64,000 nt of DNA from Candidatus Latescibacterota bacterium (GCA_965248755.1 OZ252149.1:3040001-3104000), one strand, 5' to 3'. Shown: positions 1 through 64,000, counted from the stretch's first letter. The notes: generated by a model from the sequence alone, not told the origin. Program-made: numbers and translations.

Positions 1-1
1 A

Positions 2-88
2 AATTCGTTCGATTCAACTTATGAATTTACTGAATATGAAAACAACAGCCATCTTCATGTAGAACGGGGTGGATATTGCGATTATTAA
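2..88 (+). CDS. Possible 3' end of a CDS entering from the left edge (..NSFDSTYEFTEYENNSHLHVERGGYCDY*)
   Basis: Open frame from the window edge to TAA at 86-88; too short to assign. Confidence 0.3.
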   Translation, partial: NSFDSTYEFTEYENNSHLHVERGGYCDY

Positions 89-201
89 ACTGATGGAACT
101 GCATATACGCCGAGGCGTCTGGGTAATTAGAAGATTCACGCACAGCTATTCCATTTCAGAGTTCTTATAGTAAGTTCAACGATACTTGAAAGGAGCACAA
201 G

Positions 202-1029
202 ATGGGACAAAAACTCTCCCTACCACTATCATTCTTTGTAGGTGTCACTTTGGTTCTTTACACTATTCTTTGGATACCTATTAATGTGAATGCGTCCACC
301 TTGCCTGATCTGAAGGGTTGGACTTTTTCAGATGATGATGCTCAAATCATCAAGTATGCTGATATGCATTCTGCAAGTGCTGTGCTTAGTAAATTGTACA
401 CGCTTTTCATAAAAGAAGGTAAAGAAGCGGTGATAGAATCTGTACCCGCGTTAGTATATAGATTCCATGAGCTAAGAAAGATACCGCCGGAAAAGCATGG
501 AGGCGAAGGTCAAGGAGAATTTGAGGGGTCGATTATAGATTTCTTGGGCAGATTAGGCGATGAGCGCTCCAAATCCGCTCTGCTAGAATCAATGGAGTAT
601 CACTGTCGAGCAGCAGTCAAAGGACTGTTAGCTATTGGACACTCGGTAGTTCCAGACATTATCAATTTAATAGGTAGCCCTCGAGTGAGAATGAAAAAGG
701 GAGCCATAGAAACCCTTCGTCAGATGGGTAAGTTGGATCCCACTTTTTTCACTAAAGATGAACGAGATAAAATCAGGAACAGACTTGTAGCGCTCTTGGA
801 GAATGAGAACGTCAAGCCCGGTGAGAATTACAGTTTTAAAGTTGTCTTGGCCTTAGACGTCTTTGGTGATCTTTCCACAATCCCTATTCTGGAAAAGATA
901 GCGGAGCAGGATTCATTCATTAATTATGGTAGATACCCAACAAGGATCGCAGCACAGAAGGCAATAGAAGAGATAAAAGTTGCGCAGCAATCAAAAAACG
1001 TGATACCGAGCCCTGTGAATTCTGAGTAA
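202..1029 (+). CDS. Exported hypothetical protein with HEAT/ARM-like helical repeats
   Basis: AGGAG RBS, hydrophobic N-terminus, repeated LGRLGDERS / LLAIGHSVV / LDVFGDLST helical motifs. Confidence 0.65.
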   Translation: MGQKLSLPLSFFVGVTLVLYTILWIPINVNASTLPDLKGWTFSDDDAQIIKYADMHSASAVLSKLYTLFIKEGKEAVIESVPALVYRFHELRKIPPEKHGGEGQGEFEGSIIDFLGRLGDERSKSALLESMEYHCRAAVKGLLAIGHSVVPDIINLIGSPRVRMKKGAIETLRQMGKLDPTFFTKDERDKIRNRLVALLENENVKPGENYSFKVVLALDVFGDLSTIPILEKIAEQDSFINYGRYPTRIAAQKAIEEIKVAQQSKNVIPSPVNSE

Positions 1030-1307
1030 TATATGTATGGGTTCCATATTTCCAGATCGAGGTGGTATGATTTGGAATATTTATGAAATCGATGGCAGTA
1101 TGTCAAATGTTTTGAAGAAGTGCATGATCGCCTCCTTCATTGACATATCTACTATCACAGCTCAATTTCTTTAAGTAAACCACCATTACTAAACCACATT
1201 CTGTTCCGCTTTCCCAAGTTTATCTGCAAGAGAAATTACTTCGTTTCTGACAACTGCAGCCTTTTTAAGGCTGAAATCTGTGAAATCACTCAAAGTCCTT
1301 CAGAATC

Positions 1308-1513
1308 CTATATATCATCCAAACTCCTAATTTCCCTCACATATTCAGCCCCACACTTCACCAGCATATCTTTGATCAGGAAACGATGGCAGAACAAATC
1401 TGCCCGGCAATAGCAGACAAGCATCACCTCTTCCATGTTGAGGACCTTATCCCACCTTTGACTGTTGTACTGATTACTCTCCTGCATCAAAAAGAATATT
1501 GGCGAGTGTATTC
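1308..1513 (-). pseudogene. DUF488-like gene remnant cut by IS3 copy 1
   Basis: C-terminal VMLVCYCRADLFCHRFLIKDML resembles the DUF488 C..CHR motif; frameshift next to the IS junction. Confidence 0.45.
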
Positions 1514-1566
1514 TGTACTGCCCCCCTGGAAAGCGACACCGATTAAGCAACTTGGGGTAGCAGATA

Positions 1567-2406
1567 TTATTGTTTTCTCCATTCTTGCAGGGTCTTGTAT
1601 CCCAGGGATGAATGAAGCCTGTTCTTGTTGTAATTATCGATCCACTGAGATATGATCTTCTCAGCCTGTTCAAAGGATTCAAACTTGTGAAGCCAAACAC
1701 ACTCTTGCTTGAGGGTCCTGAAAAAACGCTCTACAACACCGTTCCAATCGGGTTTACCACTTGGTATGTATTCCTGACGAATTCCCCAATATTCGGTACT
1801 GGCCAAATAGGCCCGAGCCAAAAAGATGGAACCATTGTCAGAGCGCAAAGTGAGACCCTGGGGGACAGCCTCCTTGGAAGTGTATCGAGAGATCACGGCC
1901 CGATCCAGGGCATCTGTGGCCTCCAGTGCCCTCCCTTTTCGACTAAAACGATACCCAGGAACCTCCCGGCTTCCGTTGTCCACCACCGCAATAAGAGGAC
2001 ACCAACCATCTTTTCCACAGTAAATCTTTGTCAAGTCACTCGACCACAAACTGTCGGGACTATCCACCACAGAACGCTTCTGGGCAACCTGTGGCCCCTT
2101 TCTCCCGGGACGATTCCACAGCTTACACTGCCACCCCTTAAGCTTCATTATCCTATGAACCTTCTTAACGTTGACACATTCCCCTTCCTTGAAACGAAGA
2201 TGCGCCCAAACCCGCCTGTGACCAAATGCCTCTTCTTGGTCCAGTATCCCTCGAATACGAAAAGCAAGCTCCTCATCTATCACAGGCTCTTTAACAGAAG
2301 AACTGACACCTCTATCCCTAAACCTATACAGAGTCGAACGATGCAAACCCAAAGCCAAAGCTACCACCTTGCGGGAATAGCCTCGACCCAAAAACCGCCC
2401 ACTCAA
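1567..2406 (-). CDS. IS3 transposase OrfB (DDE/rve)
   Basis: WSSDLT, RSDNGS and NGVVERFFRTLKQE DDE motifs. Confidence 0.95.
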   Translation of the reverse strand: MSGRFLGRGYSRKVVALALGLHRSTLYRFRDRGVSSSVKEPVIDEELAFRIRGILDQEEAFGHRRVWAHLRFKEGECVNVKKVHRIMKLKGWQCKLWNRPGRKGPQVAQKRSVVDSPDSLWSSDLTKIYCGKDGWCPLIAVVDNGSREVPGYRFSRKGRALEATDALDRAVISRYTSKEAVPQGLTLRSDNGSIFLARAYLASTEYWGIRQEYIPSGKPDWNGVVERFFRTLKQECVWLHKFESFEQAEKIISQWIDNYNKNRLHSSLGYKTLQEWRKQ

Positions 2407-2732
2407 GGCAACCGCTTCGTTTTTTTTAGACGGGCTACCTCTTCGAGTATCTCCAACTGGAGCGTCAACTGCCCTACCTTGCGCTCCAACCGGCTAACCT
2501 CTCGCTCCTTCGGATCCTTGCGACCACGCCGAGACTTCAGACTCTCCTGGCCCCCTTCTAAGAAACTATCACGCCAAGCATACGCCTGCGACTGGCTAAT
2601 TCCATTCTTACGACACACCTCAGATAGATCTGCTCCTCTCAAAAGAGCCAACACAATCTCTCCCTTACGGGTCGCCGTCCAGCGCTTACCATCTTTCACT
2701 TCGGGGCTCGACACCTTGACCTCCCTTCTCAA
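2403..2732 (-). CDS. IS3 transposase OrfA (HTH)
   Basis: HTH plus leucine-zipper segment; A8 run (T8 at 2420-2427 on +) near the end is a plausible -1 frameshift site. Confidence 0.9.
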   Translation of the reverse strand: MRREVKVSSPEVKDGKRWTATRKGEIVLALLRGADLSEVCRKNGISQSQAYAWRDSFLEGGQESLKSRRGRKDPKEREVSRLERKVGQLTLQLEILEEVARLKKTKRLP

Positions 2733-2974
2733 ACCCCAATTTGCGAAATATTTGTCGCTCTGTCAAGGGGAGCGGTATGATTCATCCTTAAACGTCTTGT
2801 GAGTCTTCCTGCCTGCTGCCCTGTCTGATGCCAGAGGCAAAACAACTATAAGTGCAAACGCTATGATTAGTGCCATTGTAACAATGTTAATCAATCGAAA
2901 CATGAGTCTCTCCTTCCGTGTATTGAAGGTAGCTTAATGATACTAAATATTTAACCCCAAATATACAAAAGAAA

Positions 2975-3391
2975 ATGACGGATGCTAATTTAGAAAATTT
3001 AGAGGGTGAGAAGTTCACCTTATCGCAGATGAAAGGGAAAGTAGTGCTCTTCGACCTCTGGGCGACATGGTGCGGTCCCTGCATAGACGCCATTCCGGAA
3101 ATCCAGAACGTTCACGACCACTTCAGCTTCGCAGATGATGTGATAATCTGGGGCATAAACAGCGGAGAACATCCCGATAAGGTGGGGGCGTTTATGGAGG
3201 AGCACAAGCCCCCCTGGCCTATTTTGCTCAACCAAAAGCGCGAAGTCAACAAAGCCTATGGCATCAGTGGCATACCGACCTTTATCCTGATAGATAAAGC
3301 CGGACGCTGGCAGCACACTCGTATAGGCTACAGCGAGTGGCTCGGTCAGGAATTGATCTGGTTGATTGAAGCCCTTCGGGCAGCGGATTAA
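2975..3391 (+). CDS. TlpA/ResA-family thiol-disulfide oxidoreductase (probably N-terminally truncated)
   Basis: DLWATWCGPC active site, GIPTFILID cis-Pro motif. Confidence 0.85.
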   Translation: MTDANLENLEGEKFTLSQMKGKVVLFDLWATWCGPCIDAIPEIQNVHDHFSFADDVIIWGINSGEHPDKVGAFMEEHKPPWPILLNQKREVNKAYGISGIPTFILIDKAGRWQHTRIGYSEWLGQELIWLIEALRAAD

Positions 3392-3600
3392 GCTTCCTTG
3401 ATTTGGTGTCGATACCGCCACACAGTGTCATTTGTTTTTCAGTAGGCAAGATGAGTATTGAATGAACGTCGCACTGAGCTTGGGAATCTCTCAAAGCTGA
3501 AGCCGAGCACCGTCATTGCGACCTCCGATTGACTCTATCGGGGGCAACGAACCAATCTCAAGGGATGGGGGGATGTATCACCTGTCTACTGTCCACTTGT

Positions 3601-5163
3601 TTAGTATCCTGTGATCCTGTTTCGGGTCAACGCTTGTCGTCTTCCAGCAGTTGTTCTCCCGACCCGCGGCGCTCGCATCACAGGTGCGGTCTTGAGCATC
3701 TGCAGGGCAATAGCCTGAGCGATCACTCTATCATCGTAGCATCCTTCCTGCGCACCCATACCGCCAGTCTCATCTCTCACAAATGTAAACATCTCTTCCA
3801 CGGTCTCCCTGCTGTTCAAGGTAACACCCTCATCTCTTAATGATCCCGCAAGTTCATCGATCATTAAGGGCTTAGTTCTGGCGTTAGTCAGCCATCCTAA
3901 TTTTCGTGAATACCTTGACGGTGAGCCTTTAGTTTCCCTGTCCACTGTCTGGCGGTAATAGACATTGGGATAGCCAAGGTAGCGCTTAAGCGTAACCAAA
4001 GTAGTCAACCCGTGGCCATTTGCCTCCACACCTACAAAGGCATCGTTGTAGAACCTCCCCAGCTTAAAAAGTTCGGTCCCGAAAAGATCAGGATCGGTAT
4101 GGCCGTGCCATTCAGCCACCTGCTCCCCCGTATCTCTTCTGACCACTTGAGCGGACGAGTAATCGCCCTTTTCGAGTCCCTCTGATACATCGGCGCCGAT
4201 CACGTACAGAGCGCCACTCTGCGGAGGCTCCCATATCTTTATTGGCCCATCTTTGGAATGTTCCAGGACGGGCCCAGAATGCGTGTCCGCACGCGCAGGT
4301 AGATCGGACGGTCTGAACCCTTCGGAAGAAATCGTGTCCATATGTAGAAAGCCTCTCGTCAAACAATCCTTACAACCGTCTAACGACACCCTCAGGAGGG
4401 CGGTATCGAACACACATCTTCCACTTATGGAGACAAAGCGCCCCCTGACCCTTATCTCCTTCTCCTCTTCTGAATAGTTCCGTTCCACCCGTTCTATTTC
4501 TTCTTTGGGGATGTAAGGATTATCGTTGAGTGCCGCGGAGAATATCGCTATATCAGGGTCAGAGCTATTTTTGTATATGTGCCTATAAAACCAGGTGAAT
4601 CCCTTCAGGGGCGTCATAGTCCCCCAGATTTCACCCTTTACGTCAACTGTTCTCATAAAACACTCGCGATAGATATCTTCAGGCGGCTCTTCATCGAACC
4701 ATATCCAGTGTCTTGTTACGCCCTGGAATTTATCCCTTCCGGAGTCACACGACTTAAAGCCTATTTCTGACCCATTTTTGAGTTTGATAATCCGGTCGGT
4801 TCTGTTCCAGACATCTATCTGGGATTCGGGCAGATATTTTCTGATCTTTTGCTCTGCGACATCCCTTGATGAAGAAAAGTCAGACGAGACGATCCATCCG
4901 AAATTTGGGACTGGGATATTTCGCTGGGGAGTGAAGCGGTGCTTCCCCAAAGCGAACATAACCACCTCTACAGCGCCAGCCTCTGTCTTCCCAGCTCTAT
5001 TTCCTGCGATAAACCAACGATTGCGCTTGGTAGATCTGTGAAATAGCCTCTGCTTTGGATGAGGCTCATACTTGGACAGAGCAGACGGAAGCCATTCGGC
5101 CTGCCGTTCGAGTTCATCAATTACAGCCTCAACTTTCTGATTGTAGCGCTTCTTTGAGTTCAT
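3601..5163 (-). CDS. terL: Phage-type terminase large subunit
   Basis: Walker A AGNRAGKT, Walker B IWFDEEPP, TMTP coupling motif, RNase H-like nuclease YVIGADV..DYS..DDRVIA. Confidence 0.9.
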   Translation of the reverse strand: MNSKKRYNQKVEAVIDELERQAEWLPSALSKYEPHPKQRLFHRSTKRNRWFIAGNRAGKTEAGAVEVVMFALGKHRFTPQRNIPVPNFGWIVSSDFSSSRDVAEQKIRKYLPESQIDVWNRTDRIIKLKNGSEIGFKSCDSGRDKFQGVTRHWIWFDEEPPEDIYRECFMRTVDVKGEIWGTMTPLKGFTWFYRHIYKNSSDPDIAIFSAALNDNPYIPKEEIERVERNYSEEEKEIRVRGRFVSISGRCVFDTALLRVSLDGCKDCLTRGFLHMDTISSEGFRPSDLPARADTHSGPVLEHSKDGPIKIWEPPQSGALYVIGADVSEGLEKGDYSSAQVVRRDTGEQVAEWHGHTDPDLFGTELFKLGRFYNDAFVGVEANGHGLTTLVTLKRYLGYPNVYYRQTVDRETKGSPSRYSRKLGWLTNARTKPLMIDELAGSLRDEGVTLNSRETVEEMFTFVRDETGGMGAQEGCYDDRVIAQAIALQMLKTAPVMRAPRVGRTTAGRRQALTRNRITGY

Positions 5164-5536
5164 CGATCTTTCCTTCGATCAGGTCCTCAAGTTCACTTCT
5201 GATCAATCTCTGCTTATCCTCTCCGCTGCTTACTTCCTCTACCTTTTTATCCTTAATCTCACTTAGTATCTTATGATAAAGACTCAGAGCAGTCATATTC
5301 CCCTCATCCATCTGCTCTTGTAATCTCATAACGAACTTGAACTCCAAAGACCTTAGGTACTGCTCCGTAAGGCCCTGCTCGAAATCCACAAAGGCGCTGT
5401 CCCTTTGCCATTGGTTATAAAGCGTTATGCTGACCTTTGCCTTCTTAAGCGCCTTTGACCTATCTCCTTGGACATCTGCATCCATCAGCGCCTCAAAGTA
5501 GGCCTTTTGCTTTTGATCCGCTTCAAAATCGGACAT
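5129..5536 (-). CDS. Putative terminase small subunit (N-terminal HTH); start at MSDFEAD
   Basis: Overlaps terL start; HTH-like ALKKAKVSITLYNQW; AAGGAAGG RBS before ATG 5536. Confidence 0.65.
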   Translation of the reverse strand: MSDFEADQKQKAYFEALMDADVQGDRSKALKKAKVSITLYNQWQRDSAFVDFEQGLTEQYLRSLEFKFVMRLQEQMDEGNMTALSLYHKILSEIKDKKVEEVSSGEDKQRLIRSELEDLIEGKIDELKEALQSES

Positions 5537-5584
5537 AGTACCTTCCTTACTAAACAACAGTGCACTATTTACCGGACAGACATA

Positions 5585-5624
5585 AATATAAAACAAACCC
5601 TGTGGTTAGTCAAACCGCAGGGTT
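5585..5624 (-). promoter_or_regulatory. Sigma70 promoter of the terminase operon overlapped by a 12-bp inverted repeat
   Basis: Minus strand TTGACT-N17-TATATT (5613-5585); AACCCTGTGGTT-agtca-AACCGCAGGGTT at 5596-5624. Confidence 0.65.
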
Positions 5625-5833
5625 CGCTATCTTCCGCTATCTTCCTATTTGGGAAAGAATTCTTTGTTTAAGGCTTAACAGACCCAGTCTAATGAAGAAA
5701 AAGATAGACAATAGACAGGCTGCTCTCTCACTATCTACTGACAACTTGCGACAAAACAGATGGGAGGATGTGCCCTGTCTACGCCCGATTGCATCCCCGA
5801 TTGAATCTATCGGGGAGCGGGGGCTACTGTCAC

Positions 5834-6595
5834 CTATCTACTGTATTCATACGATTCACCCGGCTTTAGCTTAATCACCTGTGTCCCAGGAGACAGGAAC
5901 TGGACTTCCTCTCTCAGCTGATCTATATCGGCCCTTTGATTCGGGAAAGTGTCGTAGTGGCAGGGGATCACGATTTCTGGTCTGATCAAAGACGCCGCCC
6001 TTGCGGCTTCCCTTACCCCCATTGTATATTTGCCGCCGACCGGGAGTATAGCGATCTGGGGGCTGTACATTTGACTGATCAGAGCCATATCACCGAAAAG
6101 ACCCGTATCCGCCGTATCGTACAAACTTATGCCGCTGTCCGTCCTGATCACATACCCGGCGACGCTCCCATCAGGTTCATACTTCATGGAGTCGAACCAC
6201 TCAGCCGTATGCAAGGCAGTGGAGTGAAGAGCCTGCACCATAGTAAATGTCGTGGGACCGATCGTACAGGATCCTCCGGTATTTAGGGGGCACGAGTACA
6301 ACTCATTTTCCTCGGGCGCCCCGTCGTATGTAATACCCTGTTGCGCTGCATAGGACCCTATCTCAGGGCTGCCGATAAGCACAGCCCCAGTCTGTTTGAC
6401 TACCTGGATGGAGTCCCCCAGGTGGTCTACATGACCGTGCGTCACGCAGACGACGTCAGCCTCAGTCACATCCACGACCTTCAAGTCCGACGCAGGATTA
6501 TCATTCAACCATGGATCGATGTAGATCGTCTGTCCCTCGTCCGTCTCGAACATAAACGAAGCGTGTCCTATGAACTTAATCTTAATACTCGCCAT
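5834..6595 (-). CDS. Metallo-beta-lactamase-fold hydrolase (UPF0173-like)
   Basis: GHASF, THGHVDH, DT and PCHY motifs. Confidence 0.9.
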   Translation of the reverse strand: MASIKIKFIGHASFMFETDEGQTIYIDPWLNDNPASDLKVVDVTEADVVCVTHGHVDHLGDSIQVVKQTGAVLIGSPEIGSYAAQQGITYDGAPEENELYSCPLNTGGSCTIGPTTFTMVQALHSTALHTAEWFDSMKYEPDGSVAGYVIRTDSGISLYDTADTGLFGDMALISQMYSPQIAILPVGGKYTMGVREAARAASLIRPEIVIPCHYDTFPNQRADIDQLREEVQFLSPGTQVIKLKPGESYEYSR

Positions 6596-6730
6596 AGTTT
6601 TCCCTCCTTATCTAATTTGGTTTGTGCTCTACCGGTAAGGTCAACTCACGTCAATCCCTTATGCCGATATACGCCTCCCCGAGAAGCTTGGCGAGGTTCC
6701 TTACCTACCGTCATATCTGGGAAAGACGGG

Positions 6731-7069
6731 TCATGCACATCCCGGACCCTTGACCTCTTTTTCCGCCGTATCGGCAGGGAGGAGGCTTGGGGCGAATCCT
6801 TCGGGGTCGGAGCGGTGCTGATCGAGCAGCGCTTGCAATTGCCCTATTACCTTCTCCTTGGTGGAGAGTCCGTACATATAGATTTTCATGGGGGCGATCA
6901 GTTTGAGATAGAAGTGATTGCCCGCATCGTGCGCGGCCGAACAGGCACTCGGATCCTGGGCGACCTGGAGCAGGTCTCCAAAGGTCTCCGCAAATTGGGC
7001 AAGCACCGGTTCTTCGTGAAGGTCCTGCGGGATTTCCGGAAATCTTACTATCAGTTGTTGAACTGTCAT
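6731..7069 (-). CDS. Hypothetical protein
   Basis: GGAGAAG RBS, 112-aa plausible ORF. Confidence 0.6.
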   Translation of the reverse strand: MTVQQLIVRFPEIPQDLHEEPVLAQFAETFGDLLQVAQDPSACSAAHDAGNHFYLKLIAPMKIYMYGLSTKEKVIGQLQALLDQHRSDPEGFAPSLLPADTAEKEVKGPGCA

Positions 7070-7350
7070 AGCTCTTCTTCTCCTTACTTATATTAGACAC
7101 TTACTCGAGTTGACGACGATTTCATGATACTTCAAACTCTTATGTCCCGTCCTTCTTTTTTGTTGTGGGAATCGTATTTCTATAGGCCTTTGGAAAGAAG
7201 AACCTGCGCCTGATTCAGATGAGATTTACAAGCGTTATCAAGATCCTCTATCATCCTCTGCAGACATCCCGGCCAGGGATGGGCAGAACTGCTTTCCTAC
7301 TGGGCGAGTGGACGACCCCCGATTCAACCTTGCGGGGGCAGACCTCGCCC

Positions 7351-8142
7351 CTACATTAACCCCTTAACTACGCCGCCGTCCACCTGCACAGTGACGCCCG
7401 TCACGTACCTTGCCCTGTCCGAAGATAGAAAGACCACCATATCGGCCAACTCATCAGGCTTGCCCGGGCGGCCAAGGGGAACATCACCGGAAATATCATC
7501 TATGACTTCCTCCAAAGACTGTCCAGTTTTTTCTCCCCTACCAGCAAGCAGGCTTTCCAGCCTCTGGGTCCTGATATATCCGGGGCACACGTTATTTATG
7601 CGGATATTGTATTGACCCAGTTCATTTGCCATCGTCTTGGCCACACCTACCACACCCGCCCTGTAGGAGTTGGACAAGATAAGGCTATCCACAGGCTGTT
7701 TGACCGAAAGAGAAGTTATATTCACAATAGAACCTCCTCCCTGCCTTTGCATAATAGGCACAACCTTGGTTGAGCTCCTCACCATGCTCATAAACGTGAG
7801 CTTCCAGCCTAACTCCCACTGATCTTCGCCCTGTTCCATAAAGAGACCAGCAGGAGGCCCACCGGCGTTATTGACCAGGCAATCTATTCGTCCGAACTCA
7901 TCCACAGTCCTGTCAATAAGATTCTCAATATCCTCAGCTTTGGACATATCAGTGGGGACTGCCAACACCTGGGCGCCCGTCTTCGACCTTATCTCCTCAG
8001 CGGTTTCGTGCAGTCGCTCCTCGTTGCGGGAGGATACCACGACACGAGCCCCTTCTTCGGCAAGGCCCATAGCGCAGGCCCTCCCCAATCCCAGGCTCGA
8101 ACCACCTACTACAGCCACTTTATCCTTTAGACCCAGATCCAT
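7351..8142 (-). CDS. SDR-family oxidoreductase (FabG-like)
   Basis: GSSLGLG, NNAG, VDGG motifs. Confidence 0.9.
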   Translation of the reverse strand: MDLGLKDKVAVVGGSSLGLGRACAMGLAEEGARVVVSSRNEERLHETAEEIRSKTGAQVLAVPTDMSKAEDIENLIDRTVDEFGRIDCLVNNAGGPPAGLFMEQGEDQWELGWKLTFMSMVRSSTKVVPIMQRQGGGSIVNITSLSVKQPVDSLILSNSYRAGVVGVAKTMANELGQYNIRINNVCPGYIRTQRLESLLAGRGEKTGQSLEEVIDDISGDVPLGRPGKPDELADMVVFLSSDRARYVTGVTVQVDGGVVKGLM

Positions 8143-8158
8143 AGGAGTTCTCCTTTCA

Positions 8159-8242
8159 TTATAGTCACTGGATAGTCACTTTATAGCCACTGGGGTTTCC
8201 TTATAGTCACTGGATAGTCACTTTATAGCCACTGGGGTTTCC
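8159..8242. repeat. 2 x 42-bp perfect tandem repeat built from ATAG(T/C)CACT subunits
   Basis: TTATAGTCACTGGATAGTCACTTTATAGCCACTGGGGTTTCC twice. Confidence 0.9.
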
Positions 8243-8262
8243 TTAAAAGCCAAAATCTCATC

Positions 8263-8291
8263 TTGCGGATTTTAAGCTAAATTACTATATT
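8263..8291 (+). promoter_or_regulatory. Putative sigma70 promoter for rel
   Basis: TTGCGG-N17-TATATT. Confidence 0.5.
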
Positions 8292-8492
8292 TCTTATGAA
8301 ATGGGGATAACAGAAAGGCTATCCTACTTTGATTAGTGTCTACTGAAATTAAGGGGATATGCAGTAGATGTCAAGATCAATTTTGGGATTTGCACAGGTT
8401 CTAAAAAGGAACAGAACGATATGTTCAGGCGTTACTACAAAATAGACAGGTAAAGTAGGACGTCCTATCTACTTTTAACGGTTACTAGAAAA

Positions 8493-10850
8493 ATGGATAC
8501 TACATTTTTGGAACAGACAGAACTAGTAGAAGAAGTACTGGAAAAGGAAAACGAGCATCCCGAACTACAACAACTCCTTTTAGTGGTATCCTTTTACAAT
8601 GAGAGAGCGGATTTTGAGTCGATCTCCAGGGCCTACCACTTTGCCGAGCTTGCTCACAGGGGACAGTTTAGAGAATCAGGGTGTCCCTACATCATCCATT
8701 CCATCGAGGTAGCCAGGATCTTATCCAATCTGCATTTAGATTCGACGACCATAGCGGCGGGGCTTTTGCACGACATAGTCGAAGACACGGGAATAACCCA
8801 CCAGCAGGTGAGCGCGGAGTTCGGCGAGGAGATAGCTACCTTAGTAGACGGCGTGACGAAGATAACCGAGTGGGACGCCCACTCCGTCCGGGAGCCTGCA
8901 AAAGTATCAGAGAGCCTTTCACAGGAAGACTCAATTTCCCAGGCGCAGTCTTCAAAGTCTCGCACTGAAAAAACACAGGAGATTATACAGGCGGAGAACC
9001 TGCGAAAGATGCTCCTTTCGATGGTCAAGGATATAAGAGTGATCTTAATTAAGTTTGCGGACCGTTTAAACAATATGAGGACATTAGAATCTCTGAGCCC
9101 CGACCAGCAAAAACGCATAGCCCTTGAGACCAGAGAAGTGTATGCACCGTTGGCACACCGCATGGGGATAGCCAGGATCAAATGGGAGCTTGAAGATTTG
9201 AGCATTAAATACCTCGATTTTGAGGCCTACCAAAGCATAAGAGAAAAGATCGCGTTGAAAAGAGATAAAAGGGAAAGATACATAGAAGAGATTAAGGTCC
9301 CGCTGCAAAAGGAACTTAAAGCCAACAAGATAGAAGCCGAGATCACAGGTCGTCCCAAAAGCTTCTACAGCATCTACAGCAAGATGAAAAAAAGGGGTCT
9401 GCCCTTTGAAGACATATACGATCTTTTTGCCATAAGGATAATAGTTGAAACCGTAAAAGAGTGCTATCACGTTTTGGGATTGTTGCACAGTATGTACACC
9501 CCCGTCACTGCTAGATTCAAGGACTTCATTGCCACACCCAAGTCGAACATGTATCAGTCCTTACATACCACGGTGATAGGGCCAAGTGGCGAGATGGTCG
9601 AAATACAGATCAGGACCAAAAATATGCATCAGACCGCAGAAGAAGGCATAGCCTCTCACTGGAGATATAAAGAAGGGCTGACAAAAGAAGACGAACTGGA
9701 CAAACACATGGTATGGCTTCGGCAGTTAGTCGAATGGCAGCAGGATACGGAGTCGAAGGACTTTATGGAGGAACTTAAGATAGACTTATTCCAGGACGAG
9801 ATATTCGTTTTCACCCCCAAAGGGGCTCTAAAGCGACTGCCAAGAGGAGCCACACCGCTGGACTTTGCCTTCAGTGTTCATACAGATGTTGGGCTGCACA
9901 GCCTGGGCGCGAAAGTCAACGGGAAGATGTCATCTTTGGGCACAGAGCTAAAAAGCGGCGACACAGTCCAGATTATAACCTCCCTCAAACAGGAACCCCA
10001 CACAAACTGGCTCGAAATAGTAAAGACCTCCAAAGCCCGGTCCAGCATCAAACACTGGTTAAAGGAAACGAGGTACACACACAGCGTGGAACTCGGCAAG
10101 AAGATGCTCGAAAGAGAATTCAAGAGATTAAGAATCAAGATTAACCAGGACGAGCTCCTGGATATAGCCCAAAGCTGCGGCGAACAGGACATTGACCACC
10201 TCTTTGCCAATGTGGGGAACGGTCAGATCACCACCGGCAGGATTACCAGCAAGATTATGTCCGAACCCTCCCAAAAAGGAATGAAAAGATCAGACATCCC
10301 TGGCATGACGGGCAAGACACTTCAGGGTCCCAAAAGAGTATCGGAAGAATTGTTTGACAAGAAGGTCAAAGGCAAAGGCATCAGGATTGAGGGTTTGGAC
10401 AATATGATGATTCAATTTGCCAAATGCTGCAATCCCGTCCCGGGTGACGGAATTGTGGGGCTTATAACCAGAGGAAGAGGTGTCTCGATCCACAGGGTCG
10501 ATTGTCCTAACAGCCTTGCGATGCTCCAAGCTGCAGATGACGATCCAGCCAGCGAAAGGATAGTCCCGGCAGAATGGGACACCCAAAAGGGCCAGTCGTT
10601 CATCGTGCCGATACTTGTTCAGGCAGTGGACAGGAAAAACCTCTTAAGAGACATAACCAGGGTCTTTGCCGAGACTAGGACGAACATCAGAAGTGGATCA
10701 TTAGGTACCAAAGAGGACATTTCATACAACAATTTTGAATTAGATGTCAGAAATCTCCAGCACCTCAGTGGGTTGATCAAGAAGCTATCGAAGATCGACG
10801 ACGTCATCGACGTAAAGCGTTTAGATGAGCCAGAAGCGCTTGACAGTTAA
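8493..10850 (+). CDS. rel: Bifunctional (p)ppGpp synthetase/hydrolase
   Basis: HD motif LHDIVED, RFKD synthetase, YQSLHT, TGS, CCNP ZFD and ACT domains. Confidence 0.97.
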   Translation: MDTTFLEQTELVEEVLEKENEHPELQQLLLVVSFYNERADFESISRAYHFAELAHRGQFRESGCPYIIHSIEVARILSNLHLDSTTIAAGLLHDIVEDTGITHQQVSAEFGEEIATLVDGVTKITEWDAHSVREPAKVSESLSQEDSISQAQSSKSRTEKTQEIIQAENLRKMLLSMVKDIRVILIKFADRLNNMRTLESLSPDQQKRIALETREVYAPLAHRMGIARIKWELEDLSIKYLDFEAYQSIREKIALKRDKRERYIEEIKVPLQKELKANKIEAEITGRPKSFYSIYSKMKKRGLPFEDIYDLFAIRIIVETVKECYHVLGLLHSMYTPVTARFKDFIATPKSNMYQSLHTTVIGPSGEMVEIQIRTKNMHQTAEEGIASHWRYKEGLTKEDELDKHMVWLRQLVEWQQDTESKDFMEELKIDLFQDEIFVFTPKGALKRLPRGATPLDFAFSVHTDVGLHSLGAKVNGKMSSLGTELKSGDTVQIITSLKQEPHTNWLEIVKTSKARSSIKHWLKETRYTHSVELGKKMLEREFKRLRIKINQDELLDIAQSCGEQDIDHLFANVGNGQITTGRITSKIMSEPSQKGMKRSDIPGMTGKTLQGPKRVSEELFDKKVKGKGIRIEGLDNMMIQFAKCCNPVPGDGIVGLITRGRGVSIHRVDCPNSLAMLQAADDDPASERIVPAEWDTQKGQSFIVPILVQAVDRKNLLRDITRVFAETRTNIRSGSLGTKEDISYNNFELDVRNLQHLSGLIKKLSKIDDVIDVKRLDEPEALDS

Positions 10851-10857
10851 GGGGCAC

Positions 10858-10886
10858 TTGACAAACGCACCGAAAAACTTTATATT
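10858..10886 (+). promoter_or_regulatory. Sigma70 promoter for tmRNA
   Basis: TTGACA-N17-TATATT. Confidence 0.7.
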
Positions 10887-10945
10887 AGTAGACAGAAAAT
10901 GGGGGGATGTTCCCTCTTATTACTGTGTACTGTTTACCTAAAGAC

Positions 10946-11302
10946 GGGGGTGAATTGGATTCGACGGGGATAGAGGATAGAGGAACTGCGCGCCGAGATC
11001 CCAGTGACTCGTAAAACAATTGGGACAAAATTCAACTGCAGACGATTATTCGTATGCATTGGCAGCTTAATTAGCTGACCCGTTCCTTAGAGCACTTGCC
11101 TGCGGGGTTCTAAGGAGCGTCGAAAAGTCAGGCTGGCTCGATCTTCTGCTCCTGATTATCGGGTAAGATTTCAAAGAGCTGGCAATTTGTATATCCTGTC
11201 TGTTGGAGATGCAAATTGTAAGATTAAATAGATAGACTACGCGTGTAGACGTTTCTTTTGAATTATCTGCGGACGCGGGTTCGATCCCCGCCACCTCCAC
11301 CA
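10946..11302 (+). ncRNA. ssrA: tmRNA; tag peptide (A)ADDYSYALAA at 11038-11070
   Basis: 5' GGGGGTGAATTGGATTCGAC, 3' GGTTCGATCCCCGCCACCTCCACCA, ALAA-ending tag frame. Confidence 0.97.
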
Positions 11303-11415
11303 TTTTTGGAGAGACAGCATACAGAGAGGGAGAAGTGCGCTTGCTCTGATTGAAGCTCTGATTGAAGCCCCGATTGAATCTATCGGGGGTCTGTCTACCT
11401 GCTTAGAGGAAGACT

Positions 11416-12168
11416 ATGCATAAAGATATAGACGTTATACTAGAGGACTGGGAATTTGATCCTAAAGGTCTTTTAGTCAGGAAGATAAGAGGATTAGATG
11501 GAAAAGAGAAGATACAGATGAGGGTGGAGTTAGGCGTTATACAGATGGATCTGGAAGGTAAACCCGATGGCACGAGACCCTACGGCTCAGAGTCCCTTTT
11601 GGACTACTATCTATCGTTGTTAAAAGAACATGAAAAAAGGGACACAGGCGAAGATTTCAAACTGGACAACGACGACTGTGTGAAGCTACAGATGGAATTG
11701 ATGCAGTACTACCAAAGGCGCATAAGTTTTCTGGAGTTAGAGGAGTACCAAAAGGCTATAGGGGATGCAGAACACAACCTACAGATTATGGATCTAATAA
11801 AAGAATACGCACAGGAAGAGCAGTACAAAATAGAGGTAGATCGATGGAGACCTTTTGTAACTATGCAAATGACCAGAGCCGATGCCCTTATAAGCCTGGA
11901 CAGAAAGGACCACCAGGAGGCACTTGACAAAATACAAGAAGGAATAGGACAAATAGAGGACTTCTACAAGGAATACGAAAGAGAAGACCTAATCGAAATG
12001 AGCATCGAACTTAGAGCACTGACGAGTTGGTACGACGAAGTTGAGGCCAGCAAACCCCTGACCAAAGAGCAAAAATTAGAAAAGGAACTTGAGGAAGCCC
12101 TCGAAAGAGAGGACTTTGAAAGGGCTGTGCAGCTTAGAGACGAACTGAAAGAAATAAGAGACAAATAG
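11416..12168 (+). CDS. UvrB/UvrC-motif-containing protein
   Basis: C-terminal LEEALEREDFERAVQLRDEL UVR motif; GRP/DG N-terminal motif of the conserved family. Confidence 0.8.
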   Translation: MHKDIDVILEDWEFDPKGLLVRKIRGLDGKEKIQMRVELGVIQMDLEGKPDGTRPYGSESLLDYYLSLLKEHEKRDTGEDFKLDNDDCVKLQMELMQYYQRRISFLELEEYQKAIGDAEHNLQIMDLIKEYAQEEQYKIEVDRWRPFVTMQMTRADALISLDRKDHQEALDKIQEGIGQIEDFYKEYEREDLIEMSIELRALTSWYDEVEASKPLTKEQKLEKELEEALEREDFERAVQLRDELKEIRDK

Positions 12169-12364
12169 CCGTAGCTTCACGAGGGATGAATCGCGTTTAT
12201 AGGTTGACATTTTAGGCAAAACATTCCTTATGAGAGCCGAGCTTATCTCTTTGCCATTCGGCTAAAGGCTTGCGGACTTGTCCGTGGCTGATTTTTTCTT
12301 AAAACGGAGTAGTCACGTAGGTACACAAGGGGGACCAGAACGGTTCCCCTTGTGTATTGTTAGC

Positions 12365-12494
12365 TCAGGCCGTACACCTGGATCCCCGTCTCCGAACTTC
12401 TGAATTAAGGATCGGGCCTCTGTTCTCCAAGGCGGTGTGGCGGACGCCCACCAGCATCTTCACAGAGTGGTCAGGGCGCAGATCGTGGACCTGA
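12365..12494 (-). ncRNA. Candidate structured RNA (6S-like long irregular hairpin)
   Basis: Minus-strand ends TCAGGTC/GGCCTGA pair, with nested internal stems; no ORF; 16-bp hairpin downstream at 12321-12357. Confidence 0.35.
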
Positions 12495-12550
12495 CAGTAT
12501 GTTTGCGCACCTTTTTAGAACGTCCGAAGGCTTATTCAGCCGCCGAAAAA

Positions 12551-12579
12551 TTGACAAATAAAGCTGAAGAAATTATATT
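12551..12579 (+). promoter_or_regulatory. Sigma70 promoter for cca
   Basis: TTGACA-N17-TATATT. Confidence 0.7.
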
Positions 12580-12633
12580 CTTACCTAGCGCCAGATAAGT
12601 ATTCAAGCTTAAAATATCCTTGCAGTTTTTGCC

Positions 12634-13986
12634 ATGAAATCTTATCAAAATGCCCTTAAAATAGTCAATGTCCTCAAGGAAAGGGGCTTTGCGGCCCTCT
12701 TTGCCGGGGGATGTGTCAGGGATATGGTTATGATCCAGCGTGGACTCCGTGGCGTTGAGGCTACCGATTACGACATCGCCACAGACGCTCCCGTTGAACA
12801 GATAACCTCCATTTTTCCCAGAACCATCCCCATAGGGACCAAGTTCGGATCGGTGATAGTGGTTATGGACGGCCAGGAATACGATGTGACAAGATTCAGG
12901 AAGGAAGGAGTTTACAAAGACGGAAGGCATCCGGAAGAGGTAGAGTTTTTTCAAGAGCAGAGCGAAATACGACAAGACGCCCTGAGGCGGGACTTCACTA
13001 TAAACGGTATGTTCTACGACCCTGCAAAGGACGAGCTAATAGACCACGTCGGTGGGATTGGGGACATCGAAGATGGAATAATAAGGGCCATAGGAGAGCC
13101 TCGAAAGAGATTCGAAGAAGATAAGTTAAGGATGATAAGGGCGGTTAGATTTGCGTCTCGCTACAGCTATAAGATAGAGGAGGAGACCTTAAGCGCAATA
13201 GAAGAGATGTCCCATAAAATTCAACAGGTCAGCCCCGAAAGGATTAGGGCTGAACTTATAATGATCATTACTGATTATAGTCTCTCCCGTGGTGTAAGGC
13301 TTCTGATAGAGACGAGTCTTATGGATCACATAATCCCTGAAGTGGGCAAGATGGACGGCGTAGAACAGCCGCCGCAGTTCCACCCTGAAGGTGACGTCTT
13401 AACCCACACACTCATGATGCTGGACTATGTAGAATGCCCATCACCTGAGCTTGCTATGGGAGTCCTACTGCACGACGTGGGGAAACCCTCTACATTTCGC
13501 ATCGCAGACAGAATACGGTTCGACAACCACGCCAAAGTTGGAGCAGAGATGTCCGAGAAGATATGCAGAAGACTCAGATTCTCGAACGATCAGACGGAGC
13601 ATATAACCCAACTGGTGAGAAATCATCTCAAGTTTATGCACGTACAAGACATGAAAGAAAGCACCTTAAAGAGATTCTTAAGAATGGACAAGTTCGAGGA
13701 TCATCTCGAACTGCACAGGGTAGATTGCAAAGCCAGCCACGGGGATTTGAGCAACTGGGAATTTTGCAGAGAAAAGTTTGAGACCTTAAAGCATGATCAG
13801 ATAAGTCCTCTTCCCCTTCTAAATGGTCACGACCTCATAGAAGAAGGTTATACTCCAGGGCCTATTTTCAAAAAGATCCTGACCTTTGTAGAGGACCTGC
13901 AGTTGGAAGGAGTCGCATCAACAAAAGACCAAGCTCTCCAGCTCGTAAAGGCGAAATTCCCGCCCATATCAAGTGGACAGGGATAG
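12634..13986 (+). CDS. cca: CCA tRNA nucleotidyltransferase with HD domain
   Basis: GGCVRD, DYDIAT, RRDFTIN, EDKLRMIRAVRF, HPEGDV, LLHD. Confidence 0.93.
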   Translation: MKSYQNALKIVNVLKERGFAALFAGGCVRDMVMIQRGLRGVEATDYDIATDAPVEQITSIFPRTIPIGTKFGSVIVVMDGQEYDVTRFRKEGVYKDGRHPEEVEFFQEQSEIRQDALRRDFTINGMFYDPAKDELIDHVGGIGDIEDGIIRAIGEPRKRFEEDKLRMIRAVRFASRYSYKIEEETLSAIEEMSHKIQQVSPERIRAELIMIITDYSLSRGVRLLIETSLMDHIIPEVGKMDGVEQPPQFHPEGDVLTHTLMMLDYVECPSPELAMGVLLHDVGKPSTFRIADRIRFDNHAKVGAEMSEKICRRLRFSNDQTEHITQLVRNHLKFMHVQDMKESTLKRFLRMDKFEDHLELHRVDCKASHGDLSNWEFCREKFETLKHDQISPLPLLNGHDLIEEGYTPGPIFKKILTFVEDLQLEGVASTKDQALQLVKAKFPPISSGQG

Positions 13987-14013
13987 GAGCATGCCCTATC
14001 TACCTTTTAATTC

Positions 14014-14042
14014 TTGCGCTGATGTCCAATTCCTGTTATATT
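14014..14042 (+). promoter_or_regulatory. Putative promoter of the ParB/Srx-pncA-pncB operon
   Basis: TTGCGC-N17-TATATT with extended TG. Confidence 0.55.
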
Positions 14043-14076
14043 AAATCCACCAATAACGGAAATAAACCATCTTACG

Positions 14077-15000
14077 ATGTACAGGATAGATCAGTGTCTC
14101 TGCCCTGAAAATGAGGTAAATATGCTCACCGCGCAGGATTTGAAAAGGGCAAGCAAAAAAGAACCAAGTTCACACAGCCAGAATCTCCCACATTTGGAGA
14201 TCGTCCCCCTGAACAAGGTCTTGCTTCACGAGGACGCAGATCCCTACAGAGTAGAGGGACTCCTACAAAGATTAGGACAAGATAAGATCCTTCGCAATCC
14301 GCCCATTGTGGCAAAACTGGAAAGTGAACTCTATATGGTTCTGGACGGTGCCAACAGGATCACGGCCCTAAAAGAGATGAACTGCCGCGATGCTCTGGTT
14401 CAGATCGTGGGTTACTTCGATCCTGAGATTGAGCTTTCGACATGGTATCATCTTGTGGTAGATCGGACAGAAACCGACCTTTTCCAAAAGATAGATGAAA
14501 TCTACGGAATAGAGATGTACAGCACCGCACACGAAGAGGCTGAGACTCTTTTGAAGGAAAGACGGATCATTAGCTACGCCGATTTCAAGGACAACGGCAC
14601 CTTTGCGTTTGAGGGTGGAGACGATTTAGAATCTCAAATAGCCTCCCTGAACAAGATGGTGAGCACCTACAAAGGAAAAGCGCCGATATACAGAGTCACG
14701 ACAGACAGGATAGAGACGTTAAAGGAGGACTACGACAATCCCACCGCTGTTGTAGTCTTTCCACAATATACCAAGGGAGAAATAGCGAGCCTTGCCACAA
14801 ATGACATCAAGCTCCCCACTGGCATAACCAGACACGTGATCCCCCGACGTGCCTTAAGAGTTAACTTGAGCCTTGATATCTTCTTCAACTCAAAGACTTT
14901 AGAGGAAAAGAACCTCTGGCTTGGAGAGTATATAAGGGAAAAGAACGCCAGTAGACAGGTCAGATTCTACGCTGAGTCTACCTTTTTGTTCGATGAGTAG
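14077..15000 (+). CDS. ParB/Srx-fold protein, SerK/SbnI-like (start may be ATG 14122)
   Basis: LLHE..NPPIV..LDGANR N-terminus and C-terminal PTGITRH motif. Confidence 0.65.
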   Translation: MYRIDQCLCPENEVNMLTAQDLKRASKKEPSSHSQNLPHLEIVPLNKVLLHEDADPYRVEGLLQRLGQDKILRNPPIVAKLESELYMVLDGANRITALKEMNCRDALVQIVGYFDPEIELSTWYHLVVDRTETDLFQKIDEIYGIEMYSTAHEEAETLLKERRIISYADFKDNGTFAFEGGDDLESQIASLNKMVSTYKGKAPIYRVTTDRIETLKEDYDNPTAVVVFPQYTKGEIASLATNDIKLPTGITRHVIPRRALRVNLSLDIFFNSKTLEEKNLWLGEYIREKNASRQVRFYAESTFLFDE

Positions 15001-15070
15001 TAAAAAGTAGGTAGGTGGCGCCTTTCCCTGTTTACGGCCTGCTGTAAGAAAAGAGAGGGAGTGGTCAGTC

Positions 15071-15595
15071 ATGGCTGACGCAGTGATAGTTGTGGATATG
15101 CTCAGGGGCTTTTGCCAGGAGGGGAATCCTCTCTACTGTGGACCTACAGCAAGACAGATCATACCCAACGTCCAGAAGCTTTTAGATAAGGAACTGGGCA
15201 GCGGATCGAAGGTGATTTTCTTAATAGATACCCACGACCCCGACGACAAGGAATTTCAGATGTTCCCCGAGCACTGCGTGAGAGGGACATCTGAGTGCGA
15301 CATAATCCCTGAGCTTTCAACTTATCCGGCAGAGAGGTTAGAAAAGTCCAGATACAGCGGATTTTACGGGACAGACCTTTCAGATAGGCTCGAAAAGCTA
15401 AATCCTGACAGGATCTCGGTCTGCGGGGTCTGCACAGATATTTGCGTTCTTCACACGGTAGCAGACGCCAGAAACAGGGACTATCCCGTAGTAGTCTATA
15501 AGAACTGCGTGGCTACATTTGACGATACTGCACACAAGTTTGCCCTCGATCACATAGAGAAGATATTAGGGGCACAGCTTGTGACAGTTGAATAG
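15071..15595 (+). CDS. pncA: Nicotinamidase / isochorismatase family
   Basis: VVDM, DTH, PEHC, K, GVCTDICV catalytic motifs; adjacent to pncB. Confidence 0.85.
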   Translation: MADAVIVVDMLRGFCQEGNPLYCGPTARQIIPNVQKLLDKELGSGSKVIFLIDTHDPDDKEFQMFPEHCVRGTSECDIIPELSTYPAERLEKSRYSGFYGTDLSDRLEKLNPDRISVCGVCTDICVLHTVADARNRDYPVVVYKNCVATFDDTAHKFALDHIEKILGAQLVTVE

Positions 15596-16616
15596 ATCAG
15601 GGACACGGATGGGTAAGGACGTGCTCTTTCACTCCGCCCTTTCAAAGGACAGGGCGGATGTCTATTTTTCTCACGCACAGAAGATATTGAAGGCTGAGGG
15701 CATAGACGCAGACGTGACGATGGAGATATTCCCGAGCAGGGTGGGACTCCTGTGCGGGATAGAGGAAGTGCTCGATATTCTGGCAGAGGTACTCCCCGAA
15801 GGTTCCAAGAGTTGGTCATTGAACCAGGGGGAGATGATGGAGTCAAAGGAGATCGTCCTGAGGATCACGGCTCCGTACAGTGCTTTCGGCATCTATGAGA
15901 CAGCGCTTCTGGGAATATTGGCAAGTGAAAGTGGATGGGCGACGGCTGCAAGAGATTGCGTAGAAGCAGCAGCGGGCATCCCAATTATAAGCTTCGGCGC
16001 ACGGCACGTTCATCCCGATATATCGCACAGGTTGGAATATGCGGCCATAGTCGGAGGCTGTTCAGGGTGCGCCACACCTGCGGGATCGGCGTTAGCAGGA
16101 CGGAAGGCACAGGGAACAATCCCTCACGCAGTGATTCTGATCTTCGGGGATACACTCAAAGCCTTAAAAGCATTCGACAGACATATGCCGATGGAGATCA
16201 GGAGGATAGCATTGGTGGATACGTTCAGGGATGAGGCAGAAGAGAGCATAAGGGTAGCTGATGCTCTGGGCGAAAGACTCTGGGGCGTCAGGCTCGACAC
16301 GCCAGCAGAAAGAGGGGGAGTGACCCCTGATTTGGTCAAAGAGGTAAGGGCTCGCCTCGACCGCGCTGGACATGGCCAGGTGAAGATCGTGGTGAGCGGA
16401 GGACTCGATGTGGAGAGGATAAGGCAATTCGTAGAGAGCGACGCACCAGTGGACTCATTCGGAGTAGGGAGCGCCATAAGCGGAGCTAACCCTATAGATT
16501 TCACAGCAGATATTAAGGAAGTAAACGGAAAGGCGATCGCCAAAAGGGGAAGAATTCCGGGGATAACGCACAATCCGAGGTTAGAAAGGATAGATCTGAC
16601 GAATAGGCAGGCGTAA
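15588..16616 (+). CDS. pncB: Nicotinate phosphoribosyltransferase
   Basis: DVYF, FGARH, GTIPHA, LVDTF, VRLDT, SGG, FGVG. Confidence 0.9.
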   Translation: MNRSGTRMGKDVLFHSALSKDRADVYFSHAQKILKAEGIDADVTMEIFPSRVGLLCGIEEVLDILAEVLPEGSKSWSLNQGEMMESKEIVLRITAPYSAFGIYETALLGILASESGWATAARDCVEAAAGIPIISFGARHVHPDISHRLEYAAIVGGCSGCATPAGSALAGRKAQGTIPHAVILIFGDTLKALKAFDRHMPMEIRRIALVDTFRDEAEESIRVADALGERLWGVRLDTPAERGGVTPDLVKEVRARLDRAGHGQVKIVVSGGLDVERIRQFVESDAPVDSFGVGSAISGANPIDFTADIKEVNGKAIAKRGRIPGITHNPRLERIDLTNRQA

Positions 16617-16617
16617 A

Positions 16618-17238
16618 ATGAGTAGAAAATATAAGAATCCACCGATTATCGAAGCCAAGACATATACTTTCAAAGTAGTGGTCGAACCTGATGCCGACCG
16701 TTGGCACGCCTACTGCCCAGCCCTTGAACACTATGCCGCAGCAACCTGGGGATACACAAGAGAAGATGCCTATAAGAATATTCAAGAATTGGTGGAGATG
16801 ATAGTAGAGGGTATGACAGAAGATGGAGTCCCTATACCTGAGCCTGCAAGAGAAAAGGCTGAAGTCCCATCGGAGCAACTAGTAACAGTGGCCCCACAGG
16901 CTGTGGAGGAGAGAAATATCAGGTCACTTGAGCAACTGTACACCTTCAGAAAGCCACAACAGGTGTCCTCTTTTCTACAGGCTCATTCGTTTCTTGTCCC
17001 GTTATTGTTTGAGGCATACATCCAAATTGAGCAACACTTTCGATCAAATCCACAGGTCTTTCTTCAAGTCGTAACTGATCCCGAAGCAGCCGATGATCGC
17101 GAGTTGTTCATCTTCATTGGTACCAATCTTCCACCAGATGAGGCACTGGACAGACTGGACCGGTTAGATGAGGAATGGTGGTTTGATGCTATGGATAGTT
17201 CGAAGGGCGGTCTTTGTATTGATGTGGAATTTCTGTGA
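16618..17238 (+). CDS. HicB-like domain fused to a C-terminal acidic domain
   Basis: AYCPALE..ATWGYTREDA..I HicB fold at aa ~14-75; unrelated C-terminal domain. Confidence 0.65.
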   Translation: MSRKYKNPPIIEAKTYTFKVVVEPDADRWHAYCPALEHYAAATWGYTREDAYKNIQELVEMIVEGMTEDGVPIPEPAREKAEVPSEQLVTVAPQAVEERNIRSLEQLYTFRKPQQVSSFLQAHSFLVPLLFEAYIQIEQHFRSNPQVFLQVVTDPEAADDRELFIFIGTNLPPDEALDRLDRLDEEWWFDAMDSSKGGLCIDVEFL

Positions 17239-17519
17239 GCTTCGATTGGGTAGAGTATCTTGATCTTGCAGAGGAACTTGCTGGGTATCCCGTGAATCCA
17301 GCGAGTCAAGAGGCTAAATTGCGATCCTCGATTAGCAGGGCATATTACGCCGCGTTCAGTAAAGCACGGAATTACTTGCGCGATATTGAAGGGCTGTCTC
17401 TGTCGGGCACAGGAGAGGATCATAGACGTGTTCGAGAAGAATTCAAGAATAGTCCTGACAGAGTACGTAAAAAAATAGGTAATGATGTAGATCACCTGAG
17501 AACCAGCAGGACTAAGTAC
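17235..17519 (+). pseudogene. HEPN-domain protein truncated at IS3 copy 2
   Basis: FDW.EYL.LA and RSSISRAYYAAF; the expected RxxADY motif is missing. Confidence 0.75.
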
Positions 17520-17548
17520 TGTACTGCTTCCCAGGAAAGCGACACCAA

Positions 17549-18412
17549 TTAAGCAACCTGGGGTAGTAGATAAAATTGTTTTCTCCACTCTTTTGGGGTC
17601 TTATATCCCAGGGATGAATGAAGCCTGTTCTTGTTGTAATTATCGATCCACTGAGATATGATCTTCTCAGCCTGTTCAAAGGATTCAAACTTGTGAAGCC
17701 AAACACACTCTTGCTTGAGGGTCCTGAAAAAACGCTCTACAACACCGTTCCAATCGGGTTTACCACTTGGTATGTATTCCTGACGAATTCCCCAATATTC
17801 GGTACTGGCCAAATAGGCCCGAGCCAAAAAGATGGAACCATTGTCAGAGCGCAAAGTGAGACCCTGGGGGACAGCCTCCTTGGAAGTGTATCGAGAGATC
17901 ACGGCCCGATCCAGGGCATCTGTGGCCTCCAGTGCCCTCCCTTTTCGACTAAAACGATACCCAGGAACCTCCCGGCTTCCGTTGTCCACCACCGCAATAA
18001 GAGGACACCAACCATCTTTTCCACAGTAAATCTTTGTCAAGTCACTCGACCACAAACTGTCGGGACTATCCACCACAGAACGCTTCTGGGCAACCTGTGG
18101 CCCCTTTCTCCCGGGACGATTCCACAGCTTACACTGCCACCCCTTAAGCTTCATTATCCTATGAACCTTCTTAACGTTGACACATTCCCCTTCCTTGAAA
18201 CGAAGATGCGCCCAAACCCGCCTGTGACCAAATGCCTCTTCTTGGTCCAGTATCCCTCGAATACGAAAAGCAAGCTCCTCATCTATCACAGGCTCTTTAA
18301 CAGAAGAACTGACACCTCTATCCCTAAACCTATACAGAGTCGAACGATGCAAACCCAAAGCCAAAGCTACCACCTTGCGGGAATAGCCTCGACCCAAAAA
18401 CCGCCCACTCAA
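17549..18412 (-). CDS. IS3 transposase OrfB
   Basis: DDE motifs as in copy 1. Confidence 0.95.
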   Translation of the reverse strand: MSGRFLGRGYSRKVVALALGLHRSTLYRFRDRGVSSSVKEPVIDEELAFRIRGILDQEEAFGHRRVWAHLRFKEGECVNVKKVHRIMKLKGWQCKLWNRPGRKGPQVAQKRSVVDSPDSLWSSDLTKIYCGKDGWCPLIAVVDNGSREVPGYRFSRKGRALEATDALDRAVISRYTSKEAVPQGLTLRSDNGSIFLARAYLASTEYWGIRQEYIPSGKPDWNGVVERFFRTLKQECVWLHKFESFEQAEKIISQWIDNYNKNRLHSSLGYKTPKEWRKQFYLLPQVA

Positions 18413-18738
18413 GGCAACCGCTTCGTTTTTTTTAGACGGGCTACCTCTTCGAGTATCTCCAACTGGAGCGTCAACTGCCCTACCTTGCGCTCCAACCGGC
18501 TAACCTCTCGCTCCTTCGGATCCTTGCGACCACGCCGAGACTTCAGACTCTCCTGGCCCCCTTCTAAGAAACTATCACGCCAAGCATACGCCTGCGACTG
18601 GCTAATTCCATTCTTACGACACACCTCAGATAGATCTGCTCCTCTCAAAAGAGCCAACACAATCTCTCCCTTACGGGTCGCCGTCCAGCGCTTACCATCT
18701 TTCACTTCGGGGCTCGACACCTTGACCTCCCTTCTCAA
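18409..18738 (-). CDS. IS3 transposase OrfA
   Basis: Identical to the copy 1 protein. Confidence 0.9.
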   Translation of the reverse strand: MRREVKVSSPEVKDGKRWTATRKGEIVLALLRGADLSEVCRKNGISQSQAYAWRDSFLEGGQESLKSRRGRKDPKEREVSRLERKVGQLTLQLEILEEVARLKKTKRLP

Positions 18739-18899
18739 ACCCCAATTTGCGAAATATTTGTCGCTCTGTCAAGGGGAGCGGTATGGTACCCTTTAGCAAG
18801 GTGGGTCATCTGCCCAGCATCGTACCCTACAGCATATGCGGTTACATTGGATAATATAAAGGTGGACCCCATTCTTTCTACCGGAATGAAAACAAAACT

Positions 18900-20057
18900 A
18901 TGAAACGAGGCATCGCCACATTTACGCTGGACACCGGCCGCTGTCCGCGCTGGTTGTTTGAACGCATGGTTAAGTTAGGGCGGGAGATGGCGCGGGTGAT
19001 TGTGATTGAGCACGGACCGGATGAATTTGTCAAACGCATCGCAGATCCAGTCTGGTTTCAATCCCTGGGAACGGTGCTGGCTTTCGATTGGAATGCCTCG
19101 GGCCTGACAACAATTCTGACCGCCTCTTTGAAAGAAGCAATTCGCGGGCAGGAGCGCGACCTGGGCATCTTCATCTGCGGCGGCAAGGGCAGAACCTCAC
19201 GAAAAACCCCGGACGAAATCCAATCCTGGGGAGAGAGATTATGTTTGCCCGATCCGCATATAGAAAACCTGGTCTATAATTCCCGCATGAGCGCCAAAGT
19301 AGACAGCTCACTGGTGCAAGACGATTATCAAATCTATCATCACAGCTTCTTCTTTTCACTAAACGGTTCCTGGGCAGTTGTGCAGCAGGGCATGAACGAA
19401 GCCAATGCCACAGCCAGACGCTACCATTGGTTTTCGGAGAATATCAAAGATTTGGTCTGTGAACCTCACGTCGGCATCGCTTCACAAAGAGGGCGACAGA
19501 TGACGCTCAATTTGACCGCCAAAAAGAGCACCGATACTCGCGAAACGAGCGTCAAGGTCATCGGCGAAGGTTACCGACCACTGATAAAGGAGATAGAGAT
19601 CATCCGTGAGCACTCCTCGCCTTTAAGCCAAATGGTTGCGCTTCGATATAAAGACGAAGAAATGAGTCTGCTAAACATAGAAAATAGAGAATTTAAAGTT
19701 CATCCCGTTATATACGAGGATTTCGCCAAAAGCAAGTATCTGGAGAAGATATTGGCCAAACTTTGCGACAAGGTTCCTGAAAATTACGAGCAGTTGCTAG
19801 CCACCCGGGGCGTCGGTCCTAAAACAGTGCGGGCTCTTGCGCTGGTGGCAGAGATTCTTTACGGCGCTGTGCCCTCGTATGAAGACCCGGCTCGCTACTC
19901 CTTTGCTCACGGCGGCAAAGACGCCACGCCGTATCCAGTTGACTGCGCGACCTACGATAAGACTATTTCTATAATGAAAGAGGTAGTGAACAAGAGCCGC
20001 ATTGCAGTTAGCGAAAAGAACAAAGCTATTAAGAGACTGAGTGATGATCCACATTGA
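18900..20057 (+). CDS. DUF763 family protein
   Basis: DPVWFQSLG..DW..SG.TT, AKVD, QQGM, HhH GVGPKT, FAHGGKD motifs. Confidence 0.85.
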   Translation: MKRGIATFTLDTGRCPRWLFERMVKLGREMARVIVIEHGPDEFVKRIADPVWFQSLGTVLAFDWNASGLTTILTASLKEAIRGQERDLGIFICGGKGRTSRKTPDEIQSWGERLCLPDPHIENLVYNSRMSAKVDSSLVQDDYQIYHHSFFFSLNGSWAVVQQGMNEANATARRYHWFSENIKDLVCEPHVGIASQRGRQMTLNLTAKKSTDTRETSVKVIGEGYRPLIKEIEIIREHSSPLSQMVALRYKDEEMSLLNIENREFKVHPVIYEDFAKSKYLEKILAKLCDKVPENYEQLLATRGVGPKTVRALALVAEILYGAVPSYEDPARYSFAHGGKDATPYPVDCATYDKTISIMKEVVNKSRIAVSEKNKAIKRLSDDPH

Positions 20058-20125
20058 TATTAGACATTTGGGGATTCTGGCGTGGATGAGTATACTTCAC
20101 GGACTTTCATCAGGAATGAGAAGAC

Positions 20126-21320
20126 GTGCCCAAACTTTCCGCAGTGTCATTCTTACTTTTCTTGTGCGGATGCGGCGTAACACTCACCGACTTTGTCAAA
20201 TGCGGGGCACGTTGCCCGTCCCCGCTACGGAGCCAACGTGTGACCTCAGGTCGCTGTCGAAACTAGATGGGGGCCCTTCAGATGAGTGAGGTGCAGTAGC
20301 GGAATGAACGTCTTGATCATGGGTGGCACCACGTTCTTTGGCAAAAGGCTTGTCACGCATCTGCTGGACAAAGGGTGTCAGGTGACGATCGCCACCCGCG
20401 GAAGCACACCTGACTCTTTCGGAGATCGAGTTGCGCGGGTGCGTTTCGACCGAACCAGCCTTGCCAGCATGGAGGCGGCGTTTTCGGCTTCACGTTTCGA
20501 CACGGTCTTTGACCAGATCGGCTTTGCGCCGGACGACGTGGCAGATGCCTGCCGTGTCTTTGCGGGCAAGATTGGTCACTACGTCTTTACCTCCAGCAAT
20601 GCGGTATATGCTTTTCCGGGTTCGCGTCTGTTAGAAGAGGCTTTCGATCCTATGTCTATCTCACCGGGAAGCGGACGCAAGACAAAACTGGGCTATTCCG
20701 AAGGCAAAAGACAGGCAGAAGCGTATCTCTTTCAACACGCGCCGTTCCCGGTTGCGGCGGCACGATTCCCCATCGTTCTGGGACCAGATGACCCCACGGA
20801 TCGGGTCCAGTTCCACGTCGAGCGGGTGATGCAGGGGAAGCCGATCGTGGTCAGCAGGCCGTGCGGGCGGCTGACCTACGTCGAAGCCAACGACGCCGGC
20901 CGGTTTCTGGTATGGCTGGGGCTTACGGGTCGCGTCGGTCCCTATAACGGTGCGTCCACCTATGCTTTAGATGCTGCCGAGATGGTCGAACGGATTGCGC
21001 AGGTTTTGGGACAGGTGCCGAAGTTAGTCCCGCGCGGCAGGAAGCTGGACCATTCGCCCTATTGGTGCTCCGAGGACGATTGGACGCTCGATATGGCGAA
21101 GACGGAACGTGAGGGATTTCACTTCACGCCCTTCGACGAATGGTTCCCCGAGGTGGTGCGCGCGACTGCGCAAGGTGATGTCTAGCGTCGTAAACCGGCG
21201 GCGATCCCCTGGGGAATATCCTCCGAAGCCTGAGGACTATGATGCTTTGGTCTTCTTTGAGGGTGATCGTCTCGCGGAAGAATTTGAGATAATTGCGATA
21301 GTTCGTGCTGTACAGAAAAG
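20126..21320 (+). pseudogene. Split paralog of the lipoprotein at 21330 (5' part 20126-20206, 3' part from 21208)
   Basis: MPKLSAVSFLLFLCGCGVTLTDFVKCG | PGEYPPKPEDYDALVFFEGD aligns to the intact MPKFL..CGCGATLTDFIRSGPEAYPPKPEDYDVLVYFEGD. Confidence 0.8.
20286..21185 (+). CDS. NAD-dependent epimerase/dehydratase family
   Basis: GGTTFFG, YSEGK; visibly GC-richer than its flanks. Confidence 0.88.
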   Translation: MRCSSGMNVLIMGGTTFFGKRLVTHLLDKGCQVTIATRGSTPDSFGDRVARVRFDRTSLASMEAAFSASRFDTVFDQIGFAPDDVADACRVFAGKIGHYVFTSSNAVYAFPGSRLLEEAFDPMSISPGSGRKTKLGYSEGKRQAEAYLFQHAPFPVAAARFPIVLGPDDPTDRVQFHVERVMQGKPIVVSRPCGRLTYVEANDAGRFLVWLGLTGRVGPYNGASTYALDAAEMVERIAQVLGQVPKLVPRGRKLDHSPYWCSEDDWTLDMAKTEREGFHFTPFDEWFPEVVRATAQGDV

Positions 21321-21329
21321 AGAAAAGAC

Positions 21330-21698
21330 ATGCCAAAATTCCTTGTAGTTATCTGCCTATGCTTATTCTGCGGATGCGGTGCAACGCTCACCGACTTTAT
21401 CAGGAGCGGGCCTGAAGCATATCCTCCGAAGCCTGAGGACTACGATGTTTTAGTGTACTTTGAAGGTGATAGTCCGACAGAGGAATTTGAGATGATTGGG
21501 ATGGTATACGCTGAAAAAGAAGCCGATTCCGAGTCTCACTGGGATCTGGTCAAACCTGAAGAGATAGTTCAACTCTTAAAGGAGGTGGCCAGAAAGCACG
21601 GGGCTGACGCTATTCTGGATGTGAAAATCACCTCTGCTGAGCACAAGACCAGGGACTGGAAAAGAGGCGAAGCAAAGGCAATTATCTTTATCGAGTAA
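21330..21698 (+). CDS. Putative lipoprotein (YbjQ/DUF4156-like fold)
   Basis: Lipobox-like FCGC; ARKHGADAI motif. Confidence 0.7.
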   Translation: MPKFLVVICLCLFCGCGATLTDFIRSGPEAYPPKPEDYDVLVYFEGDSPTEEFEMIGMVYAEKEADSESHWDLVKPEEIVQLLKEVARKHGADAILDVKITSAEHKTRDWKRGEAKAIIFIE

Positions 21699-21756
21699 CC
21701 CACGTTGAGTAAAAGACAAGCCAAAATAGACAGTATGTAGGTATCCCTGCCTTCTC

Positions 21757-22725
21757 TTGTTGGCTGTCTGCTTGAAAAGAGGAAATAGCTTGGAGTTAGG
21801 AAGTCTATACCTAATCTTTACGAGCTTTTCGAGGTCGGCGGTAACGATGTCTGTTCCGCTGTTGATGACGTCACTTGGGGAGATATTTGCAGAGCGCTCA
21901 GGTGTCATAAACATCGGGCTTGAGGGAATGATGCTATCTGGCGCCTTCTTCGGGATGGTCGGCTCATATTATACAGGTAATCCCTGGGTCGGCCTTATTA
22001 TAGGATCTTTAGGAGGTGTGACTTTAGCCCTTATCTTTTCCCTTTTGTCCATCTCACTCGGCGCAGATCAGGTAGTGGTCGGGACGGCAGTCAATATATT
22101 CGCCTTAGGCATAACGGGAGTCCTATATAGAGCGATGTTCGGCGTTACTGGCGCGGCACTGATGGTGGAGATGTTCCAGACAGAAAATATTCCCTTCATA
22201 AAGGACATACCCTTTTTCGGACCGGTGTTCTTCCAGCATAACCTGCTTGTCTATATGGCCTTCGTGTCTGTACCGATAGCTGCGTTTATACTATTTAGGA
22301 CGAAGGTGGGGCTTCACATCAGAGCGGTTGGAGAGCATCCACAGGCGGCGGACACATCGGGCATAGACGTGGTGAAGATGCGCTACATATGCGTCCTTAT
22401 AAGCGGATTTGCGGCGGGCTGTGCGGGGAGTTATCTTTCGCTGGCGCATTCAAATACGTTCATTGAGGGGATGTCCGCGGGGAGAGGATTTCTAGCGTTA
22501 GCTATCGTCATATTCGGAAAGTGGCATCCGTGGGGGGCGTTAGGAGCGGCGCTCTTTTTCGGAGCCGCCAACGCCCTTCAGTTTCAGTTTCAGGCCTTGG
22601 GATTGGATGTCCCCTACCAGTTCTTTTTGATGTTGCCCTACATCCTTACACTGTTGGTTTTAGCGGGATTCGTGGGACGCTCCACAGCTCCTGCTGCCTT
22701 AGCCAAACCCTACAGGAGAGAATGA
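21757..22725 (+). CDS. ABC transporter permease (nucleoside/sugar type; start probably TTG 21790)
   Basis: ERSGVINIGLEGMM, RAVGEHP, GRGFLALA, LPY motifs. Confidence 0.9.
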   Translation: MLAVCLKRGNSLELGSLYLIFTSFSRSAVTMSVPLLMTSLGEIFAERSGVINIGLEGMMLSGAFFGMVGSYYTGNPWVGLIIGSLGGVTLALIFSLLSISLGADQVVVGTAVNIFALGITGVLYRAMFGVTGAALMVEMFQTENIPFIKDIPFFGPVFFQHNLLVYMAFVSVPIAAFILFRTKVGLHIRAVGEHPQAADTSGIDVVKMRYICVLISGFAAGCAGSYLSLAHSNTFIEGMSAGRGFLALAIVIFGKWHPWGALGAALFFGAANALQFQFQALGLDVPYQFFLMLPYILTLLVLAGFVGRSTAPAALAKPYRRE

Positions 22726-23609
22726 TGAGCAAACGGGACTCCCCACAAGTTTTGGAACGCAACGGAGAACTTTCTGGGGAAAAAGATACGGTATTTTTAT
22801 CCCGCACAGTGGCATTTGAGGCGTCGCACCGCTACTGTGACCCGGACCTTTCAAAAGAGGAAAACCTGAGACTTTTCGGCAAGTGCTACAATCCCTATGG
22901 ACACGGGCACAACTACGTCTGTGAGGCCACGGTAGCAGGAAAGGTAGAGTCTTCAACCGGGATGGTGATGGATATCAAGGGCCTGGACGATATAATGAAG
23001 AGCGTTATAAACAGCGAATTGGATCACAAGTTCATAAACGAGGACCATCCGTATTTCAAAGATAAAAACCCCACTACTGAGAACATAGCCATATATCTAT
23101 GGGATCGGTTGGAGGAAAAGATAGAAACGTGCAAGCTATTCAAGGTCAAAGTGGAGGAAGAGGAGAACCTATTTTCAGAATACTACGGAAGTGAGAACAA
23201 GATGGTATACCTTACAAGAATTTTCGATTTTTGCGCGGCTCACAGGCTCCACAGCCAAAAGTTAAGCAATGAGGAGAACAAAGAAGTCTTTGGAAAATGC
23301 AACAACCCCAACGGCCACGGGCACAACTACCGCTTGGAGGTTGTCGTTAAGGGAGAGATAGACCCCAATACGGGAATGTCAGTAGATCTGGGCTATGTAG
23401 ACAGCGTGGTCGAGGACAGGATAATAAAAAGGCTCGACCACAAGCATCTGAATATGGACGTGGACGAGTTCAAGGATTTGAACCCGACGTCTGAGAACGT
23501 CGTTATGGTTATATGGGATCTGTTAGATGAGCAGATGCCCCGGGGTTCGCTCTATAAGATCAGGCTCTGGGAAACGCGCAAAAGCTGCTTTGAATATTTG
23601 GGAGAATAG
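22722..23609 (+). CDS. Tandem-domain 6-pyruvoyl/6-carboxy-tetrahydropterin synthase
   Basis: Two domains, each with F.A.HR..GKC.NP.GHGHNY..DH..PT.EN..E. Confidence 0.88.
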   Translation: MMSKRDSPQVLERNGELSGEKDTVFLSRTVAFEASHRYCDPDLSKEENLRLFGKCYNPYGHGHNYVCEATVAGKVESSTGMVMDIKGLDDIMKSVINSELDHKFINEDHPYFKDKNPTTENIAIYLWDRLEEKIETCKLFKVKVEEEENLFSEYYGSENKMVYLTRIFDFCAAHRLHSQKLSNEENKEVFGKCNNPNGHGHNYRLEVVVKGEIDPNTGMSVDLGYVDSVVEDRIIKRLDHKHLNMDVDEFKDLNPTSENVVMVIWDLLDEQMPRGSLYKIRLWETRKSCFEYLGE

Positions 23610-23614
23610 CTTGT

Positions 23615-24334
23615 ATGGGAGACCTTGCGGGTAAAGTAGCAGTGGTGACGGGAGCAAGCAGGGGGATAGGCAGGCAGGTCGCCGTGCTCCTGGCTCAAGA
23701 GGGTGCAAGTGTAGTCCTTGCGGCTCGGACTGAACAGGATCTTGCACTGACGGCAGATGAGATACAGAGCAAAGGGGGAGACGCCTTTTCTGTTCGTACG
23801 GATATAACAGATGAGAGGCAGGTGGAAAATCTTATAGAGGAGGCAATCTCGCGCTACGCTGGAATCGACGCCCTTTGCAACGCTTCCGGATTCGGAGCCT
23901 TCGCCTCTATCACAGAGTCGAAGACGGAGGACTGGGACAGGATGATGGACGCAAATTTAAGGGGAATGTACCTTTGCTCCAAGTACGCCCTCAAACACAT
24001 GCTCGAAAGAGAAAGCGGTCACATCGTAAACGTAATCTCCATCGCGGCGAGAGTCCCTTTCAAATTTGCAAGCGGATATTGCGCCTCCAAGTTCGGGGCT
24101 TTGGGATTTACAAAGGTTTTGTCAGAGGAGGTAAGAGACAAAGGCATAAGGGTCACAGCTGTGTGCCCCGGAGCCACGGATACCCCCTTTTGGGATAGCA
24201 TAGAAGAAAAGCCCTCAAGAGAAGATATGACGCCGCCAGAAAGGGTGGCTGAGACCGTCTTGTTTGTTCTCTCACAAAAAGAAGGAATAACCACAGACGA
24301 GATATGGATGACACCACCGTTAGGAGTGTTATAA
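23615..24334 (+). CDS. SDR-family oxidoreductase
   Basis: TGASRGIG, YCASK. Confidence 0.9.
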   Translation: MGDLAGKVAVVTGASRGIGRQVAVLLAQEGASVVLAARTEQDLALTADEIQSKGGDAFSVRTDITDERQVENLIEEAISRYAGIDALCNASGFGAFASITESKTEDWDRMMDANLRGMYLCSKYALKHMLERESGHIVNVISIAARVPFKFASGYCASKFGALGFTKVLSEEVRDKGIRVTAVCPGATDTPFWDSIEEKPSREDMTPPERVAETVLFVLSQKEGITTDEIWMTPPLGVL

Positions 24335-25266
24335 TGGACAGAAGAGATTTCCTTAAAACTACCCTTGTCGGATCGGCGGGCATCGGACTCGGCAATTATA
24401 CAGAGAGCTTTGCCAGAGGTTATGACGAGATACCTAAAAGGCGTCTCGGAAAGACCGACCAGATGGTGACCATAATCGGACTCGGCGGAGCGCATTTGAA
24501 CATACCAGATGAGCAGGGGGCGCAACGGATCGTCCATAAGGCTCTGGACTTCGGGGTCAACTTCTTCGACAACGCCTGGAACTATGGCCACGGTGTATGC
24601 GAGGAGAGATTGGGCAGGGGGTTGGGGAAAAGGCGGAAAGGCGTCTTCGTGATGAGCAAAGATACGAACAGAAGGCAAAAAGAGGCATGGGATCACATTC
24701 ACGAGAGCCTGAGACGCCTTAATACCGATTACATAGACCTCTGGCAGTTTCACGGGATAGATACCCCTGGAGATGTGCAAACTATCTTCGGCCCTGGCGG
24801 AGCGATGGAGGCCGCCGACAGGGCGAAAAGAGAGGGAAAGATAAGGTATATAGGAATAACAGGTCATCGCGATCCACAGGCGTTCTTGGAGGCCCTGAAG
24901 TACCACGAGCATCTATCTACCTTCCAGATACCCATAAACCCTGTAGACCCTAACTATTTAAGCTTTATAGAGCTTATCCTTCCGGAGCTGGTCAAGAATG
25001 ACGTAGGCGTTTTGGCTATGAAGACCACAGCGGGGGGCAATCTGGTCACAAAGGGCGCGGCGACCGCTGAAGAATGTCTCAGATATGTCTGGAGTCTCCC
25101 TGTGTCAATGATTATATCCGGGTGCGAAAAGGTGCGGTTTTTAGAGGAGAACGTAAACTCTGCTAAATCTTTCAGCCCGATGTCAAAAGAGGAAATGGAC
25201 GCTCTAGTAAAGAGACTGAAGCCTTTTAAAGGCACCCGCGTGGAAACCTATAAGAAGGCTGTTTGA
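24334..25266 (+). CDS. Aldo/keto reductase with twin-arginine signal
   Basis: MDRRDFLK, FFDNAWNY, SK, DYIDLWQFH. Confidence 0.88.
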   Translation: MDRRDFLKTTLVGSAGIGLGNYTESFARGYDEIPKRRLGKTDQMVTIIGLGGAHLNIPDEQGAQRIVHKALDFGVNFFDNAWNYGHGVCEERLGRGLGKRRKGVFVMSKDTNRRQKEAWDHIHESLRRLNTDYIDLWQFHGIDTPGDVQTIFGPGGAMEAADRAKREGKIRYIGITGHRDPQAFLEALKYHEHLSTFQIPINPVDPNYLSFIELILPELVKNDVGVLAMKTTAGGNLVTKGAATAEECLRYVWSLPVSMIISGCEKVRFLEENVNSAKSFSPMSKEEMDALVKRLKPFKGTRVETYKKAV

Positions 25267-25513
25267 CAGGATACAACGAGATTACTTCGGGGCGAGTGCC
25301 CTTGCTATGACGCTGAGGATACCCTTGGAAATGACAGACCTAAGCAACGTCATTGTAAGTCCCTTACGACTGTCATTGCGAGCCAAGCCAAGCAATCCCC
25401 GACCTCCGATGGGGAACCTCCGATAGATTCAATCGGGGACAATCTCCAGGGAGGGGAAGTTCTCCCCTGTCTACTGTCTGCTGCCTACTGTCTACTTCTT
25501 TAAGGAGGAAGAT

Positions 25514-26740
25514 ATGCCCACATATAAAGTGTTGATGTTCCTTTCTGTCGTTTTCTTGGCATCTGGATGTACCACCACCGATCAGCAGATAAGGAATGTG
25601 ATAGACAGAGCAGCCTGGGCTTCAAAAGGATCTGATATGTGGAACAAAACGATGCAAGATCTGATCGAATTCGACAGGACATCGGCCAGAAAGATAATCG
25701 CCTGGCTTCCGGACGCGTGGTACATAGGCAAGAACTTCAGAGAGCATAAAGATGAAAGGAACAATATCCGACTTGCGGCAGCTACTCTGTTAGGCACGAT
25801 AAGATATAAACCTGCCGCTGCTACGCTGTTGCCGTACCTTTCAGATGCATATCCCGACGATGTACGCAAAAAGATGGCGTGGGCGCTCGGGGAGATAGAA
25901 AATGAGGCTATAGAACCGGAGAATATAGATGCCCTTTTTAAAAGCGACAACTACGAACTCCACATGGCTGCAGCCGTAGCCCTGTGCAAGTTAGGATACG
26001 AATACGGATGTGAGGCGCTGATAGAGGGCCTAAAGAGAGAAGACTCCAACGATTCCAGGATAGCGTCGGATGGGATCAAAGATGCGGGACATCACTCTGT
26101 GCGGGCTCTTGTATCGTCTTTAGGGGATAAAGAAAATAAGGAAATAGGAGAAAACATTCAAGATATTTTACGTGATATGAGGGACGCCCTGATAACAGAT
26201 CTCAAAAGTGACGATGATTCAGTTCGCAGAAACTCCGCCAGGGCGCTTGGGCCTATAGGTGACATGTCCGCATTGGATCCTCTACTACCTCTTCTGAACG
26301 ACGAGGAGAACATGGTTCAGCTGTGGGCCGCTACTTCGCTCAGCCAGCTTGGCAACAAGAAGGGAACAGACTACCTCTTGAACGCCCTCAAAAGCCAGGA
26401 TAATATAAGCAGGTTCAGCGCTATAGATGCTTTAATAGAGGCCGGGAGTACTTTAGAACATCAGTTGATAAGTACACTGAAGGATAGTGATGCGCTGATC
26501 CGCTCATCTGCCGCGCAGGCTCTGGGGAGAATTTCGGCAAAAGGCGCTGTCTTTGCACTTATCGAGGCTCTTGGCGACACATCTGCTGCTGTCCGCTGGA
26601 ATGCGGCCCTGGCATTAGGAAAGATAGGCGATAAGCAGGCATTAGAACCCCTTCGAGACCACCTCAACGATAGCGACAAGAGCGTTTCCTACTATGCAGA
26701 GTGGGCATCAAACAAGATCGAGAAGGTAGCTGATAACTGA
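25514..26740 (+). CDS. HEAT-repeat lipoprotein
   Basis: LASGC lipobox; repeated VR..AA.ALG.IG motifs. Confidence 0.85.
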   Translation: MPTYKVLMFLSVVFLASGCTTTDQQIRNVIDRAAWASKGSDMWNKTMQDLIEFDRTSARKIIAWLPDAWYIGKNFREHKDERNNIRLAAATLLGTIRYKPAAATLLPYLSDAYPDDVRKKMAWALGEIENEAIEPENIDALFKSDNYELHMAAAVALCKLGYEYGCEALIEGLKREDSNDSRIASDGIKDAGHHSVRALVSSLGDKENKEIGENIQDILRDMRDALITDLKSDDDSVRRNSARALGPIGDMSALDPLLPLLNDEENMVQLWAATSLSQLGNKKGTDYLLNALKSQDNISRFSAIDALIEAGSTLEHQLISTLKDSDALIRSSAAQALGRISAKGAVFALIEALGDTSAAVRWNAALALGKIGDKQALEPLRDHLNDSDKSVSYYAEWASNKIEKVADN

Positions 26741-26898
26741 ATAGGACTCGCAAGGTAGCGGACAGCGTACGGATATAGGCAGTCTGAGTGAGATTACGCC
26801 CCCGGACCTCCGATAGAGTCAATCGGGGGTGTTGACAATGGCAGTTTAGGATTAGGGGAATTGCCCTGTCTACTGACCACTATTTACTGGAGAAACGA

Positions 26899-27036
26899 CT
26901 TGCCTATTTTGAGCATAAAAAACATAACTAAAAAGTTCGAGAGCTTAAGCGCGGTAAGCGACATAAGCGTGGACGTAGAAAAAGGGAACATCGTCAGTTT
27001 GATAGGCCCAAACGGAGCTGGAAAGAACAACCTATT
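26899..27036 (+). pseudogene. livG: N-terminal fragment of a LivG-like ABC ATPase, cut by a MITE
   Basis: LSIKNITKKF..AV.DIS..LIGPNGAGK..LFN, then MITE sequence. Confidence 0.75.
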
Positions 27037-27145
27037 TAACCCGATTAAGCATAAACTTGCTGGAGTCATTGCGAGGAGCAAAGCGGTCCCCGATTGAGTC
27101 TATCGGGGAAGCAATCTCAAGGTTTTATAGTGGTCTCCTATGAGA
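27037..27145 (+). mobile_element. MITE copy A (truncated)
   Basis: Matches the first ~110 bp of the copy at 34463. Confidence 0.85.
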
Positions 27146-27485
27146 GTGGGGTTAGGTCCCATATGGGATTAGGTCCCACATGGGATTAGGTCTCACATGG
27201 GGTTAGGTTCCACATGGGATTAGGTCCCAAATGGGATTAGGTCCCACATGGGATTGGGTCCCACATGGGATTAGGTTCCACATGGGATTAGGTCCCACAT
27301 GGGATTGGGTCCCACATGGGATTAGGTCTCACATGGGATTAGGTCCCAAATGGGATTAGGTCTCACATGGGATTAGGTCCCACATGGGATTAGGTCCCAC
27401 ATGGGATTAGGTCCCACATGGGATTAGGTCTCACATGGGATTGGGTCCCACATGGGATTAGGTCCCACATGGGATTGGGTCCCAA
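27146..27485 (+). repeat. 20 x 17-bp tandem array, consensus ATGGGATTAGGTCCCAC
   Basis: Exact 17-bp period, no spacers; unit contains a TGGGA/TCCCA inverted repeat. Confidence 0.97.
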
Positions 27486-27687
27486 ATTTGTGTCGAGGAT
27501 AGCAGATATTATAAATCAGATACATAAAAAAGGTATCACGGTTTTGCTCGTCGAACAGAACGCTACTTTAGCCCTGCACCTTGCTAACAGAGGATATGTC
27601 CTGGAGACGGGCAGAATAACTATAAAAGGCAAGGCATCAGACCTTGCACAAGACAGTCGCCCAAAGGAGGCCTATTTGGGTAATTAG
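27469..27687 (+). pseudogene. livF: C-terminal fragment of a LivF-like ABC ATPase
   Basis: MGLGPKFV..TVLLVEQNA..AL..A.RGYVLETG..EAYLG. Confidence 0.85.
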
Positions 27688-27720
27688 CCCTTTTGCAGAT
27701 AGCGTCTCTTCAAAAATGTG

Positions 27721-27749
27721 TTGACATAACATAGATAAGTGGCTATATT
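27721..27749 (+). promoter_or_regulatory. Sigma70 promoter
   Basis: TTGACA-N17-TATATT. Confidence 0.7.
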
Positions 27750-27895
27750 TTGTGGAAATCGATCATCAAGTGTAACTCTTTACAACAAAACTGTAACAGT
27801 AAGTTTCCAAAAGTATCGAAGTAGACAGACAGTAGATAGTGAGGAGAGGAAACCCTCTTTACTGCTGCTGTCTGCTTACAAAAAGGGAGGGAACA

Positions 27896-29089
27896 TTGCA
27901 AGATTTACGCTTCGACATTCGGGACATCTTCAGCGCTTCTCGGCTCGGCTCAAGCGGTAATAAGATATGGATAGCATTCCTCGGTATCGCCGCTGGTTAC
28001 GTCGTCCACTTCATCCTTACGCACATAGCCATCCTAGCTGGCAGCTCAAAGTCAATCGGCACAATTTGGGATACCTACGGCCTCTTTCCCAGAGTGATTG
28101 GGATGGACTTGAGCTGGCACGGCTGCGTCTTCATCGTTTTGGGGTATGTGATTGTCCTGGCCATTCTGCTCTTTACATCAGCTATGATATGCAAGGTAGC
28201 CTATCAACAGCTCAAGGGGGACGACTTCTATTCTTCAGGAGACGCCTTTAAATTTGCCAGAGGAAACTGGAGAGCTGCCATCCTTTCCCCGTTTTTCGTA
28301 CTCTTTATGATCGCTTTCCTGGTGGTATGCGCTATAATAATAGGTGTCATCGCACACTATATACCGTATGTGGGCGAGGTAGCCTTTGCAGTCTTCCTTT
28401 TGCCGATATTCCTTGTATCTTTGATAACTATCTACATGGTGCTTGTCTTCTTGGCATCCCTCTTTCTTGCCCCCGCCATAGTGGGGACTGCTGAGGAGGA
28501 CACCATAGGGACCGTTATGGAGTCTTTCTCGACAGTGTGGTGCCAACCCTGGAGGCTGATCCTGTACGGGGTTTGGCTTAAGTTAATCGTGGTTCTTGTG
28601 ACGGTCATATTCGGTTTTTTCGTCCTTCAGGCTCTGATCCTTATCAACGGAGCGCTCGGCCTTTTCATGGGTGAAAAGTTGGCGTTTATGATGAAAGCCG
28701 CGCTGTGGTATATCCCCGAGAATCTCTTTTGCTTCTTCAAGGGTGGCCCGGCGTATCTCAGCCTGCGGACGTACCTTCCCGACGTCGAGACTGATCCAAC
28801 GGGAGTTCTCCTTTGGTCAGGCAGAATATTAGCTATTATGCTTTTGACAGTCATAGGAATAGTATATTCCTATTCCTTGAGCGTGTTCAGTTCCGGTCAG
28901 GCCATTATATATCTGATTTTGAAGAAGAAGAAGGATCAGGATAACCTGCTGGAAAGGAAGGATACAGAGCCACAGGAAGAACCGGTTGAGACAACGGATA
29001 CAGAATCAACGGATACGGAATCTACGGATACAGAATCAAAAGAAGAAGAGGGAAAGGGTTCGGGCAAAGAAGGAGAGGAGAGCTCATAA
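27896..29089 (+). CDS. Polytopic membrane protein with acidic tail (TDTES x3)
   Basis: GGGAGG RBS before TTG 27896; about 6 hydrophobic segments. Confidence 0.75.
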   Translation: MQDLRFDIRDIFSASRLGSSGNKIWIAFLGIAAGYVVHFILTHIAILAGSSKSIGTIWDTYGLFPRVIGMDLSWHGCVFIVLGYVIVLAILLFTSAMICKVAYQQLKGDDFYSSGDAFKFARGNWRAAILSPFFVLFMIAFLVVCAIIIGVIAHYIPYVGEVAFAVFLLPIFLVSLITIYMVLVFLASLFLAPAIVGTAEEDTIGTVMESFSTVWCQPWRLILYGVWLKLIVVLVTVIFGFFVLQALILINGALGLFMGEKLAFMMKAALWYIPENLFCFFKGGPAYLSLRTYLPDVETDPTGVLLWSGRILAIMLLTVIGIVYSYSLSVFSSGQAIIYLILKKKKDQDNLLERKDTEPQEEPVETTDTESTDTESTDTESKEEEGKGSGKEGEESS

Positions 29090-29245
29090 GTGCCCAGAGA
29101 GACGAAATGTTGGGGCGATCCCCGATTAAGCCATTCGAGGACAGGCCCACGTGTTCGCTTAAACAGTAGAGGGGAATTTTTGTGTAATCCTATAGATTAC
29201 GCCCCCTGCAAATATGTACTGTCTACTTGCAGATAGGAGAAAGCT

Positions 29246-29896
29246 ATGAAATTCTTCATAGACACAGCTAATATAGATGAGATAAAACAGGCGGCCGCTT
29301 TGGGCATCTTGGACGGTGTTACTACGAATCCCTCGCTGATGTCCAAGGAGGAGGGCACATTCGAGGACATACTCCTTACCATCTGTGATATAGTGAACGG
29401 CCCTGTCAACGCAGAGGTGGTAAGTACAGACGCCGAGGGGATGATCGAAGAGGGCAGAAGGTTGGCAAAACTCCATCAGAAGATATGCGTCAAGGTTCCC
29501 ATAGGGGAAGAGGGACTAAAGGCCATAAAGAAGCTCTCTTCCGAAGGGATAGGTATCAATACAACGCTGATCTTCTCGGCGACTCAGGCACTAGTAGCTA
29601 TGAAAGCAGGGGCATCTTACGTGAGTCCATTTGTGGGGAGACTGGACGACATAGGTCATTCCGGGATGGAGCTTGTCGAGCAGTCTGTGGCGATTATAGA
29701 GAACTACGACTTTCCCTGTGAGGTATTAGTGGCGAGCATAAGGTCCTCCAAACACGTGGTAGAGGCAGCGCTGATGGGAGCACATATAGCCACACTGTCC
29801 CTTGATGTGATACGGAAGTTGACAAAGCACCCGCTTACGGACATAGGATTGAAAAGATTCTTGGACGACTGGAACAGCTGGAAGCAGAGGAGTTGA
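29246..29896 (+). CDS. tal: Transaldolase (short FSA-like type)
   Basis: [15 protein letters not shown] (Glu), VKVP, SPFVGR (Phe): transaldolase-type rather than FSA residues. Confidence 0.92.
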
Positions 29897-30069
29897 CAGG
29901 GACAAGGGTTCGAGTCGCTCTTATAGTAGGAGATTGGAGGCTATATTAGCGACTCATGAGCTTCTCAAATGTTGTCTACTGGAATAAAAATCCAGGTTTC
30001 TCAAGATTTCCTGATTGACCCGCAGCATAGCCGCTGAATGCAGACTATCCAAGTATATTGACCCTTAAT

Positions 30070-30324
30070 TAGGCCCGAATAATTCACACAAAAAGGCCGT
30101 GTATTAATTAAGAGATTGTATTATAATATAGTTATGACATTTAACCACCTTCGGTGTCATTGCGAGCCGAAGGCGAAGAAATCTCGATTCTGTTGTAGAT
30201 GTAATACTCTCCGGCTCTCATAGGAGACCACTATAAAAGCTTGAAGTTTCTTCCCCGATAGACTCAATCGGGGACCGCTTTGCTCCTCGCAATGACTCCA
30301 CCAAGTTTATGCTTAATCGGGTTA
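30070..30324 (-). mobile_element. MITE copy B
   Basis: CCCGAATAA..TTAATCGGG ends flanked by TTAGG on both sides. Confidence 0.9.
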
Positions 30325-30562
30325 GGTCTATCTTGATTTAAGACCAGGTTAGTCTTCTACCTGGGTAAACTAAATAGTATAATCGACGAAAGCAACTGGG
30401 AATTTGTTCCATAAACTCGGGACAGCATGACTGATCTGACGCTGGCTGGTCTGTTGTGCCGGTCTGAATATTTATAAAGATAAGAGACTCTTTTGAGGGG
30501 ATTCTTAATGCACAAGGCTATGTTGCTGGGAGGTGGCAGCAGATATATTAAGGGAGGGAATC

Positions 30563-30955
30563 ATGAATGTTAAACGTTTCATAATTTCTTCAATTGCTGT
30601 ATTTGTATTCGTGTTTTTGTTCGAGTGGCTAGCCCATGGTGTTATCTTAAAGGGTATTTATGACCAAACAGCGCAACTGTGGCGCCCGGAGGTAGAACAC
30701 AAAATGGTCTACCTGTTCCTGAGCCAGATATGCTTTTCTGTTATCGCGGTGTTTATCTTTACCCGCAACTATGAAGGAAAGGGGATTGGCGAAGGGCTCC
30801 GCTACGGTTTATATGTGGGATTGGTTCTGGGGTCAGTCCAATTGGCGACCTACAGCTTTATGCCCATACCTCTTGTGCTCATGCTGGGTTGGGTTGCGGC
30901 TGGAATGCTCAAAGGCCTGGGTTCCGGGGTAGTTTCCTCGCTTGTCTACAGATGA
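30563..30955 (+). CDS. Small 4-TM membrane protein (DUF1761-like)
   Basis: GGAGG RBS; HG..L...Y and EGLRYG motifs. Confidence 0.75.
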   Translation: MNVKRFIISSIAVFVFVFLFEWLAHGVILKGIYDQTAQLWRPEVEHKMVYLFLSQICFSVIAVFIFTRNYEGKGIGEGLRYGLYVGLVLGSVQLATYSFMPIPLVLMLGWVAAGMLKGLGSGVVSSLVYR

Positions 30956-31040
30956 AAAGAATTTATCAAACGCGATTCGCTGGACCTGATCTGACATAGT
31001 AAGCTCAGTGAATCATCGTCTGAACCTCCTTCACGGGCTT

Positions 31041-31226
31041 TCACCTCAACTTATACCGGTCGGCCTGCTTTTCGCCGCTGATAATGGCCGTTATAATATT
31101 TGCAGGGCTACACTGATTTCCGATGTCGTTATGGCTAATAACAGCAGGCTGAGTCTCTTTGATCTCTGAACCAATCGTGGGGTCGAGGTTCACAAAGTAC
31201 ACAACCCCACCTTGATGATAACCCAT
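31041..31226 (-). pseudogene. MazF/PemK toxin remnant
   Basis: VNLDPTIGSEIKETQPAVISHNDIGN, truncated. Confidence 0.75.
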
Positions 31227-31370
31227 AGATCTCTCGCCATCTTCTTCTCTGCTCTCTCATATAAAACCTCCGTGCCTTCAGCTTCCCTTTCGCCTACCAC
31301 CCCCAGAAACCTCTCTGCGCTATCTCGATAGCCAGCACTTAAACTGCACTTAACATTCCCCTTTTGCTTC

Positions 31371-31423
31371 CGTACTGCGTGCCGTACTGCGCAGCCGTAT
31401 TGCGCAGCCGTACTGCGTGCCGT
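31371..31423. repeat. 4 x 12-13-bp tandem repeat (CGTAYTGCG..GC)
   Basis: cgtactgcgtgc cgtactgcgcagc cgtattgcgcagc cgtactgcgtgc. Confidence 0.8.
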
Positions 31424-31629
31424 TTCGCCGCCTCGTCAGGGAATGTGCTACGGGACCTGCATCTCTCTTGCGGTCAGATATCGTCAGTCAGTCTGGTGGT
31501 TTTCTCCTGCAATTAGATATCCACCTGTCTTCTTTTATTACGATTCGCCATAGAGCTACCTTCTTTATTTATACACATAACTTATACACAGCATAATTTA
31601 CATTGCCAACAGTTTTAAGTTTCGAGGTG

Positions 31630-32310
31630 ATACAGCAGTTGACCGAGCACCTGCTCAAGGTGGTTTACATGGACATGTTCCACATCGGTGGGTTTACAAT
31701 CAGTTTGACGCGTTAAGCGTATTTATAGCCCAGAAGGGTCAAGAAAAAAGAACTGGCTGCCCTCGAACACACAGCCCTAAAGCTCTAACGTGCTTATCCA
31801 AGAAGCTTCTGGAGATGGACAATACAGCCAATCGACACGAATGCCAACAGCACCTGAAATCCGACATTACGCACTGGCTCTTCTTGACGATTCTGATTTT
31901 TGTTGACCTGACTGATAAAACTACTTAGATTTCTTTGGAAGTCTATACCAAAGTTGTGTCTTTGTCCTGCCGACTCAATTAGATTTATGCAGTCAGAGTA
32001 AGCACCTTATATTTTGTCTGAGTTCGCCGGACAGAATCTGGGAGGGCTAAGAAGATGCATACTTATCAGCACCTATACCCAGAGGAGTTCATGTGAGCAT
32101 GAGCCAGACATCTTCAAACGATAAAGAAACAGTGCAGAGACGGCGGTAGGGACAGGCCCCACAGCTTCGATTGGAAACACATCGGCATCAGACATTTTAG
32201 AGAATTACCTATGGAAAGGCGGCCTGACACTTGCCTTGAGCTGATGCAAATAATGTCTTGACAACTCAGAAGAAATCCATTGTAGCCAACAGCAGATACT
32301 AAGGGCTGAC
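31630..32310 (+). pseudogene. Possible highly degraded transposase remnant
   Basis: Only fragmentary DDE-like motifs across frames; no intact ORF. Confidence 0.25.
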
Positions 32311-32367
32311 AATACAGCCACAAACAGAAAGATATAGTCTTTCTGCCCTTTGGAGGTTGTATTCATA

Positions 32368-33771
32368 ATGAGCAAGAAAAAGATACTCATCGTTGACGAC
32401 GACCCTAATATAGTCTTCGCCTTTAAAAAGATGTTTGAAAAGGAGGGCTATCGAACCATCTCGGAAGGGGACGGTGTTGGAGGGCTGGAGGCTATACAGA
32501 AAGAAGAGCCGGACCTTGCGTTCATGGACGTGTCTATGCCGAAGATGGACGGCTTAGAGGTACTGGAGAAGATCAAGAAGATGGGGTTGGACATCCCGGT
32601 GGTAATCATCACGGGCTTCGGAACGATGCAAACGGCGATAAGGGCTGTGCAACTCGGAGCTTACGAGTATATCACCAAGCCTCTGGATGTGGATAAGGTC
32701 AGGATCACCGCGCGGCGAGCTTTGGAAGCCCAACGTATGAGAGAGGAGATCAAAGACCTTCGCGCCAAGCTTGATTCATATTACTCTGAAGATACCTTGA
32801 TCGGCAACGATCCGGGCATGGAGGAGGTTTACAAGACCATAGGCGCTGTAACCGCGACGCCAAATGCCACGACCGTTTTGATTCAGGGGGAAAGCGGCAC
32901 TGGAAAGGAATTGGTGGCTAGGGCGATCCATAACAATAGCGAGTCGTCTTCGGGACCTTTCGCGGCGATTAAGTGCACAGCTTTGCCCAGCGAACTTCTG
33001 GAAAGCGAGCTGTTTGGATATGAGACAGGGGCGTTCACAGGAGCGACAGCCAGGAAAGCGGGGAAGTTTGAAGTAGCAAAGGACGGGACGATATTCCTGG
33101 ATGAAATAGCCGGTTTTTCCTTAAACCTGCAGCAGAAACTCCTTCGGGTCCTCCAAGAAAGAGAGTTTCAAAGACTCGGAGGCAATCAGACTCTCAAAGT
33201 CGATGCCCGCTTTATTGTGGCGACCAATAAGGATTTGGAAAGCGAGGTGAAAAAGGGTAATTTCCGGGAAGACCTTTATTTTCGACTCAACGTGATACCG
33301 ATTTATCTTCCCCCTTTAAGGGAAAGGCGGGATGACATCACACTTCTAGCCGACTATTTTCTGACCAAATATAACCGCAGCTTAAGGAAGAACATTAAGC
33401 TCATGTCCGATGAAACCTTGGAGATTCTCCTTGGCTATGATTGGCCTGGCAATGTGCGAGAACTGGAAAATGTCATTCAAAGGTGTGTCGTTATAGAAAA
33501 GGGGGAGGTGATCCTACCCAGATCTCTCCCTGAAAGGGTCAGATCGGAGGACAGATCGGTTGAAATGGACATTCCCTTGGTGAGCACCAATTTGAAGGGG
33601 GCAAGAAAAAACGTCCTTGAAGCCTTTGAAAAGAAATTCGTTCGTGAGGCCCTAACAGCTACAGCAGGCAATGTCACCGAAGCAGCTAAAAGGGCAGGTA
33701 TTGAGCGTCAAAGTTTCCACAGGATGATAAGCAAGTACAGTATCTCACCTGAGGACTTCCGAAAAGGTTGA
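32368..33771 (+). CDS. Sigma-54-dependent response regulator (NtrC family)
   Basis: Receiver DD/D/K, GESGTGKE, GAFTGA, WPGNVRELEN, C-terminal HTH. Confidence 0.96.
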   Translation: MSKKKILIVDDDPNIVFAFKKMFEKEGYRTISEGDGVGGLEAIQKEEPDLAFMDVSMPKMDGLEVLEKIKKMGLDIPVVIITGFGTMQTAIRAVQLGAYEYITKPLDVDKVRITARRALEAQRMREEIKDLRAKLDSYYSEDTLIGNDPGMEEVYKTIGAVTATPNATTVLIQGESGTGKELVARAIHNNSESSSGPFAAIKCTALPSELLESELFGYETGAFTGATARKAGKFEVAKDGTIFLDEIAGFSLNLQQKLLRVLQEREFQRLGGNQTLKVDARFIVATNKDLESEVKKGNFREDLYFRLNVIPIYLPPLRERRDDITLLADYFLTKYNRSLRKNIKLMSDETLEILLGYDWPGNVRELENVIQRCVVIEKGEVILPRSLPERVRSEDRSVEMDIPLVSTNLKGARKNVLEAFEKKFVREALTATAGNVTEAAKRAGIERQSFHRMISKYSISPEDFRKG

Positions 33772-33840
33772 CCCCCGATAGATACAATCGGGGGCGACTC
33801 CTTAAAGAGATGTCACGTAAGACGTTACAGTATGTCACGT
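33631..33840 (+). repeat. ~210-bp segment duplicated (diverged) at 34912-35122
   Basis: 3' end of the regulator plus downstream DNA recurs as a direct repeat. Confidence 0.9.
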
Positions 33841-33949
33841 TGAGTGTAAATATGAGATCTCCCGAAACAGAAGAATAGCTTACACATAATAATATAAGAT
33901 AACACCTTTTTTATAAGCTACTTAACTTAAGACTTGATCTGGTTAAGCG

Positions 33950-34911
33950 GCTTATTTGTTGGTAAGAATACAACATCATACACCTCGATATCTTGCGAAG
34001 AAGTGAGTATTACTGCATATTACGATATGCGAACATGCAGCTGCTGCAGGTGTATCGAATTTTGGAAATTATCGGATGGTAGGCATCGTTGTCATGGCTG
34101 TCGTAGAGACTATCATGTCCGAACCAAAAGCTACTGGTGCAGGAGCAAAATCTCTCCCTATTGGAAGGGAAGGTTGCTTGAGTCTTTTTGTCTTGCGGTC
34201 CCGGCTTACCCCCGATTGACTGATCCCCGATAGATTCAATCCGGGAGGGTCGGGGATGGAATGTGTCAGACAGATGGGAATGTATCGACTTTTCCTGTCC
34301 CGTCTCGAAGTAGACAAGTAATCGTTCCCCTCATTACGCAAGATACTAAGCCGGGTAGTCTCTACTATACGGATGATTGGCATGCTTACGATTCTGTATC
34401 TATCCGTGGTAACCAGGTTCTGGTCGAGATAGAGAAAGGACATACCAATAGTAGAGACCATCTAACCCGATTAAGCATAAACTTGGTGGAGTCATTGCGA
34501 CGAGCAAAGCGGTCCCCGATCGAGTCTATCGGGGAAGCAATCTCAAGGTTTCATAGTGGTCTCCTATGAGAGCCGGCGAGTATTACATGTACTATAGTAA
34601 CCCCCGATTAAATCTATCGGGGGGATTTATTCGCCTTCGGCTCGCAATGACACCGAAGGTGCTTAAACAACATAACTATAATATAATACAATCTCTTAAT
34701 TAATACGCTGACCTTTCTTGTGAATTATTAGGCCAAAGTAGAATGGAACGTTGTTGGTCATACGCTAAGCACTTTCTATATCCTTATCAACGTGCAGACA
34801 AGCAATATGTCCATCTCTACTTGAAGGAGAAAGAATGGAGATTCAACCATCAAGATCAGGACATAGTAGACATGGTCAGACACATTATGAATCTACCCTT
34901 TCGAGGTGTAT
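33950..34911 (+). pseudogene. IS1595-family transposase remnant containing MITE copy C
   Basis: CxxC..CxxC zinc finger, YTDDWHAY, then WSYAKH..YLKE.EWRFNH after the MITE. Confidence 0.8.
34463..34736 (+). mobile_element. MITE copy C
   Basis: Same family as copies A, B, D and E; carries two CCCCGAT palindromes. Confidence 0.9.
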
Positions 34912-35122
34912 AAGAAATTCGTTCGTGAGGTCATAAGGGCTACAGCAGGCGACGTTACCGAAGCACCTAATGAGGGTACGTATTGAACGTCAAAGTTTCC
35001 ACAGCATGATAAGCAGGTACAGCATCTCGCCTGAGGATTTCCGCAAAGGTTGACCCCCGATAGATGCAATCGGGGGCGACTCCATTAAGAGATGTCACGT
35101 AGGACGTTACAGTGTGTCACGT
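34912..35122 (+). repeat. Second, degenerate copy of 33631-33840
   Basis: Alignable throughout, with many substitutions. Confidence 0.9.
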
Positions 35123-35169
35123 AGAAGGCGACACTCAAATGCTTGATCTGTCAGAACAGAACGTAATGC

Positions 35170-35805
35170 CACAACATTATACCCTTTGAGAGTGGCGACC
35201 ATAAGGTGTCTGGCTATCTCTCTTAGGCCCTGGCATTTATGGTTGAATCTCCATTCTGTTTCCTTCAGGTAGAGGCGGAAATATTGCTTGGGTACACCTT
35301 CATAAGGACATAGAAAGTGCTTAGGGTATAAGAAAACTCCTTCGATTCCATTTAGATGGCCCCTACTATTGAGATGTCGTTTGTCTTGGTTGTCCACAAC
35401 GTCCACCAAACATGGTCTGATCCATCGCTATCTGTCCAGAAAGGGGATTTAGTTCTTCAACGGAGTCCTGATAGATAGCAAGGCGTACTATGCGGTAGAA
35501 ACGTTCAATAGTATGTAAGTGTGTTGGGATTCGGAACTTTATTGAGTAAGCAGAAACCGCAAGACACTCGAACTCAAGGAGCCTTTCCTTACAGTAAGGA
35601 GAAATCTTGCTCGTGCAGCAGCAGGTATTGGTTCGAAAATGGTAGTACCTACGACACCCTTGACAACGATATTTAGCGCCTGATGATTTCCAAAATCTGG
35701 TGCACTTGCAGCAGCTACATTTTCGCATATCGTAATACGTAGCAATACCGGCTTCTTCGCATGATATTAAGATGTGTGATGTTGTAGTATTACCTAATTT
35801 AAACG
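35170..35805 (-). pseudogene. Second IS1595-family transposase remnant (inverted)
   Basis: Zinc finger, MDQTMFGG, HLNGIEG, YLKETEWRFNH; frameshifted with an internal deletion. Confidence 0.8.
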
Positions 35806-36694
35806 CCCAAAGGAATATGTTCGAAATTCCCAAATCTAAACCTTACGAGGAAAAAAAGGAGCTTTAGTAAAACGGTACTAACATAAGTGGATTATGCGGG
35901 CCGCAGGTGAGGCAGATGTTAAATCTCTTGAAGCAGGATGGAGAGGTTCAGTCTGTTATTCTCAATCGGCAGAACTCTGATGAGCGTCTCAGGAGTCATC
36001 ACAGAGAACAAGCTGCGGCCTCTGGCGAAGATTGCTGGTAGAGAGGTTAGAGGAAGAAGTTCTGTAGAGATCACTAGGTGTTGAGTAGATTAAGATACAG
36101 TCGTGACTCCTGAGTTATTATAGGGAAGTGGTATATGCTGCCACCAATCTCTCTTCAAAATTGTTCTGCCAAAATTCTACCTTCTTCAGAGCTCGGCGCC
36201 ATGTGATGTTTACACTACACTTTTTCATTGACATTCAGCATCTAATTTTATATTTTATCAGCTAATTGCCCGGTATTTAGTCTCTGTGTTCTTCCTTTCA
36301 GATCCGAAGAGGTTGAATTGCAATGATCCGGATATTCAAAGCGTATCCTGTGTGCTTTTTGCTCATCTTATCCCGCTCAGACTTCGGCGTCTGGCAGTCT
36401 GAATTAAATAGTCGGCTTCTGTAGACTGTATAACCCAGCTCGCTGAGATTGTACCAGACGATAGAATATGGAAACTCAAAGATTTGGACTCCGTAACGGT
36501 GAGGGGCTCAGAAGGTCTATACAGAAAAAAGAGTCTGCCCTGGGAAGTTTACGCAGACTGTATAATCATAGATTGTGTCATATGGCGCGCGGGCCTGATC
36601 CAGGTTGCGACTTCTGCTATCGGGGCCGTTATATAGCACCATCCATAGGTCGTGATATCAAGCTGATCTAGTGAGTTTTTAAGGAAGATGAAAG

Positions 36695-37681
36695 ATGCGC
36701 ATTCAAGGATTTGATATATCCAAACTTCCTCCTGCTGAAAAGACAACCGGCTGGCTGGAGGTCGCCCCTCGAGCAGACGGCAGCGCCTGGCGATTGCCCT
36801 TGCTCTATGTGACCGGCGTCACAAGCGGCCCGATACTCGTCGTCACTGCCGCTGTACATGGGAATGAATATGAGGGGGTTGAAGCGATACCCCGCATCTT
36901 TGAACAGGTGCAGCCCGACCTTTTGCACGGCACCCTGGTGATGATCGCCGCCTGCAACATGCCTGCCTACGAGGCCGGCATTCGCAACAGCTCAATAGAC
37001 GGACTCAATCTGGCTCGCGTCTTTCCCGGAGATGCTGAGGGCACGATCACGCAGCGCATCGCCTACTGGATGGCTCACAAGCTCATCAAACCGGCCGACT
37101 TCTTTATCGATCTTCACAGCGGCGGCGTTGAATCCAACATCCCCACCCTGATCGGCTATCTGCACAGCGACGATGCCTTGGGGAAAAAATCGCAAGCTGC
37201 GGCCAAGGCCTTTGGCGCTCCGGTATTGTGGGGACACCCACCGCCCGTGCCACCGGGGCGCAGCATCAGCGCCGCCACTGAGTTTGGCGTTCCCTGGCTT
37301 TATACCGAAACCCCGGGTGGGGGTCGGGCCACGCCGGATGACGTGGCTTGTTATATCGAGGGGGTCTTCAACGTCATGAAGCATTTGGGTATGGTGCCGG
37401 GTGAGCCGCAGCCCCGACCAATGATCCATCACCTGGTAGGGGACGGCAATCTGGATGTGGTGATCTCTTCCCCGGCGGCGGGTTTCTTCCAGCCTGACGT
37501 CGCCCTTCTGGATGAGGTCGGGGTCGGTCAACGCCTGGGGACTGTTCAAGATTTCTTCGGCCAGGTTACAGCTGAGGTCACTGCCGACAGGGATGGGGTG
37601 GTGATATTTCTACGCCGACTTCCTCGAGTTAATGTTGGCGATAGGTTGGTACAGGTGACGGGACAACACGTAAAAAGGTGA
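36695..37681 (+). CDS. Succinylglutamate desuccinylase/aspartoacylase (M14) family
   Basis: HGNE, NLARVFPG, IDLHSG, E-GG motifs. Confidence 0.9.
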   Translation: MRIQGFDISKLPPAEKTTGWLEVAPRADGSAWRLPLLYVTGVTSGPILVVTAAVHGNEYEGVEAIPRIFEQVQPDLLHGTLVMIAACNMPAYEAGIRNSSIDGLNLARVFPGDAEGTITQRIAYWMAHKLIKPADFFIDLHSGGVESNIPTLIGYLHSDDALGKKSQAAAKAFGAPVLWGHPPPVPPGRSISAATEFGVPWLYTETPGGGRATPDDVACYIEGVFNVMKHLGMVPGEPQPRPMIHHLVGDGNLDVVISSPAAGFFQPDVALLDEVGVGQRLGTVQDFFGQVTAEVTADRDGVVIFLRRLPRVNVGDRLVQVTGQHVKR

Positions 37682-37965
37682 GGCGTATTCTGTCCTGATA
37701 GGAATTTTGATATCACGGTTCCAGCGCTCACAAGCGTGATTTCGCTTAATGCCGATAACGTCGTTGCTTGGTTGATCCCCGGGGATTTGACGACACGATC
37801 TTCGACATGGCCCACGAAGCGTTCGGAGGCAAGCGCTAAGACGACCAGAGAGATGGCCAACAGGGCGTCTAGATATCGTGGTTTGGCGTCGTCAGCCTTT
37901 GGCTTGAAAGACCCTCCGCAATCATCAGTACATCAACAGTCGCAAGCCCATTTCAAGGCCGCGTA

Positions 37966-38095
37966 GCTTAACCGCGTGCTGCCCCTGAGCTACCGCGGCA
38001 GACCGCGGCGCGATCAGAACCTTTGTGGTCGTCTGTAATAGTTCGTGTAAGCCAGCCCCGATGGGACAGGCAGGAGGAGCACTGATCCGTTAGGC
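37966..38095 (+). other. attC-like site
   Basis: R'' GCTTAAC, L boxes GTGCTGCCCCTG / CAGGAGGAGCAC, R' GTTAGGC, then RBS and ATG 22 bp later. Confidence 0.7.
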
Positions 38096-38116
38096 TGCGT
38101 GAGAGAGGAGTCTGCT

Positions 38117-39256
38117 ATGTCCCAGTTGCGCATTACCGATAGTGGTATTATCTACATTAATCCAGATCCGGCGCACTACCACGTTTCGGCTTTCTTCCCG
38201 AACGTGGTACAGCTCTCCGAGTCGGAATTCATCTGTGTCTATCAGCGGGGGGACGGGATGTACGCGGCCAATAGCAACGTCGCTCTCCTGCGCTCTCTCG
38301 ACGGCGGGGTATCGTGGACGGACGAAGGGGATCTTCACGACAAGTCACAGGACGATAGGCCCTACTCGTACCATGGCACGCATGTGTCCCGCATGTGCGA
38401 CGGCTCACTCGTCGTCTGTCCGTTTCGGGCTGACCGCTCGAATCCGGATCAGCCATTCTTCAGTGAGATGGGTGGGTTGATCGCGAACGACCCGGTTCTG
38501 TTGATCTCGCAAGATGACGGCCTTACGTGGACGGGACCGTCTGTCGTGTCGCTTCCTCCAGATCTAGTTGCCACCCCGGCGCAGTCGGTCATTGAACTCA
38601 GCAATGGCAGTTGGCTTGCTACCTTTGACAGATGGCCTGCGTTCGGCGATTCAGGCCCGTACAAGCCACGCATGCTCTGCTTGTTCTCCGATGACCGAGG
38701 GCAGAGCTGGAAAGACATGGTGGTGATGGCAGACGGCGCTGAGGAAGGGAAAGGTTTTTGGCACGGACGGGCTGTCCGGCTGGCCAACGGCCGCCTGTTC
38801 TCGCTCTTGTGGTCGGCCGACATGACCGACCCGGATCGGGGCCCAATCGACCTACCGATCCACTATACCTTTGCGGATCCGACCGGTCACGTATGGCAAA
38901 CGCCCCAACCGACAACACTGCCGGGCCAGACGAATTGCACAGCGGAACTGCCGGACGGGCGATTGGCGGCGATCTATACGTGGCGTGAGAGCGACTGTCC
39001 CGGTTTCATGGTCGCACTCTCCAAGGATGGTGGGCAGACCTGGGATTTGGAGCATCAGATTCGGGTATGGGACGCCACAGGGTGGACGGAAATCGGCCTG
39101 AGCAGTCCGGATCGCTATCCCCGTAGTCACGACACCATCGCCTTTGGAGCGCCGTCGCTGATCACAACTATAAGCGGGGAACTGTTTGCCAGTTGGTGGT
39201 GCACCTACGCCAGCCTGACGCATATGCGGTGGGCGAAGATAAGTGCCCAAGCGTGA
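38117..39256 (+). CDS. Sialidase/BNR Asp-box beta-propeller protein
   Basis: Four Asp-boxes: SLDGGVSW, SQDDGLTW, SDDRGQSW, SKDGGQTW. Confidence 0.85.
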   Translation: MSQLRITDSGIIYINPDPAHYHVSAFFPNVVQLSESEFICVYQRGDGMYAANSNVALLRSLDGGVSWTDEGDLHDKSQDDRPYSYHGTHVSRMCDGSLVVCPFRADRSNPDQPFFSEMGGLIANDPVLLISQDDGLTWTGPSVVSLPPDLVATPAQSVIELSNGSWLATFDRWPAFGDSGPYKPRMLCLFSDDRGQSWKDMVVMADGAEEGKGFWHGRAVRLANGRLFSLLWSADMTDPDRGPIDLPIHYTFADPTGHVWQTPQPTTLPGQTNCTAELPDGRLAAIYTWRESDCPGFMVALSKDGGQTWDLEHQIRVWDATGWTEIGLSSPDRYPRSHDTIAFGAPSLITTISGELFASWWCTYASLTHMRWAKISAQA

Positions 39257-39272
39257 GGGGAAAGAAGGCATT

Positions 39273-39328
39273 GTCCAACTATGTGCTGCACCAGAAGGTC
39301 GGTTTGCGCCGTCTGATGAGCGAGGGGC
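39273..39328 (+). other. Degenerate attC-like site lacking R'
   Basis: GTCCAAC-N5-GCTGCACCAGA..TCTGATGAGC, 16 bp after the stop codon. Confidence 0.55.
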
Positions 39329-39489
39329 AAACAGCTAAGAGGCGAGATTGCGTCCCCGATTGACTTTATGGGGGATTGCTTCGGGGTGAAGCCCCTCTTG
39401 ACCAAGAGGGAAGAACCCCCTTGCTCGGAGCTGCTGCTCTGTGTAGCCGCGCCCTTTGAGGTAGTCTAAGCTTGTAAATGACCAAAGAT

Positions 39490-39522
39490 AAAGCCCGCCA
39501 TTGATGTCTGACGGGCTTTTTT
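39490..39522 (+). terminator. Rho-independent terminator
   Basis: AAAGCCCGCCA-loop-TGACGGGC followed by a T-tract. Confidence 0.65.
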
Positions 39523-39536
39523 GCTTTACAAAGCAA

Positions 39537-39607
39537 CGAAGGCATTTGGGTGGAAGAAGCGAACCGAAAAACACGCTTTATACGCCGTCGCCCCTCTATC
39601 ACTTGAA
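39537..39607. repeat. 71-bp repeat, copy 1
   Basis: 66/71 identical to 40745-40815 (hand count). Confidence 0.9.
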
Positions 39608-39668
39608 TTGGACGCAGAACGACACGTCCACTCTGAAGCGTGATGCTGTGCTCCTTCAACTTCTCCAT
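39608..39668 (-). pseudogene. GNAT/RimJ-like N-terminal fragment
   Basis: MEKLKEHSITLQSGRVVLRP, cut at the 71-bp repeat. Confidence 0.45.
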
Positions 39669-39732
39669 AGATATGCACCTCTTTTTGCCAGACTTCGACT
39701 AAAGGTGCTGACCTGGATAACTCTACCCAAAC

Positions 39733-40656
39733 TCAGGAGTTTGATTTACCCATTCCAATGACTTCGTAAAGGGTGTGTTCGCCGCTTTTTCCCCTTAGCG
39801 TGATGGGGAAGCTTCTGTTCACCCGCACGTGTTTTTTCACCTGGATGTAAGTGGCTTCAGAGATAAGGAACTTTGCGCCCACTTCTTTATTCACGTCCTC
39901 AATACGGCTAGCGATGTTAACTGAATCGCCGACGGCCATCACCTGCTCCATATTGGAGCAACCAACGGTACCCACCACAACTTCTCCGTAATGCACCCCG
40001 ATAACGATCTGGAATCTTGTTTCATAGGTAGCCTCCAGATAGGAATTGAGCTGTTCCACTTCCACAAACATCTCGAGACCTGCTTCGACAGATCGTAACG
40101 CTGCTCCGGCGGGCTCCTCAAGCCCAAACAGAGCCATCAGCCCATCTCCCCTGTAGTCTCCGATGTAACCGCCGTGGCGACTTATCACCTGACCCATTCG
40201 AAGGAAATATTTGTTCATCATATGGATGACATCGTATGGAGGTAGGGCTTCAGCAAAAGCGGTGGACCCACGGATATCTGCAAATAGGATGGCAACCTGT
40301 TTCTCTTCGCCTATATACCCGGGTGTCGCATTCGCTCCTAATTGGCTCGTCAGATCTGCATCCTCTTCATCTAGCACCAGTCGTCGCAGTTTCACGTTGC
40401 CGGTAACTGTGGTCTGGCAAGCCAGCCGAATTGTCGGACCCAAGCGCAATCCCTCAGAAAGAGCTTGCTCTTTAGCAGTTCGGGGAGAACAGAATTCGAG
40501 GCCCTCCAGAATCATCACACGACATGTGGAGCACCGGGCTTTCCCACCGCAGGCATGCGTATGAGGAATATCAACTTGCAATGATGTCTGGAGAATGGTT
40601 GTCTCTGTATCTGTCTCTACTTCCCTCTCATCGGACAGATAATAAATGTGCGGCAT
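39733..40656 (-). CDS. Class III nucleotide cyclase with N-terminal 2Fe-2S ferredoxin domain
   Basis: CGGKARCSTC..RLAC; FADIRG, GDG, GDSVNIASR. Confidence 0.9.
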   Translation of the reverse strand: MPHIYYLSDEREVETDTETTILQTSLQVDIPHTHACGGKARCSTCRVMILEGLEFCSPRTAKEQALSEGLRLGPTIRLACQTTVTGNVKLRRLVLDEEDADLTSQLGANATPGYIGEEKQVAILFADIRGSTAFAEALPPYDVIHMMNKYFLRMGQVISRHGGYIGDYRGDGLMALFGLEEPAGAALRSVEAGLEMFVEVEQLNSYLEATYETRFQIVIGVHYGEVVVGTVGCSNMEQVMAVGDSVNIASRIEDVNKEVGAKFLISEATYIQVKKHVRVNRSFPITLRGKSGEHTLYEVIGMGKSNS

Positions 40657-40744
40657 ATCCAGCTCCCATAGTATACAAAGGTGATTTAGATTGTCTCACC
40701 TGGCAGGCACTTTCAGCCAACTCCTCGGCATAGCTGAAGTTCGC

Positions 40745-40815
40745 CGAAGGCATTTGGGTGGAAGAAGCGAACCGAAAAACACGCTTTATGCGTTGTCGCT
40801 CCTCTGTCACTTGAA
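40745..40815. repeat. 71-bp repeat, copy 2
   Basis: Lies between the Rieske gene stop and a GTTGGCT core (minus strand, 40721-40715). Confidence 0.9.
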
Positions 40816-40830
40816 GCAGATGAGTTTTTG

Positions 40831-42594
40831 CTATGCCTCTTCATACAGGCGTTCGCCGCGGTAGAGCCGGAGGGCAATCTGATACGTCTGTCCTTGTGCC
40901 CGAACCGTCGGCGCATGGGCTGCCAGATACCGCGCTGCAGCCAACAGTACATGTGCCTCAGCTGGTGTTCGGCGCAGCAGAGCATACTGACGGAAGGCCG
41001 CTTCGACCATCTGAATCGTGTGAAAGTCGCGATCCTCGCGCAGCAGTAATCTTCCCAGCACAGCCAACAGCCGATCCGGGTTCCCGCCACTGTACAGATA
41101 GCGTGCGACCAATTGGCCCGCCTCGTTCACCTGCTGCTGTCGGTCCAACAGCGCTGAGAGCTCATCCAGAAGCACTTGGGGGTTCTTGACTGTGTCATCT
41201 GGCTCGGGCAGGGGAACCGCGGGCACGTTCAAAAAGCGGTCGAGGTATATACTCATCGCCGCGTCGAAGACGCCTCGCAGCAGTTCCGGCGACGCTATCC
41301 GCCTCAGCCCCTGGTGCACGGCGTTGGCAAACGTAAAGGTGTGCAGTGCCGTGTCCCAGTCTGCGAACTCGTTGCTGATATGGAAGCGGGCAATGCGCAG
41401 CGCTGCAGCGTAAGCCACCGCACTGGCCAATTCTTCTTCGCTACTGCCCTCCTGTAGCGCCTCTAACAGTGCGCCGGCAATGGCCTGTGGGTCCTCGCCC
41501 AAAAGCACTGGCACCAGTGTGTCGCGTCCCGTCCACGTCCCGCGCTGACCTTGGCCCGTCTCCAGCGCGGCCGGCAGCGCCTCGAAGGCGCTCTCCAGGA
41601 TCGCAATCAGGTCCACAGGGTTGCGCCAAGCGTTGGATTCCTCCATCCGATCGGCGTTGGCATAGCCGGAGACCAAGCTGGTCAGTACCGGTTCAGCGTA
41701 ATCCCATCCCCCTGCATCGAGTGCCTCCAGCGCCTTGTTGGTAAAGTCGGCAACATGGCCGATGTCGATATAGCGGTGGTCGGTAGCGGCGGCAAAGAGC
41801 ATATCGGCCATCTGCCGATGGTCGGCGCCGGCTCGCACGGCCGACACAATACAACGCTCGGCACCCTCAGCGTCGCGAACCTCGACGAACTGGCGGAACC
41901 AGCGCTTGAGCGTATCCAGGTCCGTCGTCAGGGTCGGGAGCGGGTGAATCTCGAAACGCGGCGGCCTACCAGCGCACTCCTGAGCAACGGCCGCCAGACC
42001 GTGGTAGAGAGAGCGCGGTCGGTCTTCAGCATTCAGATTGGGCAGCAGGTTCATCATGCAGGTGTGCATGGTCAGACCTTGCCCCCAGCCGGACTGCCGA
42101 TAACGCGCCCCGAAGTCGAGCCCAATGCGAAATGGCTCAGCCGGTTCTCCGTCATCATCTAACAAGGTGATGATGGCCTTCCCAATGACCAGTGAGATGG
42201 CTCGCTCCAGCCCATCCTGCAGACGCAGACGCTGATGAGCGCGCGGGTCTACGCGCAGCGCCAGGTCCACCCACACCTCACCGTCGCGGATTTGCACAGG
42301 GAAGCTGCGCACATCGTCGGCCCACTGGTCGAACGTTCCACCACTGGCCAGGTCAAAGCGCGCGTGGTGCCAGTGACAGGTCAGAATACCGTTTTTGAGG
42401 GTGCCGCGGTCGAGAGGGAAGCCCATGTGCGGGCAGCGGTTGTCCACAGCATAGATCTTGTCCCCCTGGGCGAACAGCGCCAGCGTGTGCCCATCGACCT
42501 GGACGTGCATACAGCCGGTAGCTTGCACCTCAGCCAGACGGGCGGCACGCACGTAGTTTTCGGCGCTCGTTGACATCTTGAACTTTTTACTCAT
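40831..42594 (-). CDS. Rieske (2Fe-2S) domain fused to a large helical His-containing domain
   Basis: CPH..CHWH Rieske motif; GH.ADFTNKA, LHTFT and FHTIQ motifs. Confidence 0.88.
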   Translation of the reverse strand: MSKKFKMSTSAENYVRAARLAEVQATGCMHVQVDGHTLALFAQGDKIYAVDNRCPHMGFPLDRGTLKNGILTCHWHHARFDLASGGTFDQWADDVRSFPVQIRDGEVWVDLALRVDPRAHQRLRLQDGLERAISLVIGKAIITLLDDDGEPAEPFRIGLDFGARYRQSGWGQGLTMHTCMMNLLPNLNAEDRPRSLYHGLAAVAQECAGRPPRFEIHPLPTLTTDLDTLKRWFRQFVEVRDAEGAERCIVSAVRAGADHRQMADMLFAAATDHRYIDIGHVADFTNKALEALDAGGWDYAEPVLTSLVSGYANADRMEESNAWRNPVDLIAILESAFEALPAALETGQGQRGTWTGRDTLVPVLLGEDPQAIAGALLEALQEGSSEEELASAVAYAAALRIARFHISNEFADWDTALHTFTFANAVHQGLRRIASPELLRGVFDAAMSIYLDRFLNVPAVPLPEPDDTVKNPQVLLDELSALLDRQQQVNEAGQLVARYLYSGGNPDRLLAVLGRLLLREDRDFHTIQMVEAAFRQYALLRRTPAEAHVLLAAARYLAAHAPTVRAQGQTYQIALRLYRGERLYEEA

Positions 42595-42745
42595 ATTGCA
42601 TCACCCTCCTGTAAGATAGCGTATAACGATCTTTATTCTGGATTTTTGGACCGAAACTCCAAAACATTGCCATCCAGATCATAGAAGTAATACGCAGTGG
42701 ATGTGCTCCTTCATATCAGTACCTCATCTCAGGTTGAATGCCTTT

Positions 42746-43278
42746 TTATTCTTTATTTTCTGACATATAGCTCAGATAATCCTGATTCGTCAATCCCTTC
42801 ATGTTCTGAACATAATTCCAAAGAGTTATAGTCTCACCTGTCTTCTGATTCTTAAAACAAAAGGGTGTGTTGTCATAGTGATAGAGGTGCCCTCTCGCTT
42901 GGTCTCCGTTTATGTCTCCAGTTGTGGCCTCCCAGCCCTTTCCTCTTCTATTAAACCCAAACTCAGAAAAAACCATAGCAGCTTGGGGCTGTATGCGGGG
43001 ACATATTTCATCCAGAAGATCTTTGACATCTTTAGCCCAATTAATTCATAAACTTGGTGGAGTCATTGAGAGGAGCAAAGCGACGAAGCAATCTCAAGGT
43101 TTTATAGTAGTCTCCTATCAGAGCTGGAGAGTATTACATCTACCACAGAATCGAGATTGCTTCGCCTCCGGCTGGCAATGACACCGAAGGTGGTTAAACG
43201 GTATAACTATAATATAATACAATCTCTTAATTAATACACGGCCTTTTTTTGTGAATTATTCGGGTTAGTTTCAGCCAT
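42746..43278 (-). pseudogene. Primase-like N-terminal fragment interrupted by MITE copy D
   Basis: Removing the MITE and one TTAG restores the frame MAETKDVKDLLDEICPRIQ..; the primase assignment is tentative. Confidence 0.5.
43033..43267 (+). mobile_element. MITE copy D (lacks the nested palindrome)
   Basis: TTAG duplication at 43032-43035 and 43265-43268. Confidence 0.9.
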
Positions 43279-43324
43279 AGCGTAAATATCCCTTGTTTTA
43301 CTTATCTACCTCAGGACCAACGTT

Positions 43325-43603
43325 TCAGGGCTGTTTAGACAAATTCATCAACACTGACACATTATCGCTGTTCTGATTAGCTACCGCCAGGTCATTATCT
43401 CCATCTCCATCCAAATCCGCACTGAATACTGATCCGGGAACACTTCCAACACCATAGTCAGTTTTGGCTCCGAAAAGGGTACCACCTTGCGTTCCATTGT
43501 CTCCACTGTCTCCAGTTACGTTGTCTCCACCACAGCCTGCCATTAGCAAGAGTAATGTATAGCTCAACAGAGCTGTAAAATGAAAGGTCAATCGTGTTCT
43601 CAT
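43325..43603 (-). CDS. Short lipoprotein with a single FG-GAP/VCBS repeat (likely deletion derivative)
   Basis: MAGC lipobox; ADLDGDGDNDLAVAN. Confidence 0.6.
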   Translation of the reverse strand: MRTRLTFHFTALLSYTLLLLMAGCGGDNVTGDSGDNGTQGGTLFGAKTDYGVGSVPGSVFSADLDGDGDNDLAVANQNSDNVSVLMNLSKQP

Positions 43604-43752
43604 GGTGGTATCCCTACCTTTTTGATGTTGTAAAGTATGGATCAATTATTTGTTTCCGATAATTGCCATTTTTTGTCCTGGGCTCATCTTTATACAGTAA
43701 ATCACGATTTGATGTATAAACACCCAAGCCTTCTGGACTCTGGCCTTCCCTG

Positions 43753-43826
43753 GGCTAACGTGCCTCGGCTACACGAACCCAAAGGGTTAGACAGAACGAA
43801 GTGGATCCGTGTGACCGATGTTATGA
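43753..43826 (-). other. attC-like site
   Basis: Minus strand TCATAAC..TCGGTCACACGGA..TTCGTGTAGCCGA-GGCAC-GTTAGCC. Confidence 0.6.
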
Positions 43827-43907
43827 GAGGTGTCTTCCAGTAAGTTTCCACTGAATACAAAACCAGAGGCTATTAATTTTCTACTCTACTTTGATAGACA
43901 TAGATAC

Positions 43908-44378
43908 TCAGCGTGCTATTCGACTCTTAATAGCACCCCATGTAATTAGCTCAACCACCGTACCCAACTCAGAGAGATCCTCAGCTGCTCTTGTCAAAAA
44001 TTTGGTTCTGCTACAAATGATTACTCCTAATCTTTTAGCTTCATAAAACCCATAGGCGGCATAGACTAGATAATCTTTATTCATCTGGAACTTATATCCA
44101 CAAATTCCATCATGAGATCCTGTAGAAACTGTAATTTCTTTCCCCTCAACTCCCTTCCATGTATCTATCACATCAAACTTGATAACCAATAATTCATTCT
44201 CTTCAATTATAATTTCAATTACACTACCTGAGAAAACAGCATCTACCATTTCAAGTTCTTCGAGTGCACTACCCGACATTTCACAACTACAACCAAGACT
44301 TGCGGTCGGCGAATACAAGCTTATGGCAGCAAAAGCCATTATATAAAAGAGAGTATTCCTCATAACCAATCTCCTCAT
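43908..44378 (-). CDS. Secreted TIMP/NTR-fold-like protein with C-terminal TWGxIK motif
   Basis: CSC..VFSG.V..CG..F..YLVYA..CSRT; ends VELITWGAIK. Confidence 0.75.
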   Translation of the reverse strand: MRRLVMRNTLFYIMAFAAISLYSPTASLGCSCEMSGSALEELEMVDAVFSGSVIEIIIEENELLVIKFDVIDTWKGVEGKEITVSTGSHDGICGYKFQMNKDYLVYAAYGFYEAKRLGVIICSRTKFLTRAAEDLSELGTVVELITWGAIKSRIAR

Positions 44379-44973
44379 TAACCGAATGTTAAAATGATCC
44401 TGCTAGGCTCTCAGGCTAATCTGAGTATCTGCTTTAAACCATCCAGGGCTTCACGCTGACTCCCTCCATCTCCTCCCATTCTCCTTGCGCTTCTTTTGAA
44501 CTTTATTGAAAAGCCTCTTTGAGACTATGGGTTCCTGTTGTAGCCGTAGGTAAGGTTCCCCCCAGCGTAGGCCCCACCTTTTGCCTTCTGTCATTGCGAC
44601 CGAAGCGAAGCAAGCTCGTAGTCGGCAGCCACGATTAAATCTATCGCAGGATAGACGCCCGATTGAGCCATTCGGGGAGACGCCCGATAGAATCATTCGG
44701 GGGCAGGCCCCCTACTCAAAGGGGGCATATTTGGATCTCTTAAAGTAGCTCAAGAGACTGCTTCTGGGCAGGAGGTATTTTTTCCGGGGCTTGTAGGCCG
44801 AGACCAATCCGAAGTGTGTGTATTAGATGACGTGCCTCTCTGAGCACCGTAAGAACTTTGCTGCCTCTTTGACGGTAAGCATGTCGTGGATATTCATCTT
44901 TTCCTCCTTTTGAATACGCGAGTTTGTCTTTCTCCATCCTCAGATGTAAATCACTTTCTTTTCTGCTCCCAAT

Positions 44974-45066
44974 TGGGGAGGATGGGGAGGATAAAACTAA
45001 ACTTTCTCAAAAACACATTTTTTATTATTATCAAAAAGTCTAAGAAGATCCTCCCCATCCTCCCCA
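44974..45066. repeat. Perfect 19-bp inverted repeat around an AT-rich spacer (ori-like)
   Basis: TGGGGAGGATGGGGAGGAT .. ATCCTCCCCATCCTCCCCA. Confidence 0.85.
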
Positions 45067-45204
45067 CTATTCTCCTACGCCCTCTAATAACCCGATTCCA
45101 AGGTAGTAATATTTTCCACCGATCTTCTTTTTGTCAAAGTGCTCTCCCATCCATTTTCCAAAAGACTGCTTGCTCACTGGCCTGTGTCCGTTTTCTTCGC
45201 ACCA

Positions 45205-45295
45205 TTTTGTGAAATTTTTGCGGGTCGTCCACAAACGATAGATTGAAGGGTATCAGTCTGATCCGCTCCCAGAGGGCGTAGGCGCTCCCAGAGGG
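45205..45295 (-). pseudogene. P4/D5-family primase-helicase fragment
   Basis: AYALWERIRLIPFNLSFVDDP resembles the SF3 helicase A.WRR..IPF motif. Confidence 0.5.
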
Positions 45296-45386
45296 CGTGG
45301 GCGTTTGCCCTGGGCTTGTGGTTGGTCTGCAGGAAGAGCGTGAATGTAGGCCGGGCATCACGAGTTCGGGTAGCCTTACTCGGGCC

Positions 45387-46382
45387 TCAGCCCGCCAGCA
45401 GATCACGGATGGCAGCGACGATGTCTTCTACTTGGGGCACGACGGACGCTTCTAAAGGGGGACTGTAAGGGGTCGGGGTATGGAGGCCGTTCAAGCGGCG
45501 GATAGGCGCATCCAGATCGTCAAAACCCCGGTCGATGACCTGCGCCGCTATCTCGGAGCCGATACCACAGGGCGCGAAGGTCTCATCTACAATCAAGAGC
45601 CGCCCGGTTTTGTGCACCGACGCCAAAATCGTGTCCATATCCAGCGGGGCCAGGGTGCGCGGGTCAACCACTTCAATGGAGACCCCCTCCTGTGCCAGTT
45701 GATCGCAAGCCGCAAGCGTTTTATCGACCATGGAGCCGATGGCCACGACGGTGCTGTCAGTGCCTTCACGGGAGATCCGTGCCTGGCCGAACGGAATGGT
45801 GTAGTCCTCTTCGGGCACCTGTCCCTTGTTAAAGATAAGCGATCTATGCTCCAAAAAGAGCACGGGATCGCCGCCACGGAGGGCGGTGGTGAAGAGGCCC
45901 TTGGCGTCGTAGGCGTTGGATGGTACCACCACGCGAAAGCCGGGAAGATGTACAAATATGGGATAGTAACTGCCGGAATGGTGAGTGGCGGCCGAATTGC
46001 CGATGCCGATGCAGCCGCGCAGCAGAATGGGCATCTTCAGACGGCCGCTGCTCATATATTGGACCTTAGCGATCTGGTTGACCAGCTCCCCGGCGGCGTC
46101 CAGGATAAAGTCCAGAAATAGAAGATCCACTACCGGTCTGGTACCCGTCATGGCGGCGCCCGTGCACAGGCCGACAAAGCCTCGTTCACAGATAGGGGTA
46201 TCGCGCAGTCGCTGGGGTCCAAAGCGCTCGTACAGGCCGGTCGTGGTGTTGAAGTTGCCGCCCCGCGCGCCGATGCCTTCACCCACTACAAAGATGGTAG
46301 GATCCCGCTCCATCTCGGCCGCCAGAGCCTCTCGGGTGGCCTCCATAAATGTTATCTCTCGGGCAGCTTGCTCTTGACCCAT
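45387..46382 (-). CDS. TPP-dependent 2-oxoacid/acetoin dehydrogenase E1 beta
   Basis: DTPICE, RPVV, DPRTLAPLD, LDAPIRR. Confidence 0.92.
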   Translation of the reverse strand: MGQEQAAREITFMEATREALAAEMERDPTIFVVGEGIGARGGNFNTTTGLYERFGPQRLRDTPICERGFVGLCTGAAMTGTRPVVDLLFLDFILDAAGELVNQIAKVQYMSSGRLKMPILLRGCIGIGNSAATHHSGSYYPIFVHLPGFRVVVPSNAYDAKGLFTTALRGGDPVLFLEHRSLIFNKGQVPEEDYTIPFGQARISREGTDSTVVAIGSMVDKTLAACDQLAQEGVSIEVVDPRTLAPLDMDTILASVHKTGRLLIVDETFAPCGIGSEIAAQVIDRGFDDLDAPIRRLNGLHTPTPYSPPLEASVVPQVEDIVAAIRDLLAG

Positions 46383-46426
46383 CGCCTCATTTCAACTGAT
46401 GATTACGTCCTGTCTGATGCAGGCTC

Positions 46427-47410
46427 TTACGTGCTAAAGATAAAATCGGTCGCCGTGGACGGATCGGGCCACGGGCTCTCCACGGCATACGCCATGGCGT
46501 CTTCGATCAAGGCCGTCATCTCCGCTTCGATGGCGGCGAAGTCCTGTTCCTCTGCTCTACCCTCGGCCAGCAGCTTCTGCTTATGGGTGATAATCGGGTC
46601 GCGGGACTTCCAGGTGTCCACTTCCTCTTGCGTGCGGTAACCGGAATCGGTCATTCCTTCGCCATGAGGACGGGTGCGGTAAGTCTTGCATTCCAGAAGC
46701 GTAGGGCCGCCGCCAGTACGGGCCCGTTCGACCGCTGCGCCGGCGGCCTCATATACAGCCAGTACGTCGTTACCATCTACGATGACGCCAGGTAGGCCGT
46801 AGGCCGAGCCGCGATTGCCCACGTCGGGGTTGCCTGACGCATAGGCAAAGGGCACTTCGGTGGCATACAGGTTGTTCTCGCACACAAAGAGCACCGGCAG
46901 CTGCCAGATAGTTGCCATGTTAATTCCTTCGTGGAATGCGCCGTTGTTGACAGCTCCATCGCCAAAGAAGGCGACTCCGATGTGATCTTTCTGAAGCAGG
47001 CTGAAGGAATAACCGGCGCCCACAGCTTGCAGAATGCAGGGGCCTACAATGCCGCTGGTACCCATAAAGCCGACTTCAGGAGAAAAGAGGTGCATGCTGC
47101 CGCCTCGCCCCTGAGAACAGCCGGTCGCTCGCCCCAACAACTCCGCCGCCACTTCCCGGGGGGGAACGCCCTTGGCCAGGGCATGACCGTGGCCTCGGTG
47201 CGTGCTGAAGACCGCATCCTCCTTACGCAGATGGGCAGAGACACCCACAGCGATCGCTTCCTCACCAACGTAGGTGTGGCAGAAGCCGGGGATGAGACCG
47301 CTGCCATAGGCCCGAGCAAACTCTTCTTCGCAGTACCGGATCTTAACCATGTCGCGATAGAGAGCCAGCAATTGGTCTTTGCTCAAATTCGGAGTGGACT
47401 GATCGGTCAT
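46427..47410 (-). CDS. TPP-dependent 2-oxoacid/acetoin dehydrogenase E1 alpha
   Basis: STHRGHGH, GRGGSMH, GDG..ENN, TYR..H. Confidence 0.92.
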   Translation of the reverse strand: MTDQSTPNLSKDQLLALYRDMVKIRYCEEEFARAYGSGLIPGFCHTYVGEEAIAVGVSAHLRKEDAVFSTHRGHGHALAKGVPPREVAAELLGRATGCSQGRGGSMHLFSPEVGFMGTSGIVGPCILQAVGAGYSFSLLQKDHIGVAFFGDGAVNNGAFHEGINMATIWQLPVLFVCENNLYATEVPFAYASGNPDVGNRGSAYGLPGVIVDGNDVLAVYEAAGAAVERARTGGGPTLLECKTYRTRPHGEGMTDSGYRTQEEVDTWKSRDPIITHKQKLLAEGRAEEQDFAAIEAEMTALIEDAMAYAVESPWPDPSTATDFIFST

Positions 47411-47506
47411 ATTTTCGTATCCACAAGTTCCAGTAAATGTTGCAACTCAGGTCAAGGGCTAGGACCAGGGAAAACCACAGGGTTCTTTGCCTTCAGAGAC
47501 ATCATC

Positions 47507-48328
47507 TCATGTCTGTTCTTGGGGCGCGCCAGCCATCCCGGGATGGGAACCACCCGCATTTTTGGCCAGGTTTCCACCATCCAGAGGGATTAAGGCGCCC
47601 GTAATCCACGCCGAGGCATCGGAGGCCAGAAAGATGGCCAAGCCCTTGATATCTTCCGGTTGCCCCAGCCGGCCAATCGGTATACCACGCAGATAGGTCA
47701 AGTCCAGCATGGGATCGGCGTCTATCCGTTCCTGCAACCCCTGATTGAGTACCTGGGCGCAGACAATGGCGTTGGTGCGTACGCCTTTGGCGCTCCACTC
47801 GGTGCTCAGCTCGCGCGTCATCTGCGCTATCCCAGCCATCGCGATGCTGTACCCCAGGTGACCGCGGCCCAACGCTGTAAGGCCGGCGATAGACATGATA
47901 TTGATGATGCTGCCCTTGCCAGCGGCCAGCATGCGCCTGCCCGCCTCCTGGCAACAGAAGAGACGACCCACCACCAGGTTTTGCAGCGTCTCGTTTAGCT
48001 GATCCACGGTCAATTCTAAAGGCGGCTTGCGAATGCCTTCGCCAGCCACGTTGCCGAGTATGTCAATCCGCCCGAATTCCCGGTCCAGGCGGTCAAACAT
48101 GGCCTCGATCTGTTGCGGATCGGCCACATCGCAGGTTACAGGCACAGCAGCCCGGTTCATCTGCTGGATCTGCCCGGCGGTCTCCTCCACTCCTGCTGTA
48201 TTGATGTCTGCCAGTACTAGGTCAGCCCCCGACTCGGCAAAGGCCAGGGATATCGCTTTGCCCATACCGCTTGCGGCGCCGGATACCAACGCAACCCGTC
48301 CGTTTAAGTCAAATAAGGGATGGGACAT
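47507..48328 (-). CDS. SDR-family oxidoreductase
   Basis: GAASGMG; YxxxK altered to YSIAM. Confidence 0.85.
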   Translation of the reverse strand: MSHPLFDLNGRVALVSGAASGMGKAISLAFAESGADLVLADINTAGVEETAGQIQQMNRAAVPVTCDVADPQQIEAMFDRLDREFGRIDILGNVAGEGIRKPPLELTVDQLNETLQNLVVGRLFCCQEAGRRMLAAGKGSIINIMSIAGLTALGRGHLGYSIAMAGIAQMTRELSTEWSAKGVRTNAIVCAQVLNQGLQERIDADPMLDLTYLRGIPIGRLGQPEDIKGLAIFLASDASAWITGALIPLDGGNLAKNAGGSHPGMAGAPQEQT

Positions 48329-48486
48329 ACTATCAGTTGCTCGCTTCCTATTGATGATTCGGTGCAAAGCCTGGTTGGGTTTATGCTTACCCCTCAGTCA
48401 CCATGATTTACCGACGCCGATGCGTCCTCGATAACCCGCTGTCCCCCACATCCTCCCGATGGTATTCATCGTTCCTTACAGAGTAC

Positions 48487-50904
48487 CTATTCTGTCTGAG
48501 TGTCATTCGTCCCGTGAGACATTTGCCGTTTCCGGTGATCGATAACCCTTAAGAGAAAATCATGCTGTGATTCTTCTAACTCTCCATTTTCAAGATGGCC
48601 CCACATTCGCTTCTCAAGTGAGTTATAGTACTCGAGCCGCGTTGCATCGTTCATGCTCGTATCCTCCGCCTCCGCAATCGCCCTTATCTCCGCAAGAAAC
48701 GCCATCTTCAAATTCTGTCGTGCTTCGTTGATTCGATTATCGATTAGATCCTCCAACTCACGCCACCGTGAATTGTCAAGCTCGTCCCGATTCCACCAAT
48801 TCATGCTAACCCGCTTCCGGATACGGGCGCCAATCTTCAGGAGCTTCATAACAGAATGCTGGTCGCTGATGTCAACAGACACTTCGTGGATTGTTCTAGT
48901 CTCCAGGTGACTGATTCTATTGCGCTTCAATGTGAGGAGTCCCTTCCATCCGGCTACGAGTCCAGCAAGAATCGCCACTCTATACCATGCCCGTTTGTCC
49001 CATTCGAAAGGAGTCTTTGAAGGCAGATACTCCATTTCGAGATAGTACTCCTCCGCACCCGGGTGGAGAGGGATCGAAGGGAGATCTTCGGCCATGGGTT
49101 TCGCTACCATCCCGAGAGATTCGGCCCCTTCAAATATGGCCTGTGTGATTTCCTTTACATCGTAGATTGCTCCCAGCTCTTCTGTGCACACCAGGACGGA
49201 TCTTGTCTTTATTGTGCTAATTTCGGACTCGCCTTCCCTCTGAGAAGCATAAGTTCCAGGCATTATCTTGTGAGTCTTGAAGACTCCTCCGGTTAATCTC
49301 GCCAGCTTTCGGGATTCGATAGACAGGAGTCTGATGTTATCATCGTCAAGAATCGTTTCGACCGCATCACTCGGCACATAGCTAACGAAGAATCCGCAAT
49401 CGATCTCTCCGGTGTGCATCTTATCCACCATGTCTTGAACTGGGAGAAAAATTGGCGTTTCCATGGAGATATTATGTTGGCGGAGTAAGGACTCTGCTAT
49501 GATTCGTGTCCCGCTGTTCCTGGGCTCAAGACAAATTCGGAGGGCCTGTTCTCTGAGATCTCCGACAGTCGCTTTGGTGCTATCTTCAGGGGAGAGTTTA
49601 TCTCGCCTTATCATGATGTGGACCGCCTCGCTGTGAAGCGCTGCAATCCGCTTCATATTTTTTACTTCAGGGAAGTCAACTCCTTTGAAAGACTCTACTT
49701 TGTAAATGCTCTTGGGATTACCTTTATAGGAGGCACGCGCAACGTCGTATTGCATGATGGCAAGCGTCCGTCCAGGTCTATCTTTAAGATACTCCGCGTT
49801 TTGGACTGATCCGTCAGTGTGAATCACCCTTGCATCAATCCCTCTTCGTTCGAGCAATGTCCGCATCTCCTGGCCCAAATCATAGTATTTCCCTCTTATC
49901 GCTCCCGTTAATATATGCAGCTTCTCCTTTTCCTTATCCAGAAACTCAGTCGCTCCTCTATGGAATTTAAAACCGTCTGCGGTGTCCTTGAAAGCGGTCA
50001 TGAGCCCCACATCTTCCGCCCTCGTGTGCACGGTCAAGAGACTCTTTATCTTGTCGAACAAGGCGTCCAGGATGAGCAAAGCCAACTCGTCATCCAGGTT
50101 GCTTCTGCACACCAAAAGGGTTTCTATACTAAAGGTCTTGACACGCTTGGCCTGGTTCTCGTACAATCCGGCTGGTATATCTTCGATATCTGTTTCCTGG
50201 AAGAAAGAGATTTTTGATACTATTTCTTCGCTGTCCCGACTCAGGTCCAGGAGCTCGCAATCACCAGATTGAAGCGCGTTCTTTACGGCCGCTGTCGGCA
50301 TTCCCGCAACAAAGATGGCTGCATCTAGCGAATCTGATTTTAGCATTTCAGCAGCCTGCGTAAAACCGACCTTTACTGATACATTCGTGACATCTTTCTG
50401 GGGATCCAAGCCAACAGCATAAAGGAGAGAATCGGCGACCAGTTTTGTGCCGCTGCCCTCTTTGCCGAGATAAACCCTCTTTCCACGCAAATCGCTGAGG
50501 CTGTTTATGCCAGCATTCTTTCGCACGACGATCTGGAGCATATCTTCATATAGATTGGCCAGAATCCTTACCGAGTCAGATACTGCAGTTCCACGATGGA
50601 CTAACGCTGGTTCCAGCACAAAGGCGATATCAGCCTTTCCGGCGACAAGGCGGTCAATGTTGTCCAGTGAGCCGGCAGTCTCTAAATGCACGGCTTTTAC
50701 TATGGGTTTTCCGTCAAGTTTTTCGAGAATACGTGCGAACTGCTTACCCAATGGTAAATATGTGCCGCCCGGTGTAGCCGTCGCTATTTTGACTTCCCAC
50801 ATCTCACGCCGCGGGTAGTACACGATGAGAACGACACCAACAACAACGATAGTCAGCGTGACAATAATCTTACGCCGTAACTTGACCGTCATAACGATTG
50901 CCAC
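48487..50904 (-). CDS. Tandem TAXI (TRAP substrate-binding) domain membrane protein
   Basis: Two repeats of TA/G..GG.Y, T.GS..N, SGT and H.GA; N-terminal TM, second TM and a cytoplasmic tail. Confidence 0.85.
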   Translation of the reverse strand: MAIVMTVKLRRKIIVTLTIVVVGVVLIVYYPRREMWEVKIATATPGGTYLPLGKQFARILEKLDGKPIVKAVHLETAGSLDNIDRLVAGKADIAFVLEPALVHRGTAVSDSVRILANLYEDMLQIVVRKNAGINSLSDLRGKRVYLGKEGSGTKLVADSLLYAVGLDPQKDVTNVSVKVGFTQAAEMLKSDSLDAAIFVAGMPTAAVKNALQSGDCELLDLSRDSEEIVSKISFFQETDIEDIPAGLYENQAKRVKTFSIETLLVCRSNLDDELALLILDALFDKIKSLLTVHTRAEDVGLMTAFKDTADGFKFHRGATEFLDKEKEKLHILTGAIRGKYYDLGQEMRTLLERRGIDARVIHTDGSVQNAEYLKDRPGRTLAIMQYDVARASYKGNPKSIYKVESFKGVDFPEVKNMKRIAALHSEAVHIMIRRDKLSPEDSTKATVGDLREQALRICLEPRNSGTRIIAESLLRQHNISMETPIFLPVQDMVDKMHTGEIDCGFFVSYVPSDAVETILDDDNIRLLSIESRKLARLTGGVFKTHKIMPGTYASQREGESEISTIKTRSVLVCTEELGAIYDVKEITQAIFEGAESLGMVAKPMAEDLPSIPLHPGAEEYYLEMEYLPSKTPFEWDKRAWYRVAILAGLVAGWKGLLTLKRNRISHLETRTIHEVSVDISDQHSVMKLLKIGARIRKRVSMNWWNRDELDNSRWRELEDLIDNRINEARQNLKMAFLAEIRAIAEAEDTSMNDATRLEYYNSLEKRMWGHLENGELEESQHDFLLRVIDHRKRQMSHGTNDTQTE

Positions 50905-51319
50905 CTTTTTCTACGCATACTTGTGAAATGCTGATGAATCGATAACCGATCGCGTGAGAACGCATCGTCCATCTTGCTGGCCTCTGAAAATTATACTTTG
51001 CCACGTGGAGACGACTTGTGAATAGTCACTCGCTGAAGAAGCTCCGACTCTGGTATCTCCCAGCACCAGCCCATCCAGCTGGCCACTTCCTCGCGTGGTG
51101 GAACGGCACGGACGACCGAACGTATGTGTTAGCTCCTAGAATGTCGCGACCCCCTCACCTCGCCCACACATAGGCCCTACGCCTTACGCGACACACTTAA
51201 GGCCCATCGTCTCCTCCAGGACCCTCCTAATCTTCGACTTCTCCGCTTCGGACGGGGTCGAAAGCGGGGGCCTCCGCAAAGCCCGATCATCTCCACCGCG
51301 GCCGGCCACCTCCCAGGTG

Positions 51320-51387
51320 TCCTCCTCCTTCACCATCCTTTCCCAGTTCCGCTTGTTGATCGTTGCGATCTCGTCCTGTTTGCTCAT
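51320..51387 (-). pseudogene. N-terminal fragment, possibly of a SAM methyltransferase
   Basis: MSKQDEIATINKRNWERMVKEE preceded by a GTTAGAA core and RBS. Confidence 0.35.
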
Positions 51388-51602
51388 GTTTCCTAAGCCT
51401 TCTAACTACAGTTGTGTCATATGGCGGGTACTCTTATATTTAGAGTACCAACGGCAATAATTAAAATTTGGTAGCTTCCTCCGAAAAACAACTGATAATG
51501 ATTTTAACACATTTTTTCCTCCATGTCAAAAAAGTTTCTTCAGATTCTCTATTTGTTGATCTTTTCCAAATCTGGGCACACTGCACCTTACACCTTGCTT
51601 TT

Positions 51603-51795
51603 TCACATTGAATCAACCTGTTTTTTCGTATGGCCAAATCCATCTGCCTCCATATGATACAGATAGACTCCGCTGGCAAGACACTTCCCATTACCATCTT
51701 TCCTATCCAAGACTTTGGAGTATCCACCTGCCGCTATCTCTCTATCCACTAAGGAAGGCACCTTCTGCCCCAGAAAATTTAAGACATACATCTTG
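51603..51795 (-). pseudogene. FlgD-Ig/secretion C-terminal domain fragment
   Basis: NFLGQKV..LVD..G.Y..D.KD.NG..LASGVYLY. Confidence 0.7.
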
Positions 51796-51810
51796 ATGCG
51801 TTTGGATGTC

Positions 51811-53040
51811 CTATTTCGACAGATCTGAAACCATCTTCTGGACTTCGCCTTCTACTTTCAACGTAATGCGTTCTACGATATCTCTCTTCTCTTTTTTGTA
51901 AGCTTCATAATCGTCCAACAAATTCCTGGGAGTGGCAACTCGGATGAGAGCCGTCCTGGGTCCTTTAGTCTTAGCGAAGCCGTAGACTTCCTTTTCCAAG
52001 CGGGCGATGACTTCCAGAAAGCGCTCCTGAGTTGGATTTTCACCAATGTATCCCTCGTAGATAGCGATAAAGTTCACGACGCGGTTGAGGTCTATGTAAA
52101 ACTGTCGGAATTTGTCGAGCCCCTGTCTATGGATCTCGCCCTCATATTCTGTCATCTCGTCCTCTTCCCTGTAAACCTCCTCATCGATCCGGTTTTGAAT
52201 AATCCGAACCCGCTTTAGGGGGGAAGATTCCGATTGGGGAACAATTCCCATAAAGTTCTCCATCTGCGACAGAATATGTCCTCTCAAAAGTTGAATGCGT
52301 TCATTAAGCGAACTGTCATCGCTCAGGGGCAATTGATATTCCTTTGCCAGTGTAATCAATAATACAGCCCCCACGTTCTGCAGGCGATCATATAAATCTT
52401 CTGATGGACTTGAATTCTTGGGTAGAATTTTTCTCTCCAACTTCGTGAGTGCCTTTTCTATTTCCCGCCACATATCTTTCTCGTAGACATACTTGATGGC
52501 CACAGGCGCAATGTAGACGGGCTTAACTTGACCTGCCTTTTCCAGATCGTCCAGCGCCCAGAAGCCCATCTGTGTGACGCCGCTTTCGAAGGGCATTACG
52601 GTATCGTTCTGGAACGAGACCTCACCTTCTGCGAAGATGACTACCTTATGTTTTCCTTTGGTCAAAGTTCCTCGTGTCGTTCGGAACGATTCCCGATCGA
52701 CGGCTCCGCGCACCACTGAATAGCCCCCCAGCCGCTGCATGAAGAATCCTCTCATTCTGCCTCCCGCCCGTAGATGAAAAGTCTCCCGCGCAGCCACGTA
52801 ACGGAATCGCTCCCCGAGGCGCTTTGACAGCGCGAAGATCACGAACGGGTCTACATCAGTTGGATGATTCGGAACCAGGATCGTAGGAAATCCGTCGGTC
52901 GCCCTCAGCCTCTCCATCGATTCAGAATCAATATCTAAACCCAGGCCCTTGAATCGCATGATTATGGGCAAAAGACACTCGGTCAACCCGATCACAAGTC
53001 TATTCTCTCTGGGAGGTCTGAAATCTAACATTATGATCAC
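51811..53040 (-). CDS. 1-acyl-sn-glycerol-3-phosphate acyltransferase family
   Basis: NHPTDVD and FAEGE motifs. Confidence 0.9.
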   Translation of the reverse strand: MIIMLDFRPPRENRLVIGLTECLLPIIMRFKGLGLDIDSESMERLRATDGFPTILVPNHPTDVDPFVIFALSKRLGERFRYVAARETFHLRAGGRMRGFFMQRLGGYSVVRGAVDRESFRTTRGTLTKGKHKVVIFAEGEVSFQNDTVMPFESGVTQMGFWALDDLEKAGQVKPVYIAPVAIKYVYEKDMWREIEKALTKLERKILPKNSSPSEDLYDRLQNVGAVLLITLAKEYQLPLSDDSSLNERIQLLRGHILSQMENFMGIVPQSESSPLKRVRIIQNRIDEEVYREEDEMTEYEGEIHRQGLDKFRQFYIDLNRVVNFIAIYEGYIGENPTQERFLEVIARLEKEVYGFAKTKGPRTALIRVATPRNLLDDYEAYKKEKRDIVERITLKVEGEVQKMVSDLSK

Positions 53041-53094
53041 CTCTGTGTCGCGGTCTTTCCTACAGGATCGAGTGCACGAAATAAGTATCCTGAA

Positions 53095-54951
53095 CTATCC
53101 CGAATAGGTCTGGTCGATAAGCTCTTCGTAGCGGGATAGAATGGCCTTCGGCACCAGTTTCTTGAGGCCGCGGGTCAGAGTGCCAGCTTCTTCTGTGAAG
53201 GGCTCTGTAAGGACCAGGATCTTCTGCGGCCTTTCGTGTCCGGGAAGTCCGGCGCTGTCTGCTTCTCTCTTCATCTGTTCGTGGATCCGCTCTACGATGG
53301 TCGGATGAGAACAGAGGGCACCTTCATCTCCTCTGGGAAGGTCCGGGATGTCGGACTGCATGTTGGCCTCATCGAGATCGATGGTGACCAGGGGCAGGGG
53401 AAAGGTGCGCGTGTGGTCCCCGCATACCAGAACATGCTCGATGAGAGGGATGCGGGCGTAAATGCCTTCGAGGCGTTCGGGGTTCACAAACTCGCCGTTC
53501 TTGAGTTTGAACTGTCGCCCCGCGCGGCCTCTGAATGTGAGATACCCCTCATTGTCCATACTGAAGAGATCGCTGGTCCGGTACCAGATCTTTCCTTCAC
53601 TGTCCCGGACAAGAACCTTCGCGGTCTGCTCAGGATCGTTCAGATATTCTGCCATGACATTTGGGCCGTGCACCCATAGCTCCCCAGCTTCTTCGCCGCT
53701 GCCTTCATAGACCCCGGTTTCAGGATCTCCGTGAGCGATCTTATGGCCTTCTGAATCCACGAGTTTGACTTCCATAAGGGGTCGTCCCACCGTCCCGGTC
53801 TTCTGGCCGAGCAGGCTGTTCATCGCGATGAGGGGGCAGCATTCTGTCGTGCCATAGGCTTCGTAGGTTGTGATATCCAGGACCTCTTGGAAGAAATCGA
53901 GGGCCTCGGGGTCGGCCTTTGCCGCTCCTACGATCAAGAGTTCGAGGCGGCTGCCCACCCGGTCAGAGAGTTTACTTCTGATCTTCTGGACGATCCTCTT
54001 CCCCAAGGTCGCATTCGCGAGTCTATCAACTATGCTGGCCTTGTCCTGTGAGATGCTACGCTTGGCGCGGACAGCTCGACTGACCAGACTACCTCTGAGA
54101 CCCCCGGCGTCGATCTGTTTGCGCACATTCTGGTAGACCTTATCCAGTATGAGAGGGACGGTCAAGAATCCTTGGGGCTCAAAATGGCGTATGTCGACGA
54201 GCGCGCGGTCCGGGGAGCGCGGAAGATCGAGAGTCCAGCCCTTGGCCAGAGGGTAGTAGATATTCAGAATGCCCATCGAATGGTAGTCTGGAGCCGCTTT
54301 GAAGAAGATGAAGGGATCGCGCTCGGTGATGATGTCCCAAAGCTCTTTCACGTTAGCCACGATATTGGCGTGGGTCTGAACTACACCTTTTGGAAGTCCG
54401 GAGGAACCGGAGGTGTAGATGACCTTCGACTCGTCGTCAGGGGCAAGTGCCACCTTGGGGGGTTCTTCCTGAGCGCCGGCCTCCATAATTTCCGAGAAAG
54501 AGCGGCAGCCGTCGATCTTGCCTTCGGTGAGGATTAGGTGCGGCGGATTCTCCAAAGATGGCCGAATGCGCACAGCCTGTTTGTGGCTCTTGGGGTCGAT
54601 AAAGAGAAACACGATGCCGGATGAATTGATGTTGTGGACAAGAATGTCGTCGGGGAGTTTGTTGCACAGGGGGACCGAGGATATGCCCAACAGGTCGGCG
54701 GCCAGAAAGATTACGAGGGGCTCGACTCCACCATCGGTGAGGATGCCAACACGCTGGCCTTTTGTGATGCCGAGTTGGGCGAGTCCAGAAGCGAGTCGAT
54801 CTCTATGATCTCTGAGCTCTCTGTACGTCGTCGACAGAAAACGCATTCCTTTCGTGCTCTGCCCGCCTGCTGACTGCAACGTACGTAAGGCCGTACGCTC
54901 GGCGTGCTTGTCGAAGCTTTGGTTCATCAGATCTGTTAAGGTCTGGTTCAT
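53095..54951 (-). CDS. Long-chain fatty acid-CoA ligase (AMP-binding)
   Basis: YTSGSSGLPKG, YGTTE, RTSD. Confidence 0.9.
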   Translation of the reverse strand: MNQTLTDLMNQSFDKHAERTALRTLQSAGGQSTKGMRFLSTTYRELRDHRDRLASGLAQLGITKGQRVGILTDGGVEPLVIFLAADLLGISSVPLCNKLPDDILVHNINSSGIVFLFIDPKSHKQAVRIRPSLENPPHLILTEGKIDGCRSFSEIMEAGAQEEPPKVALAPDDESKVIYTSGSSGLPKGVVQTHANIVANVKELWDIITERDPFIFFKAAPDYHSMGILNIYYPLAKGWTLDLPRSPDRALVDIRHFEPQGFLTVPLILDKVYQNVRKQIDAGGLRGSLVSRAVRAKRSISQDKASIVDRLANATLGKRIVQKIRSKLSDRVGSRLELLIVGAAKADPEALDFFQEVLDITTYEAYGTTECCPLIAMNSLLGQKTGTVGRPLMEVKLVDSEGHKIAHGDPETGVYEGSGEEAGELWVHGPNVMAEYLNDPEQTAKVLVRDSEGKIWYRTSDLFSMDNEGYLTFRGRAGRQFKLKNGEFVNPERLEGIYARIPLIEHVLVCGDHTRTFPLPLVTIDLDEANMQSDIPDLPRGDEGALCSHPTIVERIHEQMKREADSAGLPGHERPQKILVLTEPFTEEAGTLTRGLKKLVPKAILSRYEELIDQTYSG

Positions 54952-55029
54952 CGTTCAGATGCCCTTTCATCCGTAGTTTTTGTCCACGTAATCCACGTGA
55001 GGATTAGAATTGGATGTAGCGCTAGTGCT

Positions 55030-55114
55030 TTATAACAACTGCTGCTGAAGAGCGTCGGACTTTTTCGGAAGGTGGAGATCTCGCTTGACTTCGGACTCTT
55101 TAAGGGTGTTATAT
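55030..55114 (-). other. attC-like site
   Basis: Minus strand ATATAAC-ACCCT-TAAAGAGTCCGA..CCGACGCTCTTCA..GTTATAA, downstream of the 55168 gene. Confidence 0.55.
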
Positions 55115-55167
55115 GCTGTTTCCGGCCCTTGACATCCCGCCTGAGACGTGCTGAGCCAAGAGGCTGT

Positions 55168-55674
55168 CTACATCGAAGCCTCCCGGGTATCCTTGTGGAC
55201 CGGAGAAATAGACCATCTCTTAGTAAAGGTCCCTAAGAACGACAAACGCCATCTGGCTCGCACTTTAAGAGTATGGCCTTTCTTCCCCTTCCATTCATAG
55301 GATTCAATACGCTCCCACTTCAGAAATTCCCCGAAATGCAAGATCCCCCTTTCCCTCATCTCGAGCTTGGTCAATCCAATATCTAGAGAGATAGCTACAG
55401 AAGATAGCCAACAAAGACCTAATACGATTTTATCGAGAAGAGAGAGCGTCGGGAACTGGAACATCCCACCACCTCTAAATGCAGAGAGAAAGATTGCTGC
55501 AAAGAAGATAGCCGAAAAGAGACCTAAAATCAACCTGATTTTGGAACGGCCGAGATCCAGCATAACCGGACCTGCACGCCTTTTTCGCAGGGGCCAGGTG
55601 ATAAAGTGCACCCACGCCGCCAGAATTAACACCACTAGTACAATAGACAATATACCTTCAATCATGTACATCAT
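55168..55674 (-). CDS. Membrane protein (DUF5673-like)
   Basis: 3 TM segments followed by ERGI..F.KWERIESYEW. Confidence 0.7.
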   Translation of the reverse strand: MMYMIEGILSIVLVVLILAAWVHFITWPLRKRRAGPVMLDLGRSKIRLILGLFSAIFFAAIFLSAFRGGGMFQFPTLSLLDKIVLGLCWLSSVAISLDIGLTKLEMRERGILHFGEFLKWERIESYEWKGKKGHTLKVRARWRLSFLGTFTKRWSISPVHKDTREASM

Positions 55675-55909
55675 AAGCCTTCACTCCTCAAGGTAAAAGA
55701 GCCCTGATTGTGACATCTTCTGTCATAGTCTCCACAGTTTTGGCCGTCAGTATTCGTCAGGCTCGATCGATTAGGAGGGAAGATACAAAATAAGCTAGTG
55801 ACTGTCAATAGAGGATTGGAAGTTGCACAGAGTTTACGGTTCTCAGTCTGGAGGTGACCGAGCCTCGATTGAATATCGACCAGGGTCGGGGTTACTCCGC
55901 CCTTGCTAC

Positions 55910-56162
55910 TAACCCGAATAATTCACAAAAGAAGGCGGTGTATTAATTAAGGGATTGTATTAGATTGTAGTTATGCTGTTTAAGGCCTTCGGTGTCATTG
56001 CGAGGCGGAGGCGAAGCAATCTCGATTCTGTGGTAGATGTAATACGCTCCGCCTCTCATAGGAGGTCACTATAAAACCTTGAGATTGCTTCCCCGATAGA
56101 CACAATCGGGGACCGCTTTGCTCCTCGCAATGACTCCACCAAGTTTATGCTTAATCGGCCTA
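55910..56162 (-). mobile_element. MITE copy E
   Basis: CTAA duplication at 55909-55912 and 56160-56163. Confidence 0.9.
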
Positions 56163-56238
56163 ATTATGGAGATAATTCTGTAACGCTTATTAACTTATCT
56201 GAATGATACAATTTGTAGTTCCCATAATTAAGCTTACT

Positions 56239-59200
56239 CTATTCTGCCTGTACTGTGTCTACGGCCTTTTTCCGCCGGATACTCCATCCTTTCCAGACCA
56301 TATAGATTGCTGGGATGACCACCAACGTAAGAACAGTTGAAGTCACCATCCCGCCTACCATCGGGGCGGCTATCCGCTTCATCACATCAGCGCCTGCGCC
56401 GGTGCTCCACATAATGGGAAAGAGACCCGCCATAATCGCTGAGACCGTCATCATCTTTGGCCGGACGCGCTGCACTGCACCCTCGATCACTGCATCGTAG
56501 AGATCCTGCATTGTGGACATCTGTCCAGCGTCTCTGCGTCGGTTGTAAGCCTCATCCAGAAAGACTATCATCACGACTCCGGTCTCAGCAGCTACACCGG
56601 ACAAGGCTATAATGCCCACCCAGACTGCTACAGACAGATTATATCCTAAAAGAAACAAAAGCCATATCCCTCCTACGAGGGAAAACGGCACAGAGAGCAT
56701 CACTATGAGGCTTTCTGTCACCGAGTTAAAGTTTAGATAAAGCAGGAAAAAGATGATGAATACTGTAAAGGGCACTATGATCTTGAGCCGCTCTTTTGCC
56801 CGCTCCATATACTGGAACTGACCTCCCCAAGAGAGTCGGTATCCGGTCGGAATAGTGACCTGTTTCTCTATAACCTGTTTTGCCTCCTGAACGTAGTCTC
56901 CTAATGGTCTTCCTGCGACATCCACAAAGACAAGACCGACAAGCTGAGCATCTTCATCCCGGATCTGTGGGGGGCCGGTAGTAGTCCGAATGTCGGCTAA
57001 TTGAGCCATAGGCACATGAGTGCCGGTCGGCGTTGGCACAAGTATCCGTTTGAGTTGATCTATATCGTCCCGCAGTTCCCTTGCGTAGCGGACATTGATT
57101 GGGTATCGCTCCCGCCCTTCAATCGTAGTAGAGACATTCATCCCACCTATAGCTGTCTGGATGATGTCCTGAACATCCCCCACAGTAAGCCCATATCGGG
57201 AGGCCTCTTTTCTATTCACCTCAAAGTCTACAAAATATCCTCCGGTCACGCGCTCGGCAAAGACGCTTCGGGTTCCGGCAAGAGATGACAAGGCACTCTC
57301 AATATCCAGACCGATCCTTTCGATGGTCTTAAGATCTGATCCAAATATTTTGATCCCCAAAGGGCTCCTGATTCCAGTGGCCAGCATCTCAGTTCTTGTC
57401 TGAATTGGCATCCACCAGATGTTAGGCATGCCAGGAAACTGAAGGACTTTGTCCATCTCTTCGATTAGATCGTTCCAGGAGATAGGTCGCTCCTCAGGCC
57501 AGAATCGGTCCAGAGCACTTCTAAGAAATCCAGGGGCCCGCGCTGACCACCAGCGCTCCTTTCGGACGGTGCGCCATTCTTCCTCTGGTTTTAATGTCAC
57601 CGTTGTCTCCACCATCGAAAGAGGCGCAGGGTCAGTCGGTGTCCTTGCACGCCCTATCTTCCCGAAGACCCTTTCTACCTCAGGAAACTGTGAAATAATC
57701 TTATCCTGTGTGTGCAACACTTTTGCTGCTTCGGTAATTGACATGCCGGGAACCGATGTGGGCATGTAGAGGATCGAACCCTCATTTAGAGGCGGCATGA
57801 ATTCAGAGCCGAGGCGTACAAATGCCGGAATAGTGAAGATTAAGATCAATATCGCCAGAGCGATCACGCTCTTTCTAAATCGGAGGACAAGCCTAACTAT
57901 TGGATAGTAGAGCCAGATCAAGGCCCTGGAGATGGGATTTCTGGCCTCTGGAATAATTTTGCCACGGATTAACAAAACCATTAACACTGCAGCTAAAGTG
58001 ATCGAAAGGATTGAGGCGAAGAACATCGCAAAGGTCTTCGTGTAGGCCAAAGGCTTGAAGAGTCGTCCCTCCTGCGCCTCCAGGGTAAATACCGGAATGA
58101 AAGACACAGTGATGATCAAGAGCGAGAAGAACAGAGGCTTGCCCACCTCCTTAGCCGCTCCCACGATCACTTCAAAGCGGCTGCCCTGGCTTCCTTTGCG
58201 GCCGTCGCTTTCCCACTGCTCTAAACGCTTGTGGGCATTTTCTATCATCACGATAGCCGCATCAACCATGGCTCCAATGGCAATAGCGATGCCACCCAAG
58301 GACATGATGTTGGATGTCAGCTTCATATAATACATCGGGATAAACGCCATTAAGATGGCTATAGGAAGCGTTAAGATTGCGACCAAGGAGCTTCTAAAAT
58401 GGAAAAGAAAGAGAATGCAGACCAGGCTTACGATGATGCTTTCTTCTATCAATTTCTCTGTGAGTGTTTCGATGGCCCTGTGGATAAGATCGCTCCTATC
58501 GTAGGTTGTAACGATCTTAACACCTTCTGGAAGAGACGGTTCGATCTCCACGATCTTACGCTTTATGCGGTCTATCACATCCAGGGCGTTCTCACCATAG
58601 CGCATTACGACAATGCCGCCGACAGTCTCTCCCTTTCCGTCCAGTTCTGCCAATCCCCGGCGCATATCCGGCCCTAAGTGAACCTCTGCTATGTCTTTGA
58701 CGTAAAGAGGCGTCCCATTGCCATCTGTCCCAAGGGGGATATAATTGATGTCCTCCACAGAGGTGATGTAGCCTCTGCCACGGACCATGTGCTCTGTCCC
58801 TGCCACCTCGATAACCCGGCCTCCCACATCGTTATTGCTCCGACGGATTGCCTCGATCACCTTCTGGATGGGAATATTGTATGCCAAAAGCGCGTTAGGA
58901 TCCAAGTCCACCTGATACTGTTTGACAAACCCTCCGATGCTGGCCACTTCAGCGACACCGGGTACTGCTTCCAGCCAGTACTTTAAATGCCAGTCCTGAA
59001 ATGAACGTAATTGGGCCAGGTTATGTCTTCCGCTTTCATCCACCAGGGCGTACTCATAGACCCAGCCAACACCTGTGGCGTCAGGACCTAATGTTGGTGT
59101 GACACCTTCAGGAAGCTGTCCGCCTACCTCGTTCATATACTCCAGCACCCGACTCCTGGCCCAGTACATATCGGTGCCGTCCTCGAATATGACATAGACG

Positions 59201-59475
59201 AAAGATAGCCCAAAGAAAGATTGCCCCCTGACGAACTTAACGTTTGGGGCAGCTAACATAGTAGTGATAATCGGATAGGTAATCTGGTCTTCCACAAGGT
59301 CCGGGCTCCTGCCTGGCCATTCAGTAAAGACTATCACCTGTACATCTGAAAGATCGGGAATGGCATCCAACGGGACATTTAAAAGCGCCCAGACGCCCCA
59401 GGCTGAGATGAACAGAACTACGATCAACACCAGGAGTTTGTTCTTAGCGCTGTATTCAATAATCTTTTCTATCAT
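56239..59475 (-). CDS. cusA: Heavy-metal RND efflux permease
   Basis: DAIPDLSDVQV, GPDATGVGW, MPT/APLSM/MLATG Met sites, RVRPKMMT. Confidence 0.96.
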   Translation of the reverse strand: MIEKIIEYSAKNKLLVLIVVLFISAWGVWALLNVPLDAIPDLSDVQVIVFTEWPGRSPDLVEDQITYPIITTMLAAPNVKFVRGQSFFGLSFVYVIFEDGTDMYWARSRVLEYMNEVGGQLPEGVTPTLGPDATGVGWVYEYALVDESGRHNLAQLRSFQDWHLKYWLEAVPGVAEVASIGGFVKQYQVDLDPNALLAYNIPIQKVIEAIRRSNNDVGGRVIEVAGTEHMVRGRGYITSVEDINYIPLGTDGNGTPLYVKDIAEVHLGPDMRRGLAELDGKGETVGGIVVMRYGENALDVIDRIKRKIVEIEPSLPEGVKIVTTYDRSDLIHRAIETLTEKLIEESIIVSLVCILFLFHFRSSLVAILTLPIAILMAFIPMYYMKLTSNIMSLGGIAIAIGAMVDAAIVMIENAHKRLEQWESDGRKGSQGSRFEVIVGAAKEVGKPLFFSLLIITVSFIPVFTLEAQEGRLFKPLAYTKTFAMFFASILSITLAAVLMVLLIRGKIIPEARNPISRALIWLYYPIVRLVLRFRKSVIALAILILIFTIPAFVRLGSEFMPPLNEGSILYMPTSVPGMSITEAAKVLHTQDKIISQFPEVERVFGKIGRARTPTDPAPLSMVETTVTLKPEEEWRTVRKERWWSARAPGFLRSALDRFWPEERPISWNDLIEEMDKVLQFPGMPNIWWMPIQTRTEMLATGIRSPLGIKIFGSDLKTIERIGLDIESALSSLAGTRSVFAERVTGGYFVDFEVNRKEASRYGLTVGDVQDIIQTAIGGMNVSTTIEGRERYPINVRYARELRDDIDQLKRILVPTPTGTHVPMAQLADIRTTTGPPQIRDEDAQLVGLVFVDVAGRPLGDYVQEAKQVIEKQVTIPTGYRLSWGGQFQYMERAKERLKIIVPFTVFIIFFLLYLNFNSVTESLIVMLSVPFSLVGGIWLLFLLGYNLSVAVWVGIIALSGVAAETGVVMIVFLDEAYNRRRDAGQMSTMQDLYDAVIEGAVQRVRPKMMTVSAIMAGLFPIMWSTGAGADVMKRIAAPMVGGMVTSTVLTLVVIPAIYMVWKGWSIRRKKAVDTVQAE

Positions 59476-59490
59476 GTAAGTCCCCCCTTA

Positions 59491-60918
59491 CTACTCGTAT
59501 TGTGAGGCCATCCCGCTTATGGCCGACTTGAGCTTGCTTTCAGAATCTATCAGGAAGTTGCCAGAGGTCACCACTCTTTCTCCATCCTCTACGCCTTCAA
59601 GGACGTGGTAATAGTCCTCAATCTTCGCTCCCAGTGTTACCTCTCTGGGCTCGAACCGGCCCTTGCCCATATCCACAAAGACGATTTGACGCTTGCCGGA
59701 GTACAAAACTGAACTTTCAGGAACAGCGATCTGTTCTCCAAGATCGACCTTTAACTCTACATTTGCATACATGCCGGGCCGCAGTTGAAGATCGGGGTTT
59801 GGAAAAATCAACCTCACCTTCGCTGTTCGGGTCTTTGACTCTAAATAGGGATAGACGTAATCTACATTACCTTCAAAAGTCCGACCCGGATTGTAGGATA
59901 AGGTCATAGTTGCGTCCTGACCTTCTCTTACGAGGGCGAGTTCATACTCATAGAGGTCAGCATAGACCCAGATAGTAGATAGGTCAGCGATGCGATACAG
60001 TTTCATCCCCGGATTGACGTACATCCCCTCCACCGCCATCTTCTCGACAACAACTCCAGTTGATGGGGAGTAGATAGTGATAAAGGTCTGCGGTTCTCCT
60101 GCCTCTGCTAATGTGAGGATCTGAGCCTCTGTCAGATCCCAAAGCCACAGACGACGTTTGGCCGCAGATACGAGAGACTCTGTCTTTTGGATCGCCTCTT
60201 TCTGCACCAAAGCCGCTGTAACAGGATACCCCGTGGGATTAGAAAGTAGCAATGCTGTTTCTTCTCCTGTAACAAATCGTCTTAGCTTTTCCAGAGTTTC
60301 CAAAGCTAAGATATATTCCTCCTGGGTGGAGACTAACTCCGGGCTGTAGAGGTCAAAGAGAGGCTGGCCTTTTTCTATCAACTTACCCGTATAGTCCGCG
60401 TAGAGCTTGTGTATCCAGCCTGTGATCTTCAGGTTAACATCAGAAAGTGTCGTCTCGTCGTAGTCCACCCGCCCTACTGTTCGGAGGTTCTTTATCATGC
60501 GCCGCCGTTCCACCTTTGCTGTCGTTACCCCAATAAGCTGCTGCTTCCAGGGAGTCAGCACCACAGAGCCGGGAACAGTTTGCAAAGACGCAGGCTGGGA
60601 CATGGGATGAGTGGCCGGTGGAGCAGTCTTTTCAACCAGCGCCAGTTCCATCCCGCAGATGGGGCAGTCATCTGGATGATTCTGTACCACCTGAGGATGC
60701 ATCGGACACTGATATACTTCGGCGCTTTCAGCTTCTCCTTGGACATATTGAGAAGCCTGTTCCCAATTGATTCTATTGGGCGCCTGCCCCGGTAGAAACC
60801 ACTGCAAAAACATTTCTCTATACATCCAGGAGGTGACGCCGACGGCTGCAATCAGGACAGCAGGGGCGATATATCGTTTCATACTTACTATCATTTTCCA
60901 CTTCTCCTTTGCCTTCAA
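59491..60918 (-). CDS. cusB: RND periplasmic adaptor with heavy-metal-binding domain
   Basis: YQCPMHP..CPICGMEL; YSPEL..QEEY; FLIDSES. Confidence 0.93.
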   Translation of the reverse strand: MKAKEKWKMIVSMKRYIAPAVLIAAVGVTSWMYREMFLQWFLPGQAPNRINWEQASQYVQGEAESAEVYQCPMHPQVVQNHPDDCPICGMELALVEKTAPPATHPMSQPASLQTVPGSVVLTPWKQQLIGVTTAKVERRRMIKNLRTVGRVDYDETTLSDVNLKITGWIHKLYADYTGKLIEKGQPLFDLYSPELVSTQEEYILALETLEKLRRFVTGEETALLLSNPTGYPVTAALVQKEAIQKTESLVSAAKRRLWLWDLTEAQILTLAEAGEPQTFITIYSPSTGVVVEKMAVEGMYVNPGMKLYRIADLSTIWVYADLYEYELALVREGQDATMTLSYNPGRTFEGNVDYVYPYLESKTRTAKVRLIFPNPDLQLRPGMYANVELKVDLGEQIAVPESSVLYSGKRQIVFVDMGKGRFEPREVTLGAKIEDYYHVLEGVEDGERVVTSGNFLIDSESKLKSAISGMASQYE

Positions 60919-60920
60919 CT

Positions 60921-62237
60921 CTATATCTTGTTGAGATCGATTCCTACAGCCCGCTCCAGGTCGGCGAGGCCCTTCTCAAAATCCACGAGCGACCGGTAGT
61001 AGGCCAGTTCAAATTTGAGCAATACGCGCTCGCTGTCGATTAGATTGAGGAAAGAAGCCCTGCCAGTTCGGTAGGAGGCTGTTACTGCCTCCAAGGTCTG
61101 CTGTGCCTGAGGGAGGATAACGTCCCTGTAAAGCTTTATTTCACTCTCTGCCACCTGAACATTGATGAGGGCATCTTCTACTTCGTAGAGGACATGATTT
61201 TTCAGATCCTCATAGGCTGAGTTTGACAACCTCTCTTCAATTTTCGCCTCCTTCAACCTGGCGTCGTGCCTGCCCTTGGACCAGAAGGCTAACGGGATCT
61301 TGGCCTCCACCATCAACATCCAGCGGTTCAGATTATCCTGAACGTTCCAGTAGGCTACATCTATCATAAAGTCTGGATAATACTCCTTCCGAGCCAATTT
61401 CTGATCCGTTCGACTCCTCTGGACGGCAAGCTGGGTCGCCTCCAACTCTGGTCTGTTGTCAAGGGCTACCTTCTGAAGATCTTCCAATGTCTGGGTTACC
61501 TTCACAGCCTCACATTCCTCAGGAGTCCCCAGGGGAGTCTGAGGAAGGCGGTTCAAAAGAGTATTCAGCTTCGCCTCGGTCGCCCTTCGCCTCTGCACGA
61601 GCACGAGCACCTCTTTGGACAGGTCGGACACCTCCACAAGAGCCTTCAACACGTCGCCTTGAGAGACAGTGCCGGTGGTGTATTTTGTCTCGGCTATCTT
61701 TGAGAAACCCCGATTTAGGTCCAGATGCTTCTGTCGGATCTCGATGGCTTTATGAATCAGGAACAGTTCATAATAGGCAGACTTTACCTGCCTTATAATC
61801 TCCTGTCGTGCCGCTTGATACTGCAACTGGGCCATCTGTGCCTCAAAAGAGGCAATCTTCCCCCGAAGGGAAAGTTTCCCCGGGAAGGGTATCTTCTGCT
61901 TCACACCGAGCCATACCTCCCGGGCTTCAAAAGGGTCTGGAGTCGTCCTGGGCACCGCCCAGAACATCGTATAGAAACTGGGGTCGTCCAGTGAGCTTAC
62001 CTGTGGTTCCTTTTCTAAGGCACTTTCCCAGCGATATTTCGCTGTTGAAAGACGGGGGTTTTCCTCCAATGCCGCTTGAATTATTACATCCAACACCAGG
62101 CGTTGATCCCTGTCCGTCTCCGCTGATATAGGGACATCCAGGGCAAGGACCAAACAGATATTTAGTACGATAACCAAAATATGTCTCCAGCTTATCGGCA
62201 TGAAGCCACCTCCAAATCTATCAGAAATATCAAGCAA
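60921..62237 (-). CDS. TolC/CusC-family outer membrane efflux protein
   Basis: OEP repeats, IPFPGK, operon position. Confidence 0.92.
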   Translation of the reverse strand: MLDISDRFGGGFMPISWRHILVIVLNICLVLALDVPISAETDRDQRLVLDVIIQAALEENPRLSTAKYRWESALEKEPQVSSLDDPSFYTMFWAVPRTTPDPFEAREVWLGVKQKIPFPGKLSLRGKIASFEAQMAQLQYQAARQEIIRQVKSAYYELFLIHKAIEIRQKHLDLNRGFSKIAETKYTTGTVSQGDVLKALVEVSDLSKEVLVLVQRRRATEAKLNTLLNRLPQTPLGTPEECEAVKVTQTLEDLQKVALDNRPELEATQLAVQRSRTDQKLARKEYYPDFMIDVAYWNVQDNLNRWMLMVEAKIPLAFWSKGRHDARLKEAKIEERLSNSAYEDLKNHVLYEVEDALINVQVAESEIKLYRDVILPQAQQTLEAVTASYRTGRASFLNLIDSERVLLKFELAYYRSLVDFEKGLADLERAVGIDLNKI

Positions 62238-62416
62238 AAACAGATGATAGCCCTAACGATCATAGACCACCGTTAAATCCGTTAGGGAACAATCTGCCTT
62301 TTATGACAACGAATGCACTGAGGATTTCAATACGGAATAGAAAGGGACTCAGCCACAGATAGAGGATGTCGTCTGTCAATCAGGCTGATTTAAGGAAAGA
62401 AATTACAAGGGTAGGT

Positions 62417-62821
62417 TCAAATTAGATAGGCTTCGTGCAGAAGATAGAGTGCGGGTGAGGAACTATTCCTCTTTGGGGTAATCCAGATAAGAGAACTGAG
62501 TTTAGCGTTAGCGTTCTGAAAGATGTAGGGTGGAAAGAGTGCGACACTCTGAGTTCCAGAAAGTTTTACGGTGTTCGCAGGACGAATACTGTCAGGCGTG
62601 GTCTCCTTCTGTGCAAAGGAGAAGCGAACTTCACAGCAGCAATCCTTAAGGCGAGAAAGATCGCAGTCTGGGCTACCAGAAACGCTAAGGCAGCAGCACT
62701 TGTGAGGCTGCATAGCGCTCATAGCAGGGTTCTCTTTGCACACCAGCGTAACTTCAGCAGCTACAGGGGGCAGGTTAATCAATATGAAGATAAGTAAAGA
62801 TGTGAGAAACTTTGTAACCAC
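62417..62821 (-). CDS. Cys-rich putative metal-responsive leader protein
   Basis: Signal-like N-terminus, CCC..CCC clusters, C-terminal PALYLLHEAYLI; directly upstream of the efflux operon. Confidence 0.6.
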   Translation of the reverse strand: MVTKFLTSLLIFILINLPPVAAEVTLVCKENPAMSAMQPHKCCCLSVSGSPDCDLSRLKDCCCEVRFSFAQKETTPDSIRPANTVKLSGTQSVALFPPYIFQNANAKLSSLIWITPKRNSSSPALYLLHEAYLI

Positions 62822-63202
62822 AGAAATATATCCCTCTAATTAAGTCATGTACAAATGGATTTCGTTACAATACCTATAACGCTCAAAAAGGACGCAAGTT
62901 CCTCAGTTGTTCTGCTGAAGTTGTTGCGCAAGCTGCGCCTTTAGAAGCTGATCTCCTTATCCTTCTCGAAATTGGAACAACCAAACTGTAGCATGCATAG
63001 AGGTACGACAGCGATTAAAAGAGTACGGGAAACCATAGTAAGTTCTCCTTTCTTGAAATGCTGTGATGAATTTACTTACGCGGCCTAAACTAAGATCATC
63101 TCTTACAGGCTTCTCCTTTCTACGACCCCGGCAATTTCGTCAACGATCAGCATTGCAGCAGTGGTCATGCTTGATAGTCCAACTAAGTATCAAGTCAAAA
63201 TA

Positions 63203-63266
63203 GTCTCGACAAGATTATGTTTTGACAAGATTATGTCTTGACAAGATTATGTCTTGACAAGATTAA
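63203..63266. repeat. 4 x 16-bp tandem repeat GTCTTGACAAGATTAT
   Basis: Exact 16-bp period; unit contains a TCTTG-A-CAAGA palindrome. Confidence 0.9.
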
Positions 63267-63540
63267 TAGAGATCCAAAATAGTAGACAGCATACAAGGAA
63301 GTAAGGTGTCCTGTCTACTGTCTATGAAATTGGTTCGCTTTGCTCGCAATGACGTTACTTGGCTTAAACCTTCAGTCCTTGCGCGGGTGAAACCCCGAAG
63401 CAATCTCATATGTCCACTAACTTAATATACCCAACGAGTTTTGTCAAGCTACGTATTAGTCGATTTTCTCCAAAAAGTCAACCGAAAAGAGCACGGCCAT
63501 TTGGGGGAAGGATGAGTCTATTCGTGAGGCGTCGCAGGTC

Positions 63541-63999
63541 TCAGTGGTGGTGTTTTTCCTCCTTATGACCGCCTTCTTCATGGTGTTCCTTCTCGAGCGC
63601 CTTTTCCTCCACCTCCTTCTTCGGATATTGAAACGTCAGCTTGCCGATCTTCTTACCGCTAAGGGTGAGATCAGCCACGGCCTTGAAAGACTTGACTGCC
63701 TTTAGATTCACTCTAGCAGCGAGATAGGAGACAGCCGCTTCTTTATTCTCTTCCCCATGGTGACCTTTCTTCTTATGCTGTTCTCCCTGCTGGAGTGACC
63801 CTTCCGAGCTTTCGGCTACAGACAGTTTCAGGCTCTTGGTCGTCCCGTCTGCAAAAGTCAAATGCACCACCCCGGAGGCTTCAGCCGCAGAGAGGGGCTT
63901 CATAGCTTTATCATAAAGGTAGAACCTGATCTCTCCCTTGGCCGAATCGGCGACGAACTCTGCATGATAATTGCCTGCCGACAGAACATCTCCGCCGTG
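63541..63999 (-). CDS. His-rich putative periplasmic metal-binding protein (5' end outside the window)
   Basis: Frame open to the window edge (HGGDVLSAGNYHAEFV..); His-rich linker and tail. Confidence 0.7.
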   Translation of the reverse strand, partial: HGGDVLSAGNYHAEFVADSAKGEIRFYLYDKAMKPLSAAEASGVVHLTFADGTTKSLKLSVAESSEGSLQQGEQHKKKGHHGEENKEAAVSYLAARVNLKAVKSFKAVADLTLSGKKIGKLTFQYPKKEVEEKALEKEHHEEGGHKEEKHHH

Positions 64000-64000
64000 A

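Follow-up and report, generated by a model that had tools for sequence, protein, structure and literature searches.

Terminase operon and its promoter region

The window, a stretch of 64,000 nucleotides analysed as a whole (G000:C1:3,040,001-3,104,000), lies on a single 4.54-Mb contig of a Latescibacterota bacterium and contains two overlapping terminase genes between a redoxin gene (2975-3391) and an MBL hydrolase gene (5834-6595). The large terminase gene terL (3601-5163, - strand) encodes a protein of 520 aa with intact ATPase and RNase H-type nuclease motifs, which matches Pfam Terminase_6N (E 2e-16) and PHROG 2 (E 2.6e-37). Walker A (GNRAGKT), Walker B (WIWFDEE), TMTP and the nuclease acids D325, D334, D477 and D478 are all intact, and the key residues of the motifs are invariant or near-invariant in an alignment of 10 sequences, 7 of them from outside the genus. 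Solved large-terminase chains matching TerL are 3c6a in the nuclease region and 4zni/4znj in the ATPase region. The small terminase gene terS (5129-5536, - strand), which overlaps terL by 35 nt, starts at an ATG after a AAGGAAGG RBS and encodes 135 aa with an N-terminal HTH. With one additional upstream codon included in the query, TerS matches phrog_24579 TerS (E 1.7e-4) and the HTH family PF13022 (E 4.7e-7, residues 8-102), into which its atlas neighbours also fall; a fold prediction made without an alignment was unusable (pLDDT 51). The gene overlap, the intact Walker A/B and nuclease motifs and the location between the two flanking genes all agree with the original prediction.

Positions 1-3391 belong to an 8.8-kb non-phage insert that separates terL from a portal gene outside the window; besides the redoxin gene, they hold an IS with an rve transposase (1567-2732) and a HEAT-repeat gene (202-1029). 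A second near-identical copy of this IS is present in the window at ~17549-18700, with further copies elsewhere. Copies of a dispersed host hairpin repeat are located after terL (3525-3545) and upstream of the terS promoter (5795-5815). Direct repeats flanking terS-terL were considered as att sites and rejected, as they are copies of this 528-copy hairpin.

A sigma-70-type promoter, TTGACT-17-TATATT (5585-5613, - strand), precedes terS. As had been noticed, its -10 box TATATT is also found at ssrA and cca, both preceded by TTGACA-17-TATATT, and at rel, preceded by TTGCGG-17-TATATT; the form TTGAC[AT]-17-TATATT has 123 copies genome-wide. The tmRNA gene of the window (10946-11302) encodes the tag ADDYSYALAA and has a consensus promoter at 10858. 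The predicted 12-bp inverted repeat was found at 5596-5624, with 1 mismatch and a 5-bp spacer, straddling the -35 box. There are 275 comparable inverted repeats genome-wide, compared to 15 per shuffled Mb, and only 2 of the 123 consensus promoters overlap one. The idea that the repeat is a genome-wide operator had to be given up: the full repeat occurs once in the whole genome, and its half-site AACCNCAGGGTT occurs six times, two of them here, with no pattern. The repeat, which is identical in the sister genome (G001) and whose upstream arm belongs to the shared promoter sequence, fits better as a candidate TerS-binding or pac site than as a shared operator.

In addition, the terS promoter carries an upstream box, ATAGGAAGAT(A/T)GC...GCGG (5614-5648, - strand), which recurs at five further promoters, those of the portal gene, of two primases and two more. 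The full form of this promoter family is ATAGGAAGAT(A/T)GC...GCGG(C/T)TTGACT-17-TAT(A/T)TT. A homologue search with the terS promoter led to a second copy 10.7 kb off, ahead of the gene for a 621-aa portal; altogether the family in G000 precedes terS, the portal gene, two primase copies and one 1080-aa protease-like host gene, and a sixth, weaker copy stands before a 163-aa ORF. The copies at the protease-like gene and the 163-aa ORF are located at positions 628,372 and 2,616,101 of G000 C1. In G001 the family also precedes a gene that, by eye, resembles a phage replication protein gene. The promoter had been described as host-type, which holds for its boxes but not for its distribution, the family being small and mostly on phage-derived genes; it is a mobile-element promoter with host-type boxes. 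The box may be the site of a common regulator. An inverted 60-codon primase fragment abuts the terS promoter in G001 (L035:9334-9513), suggesting that this promoter came from or with a primase cassette.

Head-tail-lysis and primase modules left of the window

The terminase pair was thought to stand alone, which turned out to be an artefact of the window edge. Portal, capsid, adaptor, nozzle-like, amidase and primase genes follow on the same strand and contig, 5.2-22 kb left of the window start, and the podovirus-type operon starts 8.8 kb downstream of terL, 5.2 kb beyond the window edge. On G000 C1 (coordinates outside the window refer to this contig, all features on the - strand), a promoter-family copy (3,034,868-3,034,931) stands before the gene for an SU10/P22-type portal of 621 aa (3,032,922-3,034,787, PF23899). 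The region 3,029,705-3,032,962 contains ORFs of 94 aa, 89 aa, 248 aa (scaffold-like), 231 aa (glycosyltransferase-like), ~150 aa and 168 aa, followed by a gpT-like capsid gene (3,028,638-3,029,540, PF25209), ORFs of 320 aa and 89 aa (3,026,790-3,028,223), the adaptor gene (3,025,701-3,026,663, PF24175), a gene for a nozzle-like protein (3,023,596-3,025,104, phrog_3287) and a gene for a 204-aa protein (3,022,862-3,023,476). An amidase gene and two small ORFs, holin-like by position, occupy 3,021,610-3,022,663. The last module consists of a Prim-Pol/D5 primase-helicase gene (3,018,415-3,020,814) and origin-like iterons with an HTH_17 gene (3,018,073-3,018,414). At the far end of the element, a Schlafen AlbA_2 / RecG-C ATPase gene lies between two HTH_17 copies (3,016,500-3,017,960) and represents possible defence cargo.

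The element spans ~27.6 kb including inserts, and every one of its genes is intact in G000. Terminase_6N, the SU10-type portal locus and the capsid are each matched once in that genome. Contig depth across the cluster is like that of neighbouring single-copy DNA, a measure that cannot rank regions. The gap of 8.8 kb between terL and portal is filled with non-phage genes and an IS, and the insert differs from that of G001. However, one TPR lipoprotein gene of the insert is common to both genomes, so the split of the element predates speciation.

The gene order is that of phage contigs such as L168 and L217 (239 loci compared). The element and the uncultured podovirus-type phages of the IMG/VR contigs L168 and L217/L294 have in common the order terS, terL, portal, small ORF, scaffold, 168-aa-type gene, gpT-like capsid, adaptor and nozzle. 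Beyond the nozzle region they differ: the related phage contigs L294-L297 possess three conserved genes of ~290-590 aa, putative ejection-protein genes by position and without a family match, which were not found in G000. The search used HMMs built from four sequences (best E 0.023) and two Pfam families, and the cluster leaves no room for three such genes; since proteins of this kind diverge fast, they are recorded as not found rather than absent. A search for LPD38 gave no match anywhere, the controls also being without a match.

No tyrosine recombinase lies near the element, the nearest of 15 matches in G000 being ~300 kb away, and no serine recombinase match was found within 500 kb. End-to-end comparison for an att-like duplication gave only chance matches of 11-16 nt. 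The element thus lacks the integrase and att sites of an intact inducible temperate prophage, whose virion genes would also be complete, those for ejection proteins among them. By gene content it fits the definition of a grounded prophage, namely genes of phage origin that sit in the chromosome and cannot excise (PMC6379469, PMC13492144).

An intact primase-helicase gene with origin-like iterons is present in both genomes. After each primase end, short repeats face each other across an AT-rich core; the repeats occur in both orientations in all seven copies examined, six of which have a 9-bp spacing. This anatomy matches the origin layout of SaPI (PMC9371898). The C-terminus and iterons of the cluster primase differ between the two species (dS 0.30), which shows exchange with a mobile family. 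Eight further HTH_17 copies or remnants are found in G000, those examined having distinct iterons; in six remnant copies examined the iteron sequences mostly differ. Scattered primase-end/iteron-origin/HTH_17 remnants lie in the window at ~44,700-45,350 and on G000 C1 near 58 k, 112 k, 285 k, 970 k, 1,888-1,893 k, 3,015 k, 3,620 k and 4,187 k. One full primase copy, broken by an IS, lies at 1.89 Mb and shares 93-96% identity with that of the cluster. At 3,934,247-3,939,723 of the same contig, an intact integrase gene, a gene for a related 853-aa primase and small ORFs form a satellite-like element.

Inheritance and selection in two species and decay in the sister

A search of 41 related genomes found TerL in two, G000 and G001 (94%). 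The capsid has full-length matches in 2 of 168 genomes of the phylum, in addition to two weak partial matches. Terminase_6N matches are present in 6 of 166 other genomes of the phylum, and a search for this TerL in three of the Terminase_6N-bearing genomes (G006, G024 and G035) gave no match. Two other congeneric pairs, G006/G035 and G046/G047, have one Terminase_6N match per genome and are possibly further retained prophages. The nearest relatives outside the genus are 47% identical in TerL and 65% in capsid; searches of viral and of metagenome contigs found no close TerL relative, the best segment reaching 51% in each. The three TerLs of the genus form one clade in a quick tree with weak deep branches; the tree had been proposed as a check, and with two species it cannot test congruence.

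In G001, the one congeneric genome, the whole cluster is found at the corresponding site next to the MBL, SDR and rel genes, with its gene order unchanged. The 18 element genes, pooled over this one genome pair without an outgroup, have a dS of 0.098 and a dN/dS of 0.21 (P 1e-58 against neutrality), with 12 of the 18 singly at P<0.05. The background of 160 ORFs in ~250 kb of aligned DNA has a dS of 0.093 and a dN/dS of 0.27, the latter inflated because the set includes some spurious ORFs. Net frameshifts counted in 28 of the 160 background genes probably reflect wrong start codons and were kept out of the evidence. By gene, dN/dS is 0.06 for the capsid (2 amino-acid changes and 10 synonymous), 0.14 for terL, 0.17 for the portal and 0.18 for the nozzle; the values for terS (0.53, 13 changes) and scaffold (0.62) are not distinguishable from neutrality. 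Under neutrality ~21 nonsense changes would be expected per branch, compared to 0 observed in G000 and 2 in G001. The outcomes named beforehand as speaking against host retention were thus not observed: the locus is present in a relative, its dN/dS is not neutral and no assembly break separates its parts.

The element also resembles the host chromosome in composition. Its codon usage falls between the 22nd and 94th percentiles of host genes, and the host hairpin repeats are 3.8-fold denser in it (7 in 16 kb, compared to 528 in 4.54 Mb), the insertions within the nozzle and primase genes being in frame. Where hairpins lie within genes (nozzle and primase in G001, scaffold-like gene and primase in G000), they lengthen the protein by 6-8 residues. 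The scaffold-like gene differs by 25 nt between the genomes, which puts G001 out of frame.

Decay has begun in the sister species. In G001 the portal is stopped at codon 446 and the capsid at codon 259, and the scaffold-like gene and a 76-aa ORF are frameshifted. Both capsid sequences other than that of G000 end at 258 aa; with four contigs showing this truncation, a sequencing error is an unlikely cause. In the portal, the stop is present in G001 only and could be such an error, and two other portals are full length. Of 12 runs, four were compared: X1 matches G000, and X3, X5 and X8 are of the sister type. The adaptor is split on one 16-kb sister contig and carries a 1-nt deletion in X3 and X8, whose contigs also depart from the reference inside terS; TerL is full length in all three variants seen. 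Substitutions restricted to sister assemblies are often radical, for example W140C and G426E in the portal and R171I at the conserved R171 of TerL, whereas fixed differences between the species are mostly conservative. The element was therefore constrained for most of the time since the split, and constraint was relaxed recently in the sister lineage. Against an HMM of its homologues, TerL scores 611 bits in G000 and 607 bits in the sister. Amber read-through of the sister TAG stops was considered and rejected, as no PylS was found above the cut-off in either genome and no CUA tRNA among 47 tRNAs of G000. In the background on contig C6 of G001, 8 of 160 ORFs have internal stops, mostly TAG. 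In both genomes CTAG is found far less often than expected (O/E 0.25-0.30), and CCAG is not among the top mutation contexts (30/2245 vs 13/2239).

Interpretation and comparison with known systems

Judged by gene content and synteny, the terminase pair forms the first operon of a grounded podovirus-type prophage, from which it has become detached. We put at about an even chance the reading that the host has retained the grounded element as a particle module, which replicates without leaving its site and packages chromosomal DNA starting at a pac site. Its integrase and, apparently, ejection-protein genes would have been lost before the two species split, and host-type genes would have cut it in two, leaving terminase, head-tail-lysis and primase modules, each with its own copy of one promoter family. 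In a few cells these promoters would fire, and the primase-helicase would amplify the region in place from the iteron origin. The HTH in TerS predicts site-specific initiation of packaging: TerS would bind the inverted repeat at its own promoter as the pac site, thereby also repressing terS, similar to SPP1, in which pac overlaps the terminase promoter (PMC6316719). TerL would then cut and fill short-tailed heads with chromosome headfuls running from this site, and the amidase would lyse the cell. A virus-derived particle may thus serve the host, as suggested by genes kept as intact as host genes in G000 and decaying in the sister. Moreover, spreading by itself would be difficult for a non-excising and apparently non-injecting element; the selection acting on the capsid, portal and nozzle genes therefore points to a benefit for the host or to a helper. 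As no ejection proteins are known for them, the particles are more likely to be DNA-filled decoys, antagonists or DNA-release vehicles, itself a tentative assignment, than self-sufficient gene transfer agents (GTAs), which we consider doubtful. A more specific version, also unlikely, is a podovirus-derived transducing viriform that evolved independently in Latescibacterota. It would combine a SaPI-type run-off origin, headful packaging of adjoining chromosomal DNA started at pac (lateral transduction that needs no excision), rewiring under one promoter family and unrecognised or borrowed ejection proteins, and would be in the course of being lost in the sister.

The same genes might belong to an ordinary cryptic (grounded) prophage in slow decay, silent or with side benefits only, G000 being merely behind the sister; this is possible, though we hold it to be less probable than a host-retained module. 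Several independent lesions and radical private substitutions in the sister strains fit it well, as do the narrow range (two species of one genus), the missing integrase, the putative ejection genes not found and the inserted IS and foreign genes, grounded prophages being insertion hotspots (PMC6379469). A low dN/dS could then mean that toxic mutant proteins are weeded out or that a former function has ended. However, decay does not readily account for so few stops per branch, for the few amino-acid changes in the capsid, or for mostly conservative fixed differences and a G000 TerL whose HMM score is no worse. According to a review (PMC13492144), defective prophages under purifying selection are already on record, which speaks against a special host-retained status; a model treated in the same review expects cryptic prophages to lose capsid, lysin and terminase genes, which speaks against plain decay.

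Very unlikely, in our estimation, is a helper-dependent selfish element, analogous to capsid-forming satellites, with its own origin, heads and short tails and with ejection proteins and recombinase borrowed from a helper phage. The primase-origin-HTH_17 module is indeed PICI-like, further HTH_17 copies or remnants and one integrase-primase element exist elsewhere in G000, and the primase specificity region was swapped between the species. Yet neither an integrase, which is core to satellites (PMC10085698), nor an att site was found, tail and lysis genes absent from cfPICI are present, and the single chromosomal site with host-level dS, together with the lack of a close TerL relative, argues against horizontal spread. 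We regard as scarcely credible that the terminase pair has a role independent of the structural operon, either that of a co-opted nuclease or one of interfering with the packaging of incoming phages. It has its own promoter, a unique repeat and a distance of 8.8 kb from the portal, and TerL stays full length in three variants while the sister capsid is truncated. But the portal shares its promoter family and selection regime, terS is apparently interrupted in two sister-type runs, one sister TerL is changed at the conserved R171, and G000, which has one capsid and portal locus, contains no other Terminase_6N match. The suggestion of a lone terminase as a DNA-cutting or packaging-interference module therefore lost its ground once the partner genes were located.

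The broader suggestion of a host-retained, split GTA-like module stands in that the element is orthologous in the sister, with host-level dS, constraint on terL, distant outside relatives of TerL and no integrase near; it is weakened by the presence in so few genomes of the phylum, the loss in the sister and the HTH kept in TerS. Altogether, we see in the element a podovirus-type prophage that may be at a young stage of domestication. One species has it intact and under constraint, the sister freshly broken, and this allows the long-standing question to be tested why selection maintains structural genes in defective prophages. Were the element in plain decay, it would be an ordinary cryptic prophage with an unusually clear record. 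A search of the literature on Latescibacter* with gene transfer agents or prophages returned no title describing such an element.

Two of the six GTA features in a published definition (PMC9662315) are found here. Virion proteins derived from Caudoviricetes are represented, as genes, by the TerL, portal, capsid, adaptor and nozzle-like matches, and the element is fully endogenised, with two chromosomal modules 8.8 kb apart (GTAs being often multi-locus). Regarding co-diversification with the host, the site is the same and dS is at the host level, but two species only are involved and the primase was exchanged. The other features are mostly random host DNA packaged, a head too small for its own genome and DNA delivery, accompanied by the statement that replication ability is lost (PMC9662315). 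Delivery to other cells is in doubt here because the putative ejection genes were not found. The TerS of RcGTA is described as having no N-terminal HTH (PMC6854486), whereas PF13022 covers residues 8-102 of this TerS. With particles, expression and delivery putative, we do not class the element as a GTA.

Few GTA-like systems are described outside Alphaproteobacteria, and FpGTA of Faecalibacterium prausnitzii is presented as the first podovirus-like one (PMC12946183). Like FpGTA, the Latescibacterota element is podovirus-like and chromosomal, and its genes are divided between operons; both systems have genes for the terminase, portal, scaffold, capsid, short tail and lysis. They differ in where the split falls (here between terL and portal), in conservation (FpGTA I is present in 12 of 12 Faecalibacterium genomes, this element in two species) and in TerS, which in FpGTA is described without an obvious DNA-binding domain and here has an HTH. 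The word "primase" does not occur in the main text on FpGTA, whereas the element has a primase-origin module. FpGTA particles have been purified, and their DNA delivery is still open (PMC12946183); the likeness of the present element, known from its genes, is one of layout. The layout also resembles that of BaGTA/ROR (run-off replication) of Bartonella, a precedent for an attached origin (PMC6899734). However, BaGTA/ROR is kept genus-wide and experimentally shown (PMC6899734), whereas this element is being lost in one of two species and has a SaPI/P4-type primase-helicase origin with a podovirus-type tail.

In common with cfPICI and SaPI, the element possesses a fused primase-helicase with a wHTH, whose gene is followed directly by inverted iterons on either side of an AT-rich core, a small HTH gene and its own capsid and terminase (PMC10085698, PMC9371898). 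Of the features of cfPICI, it thus shows the primase-replicase module with origin, but not the integrase nor the absence of tail, holin and lysis genes; it has nozzle-like tail and amidase genes and an SU10/P22-type portal. With grounded or defective prophages it shares the missing integrase, vertical inheritance, an insertion hotspot, dN/dS <1 and patchy decay (PMC13492144, PMC6379469, PMC8987985). Compared to these, however, the head, tail, lysis, packaging and replication set of G000 is whole, and one promoter family stands before each module.
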